Positions 1 to 43,782 of a DNA stretch of 43,782 nt are shown piece by piece. The stretch lies in the NCBI GenBank assembly GCA_045653185.1, contig JAZOLQ010000038.1, positions 1-43,782 of the forward strand. Reading direction: 5' to 3'. This stretch comes from Eubacteriales bacterium. Its GTDB lineage: Bacteria; Bacillota; Clostridia; Oscillospirales; CAG-272. Position numbers and translations under genes: made by a program. Every line of letters begins with the position of its first letter. Position 1 is the first letter of the stretch. The notes under the pieces were generated by a model, which did not search any database, was not told the DNA's origin, and was given only the letters and a program-made list of their open reading frames with translations.

Positions 1-1829
1 GTAAGATCCCTGCGAACGTTCAGGCGGTCGTTGGAGATAGCTATGACAAATATATAGGCTGTCCTTACGTTGATATTCCCGACCCTTGGGGATGTCACGA
101 GAACTACGCTAAGCACTTTGAGGAGGAATTCCTCAAGGGAATAGAGCCCTTCGGTATTGAGCTTGACTGTCGTTATCAGGCAGACATGTACCGTTCGGGA
201 AAATATACTAAGGACATTATAGAGTCTCTTCAGAAAAGAGGAGAGATATTCGAGATACTCGATTCCTTCAAGACTAAGGATACAAGCAAATCCGAGGAGG
301 AGCTTAAGGCAGAGCACGATAAGGAGAAGGAAAGCTATTATCCCGTGAGCATATTCTGCCCCGAGTGTAAGACCGACTTCACGACGATAACCTCTATAAA
401 TGATGATTGCACCGAGGCTGAATATGTTTGCCGCTGCGGTCACAAGGGTCACTTCAACTTCCTTGAGAACTTCAACTGTAAGCTTGGTTGGAAGGTTGAC
501 TGGGCTATGCGTTGGAGATACGAGCAGGTCGATTTTGAGCCGGGCGGAAAGGATCACGCAGCACCCACAGGCTCGTATAACAACTCTAAGATAATATCCA
601 AAAAGATATTCGGTCACGAAGCCCCCTTGTTCCAGGGATATGAATTTATCGGTATTAAGGGTATGACCGGCAAGATGTCAAGCTCTTCGGGACTTAATCT
701 TACGCCCGAAACGCTCCTCAAGATATATCAGCCCGAGGTACTTCTCTGGCTTTATGCCAAGACAGAGCCTACAAAGGCGTTCGATATATGCTTTGACGAC
801 GGAATACTCAGACAGTATTTTGAGTTTGACAAGATGCTCACCGAGGTTCGCGAGGGTAAGGCGAATGAGTTCACTCAGTCGGTAATGTATAATGCTGAGG
901 TGAAGGGAAGAACGATAGAAACAGTTCCGATGGGACTTATCGTTCAGCTTGGTTCGGTAGTTAACTTCAACGTTCCCATGCTTGAAACTGTATTTGAGAA
1001 GATAGGAACTCCTTATAAATACGAGCAGTTTGCCGACAGACTTGAGAGAGCTAAATTCTGGCTTGAGCAGTGCGCTCCCGAAAACGTCAACAGACTCCGC
1101 AAGGGACGCAACTGGGAGATATACTCCGCGATGGATGAGAACGAGAAGAAGGAAATAGAACTTCTTCACAGCTTCCTTTCGGGAGACGGATATACTCTTG
1201 ATGAGCTTAACGCAGAGCTTTACGCTATTCCCAAGCGTGTTTACGGCGAAGGCTTTTCCGATAAAGAGCTGAAGGGAATTCAGGGAACTTTCTTTAAGAA
1301 CGCTTACAAGCTTCTTATAGACCGCGACAAAGGTCCGAGACTTTACCTCTTCCTTTACGCGATAAACAAGGAGGACTATATAGGACTGCTCGACTTCTCA
1401 TATCCCGCTACCGAGGCAGAGCTTGCCCCCGAGGAGGAGACCCTTGAGGAAGTGGTAGAGGAGAGAGTTTACGGTGATCCCGACCCCGTAGAGCCTGTTA
1501 AGGAGGAGATAGATATAGATATCTTCTCGAAGATAGACCTCAGAGTATGTAAGATAGAAAAAGCGGCAGAGATAAGAAAATCTCACAGCTGTCTTAAGCT
1601 TACACTCAACGACGGTATTGGACAAAGAGTTATCGTTTCCAGCATCAAGGGCGAATATAAGCCCGAAGAGCTTGTCGGAAAGAAGATAATAGTCGTTGCT
1701 AACCTCAAGCCTGCTCGTTTTGCGGGTGTTACGAGTAATGGAATGCTTCTTGCGGGTACAAATAATGCCTGCGGCTGTAAGGTCATATTTGTTGATGATA
1801 TGATACCTGAGGGAACACAAATAAAATAA
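1..1829 (+). CDS. lysK: Class I lysyl-tRNA synthetase (N-terminus cut by window edge) fused to a C-terminal OB-fold tRNA-binding (Trbp111/EMAP-like) domain
   Basis: Frame 3 is open from nt 3 (KIPANVQAVVGDSYDKYIGCPYVDIPDPWGCHENYAKHFEEEF...), so the ORF-track Met at 186 is internal. Class I LysRS hallmarks are present: GGKDHAAPTGSY, the KMSKS-type loop GKMSSSSG and the Cys knuckle CPECK...CRCGH. An acidic linker is followed by IDLRVCKIEKAAEI...LKLTLNDG...VVANLKPARFAGVTSNGMLLAG, which resembles the tRNA_bind domain at MetRS C-termini. Stop TAA at 1827-1829. Confidence 0.8.
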   Translation, partial: KIPANVQAVVGDSYDKYIGCPYVDIPDPWGCHENYAKHFEEEFLKGIEPFGIELDCRYQADMYRSGKYTKDIIESLQKRGEIFEILDSFKTKDTSKSEEELKAEHDKEKESYYPVSIFCPECKTDFTTITSINDDCTEAEYVCRCGHKGHFNFLENFNCKLGWKVDWAMRWRYEQVDFEPGGKDHAAPTGSYNNSKIISKKIFGHEAPLFQGYEFIGIKGMTGKMSSSSGLNLTPETLLKIYQPEVLLWLYAKTEPTKAFDICFDDGILRQYFEFDKMLTEVREGKANEFTQSVMYNAEVKGRTIETVPMGLIVQLGSVVNFNVPMLETVFEKIGTPYKYEQFADRLERAKFWLEQCAPENVNRLRKGRNWEIYSAMDENEKKEIELLHSFLSGDGYTLDELNAELYAIPKRVYGEGFSDKELKGIQGTFFKNAYKLLIDRDKGPRLYLFLYAINKEDYIGLLDFSYPATEAELAPEEETLEEVVEERVYGDPDPVEPVKEEIDIDIFSKIDLRVCKIEKAAEIRKSHSCLKLTLNDGIGQRVIVSSIKGEYKPEELVGKKIIVVANLKPARFAGVTSNGMLLAGTNNACGCKVIFVDDMIPEGTQIK

Positions 1830-2087
1830 GGTGATGTCATATTTGGCAAGACTGAAAAAGTCCGAAAAAAGAGAAAAAATATCTCAAAGAAAGACTAAAT
1901 TATAAGTAAAACAATAATAGGTTGAATTTCTGCGAAATTCTTCGTTTTAATGGACTTTTCCTAGCGCCGTTTCGGAGGCTCGACGTACCTTTGTACGCCT
2001 CACGCCACCGAAGCGGCGCTTCTTGCTCAAATCTGCCTATCCCCTAGACAGATAGATGGTGATGTCATATTTGGCAAGACCGAAAAA
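1830..2087 (+). repeat. 30-bp direct repeat pair (1830-1859 and 2058-2087, 29/30 identical) bracketing a 198-bp non-coding insert
   Basis: GGTGATGTCATATTTGGCAAGAC[T/C]GAAAAA occurs right after the lysK stop and again 228 bp later, just before the terminator. No ORF lies in between. Confidence 0.85.
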
Positions 2088-2094
2088 ACGAAAC

Positions 2095-2141
2095 AAAAAG
2101 AGGCTGTCTCAAACGTAAATTTGAGACAGCCTCTTTCTTTA
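2095..2141. terminator. Bidirectional rho-independent terminator between convergent lysK and the ABC exporter
   Basis: GAGGCTGTCTCAAA (2100-2113) pairs perfectly with TTTGAGACAGCCTC (2120-2133) around a 6-nt loop. A T-run follows on the + strand (2134-2141) and an A-run precedes it (2095-2099). Confidence 0.85.
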
Positions 2142-2166
2142 TTGAATTAAAGGAAAATAAAATCAC

Positions 2167-4113
2167 TTATTCAAGCTCGAAAGCTCCCGTATAGAGCTGA
2201 TAATATTTGCCCTTTTGAGCGATTAGCGCGTCGTGGCTTCCGCGCTCGATTATAACTCCGCCCTCAAGAACCATTATAACGTCGGAATTTCTTACTGTTG
2301 AAAGTCTGTGCGCTATAACGAAGACGGTTCTGCCCTTCATAAGAGCGTCCATTCCGCTCTGAACGATGGCTTCTGTTCTTGTGTCTATCGAGGAGGTCGC
2401 CTCGTCAAGTATCATAACGGGCGGGTCTGCCACAGCGGCGCGAGCTATCGAGATAAGCTGGCGCTGACCTTGGGAAAGGTTAGCTCCGTTGGAGGTGAGC
2501 ATAGTGTTGTAGCCCTCGGGAAGTCTTGTGATAAAGTCGTGCGCGTTTGCAAGCTTTGCGGCATTTATACACTCTTCATCGGTGGCGACAAGCTTTCCGT
2601 ATCGGATGTTCTCCATAACGCTTCCAGTGAAGAGATTTGTATCCTGCAAAACTATTCCGAGCGAGCGGCGAAGGTCCGCTTTCTTTATCTTGTTGATATT
2701 TATGCCGTCATAACGTATTTTGCCGTCGTCAATATCGTAAAATCTATTTATAAGATTTGTTATAGTGGTCTTGCCCGCGCCCGTAGCTCCTACAAAGGCT
2801 ACCTTCTGACCCGGCTCTGCATACAGCGTGATGTCGTGAAGGACTAATTTTTCGGGGGTGTATCCGAAATCCATGTGCTCGATGCGAACGTCTCCGCAAA
2901 GCTTTGTGTAGGTAATGCTTCCGTCAGCAGAGTGAGGATGCTTCCAAGCCCACATTCCTGTTCTTTCAGCACATTCGACTATCTTTCCGCCTACCTCTTT
3001 CGCGTTGACAAGAGTAACGTATCCCTCGTCGGTCTCAGGAGCTTGGTCCATAAGCTCAAACACACGTCCCGCGCCCGCAGACGCCATAACTATCGAGTTA
3101 AGGAGCTGAGAAAGCTGGCTTACGTTGTTTGTGAACTGTCTTGCCATATTGAGAAAAGGAATTACAACTGCGACACCGATAACGGTATTTCCTGTTATAA
3201 GTGTTGAGATAGATACGTTCGGAACGTTACCAATAAGGATAAGCGCTCCGCCTACGAATGCGATAAGGACGTAAAGGATATTTCCTATATTGCCCATTAT
3301 AGGCATCAGAATGTTTGCAAATCTGTGAGCCGAGGTGGCGTCCTTGCAAAGCTGTTCGTTGACAGCATCAAAATCGCGTCCGCTTTGCTTTTCGTGGCAG
3401 AAGACCTTGATGACCTTCTGTCCGTTCATCATTTCCTCAATAAATCCTTCGGTCTTACCTATCGACTTCTGCTGCTTCATAAAGTATTTTGCGCTGTTTC
3501 CGCCGACCTTTTTGGTTACGATGACCATTGCGATAACGCCGACGAGTATTACGAGAGCGAGCCATACGCTGAGATAGAGCATATTGAAGACGAGTATTGA
3601 GATTATAAGCGACGAGGTTATGATTTGAGGAATACAGCGAGAGATAAGCTCTCTGAGCGTGTCGATATCGTTTGTGTAATACGACATAATATCGCCGTGA
3701 TGTGTTGAATCGAAGTAACGGAGAGGGAGAGACTGCATTCCTTCAAACATACGCTGACGCGTTTTGTTGAGAAAGCCCTGCGTTATTATAGCCATGATAC
3801 GAGTGTAGAGGAAGGAGGCTATAATTCCTATTACGTAAATCAAAGCCATAATAGCTATAAGCGTCAGAATATCCTTACTTACCGCGCTCCAACCAAGCTC
3901 TACTCCACGCTCAATGTGTGTTATAAGCGTGCTCATAAAGATACTCGATACCGACGAGCCGATAGCGGTGAGGACAATACATATCATAACTATGATAAGC
4001 TTGGGACGGTAATCGGCAAAGAGCATTTTGAAAACCCTTGATATAACTCCTTTTTTCATCGGAGGGCGTCCGCCTTTTTTCATTTTAGTCTGCTTATTAG
4101 TCATTTTCGCCAC
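2167..4113 (-). CDS. ABC exporter permease/ATPase subunit (consensus-ATPase half of a heterodimer)
   Basis: 648 aa: an N-terminal multi-TM domain plus an NBD. The NBD has Walker A GATGAGKTT, Walker B VMILDEATS and H-loop AHRLST, but a non-canonical signature LSQGQ. It overlaps the upstream partner gene by 17 nt. Confidence 0.85.
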   Translation of the reverse strand: MAKMTNKQTKMKKGGRPPMKKGVISRVFKMLFADYRPKLIIVMICIVLTAIGSSVSSIFMSTLITHIERGVELGWSAVSKDILTLIAIMALIYVIGIIASFLYTRIMAIITQGFLNKTRQRMFEGMQSLPLRYFDSTHHGDIMSYYTNDIDTLRELISRCIPQIITSSLIISILVFNMLYLSVWLALVILVGVIAMVIVTKKVGGNSAKYFMKQQKSIGKTEGFIEEMMNGQKVIKVFCHEKQSGRDFDAVNEQLCKDATSAHRFANILMPIMGNIGNILYVLIAFVGGALILIGNVPNVSISTLITGNTVIGVAVVIPFLNMARQFTNNVSQLSQLLNSIVMASAGAGRVFELMDQAPETDEGYVTLVNAKEVGGKIVECAERTGMWAWKHPHSADGSITYTKLCGDVRIEHMDFGYTPEKLVLHDITLYAEPGQKVAFVGATGAGKTTITNLINRFYDIDDGKIRYDGININKIKKADLRRSLGIVLQDTNLFTGSVMENIRYGKLVATDEECINAAKLANAHDFITRLPEGYNTMLTSNGANLSQGQRQLISIARAAVADPPVMILDEATSSIDTRTEAIVQSGMDALMKGRTVFVIAHRLSTVRNSDVIMVLEGGVIIERGSHDALIAQKGKYYQLYTGAFELE

Positions 4114-5839
4114 CTCCCTTTACCTGTGATTCGTAGACTTCACGGTAAATGGGGCTTATCTTCATAAGCTCGTCGTGATTACCTATCGATTCTATGCTTC
4201 CGTTTTCCATAACGATTATTTTGTCGGCGTGCTGTACCGAGGATATTCTTTGCGCTATGATTATCTTTGTCGTGCCGGGGATCTCCTCTGCAAAGGCGCG
4301 GCGTATAAGAGCGTCGGTCTTTGTGTCAACAGCGCTTGTAGAGTCATCGAGAATAAGTATCTTGGGTTTTTTGAGAAGCGCGCGGGCAATACAAAGACGC
4401 TGCTTTTGACCGCCCGATACGTTTGTTCCGCCCTGCTCGATATAGGTGTCGTATTTATCGGGGAATTTTTGGATAAATTCGTCAGCGTGAGCGAGCTTGC
4501 AGATACGCTCCATCTCCTCGTCAGAGGCATTCGGGTCTCCCCAGCGGAGGTTGTCCTTTATAGTTCCTGAGAAAAGGAGGTTCTTTTGCAGAACAACGGC
4601 AACGTTGTTTCGCAAAGCTTCGAGATCATATTGCTTAACGTCAACTCCGCCAACCGTGAGTGAGCCTTCGGTGACGTCGTAAAGTCTGGGTATAAGCTGT
4701 ATAAGCGAGGTCTTACTGCTTCCTGTTCCGCCGATTATGCCTACCGTCTCGCCCGAGGCGATAGAGACGTTTATGTTGGAAAGCGCGAACCTTTCAGCAC
4801 CCTCGGAGTATTTGAAGCTTACGTTTTTAAATACGATGCTTCCGTCAGCTACCTCGCTGACCGCATTCTCGGGGCTTGATATCGAGGTCTTTTCTGTAAG
4901 CACCTCTGAGATACGTTTTGCCGATGCTATCGACATAGCTATCATAACGATTATCATAGAGAGCATCATAAGGCTCATAAGTATCTGCACACCGTAGGTT
5001 ATAAGCGCGGCAAGCTCACCTACCTGAAGCTCGGACTCCTTAGTTGTTATTATAAAATAAGAGCCTATGAGCGAAACAGATACCATAAGCGCGTTCATAC
5101 AGAACTGCATAAGCGGATTGTTAAGGGCGAGTATTTTTTCAGCCTTTGTGAAGTCAGCGCAGACATCGTCAGAGGCTTTTTTGAATTTGTCGGTCTCATA
5201 CTTCTCGCGAACAAAAGCCTTGACAACTCTCATCGCTCCAACGTTTTCCTGAATAGAGTTGTTGAGCGCGTCGTATTTCTTGAATACGGCGTGGAAGATT
5301 CCCCAAGAATTTTTAACTATCAACGCAAGGCCGATAGCGAGGAAGGGAATTATTATAGCAAATGAAAGAGATACCGAAGGGCTTACGATAATAGCCATAG
5401 TGAGAGCAAATATTATCATCAGCGGCGCTCTGACGGCGGTGCGGATTATCATCATATACGACATCTGCACGTTCATAACGTCGGTGGTAAGACGTGTCAC
5501 AAGGCTTGAAGTTGAGAATTTATCTATATTGGTGAAAGAGAAATTCTGAATTGAGTAATACATATCGTGTCTCAGATTTTTGGCGAATCCGCAGGACGCA
5601 ATAGCGCAAAAATGCCCCGACAGAACGCCAAACATCAAAGATGTAAACGCCAAAACGACGAGTACAGCCCCATATTTAAAGAGTGTGGACATTTCACAGC
5701 CGATTTCGATATTGTTTACAAGCTTTGCTGTGACGAAGGGGATTATACATTCGACTACCACTTCGGCGGCAACAAAGAGCGGGGCGAGAATTGAGCTTAG
5801 TTTATATTCCCGAACGCTCTTCAAAAGTTGTTTGAGCAT
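4097..5839 (-). CDS. ABC exporter permease/ATPase subunit (degenerate-site half of a heterodimer)
   Basis: 580 aa: a TM domain plus an NBD. The NBD has Walker A GGTGSSKTS and a canonical signature VSGGQ. Walker B is ILILDDSTS (Asp where the catalytic Glu is expected) and IIAQRISS has Gln in place of the H-loop His. Confidence 0.85.
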   Translation of the reverse strand: MLKQLLKSVREYKLSSILAPLFVAAEVVVECIIPFVTAKLVNNIEIGCEMSTLFKYGAVLVVLAFTSLMFGVLSGHFCAIASCGFAKNLRHDMYYSIQNFSFTNIDKFSTSSLVTRLTTDVMNVQMSYMMIIRTAVRAPLMIIFALTMAIIVSPSVSLSFAIIIPFLAIGLALIVKNSWGIFHAVFKKYDALNNSIQENVGAMRVVKAFVREKYETDKFKKASDDVCADFTKAEKILALNNPLMQFCMNALMVSVSLIGSYFIITTKESELQVGELAALITYGVQILMSLMMLSMIIVMIAMSIASAKRISEVLTEKTSISSPENAVSEVADGSIVFKNVSFKYSEGAERFALSNINVSIASGETVGIIGGTGSSKTSLIQLIPRLYDVTEGSLTVGGVDVKQYDLEALRNNVAVVLQKNLLFSGTIKDNLRWGDPNASDEEMERICKLAHADEFIQKFPDKYDTYIEQGGTNVSGGQKQRLCIARALLKKPKILILDDSTSAVDTKTDALIRRAFAEEIPGTTKIIIAQRISSVQHADKIIVMENGSIESIGNHDELMKISPIYREVYESQVKGGGEND

Positions 5840-5954
5840 AAGTTTCCTCCATAAGATAAAACATCATATTTTACTATTATACAACAAATGAATTAAATAT
5901 TAAAGGGGGGATTTGTAAACAATATTTGAATGGAAGAAAAAGGCTAAAAAATAA

Positions 5955-6347
5955 CTAAATCTTATCGTTTTTTTGCATCATATTGGTCGCAAGACACCAT
6001 TTTTGTGTATCAGCGAAAGAGAGAAGAGGTTCGTTTTTTGTTCGGTAGAAGGTGACCGAAAGCAATATGCTTGCGCTCTCTTTGGAAATCTCGGAGACCT
6101 GCGCGCAAAAATTATATGTGTATCTTTGCTGAAAAAGGTCTTTTTCTCCTTTTTTCTCACCTTTGAAAATTTCGCAAATCTCGGGAAATTTACTTTGCTC
6201 GCAAAAAAGCTCGCATTGCTTTGCAAGTCCCTCGTAAAATTCGGTTATTTCGGTATTTTCATCGAAAGAGGGATACTTTGCGGAAAATCTCAATAATTCG
6301 TTCCCCTCAAAAATAAAACGGCGGCAGTGTTGTCTATACGTATACAT
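5955..6347 (-). CDS. Hypothetical protein (130 aa)
   Basis: ATG at 6347 is preceded by AAGGAG 8 nt upstream. The gene sits 65 nt downstream of the recG stop. No motif was recognised. Confidence 0.55.
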   Translation of the reverse strand: MYTYRQHCRRFIFEGNELLRFSAKYPSFDENTEITEFYEGLAKQCELFCEQSKFPEICEIFKGEKKGEKDLFQQRYTYNFCAQVSEISKESASILLSVTFYRTKNEPLLSFADTQKWCLATNMMQKNDKI

Positions 6348-6412
6348 TGCGCTATCTCCTTAAAAATAGTTTCACAATATATCATATAGCGTACGCTGCC
6401 GCCGTATTCGCG

Positions 6413-8542
6413 TCAGTTCATCACCGAAGCGTCAAGAGTAAACATATCGTTTATTTTTTTGAGAAGTAAAGGATGCTCCGAGAGCTTTTTACTTGAGATG
6501 AGTTTTTCTGCCTCGCTAAAGGCAGTCTTAAGAAGTCCCGTATCATCACAAAGCTGAGCTAGCTTGAATTTTACTCCGCCGCTCTGTCGTATATCCTGAG
6601 AGTCGTTTCCGTGAAGGAAGTCGCCGGGTCCTCTCATTTCAAGGTCTCGCTCGGCTATCGCATATCCGTCGTAGGTCGTTTTCATTGTGCCGAGGCGCAT
6701 ATAAGCGTTTCCTTCGGATGCCTCGGAGACGAGAATGCAGAAGGATTTTCTCTTTCCACGTCCGACTCGCCCGCGAAGCTGGTGAAGCTGAGAAAGACCG
6801 AATCGCTCTGCGTTTTCAACTATCATAAGCGAAGCGTTCGGAACGTTGACACCGACCTCTATTACTGTTGTTGAAACGAGGATATCGGTATCTCCGTCGG
6901 CAAATCGCTTCATGACTGCTTCCTTTTCGGCGGACCTCATTTTTCCGTGGATATATTCAACACGGAGAGATGAAAATATCTTTGATATCTGCTCCGAAAA
7001 TTCCACTGCGGTCTTGAGTGGTGGCAAACGCTTTACGTCTCCATTTTCGTCGATATCCTGAATGTCGATGTCGCCCTCCTTCTCCTCGCCTTCTTCGACG
7101 GCGGGGCAAACGATATATACCTGCCCGCCCTCCTTTATCTGCTTGAATATAAAGGCGTTAAGTCTATCGCGGTAGCTTTCGTTTACGACGAAGGTATCTA
7201 CCTTTTGTCTGCCTGGGGGCATCTCGTCGATAAGAGAGAGATCGAGGTCTCCGTAAAGAGCAAGAGCCATCGAACGAGGGATAGGAGTGGCGCTCATTAC
7301 GAGAACGTGTGCGTGAGAGCTCTTTTCCGAAAGGATAGCTCTCTGGTTAACACCGAATCTGTGCTGCTCGTCGGTCACGACAAGACCTAAGTCAAAGAAT
7401 TTAACTCCCTCGCTGAGAAGCGCTTGAGTTCCTATCACAACGTCTATTCGCAAAGAGGGGTCTTCAGACTGCAAGCCCTCGTATATCTTAAGCTTTTCCG
7501 ATTTCTTTATCGATGAGGTGAGGAGCTTGCAGCGTATGCCGAGCTTTGCGAAAAGCTCGCTCATATCGTTGTAGTGCTGGATGGCGAGTATTTCGGTAGG
7601 GACCATAAGTGCCGCTTGTAAGCGGTTTTTTACCGCAATATATATAGCCGCGGCGGCGCATATCGTTTTTCCGCAGCCCACGTCACCGACTATTATTCTG
7701 CTCATGGCGCTGCTCCTTGCCATATCGCGCTTAACGTCCTCGATGACTCTTGTCTGCGCGCCTGTGAGCTTGTAGGGAAGGAGCGACAAAAGCTCGCTTA
7801 TATCCTGACTTGGACATGGCGGAGCTGTCGCTTGCTCTCGCTTTACCTTTGTCAGAGAAAGTCCCAGAGCAAAGGTGAAAAATTCGTCGAATATAAGCCG
7901 CTTTTTTGCCGCCGCAAGAGCAACGTAGCTCTCGGGACGGTGAATGTTTTTAAGCGCGTAGGGAAGAGTGCACAGCGAGTTTGATATTCGTATGTCCTCG
8001 GGCAAAGGGTCTTCGAGCGTGTTGATATTTGCGCTTGAGAATACCGTGTTTACGTCTTTTGTTATCTGCTTTTGAGAAAGTCCTTCGGTTAGAGGGTATA
8101 TCGAGGTGAGCGGTGGGAGATAGGCGTCCTCGAAATACGGCTCGTAGCTCGGAGAAGACATAGAGTAATTCTTTGATTTTCTCTCCACCTTGCCAAAAAA
8201 TCTGAATTGAGTTCCCACGGAGAAGGTGTTTTTGAGAAAATTTTGATTGAAATAAATTATCTCGCAGACACCGCTCTCGTCAAAGGCCTTGAATTTGAGC
8301 AGGGAGAGTCTGCCCTTGAGAGTCGATATCTTCGGCTCTGTGCCCACGGTCAGAATGAGTGCGTTTTTTATATCAGGCTCTGTATCGCAGAGAAGCTTTA
8401 TATCCCCTCTGTTTTCATAGCGCTTCGGATAATGTGAAAGAAGGTCGCCGACGCTGTTTATGCCAAGCCTTGAATAAGCAGACGCGCGTGCAGGACCAAC
8501 GCCGTAAAGTGATTTTATGTCAGTGTTTTGATCAAGCGCCAT
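6413..8542 (-). CDS. recG: ATP-dependent DNA helicase RecG
   Basis: 709 aa with helicase motifs GDVGCGKT, DEQHRFG, SATPIPR and QLHQLRGRVGRG, plus an N-terminal wedge/OB region. Confidence 0.9.
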   Translation of the reverse strand: MALDQNTDIKSLYGVGPARASAYSRLGINSVGDLLSHYPKRYENRGDIKLLCDTEPDIKNALILTVGTEPKISTLKGRLSLLKFKAFDESGVCEIIYFNQNFLKNTFSVGTQFRFFGKVERKSKNYSMSSPSYEPYFEDAYLPPLTSIYPLTEGLSQKQITKDVNTVFSSANINTLEDPLPEDIRISNSLCTLPYALKNIHRPESYVALAAAKKRLIFDEFFTFALGLSLTKVKREQATAPPCPSQDISELLSLLPYKLTGAQTRVIEDVKRDMARSSAMSRIIVGDVGCGKTICAAAAIYIAVKNRLQAALMVPTEILAIQHYNDMSELFAKLGIRCKLLTSSIKKSEKLKIYEGLQSEDPSLRIDVVIGTQALLSEGVKFFDLGLVVTDEQHRFGVNQRAILSEKSSHAHVLVMSATPIPRSMALALYGDLDLSLIDEMPPGRQKVDTFVVNESYRDRLNAFIFKQIKEGGQVYIVCPAVEEGEEKEGDIDIQDIDENGDVKRLPPLKTAVEFSEQISKIFSSLRVEYIHGKMRSAEKEAVMKRFADGDTDILVSTTVIEVGVNVPNASLMIVENAERFGLSQLHQLRGRVGRGKRKSFCILVSEASEGNAYMRLGTMKTTYDGYAIAERDLEMRGPGDFLHGNDSQDIRQSGGVKFKLAQLCDDTGLLKTAFSEAEKLISSKKLSEHPLLLKKINDMFTLDASVMN

Positions 8543-8651
8543 AGTGACCTCCTCTTATTTTAGTGTTATAATAATTATACACTTTTTTTCCTTCCGTGTC
8601 AAATAAAAGAGAAAAATTATAAAATGTTTACAAAGTTGGGGCTTTTATCTA

Positions 8652-8680
8652 TTGACAAGAGAAAAGTATTGTTGTATAAT
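8652..8680 (+). promoter_or_regulatory. Sigma-A type promoter for the LRR lipoprotein gene
   Basis: TTGACA (8652-8657), a 17-nt spacer, then TATAAT (8675-8680). Both hexamers match consensus perfectly. Confidence 0.6.
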
Positions 8681-8712
8681 AAGATGTGAACACAAAACTT
8701 TGGAGGTTACTT

Positions 8713-9507
8713 ATGAAAAAGATTTTGGCTATTATGCTTGCTGTTGTTATGATGCTTGCTGTAGTTTCCTGTAATAAGAAGGATGACGATACAACGGCTG
8801 ATAACGGTGAAGCAGTTGTTGTAGAGGAAGAAATATATGCTACTGAAGGTGGCGACAAGTTCGAGTATGCGACCAACGAAGACGGAGACTATGATATAGT
8901 AAAATTTTCTACTACTAATATGACTCCTCATAAGGTGGAGATACCGTCCAGCATAAACGATATTGACGTTACAGGAATAGCAGACGGCGCGTTTAAGGCT
9001 AACAACCGTATAAGCGAGATCGTCATTCCCGATACTGTTGAGTACATCGGTGATTTTGTGTTTTTTGACTGTACAAATCTTGCAAAGGTTACTATGGGTA
9101 ACGCTGTTACAGAGATAGGTGTTGGTGCTTTCAGAGATTGTATAGCGCTTGCAGATATCAATCTTTCCAGCGAACTCAAAAAGGTAGAGGATTTCACATT
9201 CTGGGGCTGTGCTAAGCTTACAAAGGTAGTTATTCCCTCAAAGGTTACCGAGATCGGCGCTATGGCTTTTGCTGATTGCGTGCTTCTTAGCGATGTTACT
9301 GTTCCCGAGTCTGTAGAGACTATCGGAGATCTTGCTTTTGACGGCGACGATGCTCTTGTAAAAATAGCTCTTCCTGCAAGTGTTGAGAACATTGGTAAGG
9401 TAATATTTGGCGCAAAGAAGGCGGCTATCACGGTAGTAACTCCTGTAAACTCTGCGGCTTACAAATATGCAACAGAAAATGCTTATACCATCGAGCTCGC
9501 TAATTAA
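8713..9507 (+). CDS. Leucine-rich-repeat (BspA-type) lipoprotein
   Basis: ATG at 8713 lies 6 nt after GGAGG (8702-8706). The signal peptide MKKILAIMLAVVMMLAVVSC ends in a lipobox Cys. The body consists of repeated ~23-aa units of the form I.IP..V..IG..AF..C..L. The ORF-track start at 8686 is an upstream in-frame alternative codon. Confidence 0.75.
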   Translation: MKKILAIMLAVVMMLAVVSCNKKDDDTTADNGEAVVVEEEIYATEGGDKFEYATNEDGDYDIVKFSTTNMTPHKVEIPSSINDIDVTGIADGAFKANNRISEIVIPDTVEYIGDFVFFDCTNLAKVTMGNAVTEIGVGAFRDCIALADINLSSELKKVEDFTFWGCAKLTKVVIPSKVTEIGAMAFADCVLLSDVTVPESVETIGDLAFDGDDALVKIALPASVENIGKVIFGAKKAAITVVTPVNSAAYKYATENAYTIELAN

Positions 9508-9530
9508 TTTGCTTTAAAAACAAAAAATAT

Positions 9531-9582
9531 CACCGCATAGATATTGGTGTGTCAGCCAAACGTCTATGCGGTGCTTTTTTTG
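9531..9582. terminator. Bidirectional rho-independent terminator between convergent LRR gene and gatB
   Basis: CACCGCATAGA (9531-9541) pairs with TCTATGCGGTG (9563-9573). A T-run follows at 9575-9581 and an A-rich run precedes it. Confidence 0.8.
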
Positions 9583-9591
9583 TTTAAAAAA

Positions 9592-11025
9592 TTAATTTGA
9601 TGTGTTGTTCAAAAGATCTTCTAAAATCTCAGTCAACGCCAAGGGATCGGCGCGGCCAGATGATTTTGCCATTGCCTTTCCGAATATAGCTTTTGCTGCG
9701 TGCTTTTTGCCATTCTTGTAATCGGATAGCGAGGACGGAGATTCGGCTATTGCTACTCTTGCAAAGTTAGCCAGAGTATCTTTATCTGATATCTGGAACA
9801 AATTCTCGGCTTCGGCTATCGTTATCGGTGAGATGTTCTCGTGAAAAATTCGCTTCATAAGTATCTTTGCGCTCGACGAGTTTATCCTTTTTGCGCCGAT
9901 AAGCTCAGATAGCTCGGCGATATACTTTGGCAAAAGAGATACTGAAAAGCTTTCCAACGGAGTCAGAGAGAGAAGCTGAGATATTATAAGATTTGCAAGT
10001 ATTTTCGGGTATTTTGTTTGCTCTGCCGCCTCTTCAAAATAGTCTGAAAGCGCGATATCTGAGGATATCACAGCGCTGTCGTAAGGCGTGAGAGAATAGC
10101 GCGAAATATAATTTTTCTGTCTTTCGTCGGGGAGAGTGGGAAGCTCGTCCCTAAGACACAGGATGTGCTCTTCGGATATTTCTATCGGAGGAAGATCGGG
10201 CTCGGGAAAATAACGGTAGTCGTCACTGTTTTCCTTTGCTCTCATAGAATACGTTTTTGAAGATTTCGGTTCAAAACGTCTCGTCTCTTGAAGAACAGAG
10301 CCGCCTGCGTCGAGAATTGCCGACTGTCTCTCGATTTCATAATCTATCGCTTTTGCGACGAAGGCAAAGGAATTGAGATTTTTGATCTCACAACGTGCGC
10401 CAAGCTCTCCAGAGCCAGCGGGGCTCAAGGATATATTTACGTCACATCTGAAAGAGCCTTCGTTCATCTTGCAGTCGGAAATCCCTGTGTAAAGTATGAT
10501 AGAACGCAGCTTTTTCAAATAAGCCTTCGCTTCCTCGGCTGAACGCATGTCGGGCTCTGACACTATTTCTATAAGCGGAACGCCGCAACGATTGAAGTCT
10601 ATCATAGTTCCGTATTGCTCTGAATGAACAAGCTTACCTGCATCCTCTTCAATATGTATTCGGGTGATGCCGATACGCTTTTGTAGAGACGGCGTCTCTA
10701 TAAAAATATATCCGTTACGGCAGAGTGGAATATCATACTGCGATATTTGATAAGCTTTTGGAAGATCGGGATAGAAATAGTTCTTTCTGTCCTGCTTTGA
10801 AAAGGCAGATATCTCGCAATTTGTGGCAAGTCCTGCTTTTATTGCGTAATCTACTGCTTTCTTGTTAAGCGTCGGCAGAGCACCGGGTAGTCCCATACAA
10901 ACGGGACAGCAAAGTGTGTTTGGCGGAGCGCCGAACTCGGTAGAGCAGGAACAAAATATCTTGCTCTTTGTCGAGAGCTCTACGTGTACTTCAAGACCGA
11001 TCACTGCTTCGTAGTTATTTTTCAT
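9592..11025 (-). CDS. gatB: Asp/Glu-tRNA amidotransferase subunit B
   Basis: The true start is the ATG at 11025 (MKNNYEAVIGLEVHVELSTKSKIFCSC...), giving 477 aa. The ORF-track start at 11301 merely runs on inside gatA. The start overlaps the gatA stop by 11 nt. Confidence 0.9.
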   Translation of the reverse strand: MKNNYEAVIGLEVHVELSTKSKIFCSCSTEFGAPPNTLCCPVCMGLPGALPTLNKKAVDYAIKAGLATNCEISAFSKQDRKNYFYPDLPKAYQISQYDIPLCRNGYIFIETPSLQKRIGITRIHIEEDAGKLVHSEQYGTMIDFNRCGVPLIEIVSEPDMRSAEEAKAYLKKLRSIILYTGISDCKMNEGSFRCDVNISLSPAGSGELGARCEIKNLNSFAFVAKAIDYEIERQSAILDAGGSVLQETRRFEPKSSKTYSMRAKENSDDYRYFPEPDLPPIEISEEHILCLRDELPTLPDERQKNYISRYSLTPYDSAVISSDIALSDYFEEAAEQTKYPKILANLIISQLLSLTPLESFSVSLLPKYIAELSELIGAKRINSSSAKILMKRIFHENISPITIAEAENLFQISDKDTLANFARVAIAESPSSLSDYKNGKKHAAKAIFGKAMAKSSGRADPLALTEILEDLLNNTSN

Positions 11026-12469
11026 ACTGCGCCTCCAAAAGTCTTTGTATTTCCAGCGCGGCGCAATATAATTGCTTTTCGGATAGTATATTTCCCGTAA
11101 GCTGAATGCCAACGGGCATAGAATTTTTATCAGATCCGCAGGGCAACGAGAGTGCGGGGAGTCCCGCAAGATTTGCTGCGACAGTGCATGCGTCGTCGGC
11201 ATAGATGTCGGCTGCACTTTTTCTTTGAATATTGAGACGATATGTCTCTGTGGGGGCGGTCGGCGAGAGAAGGATATCGCATAGCTCAAATGCTTTTGCA
11301 AGCTCTGACTTTATATTTTCGCGGACTTTTACTGCCCGCTTATAATATTCGTCTTGGTATCCTGCCGAGAGAACGAAAGTGCCGAGCATAAGTCTTCTTT
11401 TTACCTCTTTGCCAAAGCCGTCGCTTCGTGAGTTTTTATAGAGCTCGTCTAAGCTTGAAAAATTCTCGCATCTCTCTCCGTACCTCACTCCGTCAAATCT
11501 TGCAAGATTTGACGATGCCTCGGCGCTTGATATTACGTAATAAGCCTCTGCCGCGTATTTGAGAGAGGGAATGCTTATCTCGGATATTTGTGCGCCTGCG
11601 TTAGAAAGAAGGTCGGCTGTATGCAAAATTTTCTCCCTTACGCTTTTTGATATCGTTTCGCTTAAAAGTTCTTTGGGTAAAGCGAATTTTAAATTTTTTG
11701 CCGAGCATTCTGTTTGAGGAATAAAGTCCTCGCTTGACACGTTGAGAGACATACCGTCTCTTTTGTCGTATCCAGATATGGTGTTAAGAATCGCGGCATT
11801 GTCTTTTATACCTCTTGTGAGTATGCCTATTTGTTCAAGTGACGGTGCAAATGCAATAAGCCCGTAACGGGAAACTCTGCCATAGGTCGGCTTTATTCCT
11901 ATGAGACCGCAGAATGAGGCGGGTTGGCGCACCGAGCCGCCCGTGTCAGAGCCGAGCGCGGCGGGAACGAGACGTGCGGCGACTGCGGCGGCAGAGCCGC
12001 CCGAGCTTCCGCCTGCAGATCTAGTGTTATCAAGCGGGTTGCGGATAGTGCCGAAATAGGAATTTTCTCCCGTAGACCCCATCGCAAATTCGTCCATATT
12101 GGTCTTTCCGATTATTATAGCCCCCGCGCTTTTTAAACGTGATATCACGGTAGCGTCGTATGGCGGGATATAATTTGAAAGCATCTTTGAAGCGCATGTG
12201 GTGCGTATGTTTTCTGTGCAGATATTGTCTTTTATCGCTATCGGTATCCCGTCGAGTGCGCTAAGCGGCTCGCCTGCCGCACGTCTTGCGTCCGACCTTC
12301 TTGCCTCGTCTATTGCCGAGTCCTGACATACTGTTATAAATGCGTTCAGCTTTTTGTTTTCTGCCTCTATTTTTGAAAGATAAGCGCGCACAAGCTCTTC
12401 CGAGGAATATTCTTCCGATATAAGCGCTCTTGAATGAGACAATAAGTCTCTATTTGTTATATCTATCAT
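11015..12469 (-). CDS. gatA: Asp/Glu-tRNA amidotransferase subunit A (amidase)
   Basis: 484 aa with the amidase signature GGSSGGSAAAVAA and Ser-cisSer-Lys family features. Confidence 0.9.
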   Translation of the reverse strand: MIDITNRDLLSHSRALISEEYSSEELVRAYLSKIEAENKKLNAFITVCQDSAIDEARRSDARRAAGEPLSALDGIPIAIKDNICTENIRTTCASKMLSNYIPPYDATVISRLKSAGAIIIGKTNMDEFAMGSTGENSYFGTIRNPLDNTRSAGGSSGGSAAAVAARLVPAALGSDTGGSVRQPASFCGLIGIKPTYGRVSRYGLIAFAPSLEQIGILTRGIKDNAAILNTISGYDKRDGMSLNVSSEDFIPQTECSAKNLKFALPKELLSETISKSVREKILHTADLLSNAGAQISEISIPSLKYAAEAYYVISSAEASSNLARFDGVRYGERCENFSSLDELYKNSRSDGFGKEVKRRLMLGTFVLSAGYQDEYYKRAVKVRENIKSELAKAFELCDILLSPTAPTETYRLNIQRKSAADIYADDACTVAANLAGLPALSLPCGSDKNSMPVGIQLTGNILSEKQLYCAALEIQRLLEAQYEK

Positions 12470-12472
12470 GTC

Positions 12473-12772
12473 TTATGCCTCTATTACCTTTGGCACGGTG
12501 ACGTATCCGTTTTGCAGAGAGCTTGATGCCGATAATATTTTTTCGCGCGAAAAACTATCCTCGGGGATATCCTCACGCATAGAGCTTTTTTGAAACGCGG
12601 GTAGGGATATACCGTCGCAATGGCTTATGTCTTCGCCAAGTTTTGAGACAAATCCAACGATATCCTTCATATCCTTGAGGATAGCTTCTTTTTCTTCTTT
12701 ATTTATATTGAGTTTTGCCAGATCAGCGATATGTTCGCACAGAGTATCGTTCAAAACTAAGGTTTCTTTCAT
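12473..12772 (-). CDS. gatC: Asp/Glu-tRNA amidotransferase subunit C
   Basis: 99 aa, sited 3 nt upstream of gatA. The C-terminus is GatC-like (...MREDIPEDS...GYVTVPKVIE). Confidence 0.85.
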   Translation of the reverse strand: MKETLVLNDTLCEHIADLAKLNINKEEKEAILKDMKDIVGFVSKLGEDISHCDGISLPAFQKSSMREDIPEDSFSREKILSASSSLQNGYVTVPKVIEA

Positions 12773-12792
12773 ATTCTTTCCTTTATAACTTA

Positions 12793-12812
12793 CGGGAGGA
12801 ACACTCCTCCCG
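12793..12812 (-). other. Intercistronic GC-rich stem-loop between rlmH and gatC (no U-tract)
   Basis: CGGGAGGA and TCCTCCCG form a perfect 8-bp stem with a 4-nt loop. On the mRNA strand the hairpin is followed by UAAGUUAUAAAGG, so it is not a canonical terminator. Confidence 0.4.
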
Positions 12813-12819
12813 TGAAGAA

Positions 12820-13299
12820 TTATTTGTGATATTTTGTTCCAGCGTTGATATTAAACGCGCGGTAAACTGCTTCAAGAAGTATGACCCTTAAAAGCTGGTG
12901 GGGGAAGGTAAGCTCTGAAAAAGAGAGCTTCATATCACAGGCCGCCTTTACCTTGTCGGATAGTCCGTGAGAGCTTCCTATTACAAAGCAGACCTCGCTG
13001 TGCTCTGCGGAGACCGAGGCGAGCTTTTCGGCAAGCTTTTCGGAGGACAGCTGTTTTCCCTCAACGCACATGGCAATCTTATATGCTCTTGCCGACATTT
13101 CGGCGAGAATACTTTTGGATTCTTCGTCAAGAGCCATATCGATCTCCTTTTCCGAGGGTGAGTCGGGTATTCTTGCTTCTTTTAACTGAACGATAGAGAG
13201 CTTGCAGAAGGCAGAGAGGCGCTTTGAATATTCCGCAACAGCATCCTTAAAGTAAGATTCTTTAAGAGTTCCCACACATATTATCTTAATCGAAAGCAT
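12820..13299 (-). CDS. rlmH: 23S rRNA (pseudouridine1915-N3)-methyltransferase RlmH (SPOUT)
   Basis: 159 aa, MLSIKIICVGTLKE...FVIGSSHGL...TFPHQL, a typical RlmH/YbeA pattern. It overlaps the upstream MBL hydrolase gene by 14 nt, matching the Bacillus arrangement in which walJ is followed by rlmH. Confidence 0.85.
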   Translation of the reverse strand: MLSIKIICVGTLKESYFKDAVAEYSKRLSAFCKLSIVQLKEARIPDSPSEKEIDMALDEESKSILAEMSARAYKIAMCVEGKQLSSEKLAEKLASVSAEHSEVCFVIGSSHGLSDKVKAACDMKLSFSELTFPHQLLRVILLEAVYRAFNINAGTKYHK

Positions 13300-14104
13300 A
13301 GTCGGTCGTCTCCTTATGTAAGATCATTTCGGTAGGCAGCATAGGCGACGCTACGTTTATTGCTATACGCGGGTCGGCGATGCTTGATATAAATTCGTCA
13401 AGAGCTGTATCGGGAGTATTGTTTTCCTCGCTCAGATGCGCCAGCATAAATGATGACGTTCCCATATTTGCGAGATGAGCTGCAAAAACGGCGCTTGAAC
13501 GGTTGGAAAGGTGACCCCTGTTTGAGAGTATCCGTTTTTTCAGGTCGTAAGGATATGGGCCGTTTTTGAGCATATCCTCGTCGTGATTTGCTTCAAGGAT
13601 CACCGCCTCACAACCTTCAAGATTGTTGCATATTTCTTTTGTAACGTATCCGATATCGGTGGCGACTCCAATGGAATGAGAGCCGTTTGCGTCAAGGAAA
13701 TTTATTCTGTATCCCACGCACATCATACTGTCATGAGGTACAGCAAAGGAGTTTATGCAGATATTGCCAAGCTCCACCGAGTATATCGAGTCGTGGCGTA
13801 CAAGATTTTTGTGTATGAAGGATTGGGGGTCACGGTCAAATTTTTTTGCGCTGACGTCGGTTATATGAATCGGGATCTCATGCTTTTTACTGATAACTTC
13901 AAGCGCTGATATATGGTCCGAGTGCTCGTGGGTCACAAAGATAGCCGCTATATTTTTTATGTCTGTTCCTATATCCGAGAGCGCGCGGCAGAGGGCGCGT
14001 GCGTTTTTGCCTGCATCTATAAGTATCTCCACTCCCGCGGCTGATATGTATAGAGAGTTTCCTTTTGACCCCGAATACAGAGAGTAGATTCTAATATCTG
14101 TCAT
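13286..14104 (-). CDS. MBL-fold metallo-hydrolase (YycJ/WalJ-like)
   Basis: 272 aa with the HEHSDH metal motif near residue 58 and an N-terminus typical of the YycJ family (LYSGSKGNSLYIS). Confidence 0.75.
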   Translation of the reverse strand: MTDIRIYSLYSGSKGNSLYISAAGVEILIDAGKNARALCRALSDIGTDIKNIAAIFVTHEHSDHISALEVISKKHEIPIHITDVSAKKFDRDPQSFIHKNLVRHDSIYSVELGNICINSFAVPHDSMMCVGYRINFLDANGSHSIGVATDIGYVTKEICNNLEGCEAVILEANHDEDMLKNGPYPYDLKKRILSNRGHLSNRSSAVFAAHLANMGTSSFMLAHLSEENNTPDTALDEFISSIADPRIAINVASPMLPTEMILHKETTDYAFD

Positions 14105-14499
14105 ATTGATGAAACAAGGTCAAGCAGGAAGGGAATTATCCAAAGCTCGATCATATCTATGAGAAAGGTTAAAAGGAAGGAGAGTATGACTATGAGCATC
14201 CATTTTGATTTTTCAAAGCGTTTAACGCCGCTCTCTATAAAGCTTTCTTTTTTCTCGTCGCTCCAGCTTTCAGGTAACATTTCGGCTGTGATGCCGCGGC
14301 GTGAAAAACCGCGGTTATAGATTACGTAGACAAGCACGAAAACCGTTTCTATTGCCATATATGATATAAGAGCCGCCTCAAAGAAGCAGAGATATATCAT
14401 AAAGCGGTATATCGCAAAGACTATTGCCGAAAGCAATACGAGCGATACAAGATACACCCAAGTGCTTTTTTTGAATTTTGAAGGTTTTTTTTCAGACAT
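14101..14499 (-). CDS. Hypothetical membrane protein (132 aa, ~3 TM)
   Basis: ATG at 14499. The stop overlaps the MBL hydrolase start (ATGA, 14101-14104). Hydrophobic segments are visible. Confidence 0.55.
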   Translation of the reverse strand: MSEKKPSKFKKSTWVYLVSLVLLSAIVFAIYRFMIYLCFFEAALISYMAIETVFVLVYVIYNRGFSRRGITAEMLPESWSDEKKESFIESGVKRFEKSKWMLIVILSFLLTFLIDMIELWIIPFLLDLVSSI

Positions 14500-14663
14500 T
14501 TCAGACCACCGTTACAGCGCCTCGGCGCGAATTTTAAAAATTGAATATCCCTCTCCAAAACAAGATAGACAAGTTTCGTCAGGTAAAATATACGAGATAA
14601 TTATAACACAAACACTCTTTTTGGGCAATAGTATTTTAAAATTGTAAAATAAAAAATACACTA

Positions 14664-14692
14664 TTGAAAAACATTGTTCAATATTGTATAAT
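14664..14692 (+). promoter_or_regulatory. Sigma-A type promoter for the 14744 membrane-protein gene
   Basis: TTGAAA (14664-14669), a 17-nt spacer, then TATAAT (14687-14692). Confidence 0.55.
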
Positions 14693-14743
14693 TATATATA
14701 AGTTAAAACACTGAACAATGCGATTTTTTGGAGTGTAAAACAT

Positions 14744-15562
14744 ATGAAATATTTTAAAAGGTTCACGGATTTTTGCGCAGGCTTATCGGCATTTATGGTT
14801 GCTATCAGTCTGCTAGGAAAGTTTATTGGATATAATCCCGAAAAAGCGGAAGGTATGCTTGAAAAGCTCAAATTGTTTTTTTTCGCAGACAATATGAGCA
14901 AAAACAAATATCAGTTGATATTGATAATTCTGTTTGTGATGTCTCTCGTAGTCAGCAGAGTCTTTGAGCGTCTGCCTTGTGTTACGATGGCGGTCTCGCT
15001 CTTGCCGCTCCTTCAGAGCTTTTTTATCTTTGTCGATAAGAATTTTGATAACTATTCGTGGCTGCATATCATCTTTGCCGTTTTGCACACGGCAGGCAGT
15101 TTGGTATATGCGCTTACGCTTGACCGCGCGGACGGAAAGCGGCGGGCGTTTTGGACGGTCAATATCTTTGGGGGAGTCATTTCGCTCTGTGTTATACCGA
15201 TAGTGATGCGTATGTCAAGGCTTTCAAAGCTTGAAGGAATTGAAAAAATCAACTTGTTGCCGTTTGATAGCAAGCTGCAGATAGGAATAGAAAGCGGAGC
15301 TGATAAGATACTCATAAGAATTGCTATTATGATAGCAATAGCGGTGATAATAAGCATACTTCTCAGGGATATATATTTCATAGACGCGGTGCTTGCCACA
15401 GTTCCGCTTATCTACTCTTTGTACGTCTTCAGCGCCGAGATACTCAAATCCCTTGCGCTTGAATGCTTTTTACTGGTTTTGCTCTATTTTGTATTCCGTA
15501 TAGCGATTATGATATTTGAGCCTATGAAGAAGAAAAAAGAGAAAAAGCCGATGAATATATAA
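14744..15562 (+). CDS. Hypothetical polytopic membrane protein (272 aa)
   Basis: ATG at 14744 with GGAG 11 nt upstream. There are multiple hydrophobic helices and a Lys-rich C-terminus. No family was recognised. Confidence 0.6.
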   Translation: MKYFKRFTDFCAGLSAFMVAISLLGKFIGYNPEKAEGMLEKLKLFFFADNMSKNKYQLILIILFVMSLVVSRVFERLPCVTMAVSLLPLLQSFFIFVDKNFDNYSWLHIIFAVLHTAGSLVYALTLDRADGKRRAFWTVNIFGGVISLCVIPIVMRMSRLSKLEGIEKINLLPFDSKLQIGIESGADKILIRIAIMIAIAVIISILLRDIYFIDAVLATVPLIYSLYVFSAEILKSLALECFLLVLLYFVFRIAIMIFEPMKKKKEKKPMNI

Positions 15563-15566
15563 AAAT

Positions 15567-15609
15567 ATCGGATAAGTTGTAGCTCTTTGAAAACTACGAC
15601 TTATCCGAT
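15567..15609. terminator. Long stem-loop between convergent genes
   Basis: ATCGGATAAGTTGTAG (15567-15582) pairs with CTACGACTTATCCGAT (15594-15609), a 16-bp stem with one mismatch. Confidence 0.6.
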
Positions 15610-15647
15610 CTTTATGTATAAATACATGGCGGATGCTCTGCGGAAGT

Positions 15648-16193
15648 TTAGTGTTTGAATGTGTTCCTGAGCGTTCTTGAAGATAAGAGGGCGGATGTGA
15701 GAAGAGTTCCGCCGATGACGCCTGCGATTGCCTGCAGGCAGTTTCCTGTCACACTTGCAAGCGCGCCCATTCCATATCCGAGAAGGAAGGCTTCGTAAAG
15801 GAAATATCCGCACACCATAATAGCCTCGCCTAATATTGCGGAGATGACGCGAGGAAGTAGATTTATCTTATTCGTTGAGTCGTTTTTTTTGAATGCGTTG
15901 AATAAGAGCGCCGCGACCACGGCAACTGCAGCCTTTATAATAAAGGTTGCGGGAGCATATATGACATAGCTCATAAGCACGTCGGCAAGTGCCGTACCGA
16001 CGCCCGCCGCTATCGCGCCGAAAACAGGTCCGAGAGTCCACGCCGATACCAGAACGAAAATGTCGCCGAGGTTAAAATATCCAAATGGCAGAGGAATTGC
16101 GATAAAGGTAGCTGCGCAGCATAGTGCGGCGAACATAGCTGTAAATGCTATGTTTTTAGAGGAGATATGTCTCCTTGTCGTTTGTCTGTTCAT
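15648..16193 (-). CDS. ECF-transporter substrate-specific (S) component, substrate unknown
   Basis: 181 aa with 5-6 TM segments. The motif PLPFGYFNLGDIFVLVSAWTLGPVFGAIAAGVGTALADV is typical of ECF S-components. Confidence 0.65.
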   Translation of the reverse strand: MNRQTTRRHISSKNIAFTAMFAALCCAATFIAIPLPFGYFNLGDIFVLVSAWTLGPVFGAIAAGVGTALADVLMSYVIYAPATFIIKAAVAVVAALLFNAFKKNDSTNKINLLPRVISAILGEAIMVCGYFLYEAFLLGYGMGALASVTGNCLQAIAGVIGGTLLTSALLSSRTLRNTFKH

Positions 16194-16259
16194 TGTTTAT
16201 GTAATCCTTTCGAAGTTTGATCAAAGATGATTTTTAGAGAGATATCCCAAATACCGTTA

Positions 16260-16310
16260 TTCGAGGCTCGACATACAAGTGTACGTCGAACCCCGAGCTT
16301 TTTTATTTTG
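16260..16310 (+). terminator. Terminator-like hairpin oriented on the + strand between two minus-strand genes
   Basis: TTCGAGGCTCGAC (16260-16272) pairs with GTCGAACCCCGAG (16285-16297) around a 12-nt loop, followed by CTTTTTTATTTTG. On the minus strand the two mismatches become G-U pairs, but no U-tract follows. Confidence 0.4.
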
Positions 16311-16323
16311 TCAAGTATGAGGG

Positions 16324-17049
16324 TCACGCTTGATTTTCTGTTATTACCTCTGCTACAAGGCAGGTATCGTTTGCTTCGTTGACTGTTTTAAAATAATATC
16401 TTCCGTCTTTGTTTGCGCCGTAAAACGTCAGTGTGTCGCCGAATGCCGACTCGTGTACAAATTCGAGGGTCATCTCGCGTATTTTCGGTATTTCGTCGAT
16501 TGGCATAAAGTCGCAGAGCATATCGGGATAACGGGTGTTGTTCATGTGCATATTATAGTCGATGTCGGAATATCTGATGTCGCGCTTTCCGAGAATAGTT
16601 ATATCCTGCGCCTCGGGCGGTCTTATCCTTCTCGGCACGTTTATCTCAAGCATCTCATCGGGCTCGACGCCAAGCGAGAAACTGTCGCTCCTTGCAAGCT
16701 TTTTTTCGTCAAGGTCTATAAGAGCCCAAAATGAGACAGCCTCGGCAACAAGCTCGCCGTCCTTGTGGATATCAAAGCATCTGTTAAAGGTATAGCCTCT
16801 GCTATCACAGGTCCAAGTACGAGCGTCTATCGAGTCGTAGGCAAAGAGCGGTTTGTGAAAGACCAGCTTTATCTTGCTCAATATAAACGCGAGTTTTTTT
16901 GTGTCTCTGAGCTCATCTAAGGAGAGGCCTGCGCTGTCAAGCTGGCGGTTTGCGGTCTCCTGCATATAAACGAGCATTTCGGACGGACGAACGTGACGCG
17001 AGGCATCTGTGTCGTGCCATCTTACCTTCATTATTTCTGTGTACTTCAT
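16324..17049 (-). CDS. Acyl-[acyl-carrier-protein] thioesterase
   Basis: 241 aa with a double hot-dog pattern (VRWHDTDASRHVRPSEMLVYMQE... and DIRYSDIDYNMHMNNTRY). Confidence 0.75.
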   Translation of the reverse strand: MKYTEIMKVRWHDTDASRHVRPSEMLVYMQETANRQLDSAGLSLDELRDTKKLAFILSKIKLVFHKPLFAYDSIDARTWTCDSRGYTFNRCFDIHKDGELVAEAVSFWALIDLDEKKLARSDSFSLGVEPDEMLEINVPRRIRPPEAQDITILGKRDIRYSDIDYNMHMNNTRYPDMLCDFMPIDEIPKIREMTLEFVHESAFGDTLTFYGANKDGRYYFKTVNEANDTCLVAEVITENQA

Positions 17050-17078
17050 TTACATTTTTCTCCCGATTTGCTTTACTC

Positions 17079-17107
17079 ATTTTACCACAAAATCTCAAAA
17101 AAATCAA
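17079..17107 (-). promoter_or_regulatory. Extended -10 promoter for the thioesterase gene
   Basis: The minus strand reads TTGATT (17107-17102), a 17-nt spacer ending in TGg, then TAAAAT (17084-17079). Confidence 0.5.
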
Positions 17108-17139
17108 GAAAAAATATATTTTTTTACAATTATTTTATC

Positions 17140-17568
17140 TTATGCCGTAACTATCCCCGGGGGGACGTCTCCGGAAATGCCTTCGCTGGTATCGGGCATT
17201 GTACGCTCGGCGACGGCGCTGGCGTCTCCAAGACCGAAGCTTACGGCAATAGCTGTGTTTACCTCGTTCATAACTCCATCGTCAAGATGCCCCATCTTTT
17301 CCTTTAGTCTGCGTTTGTCAAGCGTTCTTATCTGTTCAAGCAAAACGACTGAATCCTTCGCAAGACCGACCTTGTCTGCATAAATATCGATATGAGTAGG
17401 CAATCGCGTTTTGCCAAGCCTCGAGGTTATTGCCGCGGCAATGACCGTTGGACTGTATTTGTTACCGATATCATTCTGAATTATGAGAACGGGGCGGAGA
17501 CCCCCTTGTTCAGAGCCGACCACGGGGCTTAGATCGGCGTAATAGATATCTCCTCGTTTAACACTCAT
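17140..17568 (-). CDS. mazF: MazF/EndoA (PemK family) mRNA interferase toxin
   Basis: [49 protein letters not shown]...LPTHI...[17 protein letters not shown] aligns closely with B. subtilis EndoA as I recall that sequence. The ATG at 17568 matches the EndoA start, and the ORF-track start at 17616 is a TTG. A ~25-aa C-terminal tail is extra. Confidence 0.85.
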
Positions 17569-17813
17569 TTTTTGTTTACCAAGCCTTTCTGATAGCCTCT
17601 TTATAAAAGAGGTCAAAACTTTTTCCGTACAAGTATATTTTTACCGTGTTTACCCCGTCTTTAAACACGCAAAGAAATATTTGACGTAGGAATTTTTATC
17701 CTATAATATTATGAGAAACGACATGCTACAAAAGTCGTTCCCCTATTATTTTATTTTGGGACTACTGCTTGTGTTAAAAATATAAGGTGAGGAGAATTGA
17801 AGTTTTGTGAGGT

Positions 17814-17849
17814 GAAAAAAGCGGCTGTGCTCAGAGGCCCAGCCGCTTT
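17814..17849 (-). terminator. Rho-independent terminator closing the Zn-ribbon/sigma-like operon
   Basis: The minus strand reads AAGCGGCTG-GGCCTCTGAGCA-CAGCCGCTT followed by TTTTTT. Confidence 0.8.
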
Positions 17850-17905
17850 AAAAATGCCGTCAATAGTGCTTTTGACTAATTCAGTAAAAATTTTTGTCTT
17901 GTATA

Positions 17906-18307
17906 TTACGGTATCTCGTGGAAAGAAGAAGTTGAATTTTGGTTTCTCAGCTTCAGCTCCTCGCCTGCCATAATGAGAGCTCGGCGTCTCATTCTGAAGG
18001 CAGTGCTTCTGCCTATTCCCAAAAGCTCTCCGCAACGCTCTATGCTCTCGCCTTTTATATAGTGATAATAAAGCATAAGCTTTTCATCGGAGTTTTTGAG
18101 CGACATGATAAAATGCCGTATCTCAAACATTCTCGCCCTCGCAAGCGGGGTCTCGCCGTATGCTTCAAAATCCTTTTCGCTTGTATGGAAGTATTCTTTT
18201 TCGTATCGGTCAAGGCGCAACAGCTTTCTGTTCATTTGATACCCGCGCAGATAGTTGTCGGTCCTCTCTATAAGTTTATCTATCTCTATTTTGCTATTCT
18301 TGTCCAT
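17906..18307 (-). CDS. Sigma-70 region-4 type HTH protein (ArpU/phage late-activator-like)
   Basis: ATG at 18307 is preceded by GGAGAAAAA. The protein is 133 aa with a C-terminal HTH (IERCGELLGIGRSTAFRMRRRALIMAG), and its size matches small phage or ICE sigma-like regulators. The ORF-track start at 18337 lacks an RBS. Confidence 0.55.
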   Translation of the reverse strand: MDKNSKIEIDKLIERTDNYLRGYQMNRKLLRLDRYEKEYFHTSEKDFEAYGETPLARARMFEIRHFIMSLKNSDEKLMLYYHYIKGESIERCGELLGIGRSTAFRMRRRALIMAGEELKLRNQNSTSSFHEIP

Positions 18308-18501
18308 TTTTTCTCCGCTATAAGTTCTATATAACAATCACGACAGTACGGTTTTCCGTACGAATATTTTACGATGTCATATTCGCATAAAAAAGCTCCG
18401 CAAACACTGCATTCACATATTTTATCGCCCCGCTCGGCGCTCCTGCCTCTATACGAGGGACAGGCGGGCGGACATAGGTATTTGCCACAATTTCGGCACA
18501 T
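18286..18501 (-). CDS. Small Cys-rich (zinc-ribbon-like) protein, 71 aa
   Basis: ATG at 18501 is preceded by AAGGAG 6 nt upstream. There are 10 Cys residues, including the pairs CRNC, CSVC and CRDC. The gene overlaps the downstream sigma-like gene by 22 nt. Confidence 0.6.
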   Translation of the reverse strand: MCRNCGKYLCPPACPSYRGRSAERGDKICECSVCGAFLCEYDIVKYSYGKPYCRDCYIELIAEKKWTRIAK

Positions 18502-18538
18502 TTTTTTCTCCTTTTAAAGTTAAAATTTTTAATTCTTA

Positions 18539-18567
18539 TTGACAAAATAAAAAAAATGTTTTATAAT
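18539..18567 (+). promoter_or_regulatory. Perfect-consensus sigma-A promoter directed rightward toward the repressor gene
   Basis: TTGACA (18539-18544), a 17-nt spacer, then TATAAT (18562-18567). Confidence 0.65.
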
Positions 18568-18582
18568 TATCTTGTTATAATT

Positions 18583-18611
18583 ATTATATCGCATTTCCGA
18601 AGTATTGTCAA
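18583..18611 (-). promoter_or_regulatory. Perfect-consensus sigma-A promoter directed leftward toward the Zn-ribbon/sigma-like operon
   Basis: The minus strand reads TTGACA (18611-18606), a 17-nt spacer, then TATAAT (18588-18583). Confidence 0.65.
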
Positions 18612-18637
18612 TACGTATTTCGCATTTCATAAGTATT
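18589..18637. promoter_or_regulatory. Operator-like 18-bp direct repeats plus a 10-bp palindrome
   Basis: TCGCATTTCCGAAGTATT (18589-18606) and TCGCATTTCATAAGTATT (18620-18637) are 16/18 identical with starts 31 bp apart. The palindrome AATACGTATT (18610-18619) lies between them. Confidence 0.5.
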
Positions 18638-18665
18638 TATTTAAAGATTATGAAAGAGGTAAAAA

Positions 18666-19295
18666 ATGGACTATAAAAAATTTGAAGCTTTGTTGAAAAG
18701 CTACAACACAACGGTATACAAGGTGTCAAAAGCCACAGGCATAGCCCAATCGACTTTTTCTGATTGGAAGAGCGGACGTTCAACGCCTAAGGCGGATAAG
18801 CTTAAAAAAATAGCCGAACATTTCGGAATAAGCGTAGGATATATGCTTGATTCGGACTTCTATCCCATTTCGGATTTTTCGGATTTCGATGCCTGTCGCA
18901 CCCGTCAAAGACAAGTGCCGATAATAGGCGAGATACGCGCGGGAAGCCCGATAATAACTAACGAGAGTATAATAGGCTACGAGAGCGCAGATATAGATAA
19001 TACCGAAGATTATTTTTATCTTAAGGTGCGCGGCGACAGTATGAAAAACATTGGAATGGTCGAGGGCTCGATAGTTCTTTTTCATAAGCAGCAGTATGCC
19101 GAAAACGGAGATATAGTTGCTTGTCTTGTTGGCGGTGACAGCGCAACGGTGAAGCGTTTCAGGCGGGATCACAGAAATGTGTCGCTTTTGCCCGAGAACG
19201 AGGAATACTCTCCGATAGAGCTTTCTACCGACGATTTTGAGGCGGGAGAGGCAAGGATACTCGGTGTTGCCGTTGAGGTCAAAATAAAATTATAA
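18666..19295 (+). CDS. CI/LexA-like repressor: XRE-family HTH + S24 peptidase
   Basis: 209 aa. The N-terminal HTH_3 region is VYKVSKATGIAQSTFSDWKSGRSTPKADKLKKIAEHFGISVGYML. The S24 elements are Ala-Gly in EIRAGSP, Ser in GDSM and Lys in TVKRF. Confidence 0.8.
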   Translation: MDYKKFEALLKSYNTTVYKVSKATGIAQSTFSDWKSGRSTPKADKLKKIAEHFGISVGYMLDSDFYPISDFSDFDACRTRQRQVPIIGEIRAGSPIITNESIIGYESADIDNTEDYFYLKVRGDSMKNIGMVEGSIVLFHKQQYAENGDIVACLVGGDSATVKRFRRDHRNVSLLPENEEYSPIELSTDDFEAGEARILGVAVEVKIKL

Positions 19296-19305
19296 GGATA
19301 GGAAA

Positions 19306-21279
19306 ATGATAGCAATAAGTGTAAATAAGCTTGCCCTTTCCTTTGGGACTAACGAGATATTCAAGGACGTTTCTTTTGCGCTTAATGAGGGAGACAGACT
19401 TGGAATAATCGGTGTTAACGGTTGCGGAAAATCGACGCTCTTCAAAATTATTATGGGTGAATACGCAGCTGATGAGGGAAGCGTATATATATCAAAGGAT
19501 AAAAGCGTGGGAATACTCCGTCAGGACGATGCCTTTTCCGACTTTGAGAGTGAGGATAAAAGGCTTTCGGCGCTTGAGGTGATGTATCTTTCCTTTAGAG
19601 AGCTTATCGAGCTTGAGAGGAAGCTGAAGGCGCTTGAGGATATTTTGAACACGCGCAATTTTTCACAGGGACGTGACGAGAGCTCTTACGTTTCCGAATA
19701 TACATCGCTCAATGAAAAATTTATCCGTGACGGCGGACTTGAATTCAGAGGAAGATGCCTTTCCACGCTTATGAAGATGGGCTTTGACGAGGAGGCGGCA
19801 AATATGCCCTTTGAGCTTTTGAGCGGCGGTCAGCGCACAAGACTTGCGCTCTCAAAGGAGCTTTGCAGAGAGCCCGATATACTTCTTCTTGACGAGCCGA
19901 CAAACCACCTCGATATAGAAACTCTTGCTTGGCTTGAAAATTTTCTTGCGTCATATAAAAAATGCCTTCTGGTTATATCTCACGACCGTTATTTTCTTGA
20001 CCGCGTTACGAATAAAACTCTTTGTATTGAAAATAAGAGGGCGGCTATCTATAACGGCGGATATACGAAAAGCATGAAACAGCGCGAGATAGACCGAGAG
20101 ATAGCCGAAAGGCATTATAAAAATCAACAAAAGGAGATAGCAAGACAGGAGGCGTATATCGCTCAACAGAGAGCCTGGAACAGAGAGAGAAATATAATCG
20201 CCGCAGAGAGCAGACAAAAGATGCTTGATAAGATGGAAAAGCTTGAGCGTCCAAAGGAAGCTCCGCGTCCTGTCAGCATCAAGTTTTCCTCCTCACTTTC
20301 AAGCGGTAACGACGTGCTTACCGTCAAGGACCTCGCTTTTGGATATTCGGGGAAGGAGCTCTTTCGAGGACTTTCCTTTGTGGTCAAGAAAAACGACCGT
20401 CTCTTTATTGTCGGTCCTAACGGATGCGGAAAATCAACGCTTATAAAGCTTATGCTCTCAAGACTTGCTCCCAAGGAGGGGTATATCGAGTCGGGGTATA
20501 ACATCAAGGTAGGATATTACGACCAGGAAAATCAAAATCTTACCCCTTCAAACACCGTGCTTGAGGAGCTTTGGAATGCGTATCCCACGCTCACCGAGCT
20601 GAAGATACGAAGCACACTGGCTCTCTTCAGGTTTTTTGGAGACGACGTTTTCAAAAATGTGTCCATGCTCAGCGGCGGAGAGAGGGCAAGACTTACACTT
20701 TCAAAGCTGATACTATCAGAGATGAATCTGCTTATTCTCGACGAGCCGACCAACCATTTGGATATCGATTCGCGCGAGGCGCTCGAATTAGCTCTTGACG
20801 CCTTTGACGGAACGATAATAATAGTCTCACACGACCGCTATTTTATATCAAAGCTTGCGACGAGGATAATCGATATGACAGCCTCGCCCGAGTCTTCTTT
20901 CTCGGATATAAGAATAACTCGCAACGCTCAGGCATACGACGAGCTTTGTGATGACAGGGCAAGGCGTGAGCAGCTGCAGGCGGGGAAGAGTGATAGCAGT
21001 GCGCCAGAGGCTTCGGCAGTGCCTCAAAGCTCGGGAGAGCTTACTAACAAGGAGCTGTATCTGCAAAACAAGCAAAACGCGGCTGAACAGAGAAAACAAA
21101 AAAGACGCATTGAGCGTCTTGAAGCAGAGTCGAAGGAGCTCGAAAGCGAGCTCGACTCTATCGAAAAAGAGATGATGGGCGATGCGGCGACCGATTATAA
21201 GCGAGTCGCGGAGCTTGACAGCAGGAAGAACGAGATAGAGGAAAGACTGCTCGAAATATACGAGGAGATAGGGATTTAA
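19306..21279 (+). CDS. ABC-F family ATPase (two NBDs, no TM domain, C-terminal coiled-coil tail)
   Basis: 657 aa. NBD1 has GVNGCGKST, LSGGQRTRLAL and LLLDEPTNHLD. NBD2 has GPNGCGKST, LSGGERARLTL and LILDEPTNHLD. The tail is rich in K, E and R. The gene starts 10 nt after the repressor stop and has its own RBS (AAGGATAGGA). Confidence 0.85.
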   Translation: MIAISVNKLALSFGTNEIFKDVSFALNEGDRLGIIGVNGCGKSTLFKIIMGEYAADEGSVYISKDKSVGILRQDDAFSDFESEDKRLSALEVMYLSFRELIELERKLKALEDILNTRNFSQGRDESSYVSEYTSLNEKFIRDGGLEFRGRCLSTLMKMGFDEEAANMPFELLSGGQRTRLALSKELCREPDILLLDEPTNHLDIETLAWLENFLASYKKCLLVISHDRYFLDRVTNKTLCIENKRAAIYNGGYTKSMKQREIDREIAERHYKNQQKEIARQEAYIAQQRAWNRERNIIAAESRQKMLDKMEKLERPKEAPRPVSIKFSSSLSSGNDVLTVKDLAFGYSGKELFRGLSFVVKKNDRLFIVGPNGCGKSTLIKLMLSRLAPKEGYIESGYNIKVGYYDQENQNLTPSNTVLEELWNAYPTLTELKIRSTLALFRFFGDDVFKNVSMLSGGERARLTLSKLILSEMNLLILDEPTNHLDIDSREALELALDAFDGTIIIVSHDRYFISKLATRIIDMTASPESSFSDIRITRNAQAYDELCDDRARREQLQAGKSDSSAPEASAVPQSSGELTNKELYLQNKQNAAEQRKQKRRIERLEAESKELESELDSIEKEMMGDAATDYKRVAELDSRKNEIEERLLEIYEEIGI

Positions 21280-21310
21280 AAAAATGCGACATCGAGCTTT
21301 TTCTACAAAT

Positions 21311-21685
21311 TGTGCATATCGTAGAAAATGAAAAAAAGAGAAAAAAAGACTTGACAAGAAATATTTAAAAGTTTTCAACAGGCAAGATGTCCGCAAGACC
21401 CTTGACAATACAAGATTTTTTGAGTTTCCCACAGTTCCCACAGCTTTTTCCACAACCCGCAAAAAGTATTTTCCTTTTTTTCTCAAAACCGTCTTTTTGC
21501 CTAAATTTACAAAAAAATAGCTACAAATCCCTAAAATCAGCGCCATTTTAGTGCTTTTTGACGGCAAAGTGGTGGAAAATTACCAAAATGACTAAAAAAA
21601 CATAATAATGAATTTTTATCGTTAAAGCTTAGCTGAAATGCTTTGTGGCGAAAATGCTTGCTTTGTATAAAAATTCTGTGGAAAA
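21311..21685. promoter_or_regulatory. Cluster of DnaA-box-like 9-mers in a 509-bp non-coding gap
   Basis: Scored against TTATCCACA. On the + strand: TTTCCCACA 21425-21433, GTTCCCACA 21434-21442 and TTTTCCACA 21446-21454. On the - strand: TTTTCCACC 21571-21579, TTCGCCACA 21644-21652, TTTTCCACA 21677-21685 and ATATGCACA 21311-21319. Confidence 0.45.
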
Positions 21686-21701
21686 CTATGGTAAAACAAA
21701 T

Positions 21702-21753
21702 AAAAAATACCGAATCAAAGCGGAAATTTCGCTGATAGATTCGGTATTTTTTG
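21702..21753. terminator. Bidirectional rho-independent terminator (rpe / ABC-F side)
   Basis: ATACCGAATC (21707-21716) pairs with GATTCGGTAT (21738-21747), with an inner AGCG/CGCT helix. An A-run lies upstream and a T-run downstream. Confidence 0.8.
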
Positions 21754-21788
21754 TTTAATTAAGAGTAGTTGGCGTTATAGCTTGCTCA

Positions 21789-22505
21789 TCAGTCTCTCTT
21801 CTTAACTGCGCCCTTTGCCGCGCGTTCTTCAACGCCGCTTCCAAACGGATAAAGCTTTGCTGTTTCCTTCATCTTGTCGATAACGTCCTTTGCGCTGGGA
21901 GCATTGAATACCGCAGAGCCTGCGACTATGATATTTGCGCCTGCCTCGGTAGCGTACTTTGTGTTGTCGGGAGTAAGACCGCCGTCAACCTCAATGTCGA
22001 TATCAATGTTATTCTCGTTAGCGTATGTACGGATAGCTCTGACCTTTTCAAGACACTCGGGCTTCATCTTCTGACCGCCAAATCCGGGCTCAACAGTCAT
22101 AACGAGGACCATATCGAGATCCTTGAGCATAGGATATACTACCTCGGGGGGAGTTGCGGGCTTTATTGAAAGTCCTGCCTTGCACTCCTTGGATTTGATA
22201 TAACGAATGACCTCCGCGGGATTTTCGCAGCTTTCGTAATGTATTGTGATTATGTCAGCGCCTGCCTTGAGAAAATCGTCGATATATCTTTGCGGCTTTG
22301 TTATCATAAGGTGTACGTCAAAAATGATAGAGGATACTTTTCTGACAGAGGAGATAACGGGTGCGCCAAAGCTCATGTTAGGAACGAATATTCCGTCCAT
22401 AACGTCGAGATGTATGTAGCTTGCGCCTGCTTTTTCAACTTTTTTGATTTCTGCTCCAAGCTGGGAAAAATCACAAGCGAGGACTGATGGAGATACAACG
22501 AACAT
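21789..22505 (-). CDS. rpe: Ribulose-phosphate 3-epimerase
   Basis: The true start is the ATG at 22505 (MFVVSPSVLACDF...), with AAAGGAA upstream. Motifs HLDVMDGIFVPN and MTVEPGFGGQ are present. The ORF-track extension to 22739 has no support. Confidence 0.9.
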   Translation of the reverse strand: MFVVSPSVLACDFSQLGAEIKKVEKAGASYIHLDVMDGIFVPNMSFGAPVISSVRKVSSIIFDVHLMITKPQRYIDDFLKAGADIITIHYESCENPAEVIRYIKSKECKAGLSIKPATPPEVVYPMLKDLDMVLVMTVEPGFGGQKMKPECLEKVRAIRTYANENNIDIDIEVDGGLTPDNTKYATEAGANIIVAGSAVFNAPSAKDVIDKMKETAKLYPFGSGVEERAAKGAVKKRD

Positions 22506-22790
22506 AAAATAATTCCTTTCTTTATGTTTAATAAAAAATTTCAATTTTAAGTGGCATCGACCTTTCGCAGAGGCGTTTTGCGAGCGCGGACAAGGCCAAA
22601 AATTTTTTGAGGAGAAGTCTTGGGTATGACGAATTTCCTCGAAAAACATATTATGTATAGTAAAGAAAGTGCGGTAAGGTCGGCAGAGAAGTGACAAAGC
22701 AAGGAAGTGAGCATAGATTTCGCCGATTCTTGTCCGCACTGTGCTGAAGCACGGTGGTGGCTTATTGTAAACGCCGCCGTGTTTCGCTTT

Positions 22791-23267
22791 TTAATTGATA
22801 GATTCTATAAGGCAAACGGCATGCGCGGCAATTCCGAGCTTCTCGCCCGAAAAGCCCAGACCCTCCTCGGTGGTTGCCTTTATGCTTATGCTGTCAATGG
22901 GGATATCCAGAGCAAACGAGATATTCATTCGCATCTTCTGTATATAAGGGGCGAGCTTCGGCGCTTGCGCTATTACAGTGGAGTCTATATTCACTACACG
23001 GTATCCCGCGGACGTAAGCCTTGCGGCTACCTTGCGGAGAAGCAAGAGGCTATTCGCATCCTTATATTTTTCATCGGTGTCGGGGAAGAGCTTTCCAATA
23101 TCTCCAAGCGCCGCCGCGCCAAGAAGCGAGTCGGCAATCGCATGAAGCAGAACGTCGGCGTCCGAATGACCGAGAAGACCTACGGTGTGAGGAATATCAA
23201 CGCCTCCGATAATAAGCTTTCTGCCCTCAGAAAGCCTGTGGACGTCATATCCATGACCTATTCTCAT
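22791..23267 (-). CDS. ispF: 2-C-methyl-D-erythritol 2,4-cyclodiphosphate synthase
   Basis: 158 aa, [12 protein letters not shown]...[12 protein letters not shown]... Confidence 0.9.
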
Positions 23268-24034
23268 ACGTCCTCCACCGATCTTTGCTTTTCACGCTTG
23301 ACAAGGAGCGCCTCTGCAAATACCATATCCGCTTGCGTGGTTATCTTTAAATTCTGAGAACCGCACTCAACAAGTCTTATAGGATGCTTGATGTTTTCGA
23401 CGAGCATATTGTCGTCAGTTCCGTCAAATCCCTTTTGGAGCGCAGTATAAGCTGCGGCCCTGTAAAGCTTGGTCTTGAATACCTGAGGAGTCTGAGCCAG
23501 CCAAACAGTCTTTCTGTCGCAGGTGGAATCTATAAATCCCTTGCTGTCGGCAATTTTTACCGTATCGGTAGAATTGTGAGCAGCAGTCGCAGCCTTATAT
23601 TTATAAGCGGCGCGGCAGACAGAGGTTATCTGTTCGGGCGTAATAAGGCATCTTGCGGCATCCGAGATCGCGACGTACTTGGAATTCTTGGATACGACGT
23701 CAACACCCTTGAGCACCGAAGCCTGTCTTGTTTCTCCGCCTTCGATGACAGAAGTCACCTTGGTTATGCCATATTCACTGCATATACCGTCATACTCTTC
23801 GATCTCCTCACTTTTAGCGACGATTATTATTTCGTGGATACATTCGCACTCCTCAAAAGCACGCAAAGTGTGGGCAATTATCGGCATGCCGCAAAGCTCT
23901 GTCATCTGCTTTGTGGATTCACCGCCGAATCTGACCGAATCTCCTGCGGCGGCAATTACCGCAGATGTGAAATTTTTAGGGTGAGAAGACCCGGATATAG
24001 CTCGCAGAATACCTGCGATTTTCTTAATGCACAA
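23264..24034 (-). CDS. ispD: 2-C-methyl-D-erythritol 4-phosphate cytidylyltransferase
   Basis: 256 aa with the [13 protein letters not shown] motif. The start is a TTG at 24034, 8 nt downstream of AGGAGG. There is no in-frame ATG for the first ~44 codons. The stop overlaps the ispF start (ATGA). Confidence 0.85.
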
Positions 24035-24060
24035 GGTTTTTTCCTCCTGTTTTTTTTAGT

Positions 24061-24510
24061 TTAGAAGCAGCCTTTTTCTATATCTTCGAGCATAGATACT
24101 CGTTTGAGATGGTTTCCTGAGTCAAGATATTTTGCGCTGACAAATTCATCTACCATATCCAGCGCCAGACCGATGCCAACAACGCGCTCGCCAAAACAAA
24201 GGATATTAGCATCGTTGTGCTCTCGTGTAAGTCTTGCGGAAAAGGTGTCGGAACAGCACGCCGCGCGAATTCCGTCGTGCTTGTTTGCGGCAATCGACAT
24301 TCCTATTCCCGTGCCGCAGATGAGGATGCCGAGAGAACATTCTCCCGACAGTATTTTTTCACAAGCGGCGTGAGCGTATACGGGATAATGGCAACTGTCT
24401 TTAGAATAAGTGCCAACGTCCACACACTCGAAGCCTCTGTGATTAAGGTGATCTATAACCGCGTTCTTTATCATAAAGCCCGCGTGATCGCAGCCAATAA
24501 CTATTTTCAT
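24061..24510 (-). CDS. rpiB: Ribose-5-phosphate isomerase B
   Basis: 149 aa, MKIVIGCDHAGF...ICGTGIGMSIAANK... Confidence 0.9.
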   Translation of the reverse strand: MKIVIGCDHAGFMIKNAVIDHLNHRGFECVDVGTYSKDSCHYPVYAHAACEKILSGECSLGILICGTGIGMSIAANKHDGIRAACCSDTFSARLTREHNDANILCFGERVVGIGLALDMVDEFVSAKYLDSGNHLKRVSMLEDIEKGCF

Positions 24511-24559
24511 GCGATTTGCTCCTTATGTGCTAATGTGTAAGATTTATTGAATATTTTGT

Positions 24560-25255
24560 TTAGCCTTGTTTTTTTTCGGCAAGCTCGCGCTCTGCCTGAC
24601 AGGGACGAAGGTAGGTCGATACCAGCTCCTTGTCGGACGTGAACTCACCCTTGCCGTACTTTTTCAGCGCCACGCAAGCCACTGAATATGCCGACTGTAT
24701 ACGCTGTCTTTTTGGCGTAGGAGTATAGCTTGTAAGCTTTATCTCGGGTATTGTGACGTCATATCCGTCTCCGCAAAAGCTCACGGGCTGTTTTTTTTCG
24801 GCAAGTATAGAGTCGAGCTCGGATATAGAGATAGCGTCATCGTCAGAAATACGCGTCAAATTCTCTCCGTCGGACTCAAATAAAGCTGTGTATACTTGAG
24901 AACGCCTTGCGTTCATCACAGGGCATATAAGCCCCTTTACACCTACAAGATTATATGCAAGAGCCTCGAGGGTAGATACGGCGACACACGGTTTTTGAGA
25001 ACCGAAGGCAAGACCTTTTACGGTTGCCGCGCCTATTCTCACTCCCGTGAAAGATCCGGGGCCAGCTGAGCATGCGAAAATGTCTACATCGGAGACCGAA
25101 AGACCGAGTGTGTTGAGAGATGCTTCTATCATGGGAAGAATCGTCTCGCTATGCGTGTTACCGTTTGAGATAGTGTATTCGGCAAGCAAAAGCTCGTCCT
25201 CTGTTATAGCCACAGAGGCAGTAGTTGCGGTGCTGTCAACAGCAAGAATTTTCAT
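24560..25255 (-). CDS. tsaB: tRNA t6A37 biosynthesis protein TsaB
   Basis: 231 aa with the N-terminus MKILAVDSTATTASVAI and GPGSFTGVRIG. Confidence 0.85.
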   Translation of the reverse strand: MKILAVDSTATTASVAITEDELLLAEYTISNGNTHSETILPMIEASLNTLGLSVSDVDIFACSAGPGSFTGVRIGAATVKGLAFGSQKPCVAVSTLEALAYNLVGVKGLICPVMNARRSQVYTALFESDGENLTRISDDDAISISELDSILAEKKQPVSFCGDGYDVTIPEIKLTSYTPTPKRQRIQSAYSVACVALKKYGKGEFTSDKELVSTYLRPCQAERELAEKKQG

Positions 25256-25294
25256 CTTAAAGATCCTTTTTATTTCTTGATTGAGCCCAAAGGC

Positions 25295-25792
25295 TTATTT
25301 TGTAGAGCTCTGTACGGATATCGTGATAAGTCTCTCGTTCGGAAGCTCGACAGAGATTTTTTCGATGACTATCTTTATATACTCGTTTGGAAGCGCAAAG
25401 GGGATCTTTTCGCTCCATTCAACGATACAAAAGGCGTTTGACGATAGGTAATCGTAAAAGCCCGTCGAGTAAAGATCGTCATCGTCGATAATTCTGTACA
25501 TATCGAAATGGTATACGCGAGACTCTTTGCTTCCGTACTCGTTTACAAGCGCAAATGTGGGAGATTTTACCGTAGACTCGGGTGCAAGCACGCGCGCGAA
25601 GCCTCTGACAAAGGCTGTCTTGCCCACGCCAAGATCACCGTACATTGCGATAAAATGGGGGAGAGAGGGCTCGCTTTTTAACAAGAGGGCAAGCGTCTCT
25701 CCCACAGCCTCGGTTTCCTCGGCAGTCTCGGTGTTTTTTTTGAATGGAAGGTCCATATCAGAAGAGTCCTGTAATATTTCCATTGTCGTCAA
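25295..25792 (-). CDS. tsaE: tRNA t6A37 biosynthesis ATPase TsaE
   Basis: P-loop [13 protein letters not shown] and [10 protein letters not shown]. The start is uncertain: the ATG at 25792 overlaps the fhs stop by 35 nt, whereas the ATG at 25756 lies 1 nt past that stop. Confidence 0.85.
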
Positions 25793-27431
25793 TATCTATC
25801 GAATATGCGGCAGGCTTCTTGGGAAGACCGGGCATAGTCATGATAGCGCCTGTAAGGACGACTATAAATTCAGCACCCGCGGAGAGCTTGACCTCTCTTA
25901 CTGTGAGCGTAAAGTCTGAAGGACGTCCAAGCTTTGAAGCGTCGTCGGAGAGAGAATACTGAGTCTTTGCAACACAGATCGGGAACTTGGAATACTTGGG
26001 GTCAAGCGCCTCGATCTCGGCAATAGTCTTAAGAGCAGCGGCATCGTATTTAACGCCGTCAGCTCCGTATATCTTTGTTGCAACTGCGGATATCTTATCC
26101 TTTATCGACATATCGTCGTCGTACATAAATTTGAAGCCAGCCTTCTTTTCGCAAGCCGCAACAACCTTCTCGGCAAGCTCTATGCCGCCTTCTCCGCCTT
26201 TAGCAAATACCTCGGAGAGTGCGAAATCAACACCCTTCTTGTCGCATATCTCGCGGATAATGTTGAGCTCTGCTTCTGTGTCAGTGCCAAATCTGTTGAT
26301 AGCCACGACCACGGGCAGACCGAATTTTGTGAGGTTGTCGATGTGCGCCTCAAGGTTTACACTTCCTGTGCGGAGAGCGTCAAGATTTTCTTCGACGAGC
26401 TTATCCTTAGGTATGCCGCCGTTATATTTGAGCGCACGAACGGTAGCAACGAGGACTACCGCAGAGGGAGCGATGCCTGCCTTACGGCACTTGATATCAA
26501 GGAATTTTTCAGCTCCGAGGTCAGCTCCGAATCCTGCCTCTGTTATAGCGTAATCCGCAAGCTTGAGCGCGAGCTTTGTAGCACGTACAGAGTTACAGCC
26601 GTGAGCGATATTTGCGAAAGGACCGCCGTGAATGAGCGCGGGAGTATTCTCGAGTGTCTGAACGAGGTTGGGCTTTATAGCGTCCTTAAGAAGAACAGCC
26701 ATAGCGCCGTTTGCGTTCAGGTCGCGGCAGTATATGGGCTTATTGTCGTAAGTATATGCCACGAGAATGTTTCCAAGACGCTCCTTAAGGTCATTTAGCG
26801 ATTCTGCAAGGCAGAGAATAGCCATGATCTCGCTGGCAACTGTTATCATAAAGTGATCCTGTCTCGGAATGCCGTCAACCTTTGAGCCAAGACCTACGGT
26901 TATGTTTCTGAGTGCGCGGTCGTTTGTGTCGGTAACTCTGGGGAAGAGAATTCTTCTCTGATCGATGCCGAGCTCATTGCCCTGCTGAAGATGGTTATCG
27001 ATTATTGCGCAGAGAAGATTGTTTGCGGCGGTGATAGCGTGGAAGTCGCCTGTGAAATGGAGATTGATATCATCCATAGGAACGACCTGAGCGTATCCTC
27101 CTCCTGCAGCGCCGCCCTTTACTCCGAATACAGGGCCGAGAGAGGGCTCACGCAGAGCGATGATAGACTTTTTGCCTATTTTTCTCATAGCCATTCCAAG
27201 ACCTACGGAGGTAGTGGTTTTTCCTTCTCCCGCGGGAGTGGGGTTTATTGCCGTTACAAGAATGAGCTTGCCGTTGGGCTTGTCCTTCATTCTTGTGAGA
27301 AAATCATCGGTTATCTTAGCTTTATATTTTCCGTAAAGCTCAAGCTCGTCATCGGTGACTCCAAGAGTGGTGGCAACTTCTTTTATAGGAAGCATTTTTG
27401 CTTCTGTTGCGATTTGAATATCGGTTTTCAT
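25758..27431 (-). CDS. fhs: Formate--tetrahydrofolate ligase
   Basis: 557 aa with [15 protein letters not shown] and the overall FTHFS pattern. Confidence 0.92.
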
Positions 27432-27488
27432 AACAGTCCCCTTTAAAAGTTTTTATAGAATAGATCTGCAATTAGTATACTCTATTAT

Positions 27489-27517
27489 AGTATATCACAG
27501 AAAATAAAATATGTAAA
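27489..27517 (-). promoter_or_regulatory. Extended -10 promoter for fhs
   Basis: The minus strand reads TTTACA (27517-27512), a 17-nt spacer ending in TGa, then TATACT (27494-27489). Confidence 0.5.
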
Positions 27518-27545
27518 GAATTTTATTCGTATTTTTTAAACTATA

Positions 27546-27574
27546 TTGTATTTTCATTTAAGTTGTAGTATAAT
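27546..27574 (+). promoter_or_regulatory. Promoter for the GDPD-like/IMPase gene
   Basis: TTGTAT (27546-27551), a 17-nt spacer, then TATAAT (27569-27574). Confidence 0.5.
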
Positions 27575-27621
27575 CTAAAACGAAATATTAAGTCTTGCCG
27601 TATCTGAGAAAGGGAAGGACT

Positions 27622-29088
27622 ATGAAAAAAACGATAAGATATTCTCCGAATATGATAAAATTTTCAAATATGACGCTGATAACGGCGCAGTCGGGATGCG
27701 AGGGAGCTTTGCCGAACAGCCGTGAGGCTGTCCTTGAGGCGCTCGCTTCGGGGGCGGAATATATCGAGGTGGACGTAAGATATGACGGTGAGTGCTTGTA
27801 TCTTGCAGAGGATATTTCCGCCGATCCTTCAAAGTGCTTCAAATTCGAGAGAATGCTCTCGCTTGCGTCGGCTCATCCTTCGGTCTTCATAAATTGCGAT
27901 ATTAAGACAAGGGAAATCGAGCAGCTTGTTATCGACGCCGCAGAGCGTTACGGTATGGCGCACAGAATATTGTTTACGGGCGAATGTAATGATGCTGCCC
28001 GCCTCGGCGGAGAGCGCTGGTACACACTTTTGAACTGCGGTGATAAGGAAAAATCTATAAGAGATGCCGTAGCGCACTGTATAGAGGTCGGTTGCGAATA
28101 CATAGATGTTGACCGAGAAATCCTGAGCGACGAAGCGCTGAAATATATTCACGCAAAAGGACTTAAGGTATCGGTGAGAAACCTTGACGACGACCGAGAG
28201 ATAAAGCGTTTTCTGAGCCTTGGCGTTGATAATATAACTACGGGAAAACCGCGCTTTGCGCTCAGCCAAAGAGAGATCATACAGGGAACGTACTTGCAAA
28301 ACGGAATCTTGCCCGACGGCTCTATTGAGGAGATAATTTTCAATGCCGGAAAGATAATGTCTTTTGCCGATCGCGATAAAATACGCTTTGATAAAAAAGC
28401 GGGAGCTGCAAACTTTGTTACCGAGTATGACGTTAAGGTGCAGCAATATCTTGAAGCAGAGTTCATAGAGCTTATGAACCGAGAATGCGCTTTTCTTGCC
28501 GAGGAAGAGGGAGAGAGCGAAAATCCGCTTGGCGACGGTTATACCTTTGTGATAGACCCGATAGACGGAACTACCAATTTTATGCTTGACAGGCGAAGCT
28601 CGTGTATTTCGGTGGGGCTGTTGAAGGACAAAAAGGTGGTTTTTGGGGCGGTCTACACACCTTACGACAAGAGATATTATTATGCGATCTTGGGAAAAGG
28701 CGCATATTGTAACCATATACCGATACATGTTTCGGACAGAGAAGCCGAGAGGGCGATCGTCTCTGTCGGCTCTGCGCCTTATTACAAGGATATGGTGCAC
28801 AAGATCGGCGTGATGACCGAGGAGATGCTCAAAAGCTTTGCCGACATCAGAAGAGTTGGCTCGGCGGCGCTTGAGGCTTGCGCCTTGGCTTGCGGAGAGC
28901 TCGACGGCTATTGCGAGCCGATACTTGGACCTTGGGACTACGCCGCAGGCGTGCTTATCGTAAGTGAGGCTGGCGGAAAGAGCTCGGATTTTGATGGCAA
29001 AGAGCTTGGATTTACCACTTCGAGTTCTGTCGTTTTTGGTACGCCAAAAACCTATGACATACTTTCAGAAATAGTGAAATCGTTATAA
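27622..29088 (+). CDS. Fusion protein: N-terminal GDPD-like TIM-barrel domain + C-terminal inositol monophosphatase family domain
   Basis: ATG at 27622 follows AGGGAAGGA. The ORF-track start at 27595 is a TTG. The N-terminal half has a GDPD-like layout (ITAQSGCEGALPNSREAVLEA...YIEVDVRYDG..LYLAED). The C-terminal half has the IMPase motifs LAEEEGE, VIDPIDGTTNF and WDYAAGVLIVSEAGG. Confidence 0.75.
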   Translation: MKKTIRYSPNMIKFSNMTLITAQSGCEGALPNSREAVLEALASGAEYIEVDVRYDGECLYLAEDISADPSKCFKFERMLSLASAHPSVFINCDIKTREIEQLVIDAAERYGMAHRILFTGECNDAARLGGERWYTLLNCGDKEKSIRDAVAHCIEVGCEYIDVDREILSDEALKYIHAKGLKVSVRNLDDDREIKRFLSLGVDNITTGKPRFALSQREIIQGTYLQNGILPDGSIEEIIFNAGKIMSFADRDKIRFDKKAGAANFVTEYDVKVQQYLEAEFIELMNRECAFLAEEEGESENPLGDGYTFVIDPIDGTTNFMLDRRSSCISVGLLKDKKVVFGAVYTPYDKRYYYAILGKGAYCNHIPIHVSDREAERAIVSVGSAPYYKDMVHKIGVMTEEMLKSFADIRRVGSAALEACALACGELDGYCEPILGPWDYAAGVLIVSEAGGKSSDFDGKELGFTTSSSVVFGTPKTYDILSEIVKSL

Positions 29089-29112
29089 ATTTAAACCGAT
29101 ACAAATGAAGAT

Positions 29113-29158
29113 CGGCTGAAAGAGAGTGTTCTATACACGCCCTTTCAGCCGTTTTTTT
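29113..29158 (+). terminator. Rho-independent terminator after the GDPD-like/IMPase gene
   Basis: CGGCTGAAAG (29113-29122) pairs with CTTTCAGCCG (29142-29151), followed by TTTTTTT. Confidence 0.75.
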
Positions 29159-29256
29159 ATCTTTTTCTGTCTTTTTTTATTCCGAAAAACCTTCTCAGTA
29201 TAGGCGCAAGAAGGGCGGGAGAGTGAAAAAGTACGATCTTCATAAAAGTGATCCTT

Positions 29257-29415
29257 TCAGTTATGTTTTCCAAGCAGGAGTATCCCTGCGGCGATAAGTA
29301 TGGCGGCTTCGATAAACGCGAGAAAATATCCTGGAAGAATAAAGGAGAGGAATATCCCCGCGCCAAAGCAGACCGCAGAGATCCCTATCAGCTTTCTGAG
29401 TCTTATGTGACACAT
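29257..29415 (-). CDS. Small hydrophobic protein, 52 aa (below the ORF-track cutoff)
   Basis: AGGAGG lies 6 nt upstream of the ATG at 29415. The translation is MCHIRLRKLIGISAVCFGAGIFLSFILPGYFLAFIEAAILIAAGILLLGKHN, with two TM-like segments. Confidence 0.5.
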   Translation of the reverse strand: MCHIRLRKLIGISAVCFGAGIFLSFILPGYFLAFIEAAILIAAGILLLGKHN

Positions 29416-29526
29416 ATAATACCTCCTTAGCAGGTATTAAAATTATATGCAAAGATACCGCCGTATGATTATAATAACGGGAAATAAACTTTCATATAAT
29501 GGTAGCAGATAGGTGGAGGATATGAA

Positions 29527-30714
29527 ATGAGTTCAATTTGCGGAATAGTTGATTTTGAGTCAAGCTTTGTAGATTTTAATACTCTTAAGGATATGGGAAA
29601 GGCTATGGTGCTCAGGGGCAAGGATCAATCGGGCGCGTACATCAGTCGCGGCGTGGGGCTTCAGCACAATAGAATGGTGCTTTCAGAAGCGTCAGCAGAA
29701 AGACAGCCGCATACTGTCGAGAGGGATGGGCGTGTCTACACCGTGGTATTTGACGGTGAACTTTACAATATGGCGAATATCCCGTGCTCCTCGGGGCTGT
29801 TGGGATTTAATTCTGCGGCAGAAGCGGTGATCGAAGGGTATATAGCGTACGGATACAAGTGCGTGGAATATCTTGATGGAATATTTGCCTTTGCGATATA
29901 CGACGAGGAAAAGAGGGAAGTTTTTTTGGCGCGGGACAGCATTGGAGCGAAGCCGTTATACTATTTGAACGACGGAAGACGGCTTGTGTTTGCCTCTGAG
30001 ATAAAGGGTATACTCAGATATCTGAAAGACGGAGTCGAGATAGACAGAGGCGCGCTTTGCGAGCTTATCACCTCTCCGCTTGGAATGATAGGCGCGACAG
30101 AGCTGTATAGAGGGATAAAGGAGCTTCCCGAGTCTGCCTTTGCTATCCATTCAAGGCTTGGAACACAGGTGGGGGAATATTTGCCCTCAAAAAGCTTGTA
30201 CGGTATAGCTTCCGAAAGAAGAAGCAAAGAGGTATTCAGAGCCGAAAATACTATAAAATGTGAGTCTCTGCCATCGGTTTTGAACGAAGCCTTGGTGGCG
30301 TTCGACCACCCCGCATTTGACGAATTTATGTGCGGATATTTGAATTTACTTAAAGGCATTAAGGGCATTGAAAGGGCAGTTATTGAGGACAGCGCACTCT
30401 CGATAGACTTTGGATATGCCATGCAAAGAGCCGACCGACTTGGAATGATGAATGGGATACTTATAGAGACGAGGTCGCTCGAAGAAGAGAAAAAAATAAA
30501 AAACTCCGTTTTATACAGAGCTGAAAAATTTTTGCTTGACGGCGCGTCTGAGCTTATCTGCGGCGGAGATAGTTATGTAAGCAGTATATTTGGCGGAGAA
30601 ATTCTTGAGAGCATTAAGCGCGAGAGGGATATAAGACGCAGGATACGCTCATACGGAATGATAATACAGGCAGAGAGGTGGATACGGAGTTATCCGATAA
30701 TCTTTGTGAAATAG
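29527..30714 (+). CDS. Asparagine synthetase-like protein: class II glutamine amidotransferase domain with a truncated or degenerate synthetase domain
   Basis: 395 aa. GGAGGA lies 6 nt upstream of the ATG. The N-terminus MSSICGIVDF resembles the MCGI Ntn start but carries 3 extra residues. An AsnB-like string (RADRLGMMNGILIETRSLEEE) is present, but no SGGxDS PP-loop sits in the expected position. Confidence 0.65.
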   Translation: MSSICGIVDFESSFVDFNTLKDMGKAMVLRGKDQSGAYISRGVGLQHNRMVLSEASAERQPHTVERDGRVYTVVFDGELYNMANIPCSSGLLGFNSAAEAVIEGYIAYGYKCVEYLDGIFAFAIYDEEKREVFLARDSIGAKPLYYLNDGRRLVFASEIKGILRYLKDGVEIDRGALCELITSPLGMIGATELYRGIKELPESAFAIHSRLGTQVGEYLPSKSLYGIASERRSKEVFRAENTIKCESLPSVLNEALVAFDHPAFDEFMCGYLNLLKGIKGIERAVIEDSALSIDFGYAMQRADRLGMMNGILIETRSLEEEKKIKNSVLYRAEKFLLDGASELICGGDSYVSSIFGGEILESIKRERDIRRRIRSYGMIIQAERWIRSYPIIFVK

Positions 30715-30716
30715 TA

Positions 30717-30744
30717 AAAGGCTGAGCTAATAACTCAGCCTTTT
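30717..30744. terminator. Bidirectional terminator between the AsnB-like gene and thiN
   Basis: AAAGGCTGAG pairs with CTCAGCCTTT around a 7-nt loop, with an A-run and a T-run on either side. Confidence 0.75.
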
Positions 30745-30745
30745 A

Positions 30746-31378
30746 CTATTTCATATCCTTTGTTTCGATAAGGAATATTCCGCCTTTTTTAACAGAGATG
30801 AGAGCGCAGTTGCCGACGATCTCGTTGGAGACGGCGTATTGAAATTTTCTTGAGAGTTTTGTGTTTTTCAGCGGATATTTACAGCCTTCAACGCTGACGC
30901 CCTTTACAGTTTCGTCAGCCGATATCAAGGAGATATAGTTAAATCCGCTTTTAGCTATAAGAGTGCTTGTTGAGCGTATGTAACGCACGCGGTTCTGCCC
31001 GCTGGTTATGACACAGTGTATCGATGCGTCGTACATTGCCTCTAGTATTGCGAGGTTTGACATCGTATGGTCAAGTCTTCCGTCAAGTCCGCCAATGATA
31101 ACGATGTCATCAGCACCGCGGGAGACTGCGAGATCGAGGGCAAGCTGAGTGTCTGTCTGGTCCTTCTCTGTGGGAACTGTTATTTTTTCTACGCTGTCTG
31201 GGATAACAGAAGGATCGGCAAGAGAGTCAAAATCGCCAAGCGCTATGTCAACGCTTGCGCTCATAAGGAGCGCATTGTTGTATCCCGAGTCGGCGGCGAT
31301 AACGAGGTCGTCCTTCTTCGGTTTTTCGGTTATGTTTTCGGGGTATATTTTTCCGCCTGTGTATATAAATGCTTTCAT
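30746..31378 (-). CDS. thiN: Thiamine diphosphokinase
   Basis: 210 aa with GDFDS, TEKDQTD and GGLDGRLDH motifs. It follows rsgA, in the conserved position where B. subtilis places thiN after cpgA-rpe. Confidence 0.85.
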   Translation of the reverse strand: MKAFIYTGGKIYPENITEKPKKDDLVIAADSGYNNALLMSASVDIALGDFDSLADPSVIPDSVEKITVPTEKDQTDTQLALDLAVSRGADDIVIIGGLDGRLDHTMSNLAILEAMYDASIHCVITSGQNRVRYIRSTSTLIAKSGFNYISLISADETVKGVSVEGCKYPLKNTKLSRKFQYAVSNEIVGNCALISVKKGGIFLIETKDMK

Positions 31379-31390
31379 AGTTCTAAATTC

Positions 31391-32326
31391 TCACCATTTC
31401 TTTTTTGCCTTGAGTGTATTGTGTATCTCAAGGAAGCTTTCGTGTCTTGATTTCGGTATATCTCCGCGCTTTACCGCCTCAACGATAGCGCAGCCCTCTT
31501 CTTTTGTGTGTGAGCATTTCGTGTATCGGCACTCGCCTATATAAGGGAGAAATTCACGCATAGTGAGTGGAAGATCCTCGCAGCCGAAAAAATCAAATCG
31601 CTCAAAGTCGAGCATAGAGAAGCCTGGGGTATCGGCAAGATATCCGCAGTCGAGGTCGTCTGAAAGAGGGAATAGCTCGACTTGACGGGTGGTGTGTTTT
31701 CCTCGCTCTATTTTTCTGCTTATCTCCGAGGTCGAGAGCTTGAGATTCGGGAAAAGCGCGTTCATAAGCGTGGATTTCCCTATTCCCGAAGCGCCTGCGA
31801 ATGCAGAGGTCTTTCCGACGAGCTTTTCTTTTATAAAGCTCTGTATTTCGGCAAGTCCTTCTCCTATAAGCGAGCTTATAACAAAGACCTCAAAGCCCGA
31901 GCGTCTGTAAATATCGGCTATCCGTTCTGCTTCGCCACGCGCAAGATCGCTCTTTGTGATGACGATAACAGGCTCTATTTTATTGAACTCGGCTATCGAT
32001 ATCATTTTATCGACCGTCGTGAGTATAGGTGAGGGATGTGCGCACGCCATGGTTACGAATATGTAATCCAGATTTGCCAGCGGCGGACGGATAAGAGAAT
32101 TTTTTCTCTCAAGTATTTCCGATATGACGAACTCGCCCTCGCAGGACTTGTCCTCAAGCAGAGTCACGTCATCGCCCGCAAGCGGGGATATATTTGCGTG
32201 CTTAAAAGCCCCCTTTGCGCGACAGGCAATAAGCGAGCCGCAAAGGTGAGAGTCGGCGTCGCATATCTTGACGGTATAAAGTCCGCCGACCCCCTTTATT
32301 ATTTTTCCTTTTACGGTGTTTTCCAT
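31391..32326 (-). CDS. rsgA: Ribosome small-subunit-dependent GTPase A
   Basis: 311 aa with GASGIGKSTLMNAL, DTPGF and the C-terminal zinc cluster CRYTKCSHTKEEGCAI. Confidence 0.9.
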   Translation of the reverse strand: MENTVKGKIIKGVGGLYTVKICDADSHLCGSLIACRAKGAFKHANISPLAGDDVTLLEDKSCEGEFVISEILERKNSLIRPPLANLDYIFVTMACAHPSPILTTVDKMISIAEFNKIEPVIVITKSDLARGEAERIADIYRRSGFEVFVISSLIGEGLAEIQSFIKEKLVGKTSAFAGASGIGKSTLMNALFPNLKLSTSEISRKIERGKHTTRQVELFPLSDDLDCGYLADTPGFSMLDFERFDFFGCEDLPLTMREFLPYIGECRYTKCSHTKEEGCAIVEAVKRGDIPKSRHESFLEIHNTLKAKKKW

Positions 32327-32343
32327 TTTTTCTCCGTTTCTTT

Positions 32344-33588
32344 TTAAGAGCTTACATATATGTCTATTGAAATTATTCCCGATTTTATTGGCGTTTCGGG
32401 CAGAACCGACTGGGATATAACAGTTCCCTTGGGCGCGCCGTTGGCAACGCCGTAAACATTTCCGACGACAAGTCCGTACTCGGCAAGCTTCTGCTTGGCT
32501 TGCTCTATTGAAAGCCCATATAGGTCGGGCATCTTTTTTTCGTTGTATTTTATTCCCGCGCTGACCGTAAATGAGACCTCGCTATCCTTTTCAAGCTCGG
32601 TGCCGAAGGTATGGCTTTGAGAGATGACCGTGCCTGCAGGGCGCTCGGACTGTATATAGGAAACGCTCCCCACCCTAAGACCCGACGCGCGCAAGATCTC
32701 CTCGGCTCGAGCTTCGGTCAGAGAGTATATATTTGGAACTGTGACGTATATTTTTTCAGGGCCGAGGCTTACCGTGAGAGTTACTGTGTCTTCCTCCGAA
32801 AAGCTCTCTCCCACTGCGGGAGATGTGGAAATTATCTTTCCCGACTCCGCTTTAGACGAATATACCCGATTAACATTGACCTTTATAGCTTGATTTTTTA
32901 GTTCCAGCATAGCGTCCCGAAGATTATACGAGGAATAGTCGTTCATAGTGAAGGTCTTTTTTCCAAGGCTTATAACGAGAAAGATATCACAGGGCTCGCC
33001 AAGCTCGTACACCCTTCTTGTAACTCCCTCGGCGGGAGTTTGAGATATTACGTATCCCTCGGGAATTTCTTTGCTGTGCTTGTAGGATACGTGAAGGTCG
33101 TAATATTTTGAGTCGAAGGAGTCGGACTCAGCCGAATATTGCATACCTACAAAGCTTGGGACGGCAAAGTTTTCATAAGCCCCGAAATAGTCCTTTATAA
33201 AAAGCGAATATATCACAAATCCAAGCGAGAGAAAAGCGACTGCCAAAGCTCCGCAGAACGCACCGAAAAGCGCGGGCAGGAAGGATGGGCGCAGGCTTCT
33301 CTTTAGTCTCATCTCAAGTATTTTTGCCCGAATACCCAGAGAGAAGGCGTGTGCAAAATCTATCGCCTTTGAAAACAGGGACGGCGCAAACCGTACCTTC
33401 GCGCGAGCCGAATACGGTGTGTGTGAAGAGTATGGGTCGTAAAAAACACCAAACGCAAAAAGCTCGGCAACCTCTATTGGAAGAGATGGGAGAGGGCAGG
33501 GCAAGAGCGGAGTTTTTTTCCTTTTTGGGATTATGGAGCGTCGAGCCTTAGCGGGCGCTCGTCTTATGGATATTATTCTGTACTTCAA
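32344..33588 (-). CDS. Membrane-anchored protein with four PASTA repeats and no kinase domain
   Basis: One TM segment (FLPALFGAFCGALAVAFLSLGFVIYSLFI) is followed by four ~65-aa PASTA-like units (e.g. VPNIYSLTEARAEEILRASGLRVGSVSYIQSERPAGTVISQS...VSFTVSAG). The start is uncertain: TTG at 33588 or ATG at 33312. Neither has a strong RBS. Confidence 0.7.
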   Translation of the reverse strand: MKYRIISIRRAPAKARRSIIPKRKKTPLLPCPLPSLPIEVAELFAFGVFYDPYSSHTPYSARAKVRFAPSLFSKAIDFAHAFSLGIRAKILEMRLKRSLRPSFLPALFGAFCGALAVAFLSLGFVIYSLFIKDYFGAYENFAVPSFVGMQYSAESDSFDSKYYDLHVSYKHSKEIPEGYVISQTPAEGVTRRVYELGEPCDIFLVISLGKKTFTMNDYSSYNLRDAMLELKNQAIKVNVNRVYSSKAESGKIISTSPAVGESFSEEDTVTLTVSLGPEKIYVTVPNIYSLTEARAEEILRASGLRVGSVSYIQSERPAGTVISQSHTFGTELEKDSEVSFTVSAGIKYNEKKMPDLYGLSIEQAKQKLAEYGLVVGNVYGVANGAPKGTVISQSVLPETPIKSGIISIDIYVSS

Positions 33589-33638
33589 TTTTTATTTCTT
33601 CTGTGTGAAGAATCTCCTTACAAAAATATGTACAGAAA

Positions 33639-34715
33639 TTACTCCTTTTCGTTTTCGTGAGCGCGTCTGAGCTGACCGCAGGAGGCGTTTATGTCAGCAC
33701 CCAGCTTTCTGCGCACCGTAGCTCTTATTCCGAGTCTGTTGAGTATCGCGGCGAACTTATCGACAGCTTCCTTGCCCGAACGCTCAAATCCCGTCTCAGA
33801 TACCTCGTTTACGGGAATGAGATTTACGTGTATCGGCATTGTCTCGGTTCTGCTTCTGAGCTTTGAATTGAGCAGATTTGCCAGCTTTTCAGCGGCGGCG
33901 GGAGAGTCGTTCTTTCCCGCAATAAGCGTATATTCAAATGAAATGCGTCTGCCTGTTTTTGCAAAATAAGCCTTGCACTCGTCAAGCAGAGCATCTATGT
34001 TCCATTTTTTGTTTATCGGCATTATCGACGAGCGCGTAATGTCGTCGGATGCGTGGAGCGATATCGAAAGCGTTATCGGAAGGTCCTCTTTTGCGAGCAG
34101 TCTTATTTTGTCAACCAGTCCGCAGGTTGAGAGCGATATATGGCGATATCCGATATTCAGTCCCTTTTCGTCGCCCACGAGGCGCAAAAATTTTATAACG
34201 TTGTCGTAGTTGTCGAGCGGCTCGCCAATGCCCATCATAACTACGTTGGATATCCTTTCGCCGCAATCGTTCTGTGCGGCTATTATCTGACCGAGAAGCT
34301 CTGAGGGAGAAAGGTCTCGCACCTTTCCGCCGATAGTAGAGGCGCAAAAAGCACAGCCCATAAGACAGCCTACCTGTGATGATATGCATATTGTGTTTCC
34401 GTGCTTGTATTTCATAACCACGCTCTCGATACAGTTTCCGTCACTCAGACCGAAAAGGTATTTGAGCGTACCGTCTATCTTTGATACGAGTTTCTTTTCA
34501 ATCGTGGGTATGTGGTAATAAGCGACCTCCGAAAGCTTTGCTTTGAGCGCCTTTCCTATATTCGTCATATCGTCGGGAGATACGCCGCGGTGCATCTGAA
34601 CGAAGAGCTGTTCCGCTCTGTAACGGGGTTCTCCGAGAGATAATATAAGCGCCTCAAGCTCGTCTCTTGTGAGCGAGAGAAGGTCGATGCTTTTTTGTGT
34701 TTGTGTAGATGACAT
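33639..34715 (-). CDS. rlmN: 23S rRNA/tRNA (adenine-C2)-methyltransferase RlmN (radical SAM)
   Basis: 358 aa with the CLMGCAFC (Cx3Cx2C) motif and an N-terminus of the form ...PRYRAEQLF.... Confidence 0.9.
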   Translation of the reverse strand: MSSTQTQKSIDLLSLTRDELEALILSLGEPRYRAEQLFVQMHRGVSPDDMTNIGKALKAKLSEVAYYHIPTIEKKLVSKIDGTLKYLFGLSDGNCIESVVMKYKHGNTICISSQVGCLMGCAFCASTIGGKVRDLSPSELLGQIIAAQNDCGERISNVVMMGIGEPLDNYDNVIKFLRLVGDEKGLNIGYRHISLSTCGLVDKIRLLAKEDLPITLSISLHASDDITRSSIMPINKKWNIDALLDECKAYFAKTGRRISFEYTLIAGKNDSPAAAEKLANLLNSKLRSRTETMPIHVNLIPVNEVSETGFERSGKEAVDKFAAILNRLGIRATVRRKLGADINASCGQLRRAHENEKE

Positions 34716-34728
34716 ATATATTTTATCC

Positions 34729-36021
34729 TTATTTTTTTCGTTTCATTCTTGCTATGAAAAATCCGTCGGTATGGTGAAGGTCGGGGTAAAGAGAGAGCAG
34801 TCCCGAAGGGCAAGAGAGAGTGCCGAAATCAAAGCCTTGAAGCTCAAAATCCTTGTGCTCAGCAAGAAATCTTGCGACGTTTTCCTCATTTTCCTCGGGA
34901 AATACCGTGCAGGTCGAATATACGAGAGTGCCGCCACGTTTCACGTAGCGAGAGCAGTTTGAGAGTATCGCAAGCTGAACGTCGGGAAGCGCCGCAGACT
35001 CTGCGGGGTCTTTATAGCGAAGCTCGGGCTTCTTTGCTATCACTCCAAAGCCGGAACATGGAACGTCGCAAAGTACCTTGTCTGCCGCCTCATCAAGCTC
35101 GGGAATAAACATCTTTCCGTCGTGCGCCTTTGCCGTGATTATATCTATGCAAAGACGCTCCGCCCCTGAAGTTATAAGCGAGAGCTTGTTTTTGTGCAGG
35201 TCAAAGGAGAGGATTTTGCCGCGGTTTTTCATATCTATCGCCATGCCAAAGCTCTTAGAGCCGGGACACGAGCAAGCGTCTATCACGGTGTCTCCTGCCT
35301 CTGCGCCGACAGCTCCCACACATATCTGCGAAGCCTCGTCTTGAACGAAAAAGTGTCCGTCATCAAAGCCCCAAAGCTCACGCACAGAACCGCTTATCTT
35401 AAGTCCGTTTGGCGATATTTCAGAGAGAGAAGAACCATTTATATGAGACATAAGCTCGTCCCGCGTGCTTTTTAGCGTATTCACGCGCAGAGAGGTTTTG
35501 GGAGTTTCAAAGGAAGCCTCAAGAAAAGATTTGGCGCGCTCAAAGCCAAATACAGATATCAGCTTTTTTGCAAGAGGGATACACACTGAATAGGCTACCG
35601 ACAGGTATTTTTCGGCAGAGTCAGAGGGAGAGGGAAGCTCTATTTCAGAGTCGAGCCTTGTGTATGAACGCAAAATGGCGTTTACAAAGCCCGAATAGCT
35701 TTTTCGGCAAAGAGAAACTGTCTCGTTTATAGCAGCGTGAGGCGGTATCTTGCTCATATATACGAGCTGATAAAGTCCCATTCTGAGCGCGCATATCGCT
35801 TCGGCATCTATCGTGCCAAGAGGGCGGGAGGAAAGCGCCGATATGTAATAGTCAAGAGTTATCCGTCTTTCCGTGACGCCGTAAACTATGGTGGATACGA
35901 GCGCCTTGTCAGCGATTGAAAGACCGCTCGCAGAAAGCGCGTGGTCTATGGCTATATTTGAATATTGATTTGATCTTTCGCTTTTGAGCAATACGCTCAT
36001 AGCCACTTGTCTTGCGTTCAT
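34729..36021 (-). CDS. rsmB: 16S rRNA (cytosine967-C5)-methyltransferase RsmB
   Basis: 430 aa: a NusB-like N-terminal domain, then the SAM methyltransferase motifs DACSCPGSKS, DVPCSGFGV and YSTCT. Confidence 0.88.
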   Translation of the reverse strand: MNARQVAMSVLLKSERSNQYSNIAIDHALSASGLSIADKALVSTIVYGVTERRITLDYYISALSSRPLGTIDAEAICALRMGLYQLVYMSKIPPHAAINETVSLCRKSYSGFVNAILRSYTRLDSEIELPSPSDSAEKYLSVAYSVCIPLAKKLISVFGFERAKSFLEASFETPKTSLRVNTLKSTRDELMSHINGSSLSEISPNGLKISGSVRELWGFDDGHFFVQDEASQICVGAVGAEAGDTVIDACSCPGSKSFGMAIDMKNRGKILSFDLHKNKLSLITSGAERLCIDIITAKAHDGKMFIPELDEAADKVLCDVPCSGFGVIAKKPELRYKDPAESAALPDVQLAILSNCSRYVKRGGTLVYSTCTVFPEENEENVARFLAEHKDFELQGFDFGTLSCPSGLLSLYPDLHHTDGFFIARMKRKK

Positions 36022-36035
36022 ATATTCCTACTTTG

Positions 36036-36068
36036 TACGGGAGCGATATGCGAAGCATCACTCCCGTA
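36036..36068. other. Intercistronic stem-loop between the YugP-like gene and rsmB
   Basis: TACGGGAG (36036-36043) pairs with CTCCCGTA (36061-36068), with an inner ATGC/GCAT helix. A T-run follows only on the + strand, which is the antisense strand here. Confidence 0.4.
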
Positions 36069-36092
36069 AAACCTATTTTTTATTCTTTGCGT

Positions 36093-36791
36093 TTAATCTC
36101 TTCTTCTGCCGCTTGCGAGAACGAGCAAACGGAGAAGGGTCAAGAGAGAGGTTGCAAGTGCCGCCACGTAGGTCATAGCCGCCGCGGTAAGCACTTTCTT
36201 TGATGAGTCGTACTCTTTTGGGTCAAGCATGCCCGATGACTTTATCGCCTGAAGCGCTCTTGCCGACGCGTTGAATTCGACGGGAAGGGTTACAAGCTGA
36301 AAAAGCGTTACGGTGGAATAGAGAAGTATTCCCGCTACCAAAAGGATATCGGTCGCGAGCAAGAGTCCGATGAAAAACAGAGGCATAGCAAGCATAGAGC
36401 CGAATCGTGTCAAGGGAATTATCGTCATTCTCACCTTTATCGGAAAATAGTTCTTTGCGTGCTGTACCGCGTGTCCCGCCTCGTGACAGGCAACTCCGAC
36501 AGCCGCGGCGCTCGTTGACGAATATACGTCATCCGAGAGGCGAATGACGTTTGCTCGCGGATCATAGTGGTCTGTCAACTTTCCGCGCACATGCTCTATC
36601 TTGACGTCGTAAAGTCCGTTCTCGTTGAGAACTCGGCGAGCGGCGTCAGCGCCCGTGATCCCGCGCTTTGTAGGGATCTTTGAATATTTATCGAAGGTCG
36701 ATTTGACCTTTATCTGCGCCCATACCGAGATAATGAGCGCGGGAAGGACTATAAGCACAGTCCAGTCGAAATAAAACCAACCGAAAAGCAT
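36093..36791 (-). CDS. Membrane zinc metallopeptidase (YugP-like)
   Basis: 232 aa with an N-terminal TM segment, the HEAGHAVQH (HExxH) motif and C-terminal TM helices. Confidence 0.75.
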   Translation of the reverse strand: MLFGWFYFDWTVLIVLPALIISVWAQIKVKSTFDKYSKIPTKRGITGADAARRVLNENGLYDVKIEHVRGKLTDHYDPRANVIRLSDDVYSSTSAAAVGVACHEAGHAVQHAKNYFPIKVRMTIIPLTRFGSMLAMPLFFIGLLLATDILLVAGILLYSTVTLFQLVTLPVEFNASARALQAIKSSGMLDPKEYDSSKKVLTAAAMTYVAALATSLLTLLRLLVLASGRRRD

Positions 36792-36814
36792 AGTTTACTC
36801 CTTAATGATCTAAA

Positions 36815-37756
36815 TTATTTCAGGATATCGCCGAGGGCTATTTTTCTCCCACGGATAAAATCAGCCGCGCTCATACGTCCCTTACCCTCGGGAAGCACTC
36901 GCAAAAGCTTTATCGCACCGTGTCTGCAAGCCACGGTGATAGCGTCGCCGTCAAGCGAGATCACCTTTCCGATATCCTCGTCGGCATAATCTTTTGTGTC
37001 TTGACCCACACGGCTCTCAAGCACCTTCAAAAGCTTTCCGTCGGGAGTGTGCGTGAAGGCGAGCGGTATGGGAGAAAGACCTCTTATGAGGTCGTGCGCC
37101 ACCTTTGCGTCGCAATCGAAATTTATAAGGCAGTCGCATTTTTCTATCTTTGCGGCGTAGGTTGAGAGGGAATTGTCCTGAGGAATTGAAGGAGCAGAGC
37201 CATTTTTGATAAGCTCTACCGTTTTTATAAGAAGAGATGCGCCGCACGCTCCAAGTCTGTCGTGAAGATCCTCGAAATTGTCGTTCTCATCTATCTCGAC
37301 TTCTTCTTTGAGTATCATATTTCCCGTGTCAAGTCCGACGTCCATATACATCGTTGTGATGCCCGTTGTCTTTTTGCCGTCGATTATCGCTCTTTGCATG
37401 GGAGCTGCTCCTCTGTATTCGGGAAGAAGCGAGCCGTGTACGTTCACGCAGCCGTATTTTGCGAATTTCAAAACGTTTTCGGGAAGCAACTTGCCGTATG
37501 CGACAACGATTATAAGATCGGGAGCGAGCTCGCTGAGAAGCGAAGCGAATTCCTCACCTCTTAGCGTTGCGGGTTGCCAGACGGGAATAGCGTGCTCCTC
37601 GGCGTAAACCTTTACAGGCGGAGGAGTGAGCGTATATCCGCGGCCTTTCGGCTTATCGGGCTGTGTTATTACACCTATAACGTTTTCTCCGGCGCGGCAA
37701 AGCGCGTCAAGAGAAAAGACGGCAAAATCGGGAGTGCCCATAAAAAGAATTTTCAT
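36815..37756 (-). CDS. fmt: Methionyl-tRNA formyltransferase
   Basis: 313 aa, MKILFMGTPDFAV...NVHGSLLPEYRGAAPMQRAI. Confidence 0.92.
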   Translation of the reverse strand: MKILFMGTPDFAVFSLDALCRAGENVIGVITQPDKPKGRGYTLTPPPVKVYAEEHAIPVWQPATLRGEEFASLLSELAPDLIIVVAYGKLLPENVLKFAKYGCVNVHGSLLPEYRGAAPMQRAIIDGKKTTGITTMYMDVGLDTGNMILKEEVEIDENDNFEDLHDRLGACGASLLIKTVELIKNGSAPSIPQDNSLSTYAAKIEKCDCLINFDCDAKVAHDLIRGLSPIPLAFTHTPDGKLLKVLESRVGQDTKDYADEDIGKVISLDGDAITVACRHGAIKLLRVLPEGKGRMSAADFIRGRKIALGDILK

Positions 37757-37776
37757 AGTTCGTCTGTCTCCAATAG

Positions 37777-38232
37777 TTATTTACTGGTAATATCTTTTGC
37801 AATATCGATATAGAGCTTACCGTCAAGGTGGTCAAGCTCGTGGCAGAATGCGCGGGCAAGAAGTCCCGAGCCTGTGATATCAAAGGTCTCTCCCTTGCGG
37901 TTGAGAGCGCGAACGGTAACGTGCATGGGACGTGTGACCGTGCCGAATTTTCCGGGGACGGAAAGACAGCCCTCGGTGTCCTCCTGCGAGCCCGAAAAAG
38001 CAATTATTTTTGGATTTATAAGCTCGATAAGATTTCCTTCCTCGACCTCAATGACCACTATTCTGCGAAGAACGCCGACCTGAGGAGCGGCAAGTCCCAC
38101 GCCGTCAGCCGAGTGCATAGTCTCCGCCATATCGTCAAGCAGAGTGAGAATTCTGGGGGTTATCTTATCAACGGGACGGCAGACCTTTCTGAGTACGTCG
38201 TCACCGAGCTTTACTATCTTTAGTTTTGCCAT
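37777..38232 (-). CDS. def: Peptide deformylase
   Basis: 151 aa with GLAAPQVG, EGCLSVPG and HELDHL. Confidence 0.92.
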   Translation of the reverse strand: MAKLKIVKLGDDVLRKVCRPVDKITPRILTLLDDMAETMHSADGVGLAAPQVGVLRRIVVIEVEEGNLIELINPKIIAFSGSQEDTEGCLSVPGKFGTVTRPMHVTVRALNRKGETFDITGSGLLARAFCHELDHLDGKLYIDIAKDITSK

Positions 38233-38261
38233 AATAGTATGTCCTTTATTATTTTTAAAAT

Positions 38262-40748
38262 TTATAAATTTGATGGATTGAAATCTATCGATAGCGAGAT
38301 GCCCTTTGCTCCCGAGCGTGAAAATCTTGTGAGTATTTCGCCAAAGAGTGTGCGCGAGCGCTTGTTAAGTCGGCACTTTGCGACAATCCTCATTCGGTAT
38401 TTATTCTCGACCTTGTAAACAGGTGCTTCAAACGGACCGAAGCAGATAAGCGGAACATCACTGTAATCTGCCCCTGACAGCTCCTTTAGCATATTCGCAA
38501 GTATTCCGGATGCGCGAAGAAGTTCTTTTTCGTCAGCCGAGGTCACCGTCATCATACAGATGTCGCAGAAGGGCGGAAAAACAAGCAGCTTTCTCAGCCG
38601 TATCTCGCTTTTGTAAAACGCCTCGTAATCCTGCGCGCAGGCAAGCTTTATACATTCGTGCTCGGGATTGTTAGTCTGTATTACCGCCTCACCTTTCCGC
38701 TTTGCCCGTCCCGCGCGGCCGATAACCTGAGTTATCATAGCGAAGGTACGCTCGTTTGCGCGGTAGTCGTCAAGGTAGAGAGAGGAATCGGCAAGGAGCA
38801 CGCCGACAAGAGAAACGTCGGGGAAATCGTGTCCTTTTGTGACCATCTGTGTGCCAAGCAGTATGTCCGCTTCATGTCGGCGGAATTTACCGAGCATATC
38901 CTCGTAGGCATATTTTGTGGAAGCCGAATCGGTATCCATTCTCAGTATAGCGGCATCGGGCAAGAGAGAGGAAAGCTCCTGCTCGACCTTTTGAGTGCCG
39001 TATCCCATTCTTACAAGGTGTGGACTGTGGCAAGACGGGCACTCCGTAGGGACAGGCTGTCTCTTTCCGCACCAATGGCAGCGAAGCTCGCCGCGGTCGT
39101 ATGCGTTTCCCACTGTATGATAAGTCATAGAAACACTGCAAACAGGACATTTTATTGCCTCACCGCAACTTCGGCAGCTGAGGAAGTTATTGTATCCTCG
39201 TCTGTTCAGAAAAAGTACCGACTGTCCGCCAGAGCGTTTGTTCTCGACAAGCTTTCGGCAGAGCATATCCGAGAGCGGAGAGGTGTTGCCTGCCTGAGCC
39301 TCGGGTCTCATGTCGCAGACAGAGACGGTGGGAAGCACGGCGTCTCCAAATCTCTCGGTAAGCTTTATAAGCTCGTATTTGCCCTCCTCGGCTTTTCGAT
39401 AGCTTTCGAGAGAGGGGGTCGCAGAGGCAAGAAGCATCAGCGCGTTATTGTATGCGCAACGGTATCTCGCGATATCCCTCGCATGATACTTGGGGTTCAT
39501 ATCGGATTTATATGTGTGCTCCTGCTCCTCGTCTATAACTATAAGTCCAAGGTTTGAAAGCGGAGCAAATACAGCAGAACGAGTACCGATTATAAGGTCT
39601 GCTTTACCCTCTTTTATCTTATTATAGGTGTCGAATCTTTCTCCCGTACTGAGCGCCGAATGAATGACGGCAACACGGTTTCCGTAGCGGGAGCAGAATA
39701 TACCGAGTGTCTGCGGAGTGAGCGATATCTCGGGCAAAAGCACGATTACGCTTCTTCCGTCATTGAGCACACGGTCTATCAGCTTCATCATAACGCAGGT
39801 CTTTCCGCTTCCCGTAATTCCGTGCAAAAGCGCCGCGCGCGGCTCGCCTGTGTCCAGAAGCGCCTTGAGTCTGTCAAGCGCCGCCTGTTGCTCGGAGTTG
39901 AGAACGACTTCCTTGGGCGTGCCGATATATTCATCTATTCCCGCTCTGTCTATGCGTCGGAGAGTTTTCTTGATAAGACCCTTATCAAGAAGTGATTTTA
40001 TCTGCGCTTTAGATGCGCCCGAGAGCGACATAAGCTCATCCTCGCGCACCTCAGCAGACGCAAAGGAGAGCAAGCGGATAAGCTCTATATGCATAGGTGA
40101 GCGAAGACGGTATTTTTTATCGCTTCCGTCGCAGATCGCCGCCGCGTCATATTCTGATATGTTCAAGGAGTAGCAATTCTCGCTTTTTCCCTCGGTATCC
40201 TTGACCTCGAAGCTACGAAAAACAGCCCCGCATTCACGGAGCTTTCTCAGCGATGCGACAGTTGCAGGACCGAATTTAGTTTTGAGAAAATCAAAGCTGA
40301 CGCTTCCTCGTTTACGAATATACTCGTAAATAAGAAGCGTCGGAGCATCGATTCCTTTGAAATTATCGTCAAAATCGGGAGAGAATGAATAGACCTCAAC
40401 AAGCTTTGTGAGAACCGACGTGGGCACAACAGCTCTTGCCGCTTCGCCAAAGGTACAAAGCGTCTGCTCCTTCATAAAAAAACAAAGCTTTATAAGCTCT
40501 TCGGAAAGTGTGAGCTTGTTGTTACAAACCGAAAATATCGGCTTGCAGTCTATTCCCGACAAAAGAGGCTTTTCTCTGAGCTCGGTCACAACGGCAAGAC
40601 ATTTTCTGTTTGATGTTCCAAAGGGAACAGTCACAAACATGCCCCGTCCTATCGAGTCCCGAAGTTCTGACGGAATATAGTAGTCATAGTTGTTGTCAAG
40701 AAAATAGGGATTATCAAGCAGGTGTACTCCGGCGTATTCAAAAATCAT
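38262..40748 (-). CDS. priA: Primosomal protein N' (replication restart helicase PriA)
   Basis: 828 aa with Walker A GITGSGKT, the DEEQE box and Cys-rich zinc-binding inserts (CRSCGEAIKCPVC...CHWCG...CPSC). Confidence 0.9.
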   Translation of the reverse strand: MIFEYAGVHLLDNPYFLDNNYDYYIPSELRDSIGRGMFVTVPFGTSNRKCLAVVTELREKPLLSGIDCKPIFSVCNNKLTLSEELIKLCFFMKEQTLCTFGEAARAVVPTSVLTKLVEVYSFSPDFDDNFKGIDAPTLLIYEYIRKRGSVSFDFLKTKFGPATVASLRKLRECGAVFRSFEVKDTEGKSENCYSLNISEYDAAAICDGSDKKYRLRSPMHIELIRLLSFASAEVREDELMSLSGASKAQIKSLLDKGLIKKTLRRIDRAGIDEYIGTPKEVVLNSEQQAALDRLKALLDTGEPRAALLHGITGSGKTCVMMKLIDRVLNDGRSVIVLLPEISLTPQTLGIFCSRYGNRVAVIHSALSTGERFDTYNKIKEGKADLIIGTRSAVFAPLSNLGLIVIDEEQEHTYKSDMNPKYHARDIARYRCAYNNALMLLASATPSLESYRKAEEGKYELIKLTERFGDAVLPTVSVCDMRPEAQAGNTSPLSDMLCRKLVENKRSGGQSVLFLNRRGYNNFLSCRSCGEAIKCPVCSVSMTYHTVGNAYDRGELRCHWCGKRQPVPTECPSCHSPHLVRMGYGTQKVEQELSSLLPDAAILRMDTDSASTKYAYEDMLGKFRRHEADILLGTQMVTKGHDFPDVSLVGVLLADSSLYLDDYRANERTFAMITQVIGRAGRAKRKGEAVIQTNNPEHECIKLACAQDYEAFYKSEIRLRKLLVFPPFCDICMMTVTSADEKELLRASGILANMLKELSGADYSDVPLICFGPFEAPVYKVENKYRMRIVAKCRLNKRSRTLFGEILTRFSRSGAKGISLSIDFNPSNL

Positions 40749-40777
40749 AGCCGACCTTCCTTAAAAATCTTTTTCTT

Positions 40778-41077
40778 TTAAGCCTCAACAGTCTCCTCTG
40801 AAGAGATCTCCTCGGCTTCCTTTCTGATGAGTGTGTACTCGCCGCTGTGGATGCGGTTGATAGCGTTCTTGACCGCCTTTTCATCGCGGTATTCCTTGTT
40901 TATCATATTGATAACGCTCTTGTCAGCTTCTTTGTTACCCGTGGAAGCTTTTTCGGCTGCTTCGCGCTGTTTTACGTATTCGTCTGTTATCATACGAGCG
41001 CACTTTGCTGTTGCGAGAGCAAGCTCATAGCGGTTGAATTCGTCCTTTGTGAGTTCTGAAATTGTGGGGTAGATCAT
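40778..41077 (-). CDS. rpoZ: DNA-directed RNA polymerase subunit omega
   Basis: 99 aa. The N-terminus MIYPTISELTKDEFNRYELALATAKCARMI fits the P.I..L....RY.L....A.RAR pattern. It sits downstream of gmk and upstream of priA, as rpoZ does in Bacillus. Confidence 0.75.
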   Translation of the reverse strand: MIYPTISELTKDEFNRYELALATAKCARMITDEYVKQREAAEKASTGNKEADKSVINMINKEYRDEKAVKNAINRIHSGEYTLIRKEAEEISSEETVEA

Positions 41078-41137
41078 TTTGCGTCTCCTTAGGTTAGAAT
41101 ATAATATTATTGATATTGTTTGCGACGTAAAGTCGTT

Positions 41138-41749
41138 TTATAAATTTTTAAAATAGTTTTCTTTTACATTGTGATTTCTGCGAAGCGAGCTTCTTTCTGC
41201 TTCGACGATAGAAAGTATCTTTTGCGCGGCGTCCTTGTCGCCTCCGTCGTAATTGTATACGACGTAGTCGTAGGAGTCAACGTCCGAAAGCTCAGCCTTC
41301 GTGCGCTCAAGTCTTTCAAGTATCTTTTCCTCGGTCTCAGTGCCTCTGCCTCTGAGCCGTTGCTCCTGAGTGGCAAACGACGGTGGGAGAAGCATAATAA
41401 GTATAGCCTCGGGATACTTTTCTTTTATTTGATGAGCTCCGTCTATCTCTATCTCAAGTATAAGATTTTTTCCGCCTTCAAGAACCGAGATAGCCTCTTT
41501 TTTGGGAGTTCCGTAAAAATTTCCGCAATACTCGGTGTATTCAAGCATATCACCCGAGCCTATTCTTGAGAGAAATTCATCGCGTGTTATAAAGTAATAA
41601 TTCACGCCGTTCTGCTCGCCGGGGCGAGGAGCGCGGGTCGTTGCGGATACCGAATAAACGAAGTCGCCTGTTCCTAGAAGATGTGCGTTGACAGTTCCTT
41701 TACCGCTTCCCGCAGGACCTGAGATTATAAGCATCAATCCTTTTTCCAT
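41138..41749 (-). CDS. gmk: Guanylate kinase
   Basis: The preferred start is the ATG at 41749 (MEKGLMLIISGPAGSGKGT), with GGAGAGGA 5 nt upstream and lying 1 nt after the remA stop. TTRAPRPGEQNGVNYYF is present. Confidence 0.9.
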   Translation of the reverse strand: MEKGLMLIISGPAGSGKGTVNAHLLGTGDFVYSVSATTRAPRPGEQNGVNYYFITRDEFLSRIGSGDMLEYTEYCGNFYGTPKKEAISVLEGGKNLILEIEIDGAHQIKEKYPEAILIMLLPPSFATQEQRLRGRGTETEEKILERLERTKAELSDVDSYDYVVYNYDGGDKDAAQKILSIVEAERSSLRRNHNVKENYFKNL

Positions 41750-41750
41750 A

Positions 41751-42011
41751 TCATTCCTCTCCGTCCGAGTCATCTATTCCGCTGTCAAGGCGGTTCGCGA
41801 TTGTTTCCGACTGTATTGCCGAGAGGATAACGTGCTCGCTGTCTGTTATGATAACGGCACGTGTACGGCGTCCGCAGGAGACGTCTATCACGCGTCCCGC
41901 GTCTTTAGCGTCCTGAATAAGACGCTTTATGGGCGCGGAGTCGGGACTGACGATAGTTATAACTCTGTCCGACGCCACCATATTTCCAAATCCTATGTTT
42001 ATGAATTTCAT
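41751..42011 (-). CDS. remA: RemA/YlzA family (DUF370) regulator
   Basis: 86 aa. [75 protein letters not shown] is very close to B. subtilis RemA as I recall that sequence. Confidence 0.88.
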
Positions 42012-42026
42012 TGTCTTTCCTCGTGT

Positions 42027-42914
42027 TTATTCTATGTTCTGAATTTGTTCTCTTATCTTCTCTATCTCGCACTTAACGTCCACGACCTTTCGCGTTATAT
42101 CAGCATTCGAGGACTTTGAGCCTATCGTGTTTATCTCGCGGTTTAGCTCCTGAACGAGAAAGTCAAGTCTTCTGCCGACGGGCTCGTCGGATTCGAGAAT
42201 AGAACGGAAACCGTCAAAATGCGAGCGCAGACGAACCAGCTCCTCGTCGATAGCTATCTTGTCTGCAAATATGGCGCACTCTGTGAGTATTCTGCTTTCG
42301 TCGAATACGATGCGGTTATCCGAGAGCATATCGCGAAGCTTTTCCTCAAGCTTCTGACGGTAGGAACGCGTGTCATTTGCGGAAAGTGCGTCTATCTCAT
42401 CGACGTATCGGCTGATAGAATCTACCTTTCCGACAAGGTCGCGCTCTATATTTTCTCCCTCGCGCCTTCTTGCGCCGAGGAATTTTTCAATTGCAATGTC
42501 AAGGACGCTTGCGAGAGCTTTCCAGTCCTTCTCAATGTCGTCCTCGGATTTTGTTTCGATAAATATGTCCTTGTTTTGCGCCACCCTCATTATAGAGATG
42601 TCGTCGCGAAGGTCGAATTTTTCACCGAGCAGACGGAGCGCAGAGATATACTGCTTTGCATATCCCTCATCGATGGCAATATTTATATCGGGTGTATCCA
42701 CAACGTCTATCGACACGAAAACATCGACTTTTCCGCGGGATATCGAATGAGCCTGAAGATACGGTTTTACCTTTTCCTCAAGAAAAGAAAAAGCGCGGGG
42801 CAGCTTTACCGAGCAATCAAAGAAACGGTTGTTTACCGATTTTATTTCGACGGTTATATCCTTACCGTCAACTGTGGCTCTGGCTCTGCCAAAAGCCGTC
42901 ATACTTTTTATCAT
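42027..42914 (-). CDS. YicC/YloC family stress-induced protein
   Basis: The start is the ATG at 42914 (MIKSMTAFGRA...EIKSVNNRFFD), with AGAGG upstream. The C-terminal motif is EMNREINTIGSK-like (ELNREINTIGSKS). The ORF-track extension to 42983 is unsupported. Confidence 0.85.
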   Translation of the reverse strand: MIKSMTAFGRARATVDGKDITVEIKSVNNRFFDCSVKLPRAFSFLEEKVKPYLQAHSISRGKVDVFVSIDVVDTPDINIAIDEGYAKQYISALRLLGEKFDLRDDISIMRVAQNKDIFIETKSEDDIEKDWKALASVLDIAIEKFLGARRREGENIERDLVGKVDSISRYVDEIDALSANDTRSYRQKLEEKLRDMLSDNRIVFDESRILTECAIFADKIAIDEELVRLRSHFDGFRSILESDEPVGRRLDFLVQELNREINTIGSKSSNADITRKVVDVKCEIEKIREQIQNIE

Positions 42915-43095
42915 TTGCGAAAACCTCTTTAAAACAGATAGATATACATAATTTATTATAATATAAATCCAAATTTTTGTCAATGGATTTTCTGATTTTA
43001 ATTAGTTTTTCGCTCGATAATCGCGACGAAATATACAAAAAGAGAACATGAAAATTGTGTAAAAAGCGGAAAATATAAAATCAACTCCAGAGTTA

Positions 43096-43123
43096 TTGAC
43101 GGTCACGGACCGTATGATATAAC
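43096..43123 (+). promoter_or_regulatory. Extended -10 promoter upstream of the 43175 small ORF
   Basis: TTGACG (43096-43101), a 16-nt spacer ending in TGa, then TATAAC (43118-43123). Confidence 0.45.
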
Positions 43124-43174
43124 CAAATCGAGGTGAACGGCGTTCCTATATTTGATTTGCAAAGGAGATTTATT

Positions 43175-43396
43175 ATGAAACGTGATATTAAGAAAAGCAA
43201 TATGGAAAAATATTTTACCCAAAAGGCTTGGAGAGTGGCCGTCGAAATCTTTTTGATTTTTCTATATCATGGACGGCGGATTTTACGCTATGACAGGCTC
43301 TTCTGTTTTTGGACTGTTGTTTGGTACGTTTACGTTCGGCGCAATATTTATCCTCATGAGATTGCTCTTCTTGCGCGGCACGGTCAAGAGTATTAA
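43175..43396 (+). CDS. Small hypothetical protein; the reading frame is doubtful after ~codon 28 (see findings)
   Basis: AAAGGAGA lies 6 nt upstream of the ATG at 43175. The 3' half uses several CGG and AGG codons, while the overlapping frame (43269-43406) reads like a genuine TM segment. Confidence 0.4.
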   Translation: MKRDIKKSNMEKYFTQKAWRVAVEIFLIFLYHGRRILRYDRLFCFWTVVWYVYVRRNIYPHEIALLARHGQEY

Positions 43397-43494
43397 CAAA
43401 TTATAAGGATTGATGTTTTAGAGACCAAAATTTTCATTTTTGCATTATTTTTTGTGAAAATTTGTTTAATGTATATGTTTTTTTGAAAAAGTAC

Positions 43495-43523
43495 TTGCAA
43501 TTATTCAAAAAATGTAGTAAAAT
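43495..43523 (+). promoter_or_regulatory. Promoter for efp
   Basis: TTGCAA (43495-43500), a 17-nt spacer, then TAAAAT (43518-43523). Confidence 0.5.
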
Positions 43524-43588
43524 AAACTGTATTTTAATGCATATTATCGATATGCAAAAGTGAAAATCAATTTTGGAGGTAAATAAAA

Positions 43589-43782
43589 ATGGTAGTAGCC
43601 GGCGATTTTAAAAACGGTATAACCTTTGATATGGACGGTAACGTATTTCAGGTTATTGAGTTCCAGCACGTAAAACCCGGAAAAGGAGCAGCTTTCGTTC
43701 GTACAAAGATAAAGAACGTTATCACAGGCTCTGTTATTGAAAGAACTTTCAGCCCTACTGATAAGTTTGAGAACGCTTATAT
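43589..43782 (+). CDS. efp: Elongation factor P (3' end beyond window)
   Basis: GGAGG lies 8 nt upstream of the ATG at 43589. The translation is [54 protein letters not shown]... Confidence 0.92.

Follow-up and report, generated by a model that had tools for sequence, protein, structure and literature searches.

Phage-derived chromosomal S24 switches, among them PrtR, AlpR, HdiR and the LexA-like proteins of Bacteroidetes, show how DNA-damage sensing has been rewired to new outputs. PrtR and AlpR of Pseudomonas aeruginosa are chromosomal, non-prophage CI-type S24 repressors that hold off an adjacent positive regulator. PrtR additionally holds off PtrB, a small zinc-finger protein that is transcribed divergently, and DNA damage removes the repressor. 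In coliphages 186 and P2, convergent lysis/lysogeny promoters are located tens of bp apart, and transcriptional interference is part of the switch. Anti-sigma factors of the zinc-binding type dock onto sigma region 4. HdiR from Streptococcaceae and the non-canonical LexA of Bacteroidetes are host proteins that combine an XRE/CI-type domain with a self-cleaving S24 domain (Ala-Gly/Ser/Lys) and control DNA-repair and mutagenesis genes (PMC8565304). The Ltr superfamily of late activators comprises RinA, ArpU and LtrA-C, and DUF1492 corresponds to LtrB (PMC3753634). MazF-mx from M. xanthus is a solitary MazF under the control of a transcription factor, MrpC (PMC4803016).

The locus considered here is located in a window of 43,782 nucleotides, i.e. 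the whole stretch of DNA that was analysed. The initial annotation had read four small genes as one toxin module, in which cleavage of an S24 repressor would free a sigma-like activator that turns on an antitoxin-less mazF. All four genes are present as claimed (ORF list and Pfam), and the neighbourhood is indeed phage-free: The surrounding genes are housekeeping genes (thioesterase, ABC-F, PriA, RecG, GatA/B, FTHFS and RsmB according to Pfam), and neither an integrase nor phage genes were found near the locus in the Pfam annotation of the window. The window is core chromosome. Comparison with related genomes indicates that the locus is probably composed of two independent, vertically inherited chromosomal units that abut in this lineage:

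17906-21279, Unit 1, the CI/LexA-type switch (repressor, ABC-F, Cys-rich/r4-like operon)
18666-19295, plus strand, XRE-HTH and S24 peptidase repressor, 209 aa (Pfam HTH_3 and Peptidase_S24)
19306-21279, plus strand, ABC-F ATPase (ABC_tran twice, ABC_tran_Xtn)
18539-18567, plus strand, P_S24, TTGACA-17-TATAAT (12/12 consensus), predicted promoter of repressor and ABC-F
18583-18611, minus strand, P_cys, TTGACA-17-TATAAT (12/12 consensus), predicted promoter of the Cys-rich/r4-like operon
18588-18601, minus strand, putative operator O1, TTCGGAAATGCGAT, an exact site within the P_cys spacer
18619-18632, minus strand, putative operator O2, TTATGAAATGCGAA, 31 bp from O1
18286-18501, minus strand, Cys-rich protein, 71 aa with 10 Cys (ORF)
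17906-18307, minus strand, sigma-region-4-only (r4-like) protein, 133 aa (marginally DUF1492/LtrB-like, region-4 fold)
17814-17849 (about), minus strand, intrinsic terminator of the Cys-rich/r4-like operon (-21.4 kcal/mol, z = -3.89, followed by UUUUUU)
16324-17703, Unit 2, mazF followed by the acyl-ACP thioesterase gene
17687-17703, no strand assigned, palindrome AGGATAAAAATTCCT 5' to the mazF promoter, possible site of a regulator, outside the switch
17636-17666, minus strand, mazF's own putative promoter, GTTTAA-N15-GGTAAAAATA, sigB/sigF type, outside the switch
17140-17568, minus strand, mazF, EndoA orthologue (PemK_toxin PF02452, 126 bits; EndoA structures, 158 bits)
16324-17049, minus strand, acyl-ACP thioesterase, conserved 3' partner of mazF (Pfam)

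The HMM search proposed with the initial annotation matched the repressor with both Peptidase_S24 (PF00717, 90.7 bits) and HTH_3. All self-cleavage elements noted earlier are present (Ala92-Gly93, Ser125 and Lys163), and they are invariant or nearly so in two alignments of S24 orthologues comprising 31 and 9 sequences. Domain, Ala-Gly site and Ser-Lys dyad place the protein among the self-cleaving S24 repressors of the LexA/CI/HdiR superfamily. It is not a canonical LexA: The TIGR00498 lexA model aligns with the C-terminal residues 80-205 and reaches 103.4 bits (cutoff 110.95), and the N-terminus is of the HTH_3/XRE type instead of the winged-helix LexA_DNA_bind. In the PDB, the top matches are without exception C-terminal domains of LexA, and the CI-like repressor of phage Lv-1 displays 33% identity over the full length. 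The repressor has a CI architecture with a LexA-like catalytic domain.

Only 10 nt separate the repressor stop codon from the start of the ABC-F gene, whose product matches NF000355 with 455.7 bits, above the cutoff. This junction had been overlooked in the otherwise correct account of the gene content, and both genes are probably co-transcribed. ABC-F follows S24 at 29 of 32 and at 55 of 64 orthologous loci, and the identities of S24 and ABC-F to the window proteins co-vary (r = 0.94). The switch was detected in about 90 uncultured gut Clostridia in a species-level survey. Its position is not that of a prophage, as the site adjoining ABC-F is constant in most species. Owing to the S24/ABC-F co-variation, the core-chromosome location and the lack of r4-like relatives in phage, plasmid and viral sets, the switch is, on comparative evidence, chromosomal and vertically inherited and not of phage residence.

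The opposed operon starts with the gene for the Cys-rich protein, which overlaps the start of the r4-like gene by 22 nt. The N-terminus of the Cys-rich protein carries the conserved motif MCxxCxxxxCPxxCPxY; proteins of this lineage have a second CxxC...CxxC pair as well. An ORF with the motif precedes the r4-like gene at most of 39 loci and at 22 of another 52. Roughly every second locus of the wider S24|r4 set lacks the gene, which therefore appears to be an accessory part. The protein belongs to no family in Pfam, PHROG, NCBIfam or PADLOC and has no relative in INPHARED.

For the second protein, earlier described as sigma-70 region-4/ArpU-like, the region-4 fold was recovered by Foldseek, whereas ArpU lacks HMM support (no NCBIfam match at E<=0.1). 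DUF1492 is the only above-threshold Pfam match and a marginal one (23.3 versus 21.5 bits); one orthologue (L155) scores 19.7, below the cutoff, and another (L036) yields no match. Sigma70_r4_2 is below the cutoff, and PHROG 36 and 248 (transcriptional regulator/activator) match. The AlphaFold model (pLDDT 90) comprises one long helix followed by a region-4-like helix bundle at residues ~49-115. Its Foldseek matches are sigma region 4 domains, including region 4 bound by the anti-sigma factors RslA, RsdA and RsiW. The family is small (174 representatives), with 52-93% identity between species and 32 invariant columns, and has no relative in INPHARED, PLSDB or IMG/VR. Two candidate assignments were rejected. 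A full sigma-70 family factor is contradicted by the absence of region 2, as only the region-4-like bundle is present; the sigma70-ECF model scores 13.4 (cutoff 42.9). A phage activator encoded just 5' of terS agrees neither with the lack of phage relatives nor with the variable downstream genes (mazF, HAD hydrolase, beta-lactamase-fold, putative citrate-synthase-like and others).

The initial annotation had correctly paired the S24 repressor with the operon but missed the facing 12/12 promoters and the operator repeats. P_S24 matches the full consensus, with a 17-nt spacer, in 31 of 32 species and P_cys in 30 of 32. They are arranged face-to-face with 15 bp between the -10 hexamers in the window and 13-17 bp in 31 of 32 species, so that the predicted start sites nearly coincide. 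At this distance, RNA polymerases cannot occupy both promoters without blocking or running into each other. The palindromic candidate operator, TTCGGAAATSCGA, is located inside and upstream of P_cys: O2 lies 5' of the P_cys -35 box and at the same time within the 5' leader of the repressor mRNA. The overall arrangement of promoters and operator recurs in 32 of 32 species examined. O1 is kept at every switch locus, and many species carry TTCGGAAATCCGA(T/A), which deviates only slightly from the 14-bp palindrome TTCGGA-AA-TCCGAA; exact copies of the latter are present at a few sites, e.g. L027. The operator is also retained upstream of Cys/r4-like operons without an adjacent S24 gene (L027, L029, L030, L031, L033, L036 and L037), and in three of these seven MAGs S24 orthologues are found on other contigs. 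Thus, two facing perfect promoters and a palindromic operator have been kept almost base-for-base over a large clade of uncultured gut anaerobes. Since the operators over P_cys are conserved in at least 32 species, control of the opposed Cys-rich/r4-like operon by the S24 repressor is supported by comparative evidence.

From the sequence, we infer the following working of the switch with respect to cleavage, operator binding and promoter activity. In the resting state, repressor dimers would occupy O1 and O2 and shut P_cys, leaving P_S24 able to fire. As the bound repressor would cover positions of about +15 to +60 in its transcript, it would also limit its own expression (autoregulation). Self-cleavage at Ala92-Gly93 would be induced by a RecA-filament-type signal or by a different trigger. 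Subsequently, P_cys would fire and head-on interference would depress repressor/ABC-F transcription, which would result in a switch-like decision. The output would consist of the Cys-rich protein and the region-4-only protein. The latter would most likely be a promoter-specific activator or an RNA polymerase co-factor, like the phage Ltr/RinA-type activators or PrtN, with targets elsewhere in the genome, outside the window, and mazF would be transcribed from its own alternative-sigma-type promoter. Tentatively, the S24 and r4-like proteins might together be a master switch that is specific to an uncultured, family-level clade of gut Oscillospirales, a non-canonical SOS-type/stress circuit whose sigma-fragment output with its Cys-rich partner modulates or re-targets RNA polymerase. 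That its regulon includes the clade-wide antitoxin-less mazF is highly unlikely. Identifying the target of the sigma region-4 fragment would uncover a conserved programme of stress response or differentiation in organisms that so far lack genetics.

As a variant not described so far, the switch joins the chromosomal S24 switches of PrtR/PrtN, AlpR/AlpA and HdiR type. As in PrtR-PrtN/PtrB and AlpR-AlpA, a chromosomal CI-type S24 repressor appears, judging from the sequence, to oppose an adjacent regulator. In contrast to PrtN or the antiterminator AlpA, the predicted output is a sigma-region-4-only protein. Furthermore, pyocin or lysis genes are missing from the vicinity, the two promoters are oriented face-to-face, the repressor gene shares a putative operon with ABC-F, and the switch resides in a Gram-positive anaerobe. 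Convergent promoters of the repressor and an opposing operon are shared with coliphages 186 and P2; here, the start sites nearly coincide and both promoters have perfect consensus. With phages that encode CI and Ltr activators, the switch shares a CI-like S24 repressor ultimately controlling a small activator whose C-terminal domain resembles sigma region 4. However, it is located outside a phage without terS or a late operon downstream, the activator would be directly and not indirectly under the repressor, and members of the r4-like family were not found in collections of phages, plasmids or viral contigs.

Alternatively, the S24 protein could be the global SOS repressor of the lineage, a non-canonical LexA for which the Cys-rich/r4-like operon is just an adjacent target. 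This is conceivable, if doubtful. It would agree with a catalytic domain closest to LexA (TIGR00498 at 103 bits, top PDB matches all LexA), with a core, vertically inherited gene and with a repressor that seems to act in trans in some genomes. Precedents exist (PMC8565304): HdiR and the LexA-like proteins of Bacteroidetes share the domain fusion, the cleavage residues and vertical inheritance within a clade, whereas the only demonstrable target here is a regulator operon and the operator TTCGGA-AA-TCCGAA differs. A Cheo box (CGAAC-N4-GTTCG) is present neither in the window nor in 839 kb of related loci, which adds little weight, as few SOS genes were sampled. By contrast, a position-weight scan of the 839 kb located the S24 operator at switch copies only, and it was not found upstream of the RecG and PriA genes of the window. 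Such a global repressor, with a CI-type DNA-binding domain like that of HdiR or the Bacteroidetes proteins, would be compatible with the working of the switch outlined above but would have a wider regulon.

It is unlikely that the switch responds to a non-damage signal such as redox or metal, perceived by the Cys-rich protein as anti-factor of the region-4 protein in the manner of zinc-binding anti-sigma factors. The C-x2-C-x4-C-x3-CP arrangement resembles metal or Fe-S ligand sets, and the Foldseek matches to region 4 bound by RslA, RsdA and RsiW point in the same direction. In addition, RecA-independent LexA-like proteins exist: IrvR is LexA-like and is reported not to use RecA (PMC7101444). 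However, the Cys-rich protein lacks the HxxxCxxC motif of ZAS proteins and any Pfam match above threshold, its predicted structure (pLDDT 59.7) is uninformative, and its gene is dispensed with at about half of the wider loci, whereas the S24 cleavage site and the catalytic dyad are fully conserved.

Unit 2 encodes a close EndoA/MazF orthologue without a MazE gene, as described initially. PF02452 matches with 126 bits and the EndoA structures from B. subtilis and B. anthracis with 158 bits over 115 residues; no antitoxin-like ORF adjoins. An antitoxin was found beside mazF in none of 80-82 orthologous loci and a conserved upstream peptide in none of 82, and tblastn with approximate MazE queries yielded no match near mazF. 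The sole ORF abutting mazF encodes 30 aa, starts with GTG without an RBS and carries a frameshift in L001, the closest relative. Thus, the toxin fold of type II MazEF is present and the adjacent antitoxin absent. What had been overlooked is the conserved promoter of mazF itself. Its motif occurs once in the window (0 expected by chance), and the strict form GTTTAA-N15-GGTAAAAATA was detected in 39 of 82 mazF upstream regions and in 0-3 of 3960 control windows. The SigB consensus is GTTTAA-N15(+/-2)-GGGTAT (PMC9847131). The palindrome AGGATAAAAATTCCT is identical in L001 and recurs in the aligned 5' regions of many mazF loci. The thioesterase gene follows 3' on the same strand in at least 32 of 80 species. 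Within the surveyed genomes, mazF is a clade-wide 'orphan' EndoA orthologue. Like MazF-mx of M. xanthus (PMC4803016), it has no adjacent mazE, and in contrast to Bacillus EndoA/EndoAI it lacks an upstream RHH antitoxin; as opposed to the EndoAI and MrpC systems, its partner is a thioesterase and its promoter of the sigB/sigF type. Conserved in more than 80 species with no antitoxin beside it, this EndoA-type MazF is well suited for examining how 'orphan' toxins are prevented from doing harm.

The idea that repressor cleavage frees the sigma-like activator to turn on mazF in cis or in trans, with the toxin checked by transcription, is very improbable. It could draw on the lack of an adjacent antitoxin at all 82 mazF loci, on a conserved palindrome 5' of the mazF promoter that might bind a regulator, and on the precedent of a solitary MazF under a transcription factor in MazF-mx/MrpC (PMC4803016). 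Lack of co-occurrence in relatives had been named beforehand as one of the findings that would refute it, and the proposed neighbourhood survey revealed that the four genes do not form a unit that recurs in relatives; in most of them mazF is located elsewhere. Among 39 r4-like loci searched by tblastn, mazF lies beside the switch only in L001 (r4-like protein 93% identical), where a HAD hydrolase gene intervenes between operon and mazF. In the 80 mazF loci, the switch is adjacent once (L051). The 80 S24 loci fetched include ~64 close orthologues, three of them with a mazF-thioesterase block convergent to the r4-like gene. Altogether, mazF adjoins the switch in only 6 of ~90-170 surveyed species-level genomes and in two orientations; in four of these six genomes, mazF and the r4-like gene are convergent and separated by the thioesterase gene. 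In seven MAGs, both units are on separate contigs. L001 has a near-identical copy of the 215-nt mazF leader, which follows the HAD gene there and not the operon.

In the window, operon and mazF are separated by the strong terminator, whose earlier prediction was confirmed (z = -3.9, U6). The widely conserved sigB/sigF-type promoter needs a full sigma factor; the r4-like protein lacks region 2 and therefore should not be able to direct it alone. The position-weight scan found no S24 operator upstream of mazF. Because comparative genomics splits the genes into two unrelated units, the proposal that the switch drives mazF is unsupported, and mazF is likely an independent neighbour and not an output of the switch. 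For the original four-gene toxin module, the outcome is negative, a chance juxtaposition of two units. The presence of the mazF-thioesterase block beside the switch in six species would be above chance if the events were independent. It is attributed to shared ancestry and inversion, which leaves some room for a functional link.

That the switch is a decaying lysogeny relic of a prophage or integrative element (CI plus Ltr/DUF1492-type late activator) without present host function, as its CI architecture, the 33% identity with phage CI-like repressors, the PHROG matches and the marginal match to DUF1492 (the LtrB late activator) might suggest, is barely credible in view of promoters and operators that stay perfect in ~32 species, conserved S24 catalytic residues, an r4-like protein with 52-93% identity and 32 invariant columns, co-divergence with ABC-F, and searches that yielded no relatives of the r4-like protein in phage, plasmid or viral-contig sets and none of the Cys-rich protein in phages.

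PADLOC models did not match MazF, the r4-like or the Cys-rich protein, and the repressor gave weak matches to its HTH part only. The MazF protein ends with a 27 aa C-terminal tail that is of low complexity and variable among orthologues.

The S24 repressor gene and the facing operon for a Cys-rich and a sigma-region-4-only (r4-like) protein probably form an independent CI/LexA-type switch, in which a cleavable repressor is set over the operon. ORFs and Pfam domains confirm that all four genes drawn in the initial annotation are real and correctly placed, and the clean terminator reported there is a strong one. The four-gene region is flanked by the genes for an acyl-ACP thioesterase (TE) and an ABC-F ATPase and contains the following features:

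17140-17568, minus strand: mazF, 142 aa (PemK_toxin 126 bits; Bacillus EndoA structures 158 bits over residues 1-115)
17636-17666, minus strand: mazF promoter GTTTAA-N15-GGTAAAAATA, sole copy in the window
17687-17703: conserved palindrome AGGATAAAAATTCCT, ~25 nt upstream of the mazF promoter
~17814-17849, minus strand: operon terminator, -21.4 kcal/mol, z = -3.9, followed by U6
17906-18307, minus strand: ORF for the r4-like protein, 133 aa
18286-18501, minus strand: ORF for the Cys-rich protein, 71 aa, ten cysteines
18539-18567, plus strand: P_S24, the repressor/ABC-F promoter, sigma-70 12/12 consensus, 17-nt spacer
18611-18583, minus strand: P_cys, the promoter of the Cys-rich/r4-like operon, sigma-70 12/12 consensus, 17-nt spacer
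18588-18601: O1, TTCGGAAATGCGAT, candidate repressor operator in the P_cys spacer
18619-18632: O2, TTATGAAATGCGAA, candidate repressor operator 31 bp further upstream than O1
18666-19295, plus strand: repressor, 209 aa, Pfam domains HTH_3 and Peptidase_S24

P_S24 and P_cys are arranged face-to-face with their -10 hexamers 15 bp apart. This means that the predicted starts almost coincide and each transcript crosses the opposite promoter. The arrangement is conserved: the 12/12 consensus is found for P_cys in 30 of 32 loci and for P_S24 in 31 of them, and the -10 hexamers are 13-17 bp apart in 31/32. The operator, with the general form TTCGGAAATSCGA, is conserved, too. In many species, the sequence is TTCGGAAATCCGA(T/A), which deviates only slightly from a 14-bp palindrome, TTCGGA-AA-TCCGAA; a few operator sites have this palindrome in its exact form. 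The window contains no further S24 operators beyond O1 and O2, and a position-weight scan of 839 kb (the window and 119 loci) revealed no convincing operators outside switch copies. An operator-like site in L103, within a histidine-kinase gene, was put down to chance.

In the S24 protein, Ala92-Gly93, Ser125 and Lys163 are kept across two orthologue alignments (31 and 9 sequences), so the self-cleavage residues recognized earlier are both present and conserved. The catalytic half is nearest to LexA (TIGR00498, 103 bits, slightly below the cutoff and in the C-terminal part only), and the top PDB matches are all LexA. The overall architecture is that of a phage CI repressor, with 33% identity to the phage Lv-1 repressor over the full length. 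An assignment as canonical LexA was rejected because the DNA-binding domain is wrong, the TIGR00498 score is too low and the operator is different. Cheo boxes, the sites of canonical LexA, are absent from the window and from 839 kb of relatives, a sample with few SOS genes. The repressor stop codon is separated from the ABC-F start codon by 10 nt in the window, a junction that, like the facing promoters and the repeated element, is missing from the initial annotation. In most species, the ABC-F ATPase gene follows the repressor gene after ~10-35 nt (19295-19306; L001-L039, L120-L182). The short gap implies that this translation-factor-type ABC-F is co-transcribed with the S24 repressor. Across loci, the identities of S24 and ABC-F to their window counterparts correlate (r = 0.94), which indicates vertical descent. 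A Lachnospiraceae MAG (L187 3580-4492) carries two head-to-head S24-type genes, distant relatives of the window repressor (43-53% identity).

A pattern-plus-tblastn survey with the r4-like query yielded 39 species-level genomes, all uncultured Clostridia ('Eubacteriales' or Oscillospiraceae) mainly from ruminant and human gut. The order ABC-F <- S24, Cys-rich -> r4-like is found in 32 loci, the window included. In seven loci (L027, L029, L030, L031, L033, L036, L037), no repressor gene adjoins the r4-like gene, which is usually preceded by the Cys-rich gene. All seven retain the operator directly upstream, and in three of these seven MAGs (SVTJ01, JAFTQL01, CAAGKS01) S24 orthologues are encoded on separate contigs. 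Hence, the repressor is capable of trans action, with the operon as its conserved target. A second survey with the repressor as query gave 80 loci, ~64 of them with close S24 orthologues; here, the divergent neighbour is the r4-like gene in 52 loci and ABC-F follows in 55. Downstream of the Cys-rich/r4-like operon there is no common target gene, as the genes found there vary by sub-clade. In L029-L031 and L033, which lack the adjacent repressor gene, the r4-like gene is always followed on the same strand by a gene for a beta-lactamase-fold serine hydrolase (370-389 aa), a possible local target.

The r4-like protein had been labelled 'ArpU-like', a name unsupported by any HMM: the ArpU HMM gives no match, and the match to DUF1492 is marginal (23.3 against 21.5 bits). 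Among r4-like orthologues, DUF1492/LtrB membership is likewise marginal and varies. The AlphaFold model, a confident one (pLDDT 90), predicts a long helix at the N-terminus and, after it, a bundle that Foldseek relates to sigma region 4 domains (WhiG, SigL, SigD4, FliA, SigB). Since region 2 is lacking, the protein is not a sigma factor. It belongs to a small family, with 174 representatives in 1.84 billion proteins (E <= 1e-3), and searches of phages (INPHARED), plasmids (PLSDB) and viral contigs (IMG/VR) gave no relatives. The Cys-rich protein has no relatives among INPHARED phages either; a homologue search returned only four, because genes so short are seldom called, and the AlphaFold model built from five sequences is unusable (pLDDT 59.7). 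Most loci of the first set have the Cys-rich ORF, as defined by the N-terminal motif MCxxCxxxxCPxxCPxY, compared with only 22 of 52 in the wider set; it is therefore an accessory part of the switch. Longer forms are encoded between the S24 and r4-like genes in L137, L139, L142, L166, L175, L177 and L178. At the C-terminus they have an additional helical segment, '...D(V/L)LRICE(I/V)...LL', which is conserved among them and not present in the window's protein.

From this arrangement, the following mode of action can be proposed. Repressor dimers at O1 and O2 would block P_cys. Both operators fall inside the initial ~60 nt of the repressor transcript, so that their occupation would at the same time restrict repressor/ABC-F expression. 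The repressor would be cleared by a signal that induces cleavage; in analogy to LexA, CI, HdiR and PrtR, this is most likely the RecA filament. Then, P_cys would fire, and head-on collision or promoter occlusion would depress P_S24. Such interference could result in a sharp, possibly bistable transition. The region-4-only protein, together with the Cys-rich protein where present, would act at promoters elsewhere. The logic resembles that of PrtR-PrtN/PtrB and AlpR-AlpA of Pseudomonas, and the face-to-face promoters recall coliphage 186/P2. Further likenesses are found in HdiR and the non-canonical LexA proteins of Bacteroidetes (PMC8565304) and in a phage CI repressor set directly over an Ltr-type late activator (PMC3753634). 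The switch represents a strikingly conserved new form of known chromosomal S24 switches.

The initial annotation regarded the neighbouring mazF as the output of the switch. Its S24 switch stands; the toxin link is wrong or at least unsupported. The mazF-TE block adjoins the switch in only six species, and in the window and its closest relative, L001, it is co-directional with the operon. In L051, L144, L155 and L157 it is convergent (mazF > TE > (MarR >) < r4). In L001, a near-identical 215-nt mazF leader comes after a HAD hydrolase gene, not after the operon, and in seven MAGs switch and mazF are located on separate contigs. The operon is insulated from mazF by its terminator, and mazF has its own promoter. 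Control of mazF by the switch is thus very unlikely. We read the six adjacent cases as synteny left over in a single sub-clade, combined with an inversion, and not as operonic; the clade-wide orphan mazF-thioesterase unit is unrelated to the adjoining switch. In the convergent sub-clade, a MarR-family gene overlaps the r4-like 3' end (L051 4454-4906, L155 2707-3228), and only two cysteines are encoded by the ORF that precedes the r4-like gene (L051, L155). PADLOC matched the switch and mazF proteins to no known defence system, and an Rfam scan of the entire window returned 0 families. The genomic context, which was rightly described as free of phage genes, does not fit a prophage module: the 43.8-kb window lacks phage or mobile-element genes, and its remainder is core chromosome (PriA, RecG, GatA/GatB, formate-THF ligase, RsmB, ABC exporters).

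Within the same broad clade, mazF itself is conserved as a chromosomal gene in at least 80 species (80 orthologous loci, L040-L119, 73-98% identity). Its conserved neighbour, in at least 32 of the 80 loci, is the thioesterase gene, which lies downstream in the same orientation. As annotated, it lacks an antitoxin gene: none of 82 loci has a conserved ORF abutting the mazF start, and tblastn with MazE query sequences detected nothing near mazF. mazF is an EndoA orthologue, yet without the adjacency that defines a type II TA pair. The nearest precedent is the solitary MazF-mx of Myxococcus (PMC4803016). A 30-aa ORF at 17576-17668 (minus strand) was rejected as mini-antitoxin; it has a GTG start without RBS and is fused/frame-shifted in L001. 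The apparent conservation of a 'KIYL' peptide there reflects that of the promoter DNA. A fused antitoxin in the MazF C-terminal tail is not supported either, as tails range from 0 to ~115 aa and are absent in many orthologues. Ala, Pro, Thr and Ser are abundant in the tails (window 17140-17220, minus strand; L040-L119), where the motif AAVA(S/T) recurs.

The strict mazF promoter motif is found in 39 of 82 mazF upstream regions versus 0-3 of 3960 control windows. It fits the SigF -10 pattern, GGnnAnAHTR. It also matches the SigB consensus GTTTAA-N15(+/-2)-GGGTAT (PMC9847131). The palindrome AGGATAAAAATTCCT may be a regulator site. The fold of the mazF leader is not significant (z = -1.7). Inside this conserved leader, a plus-strand promoter-like sequence, TTGACG-17-TAATAT (17681-17709), is aimed at the r4-like 3' end and could give rise to an antisense transcript.
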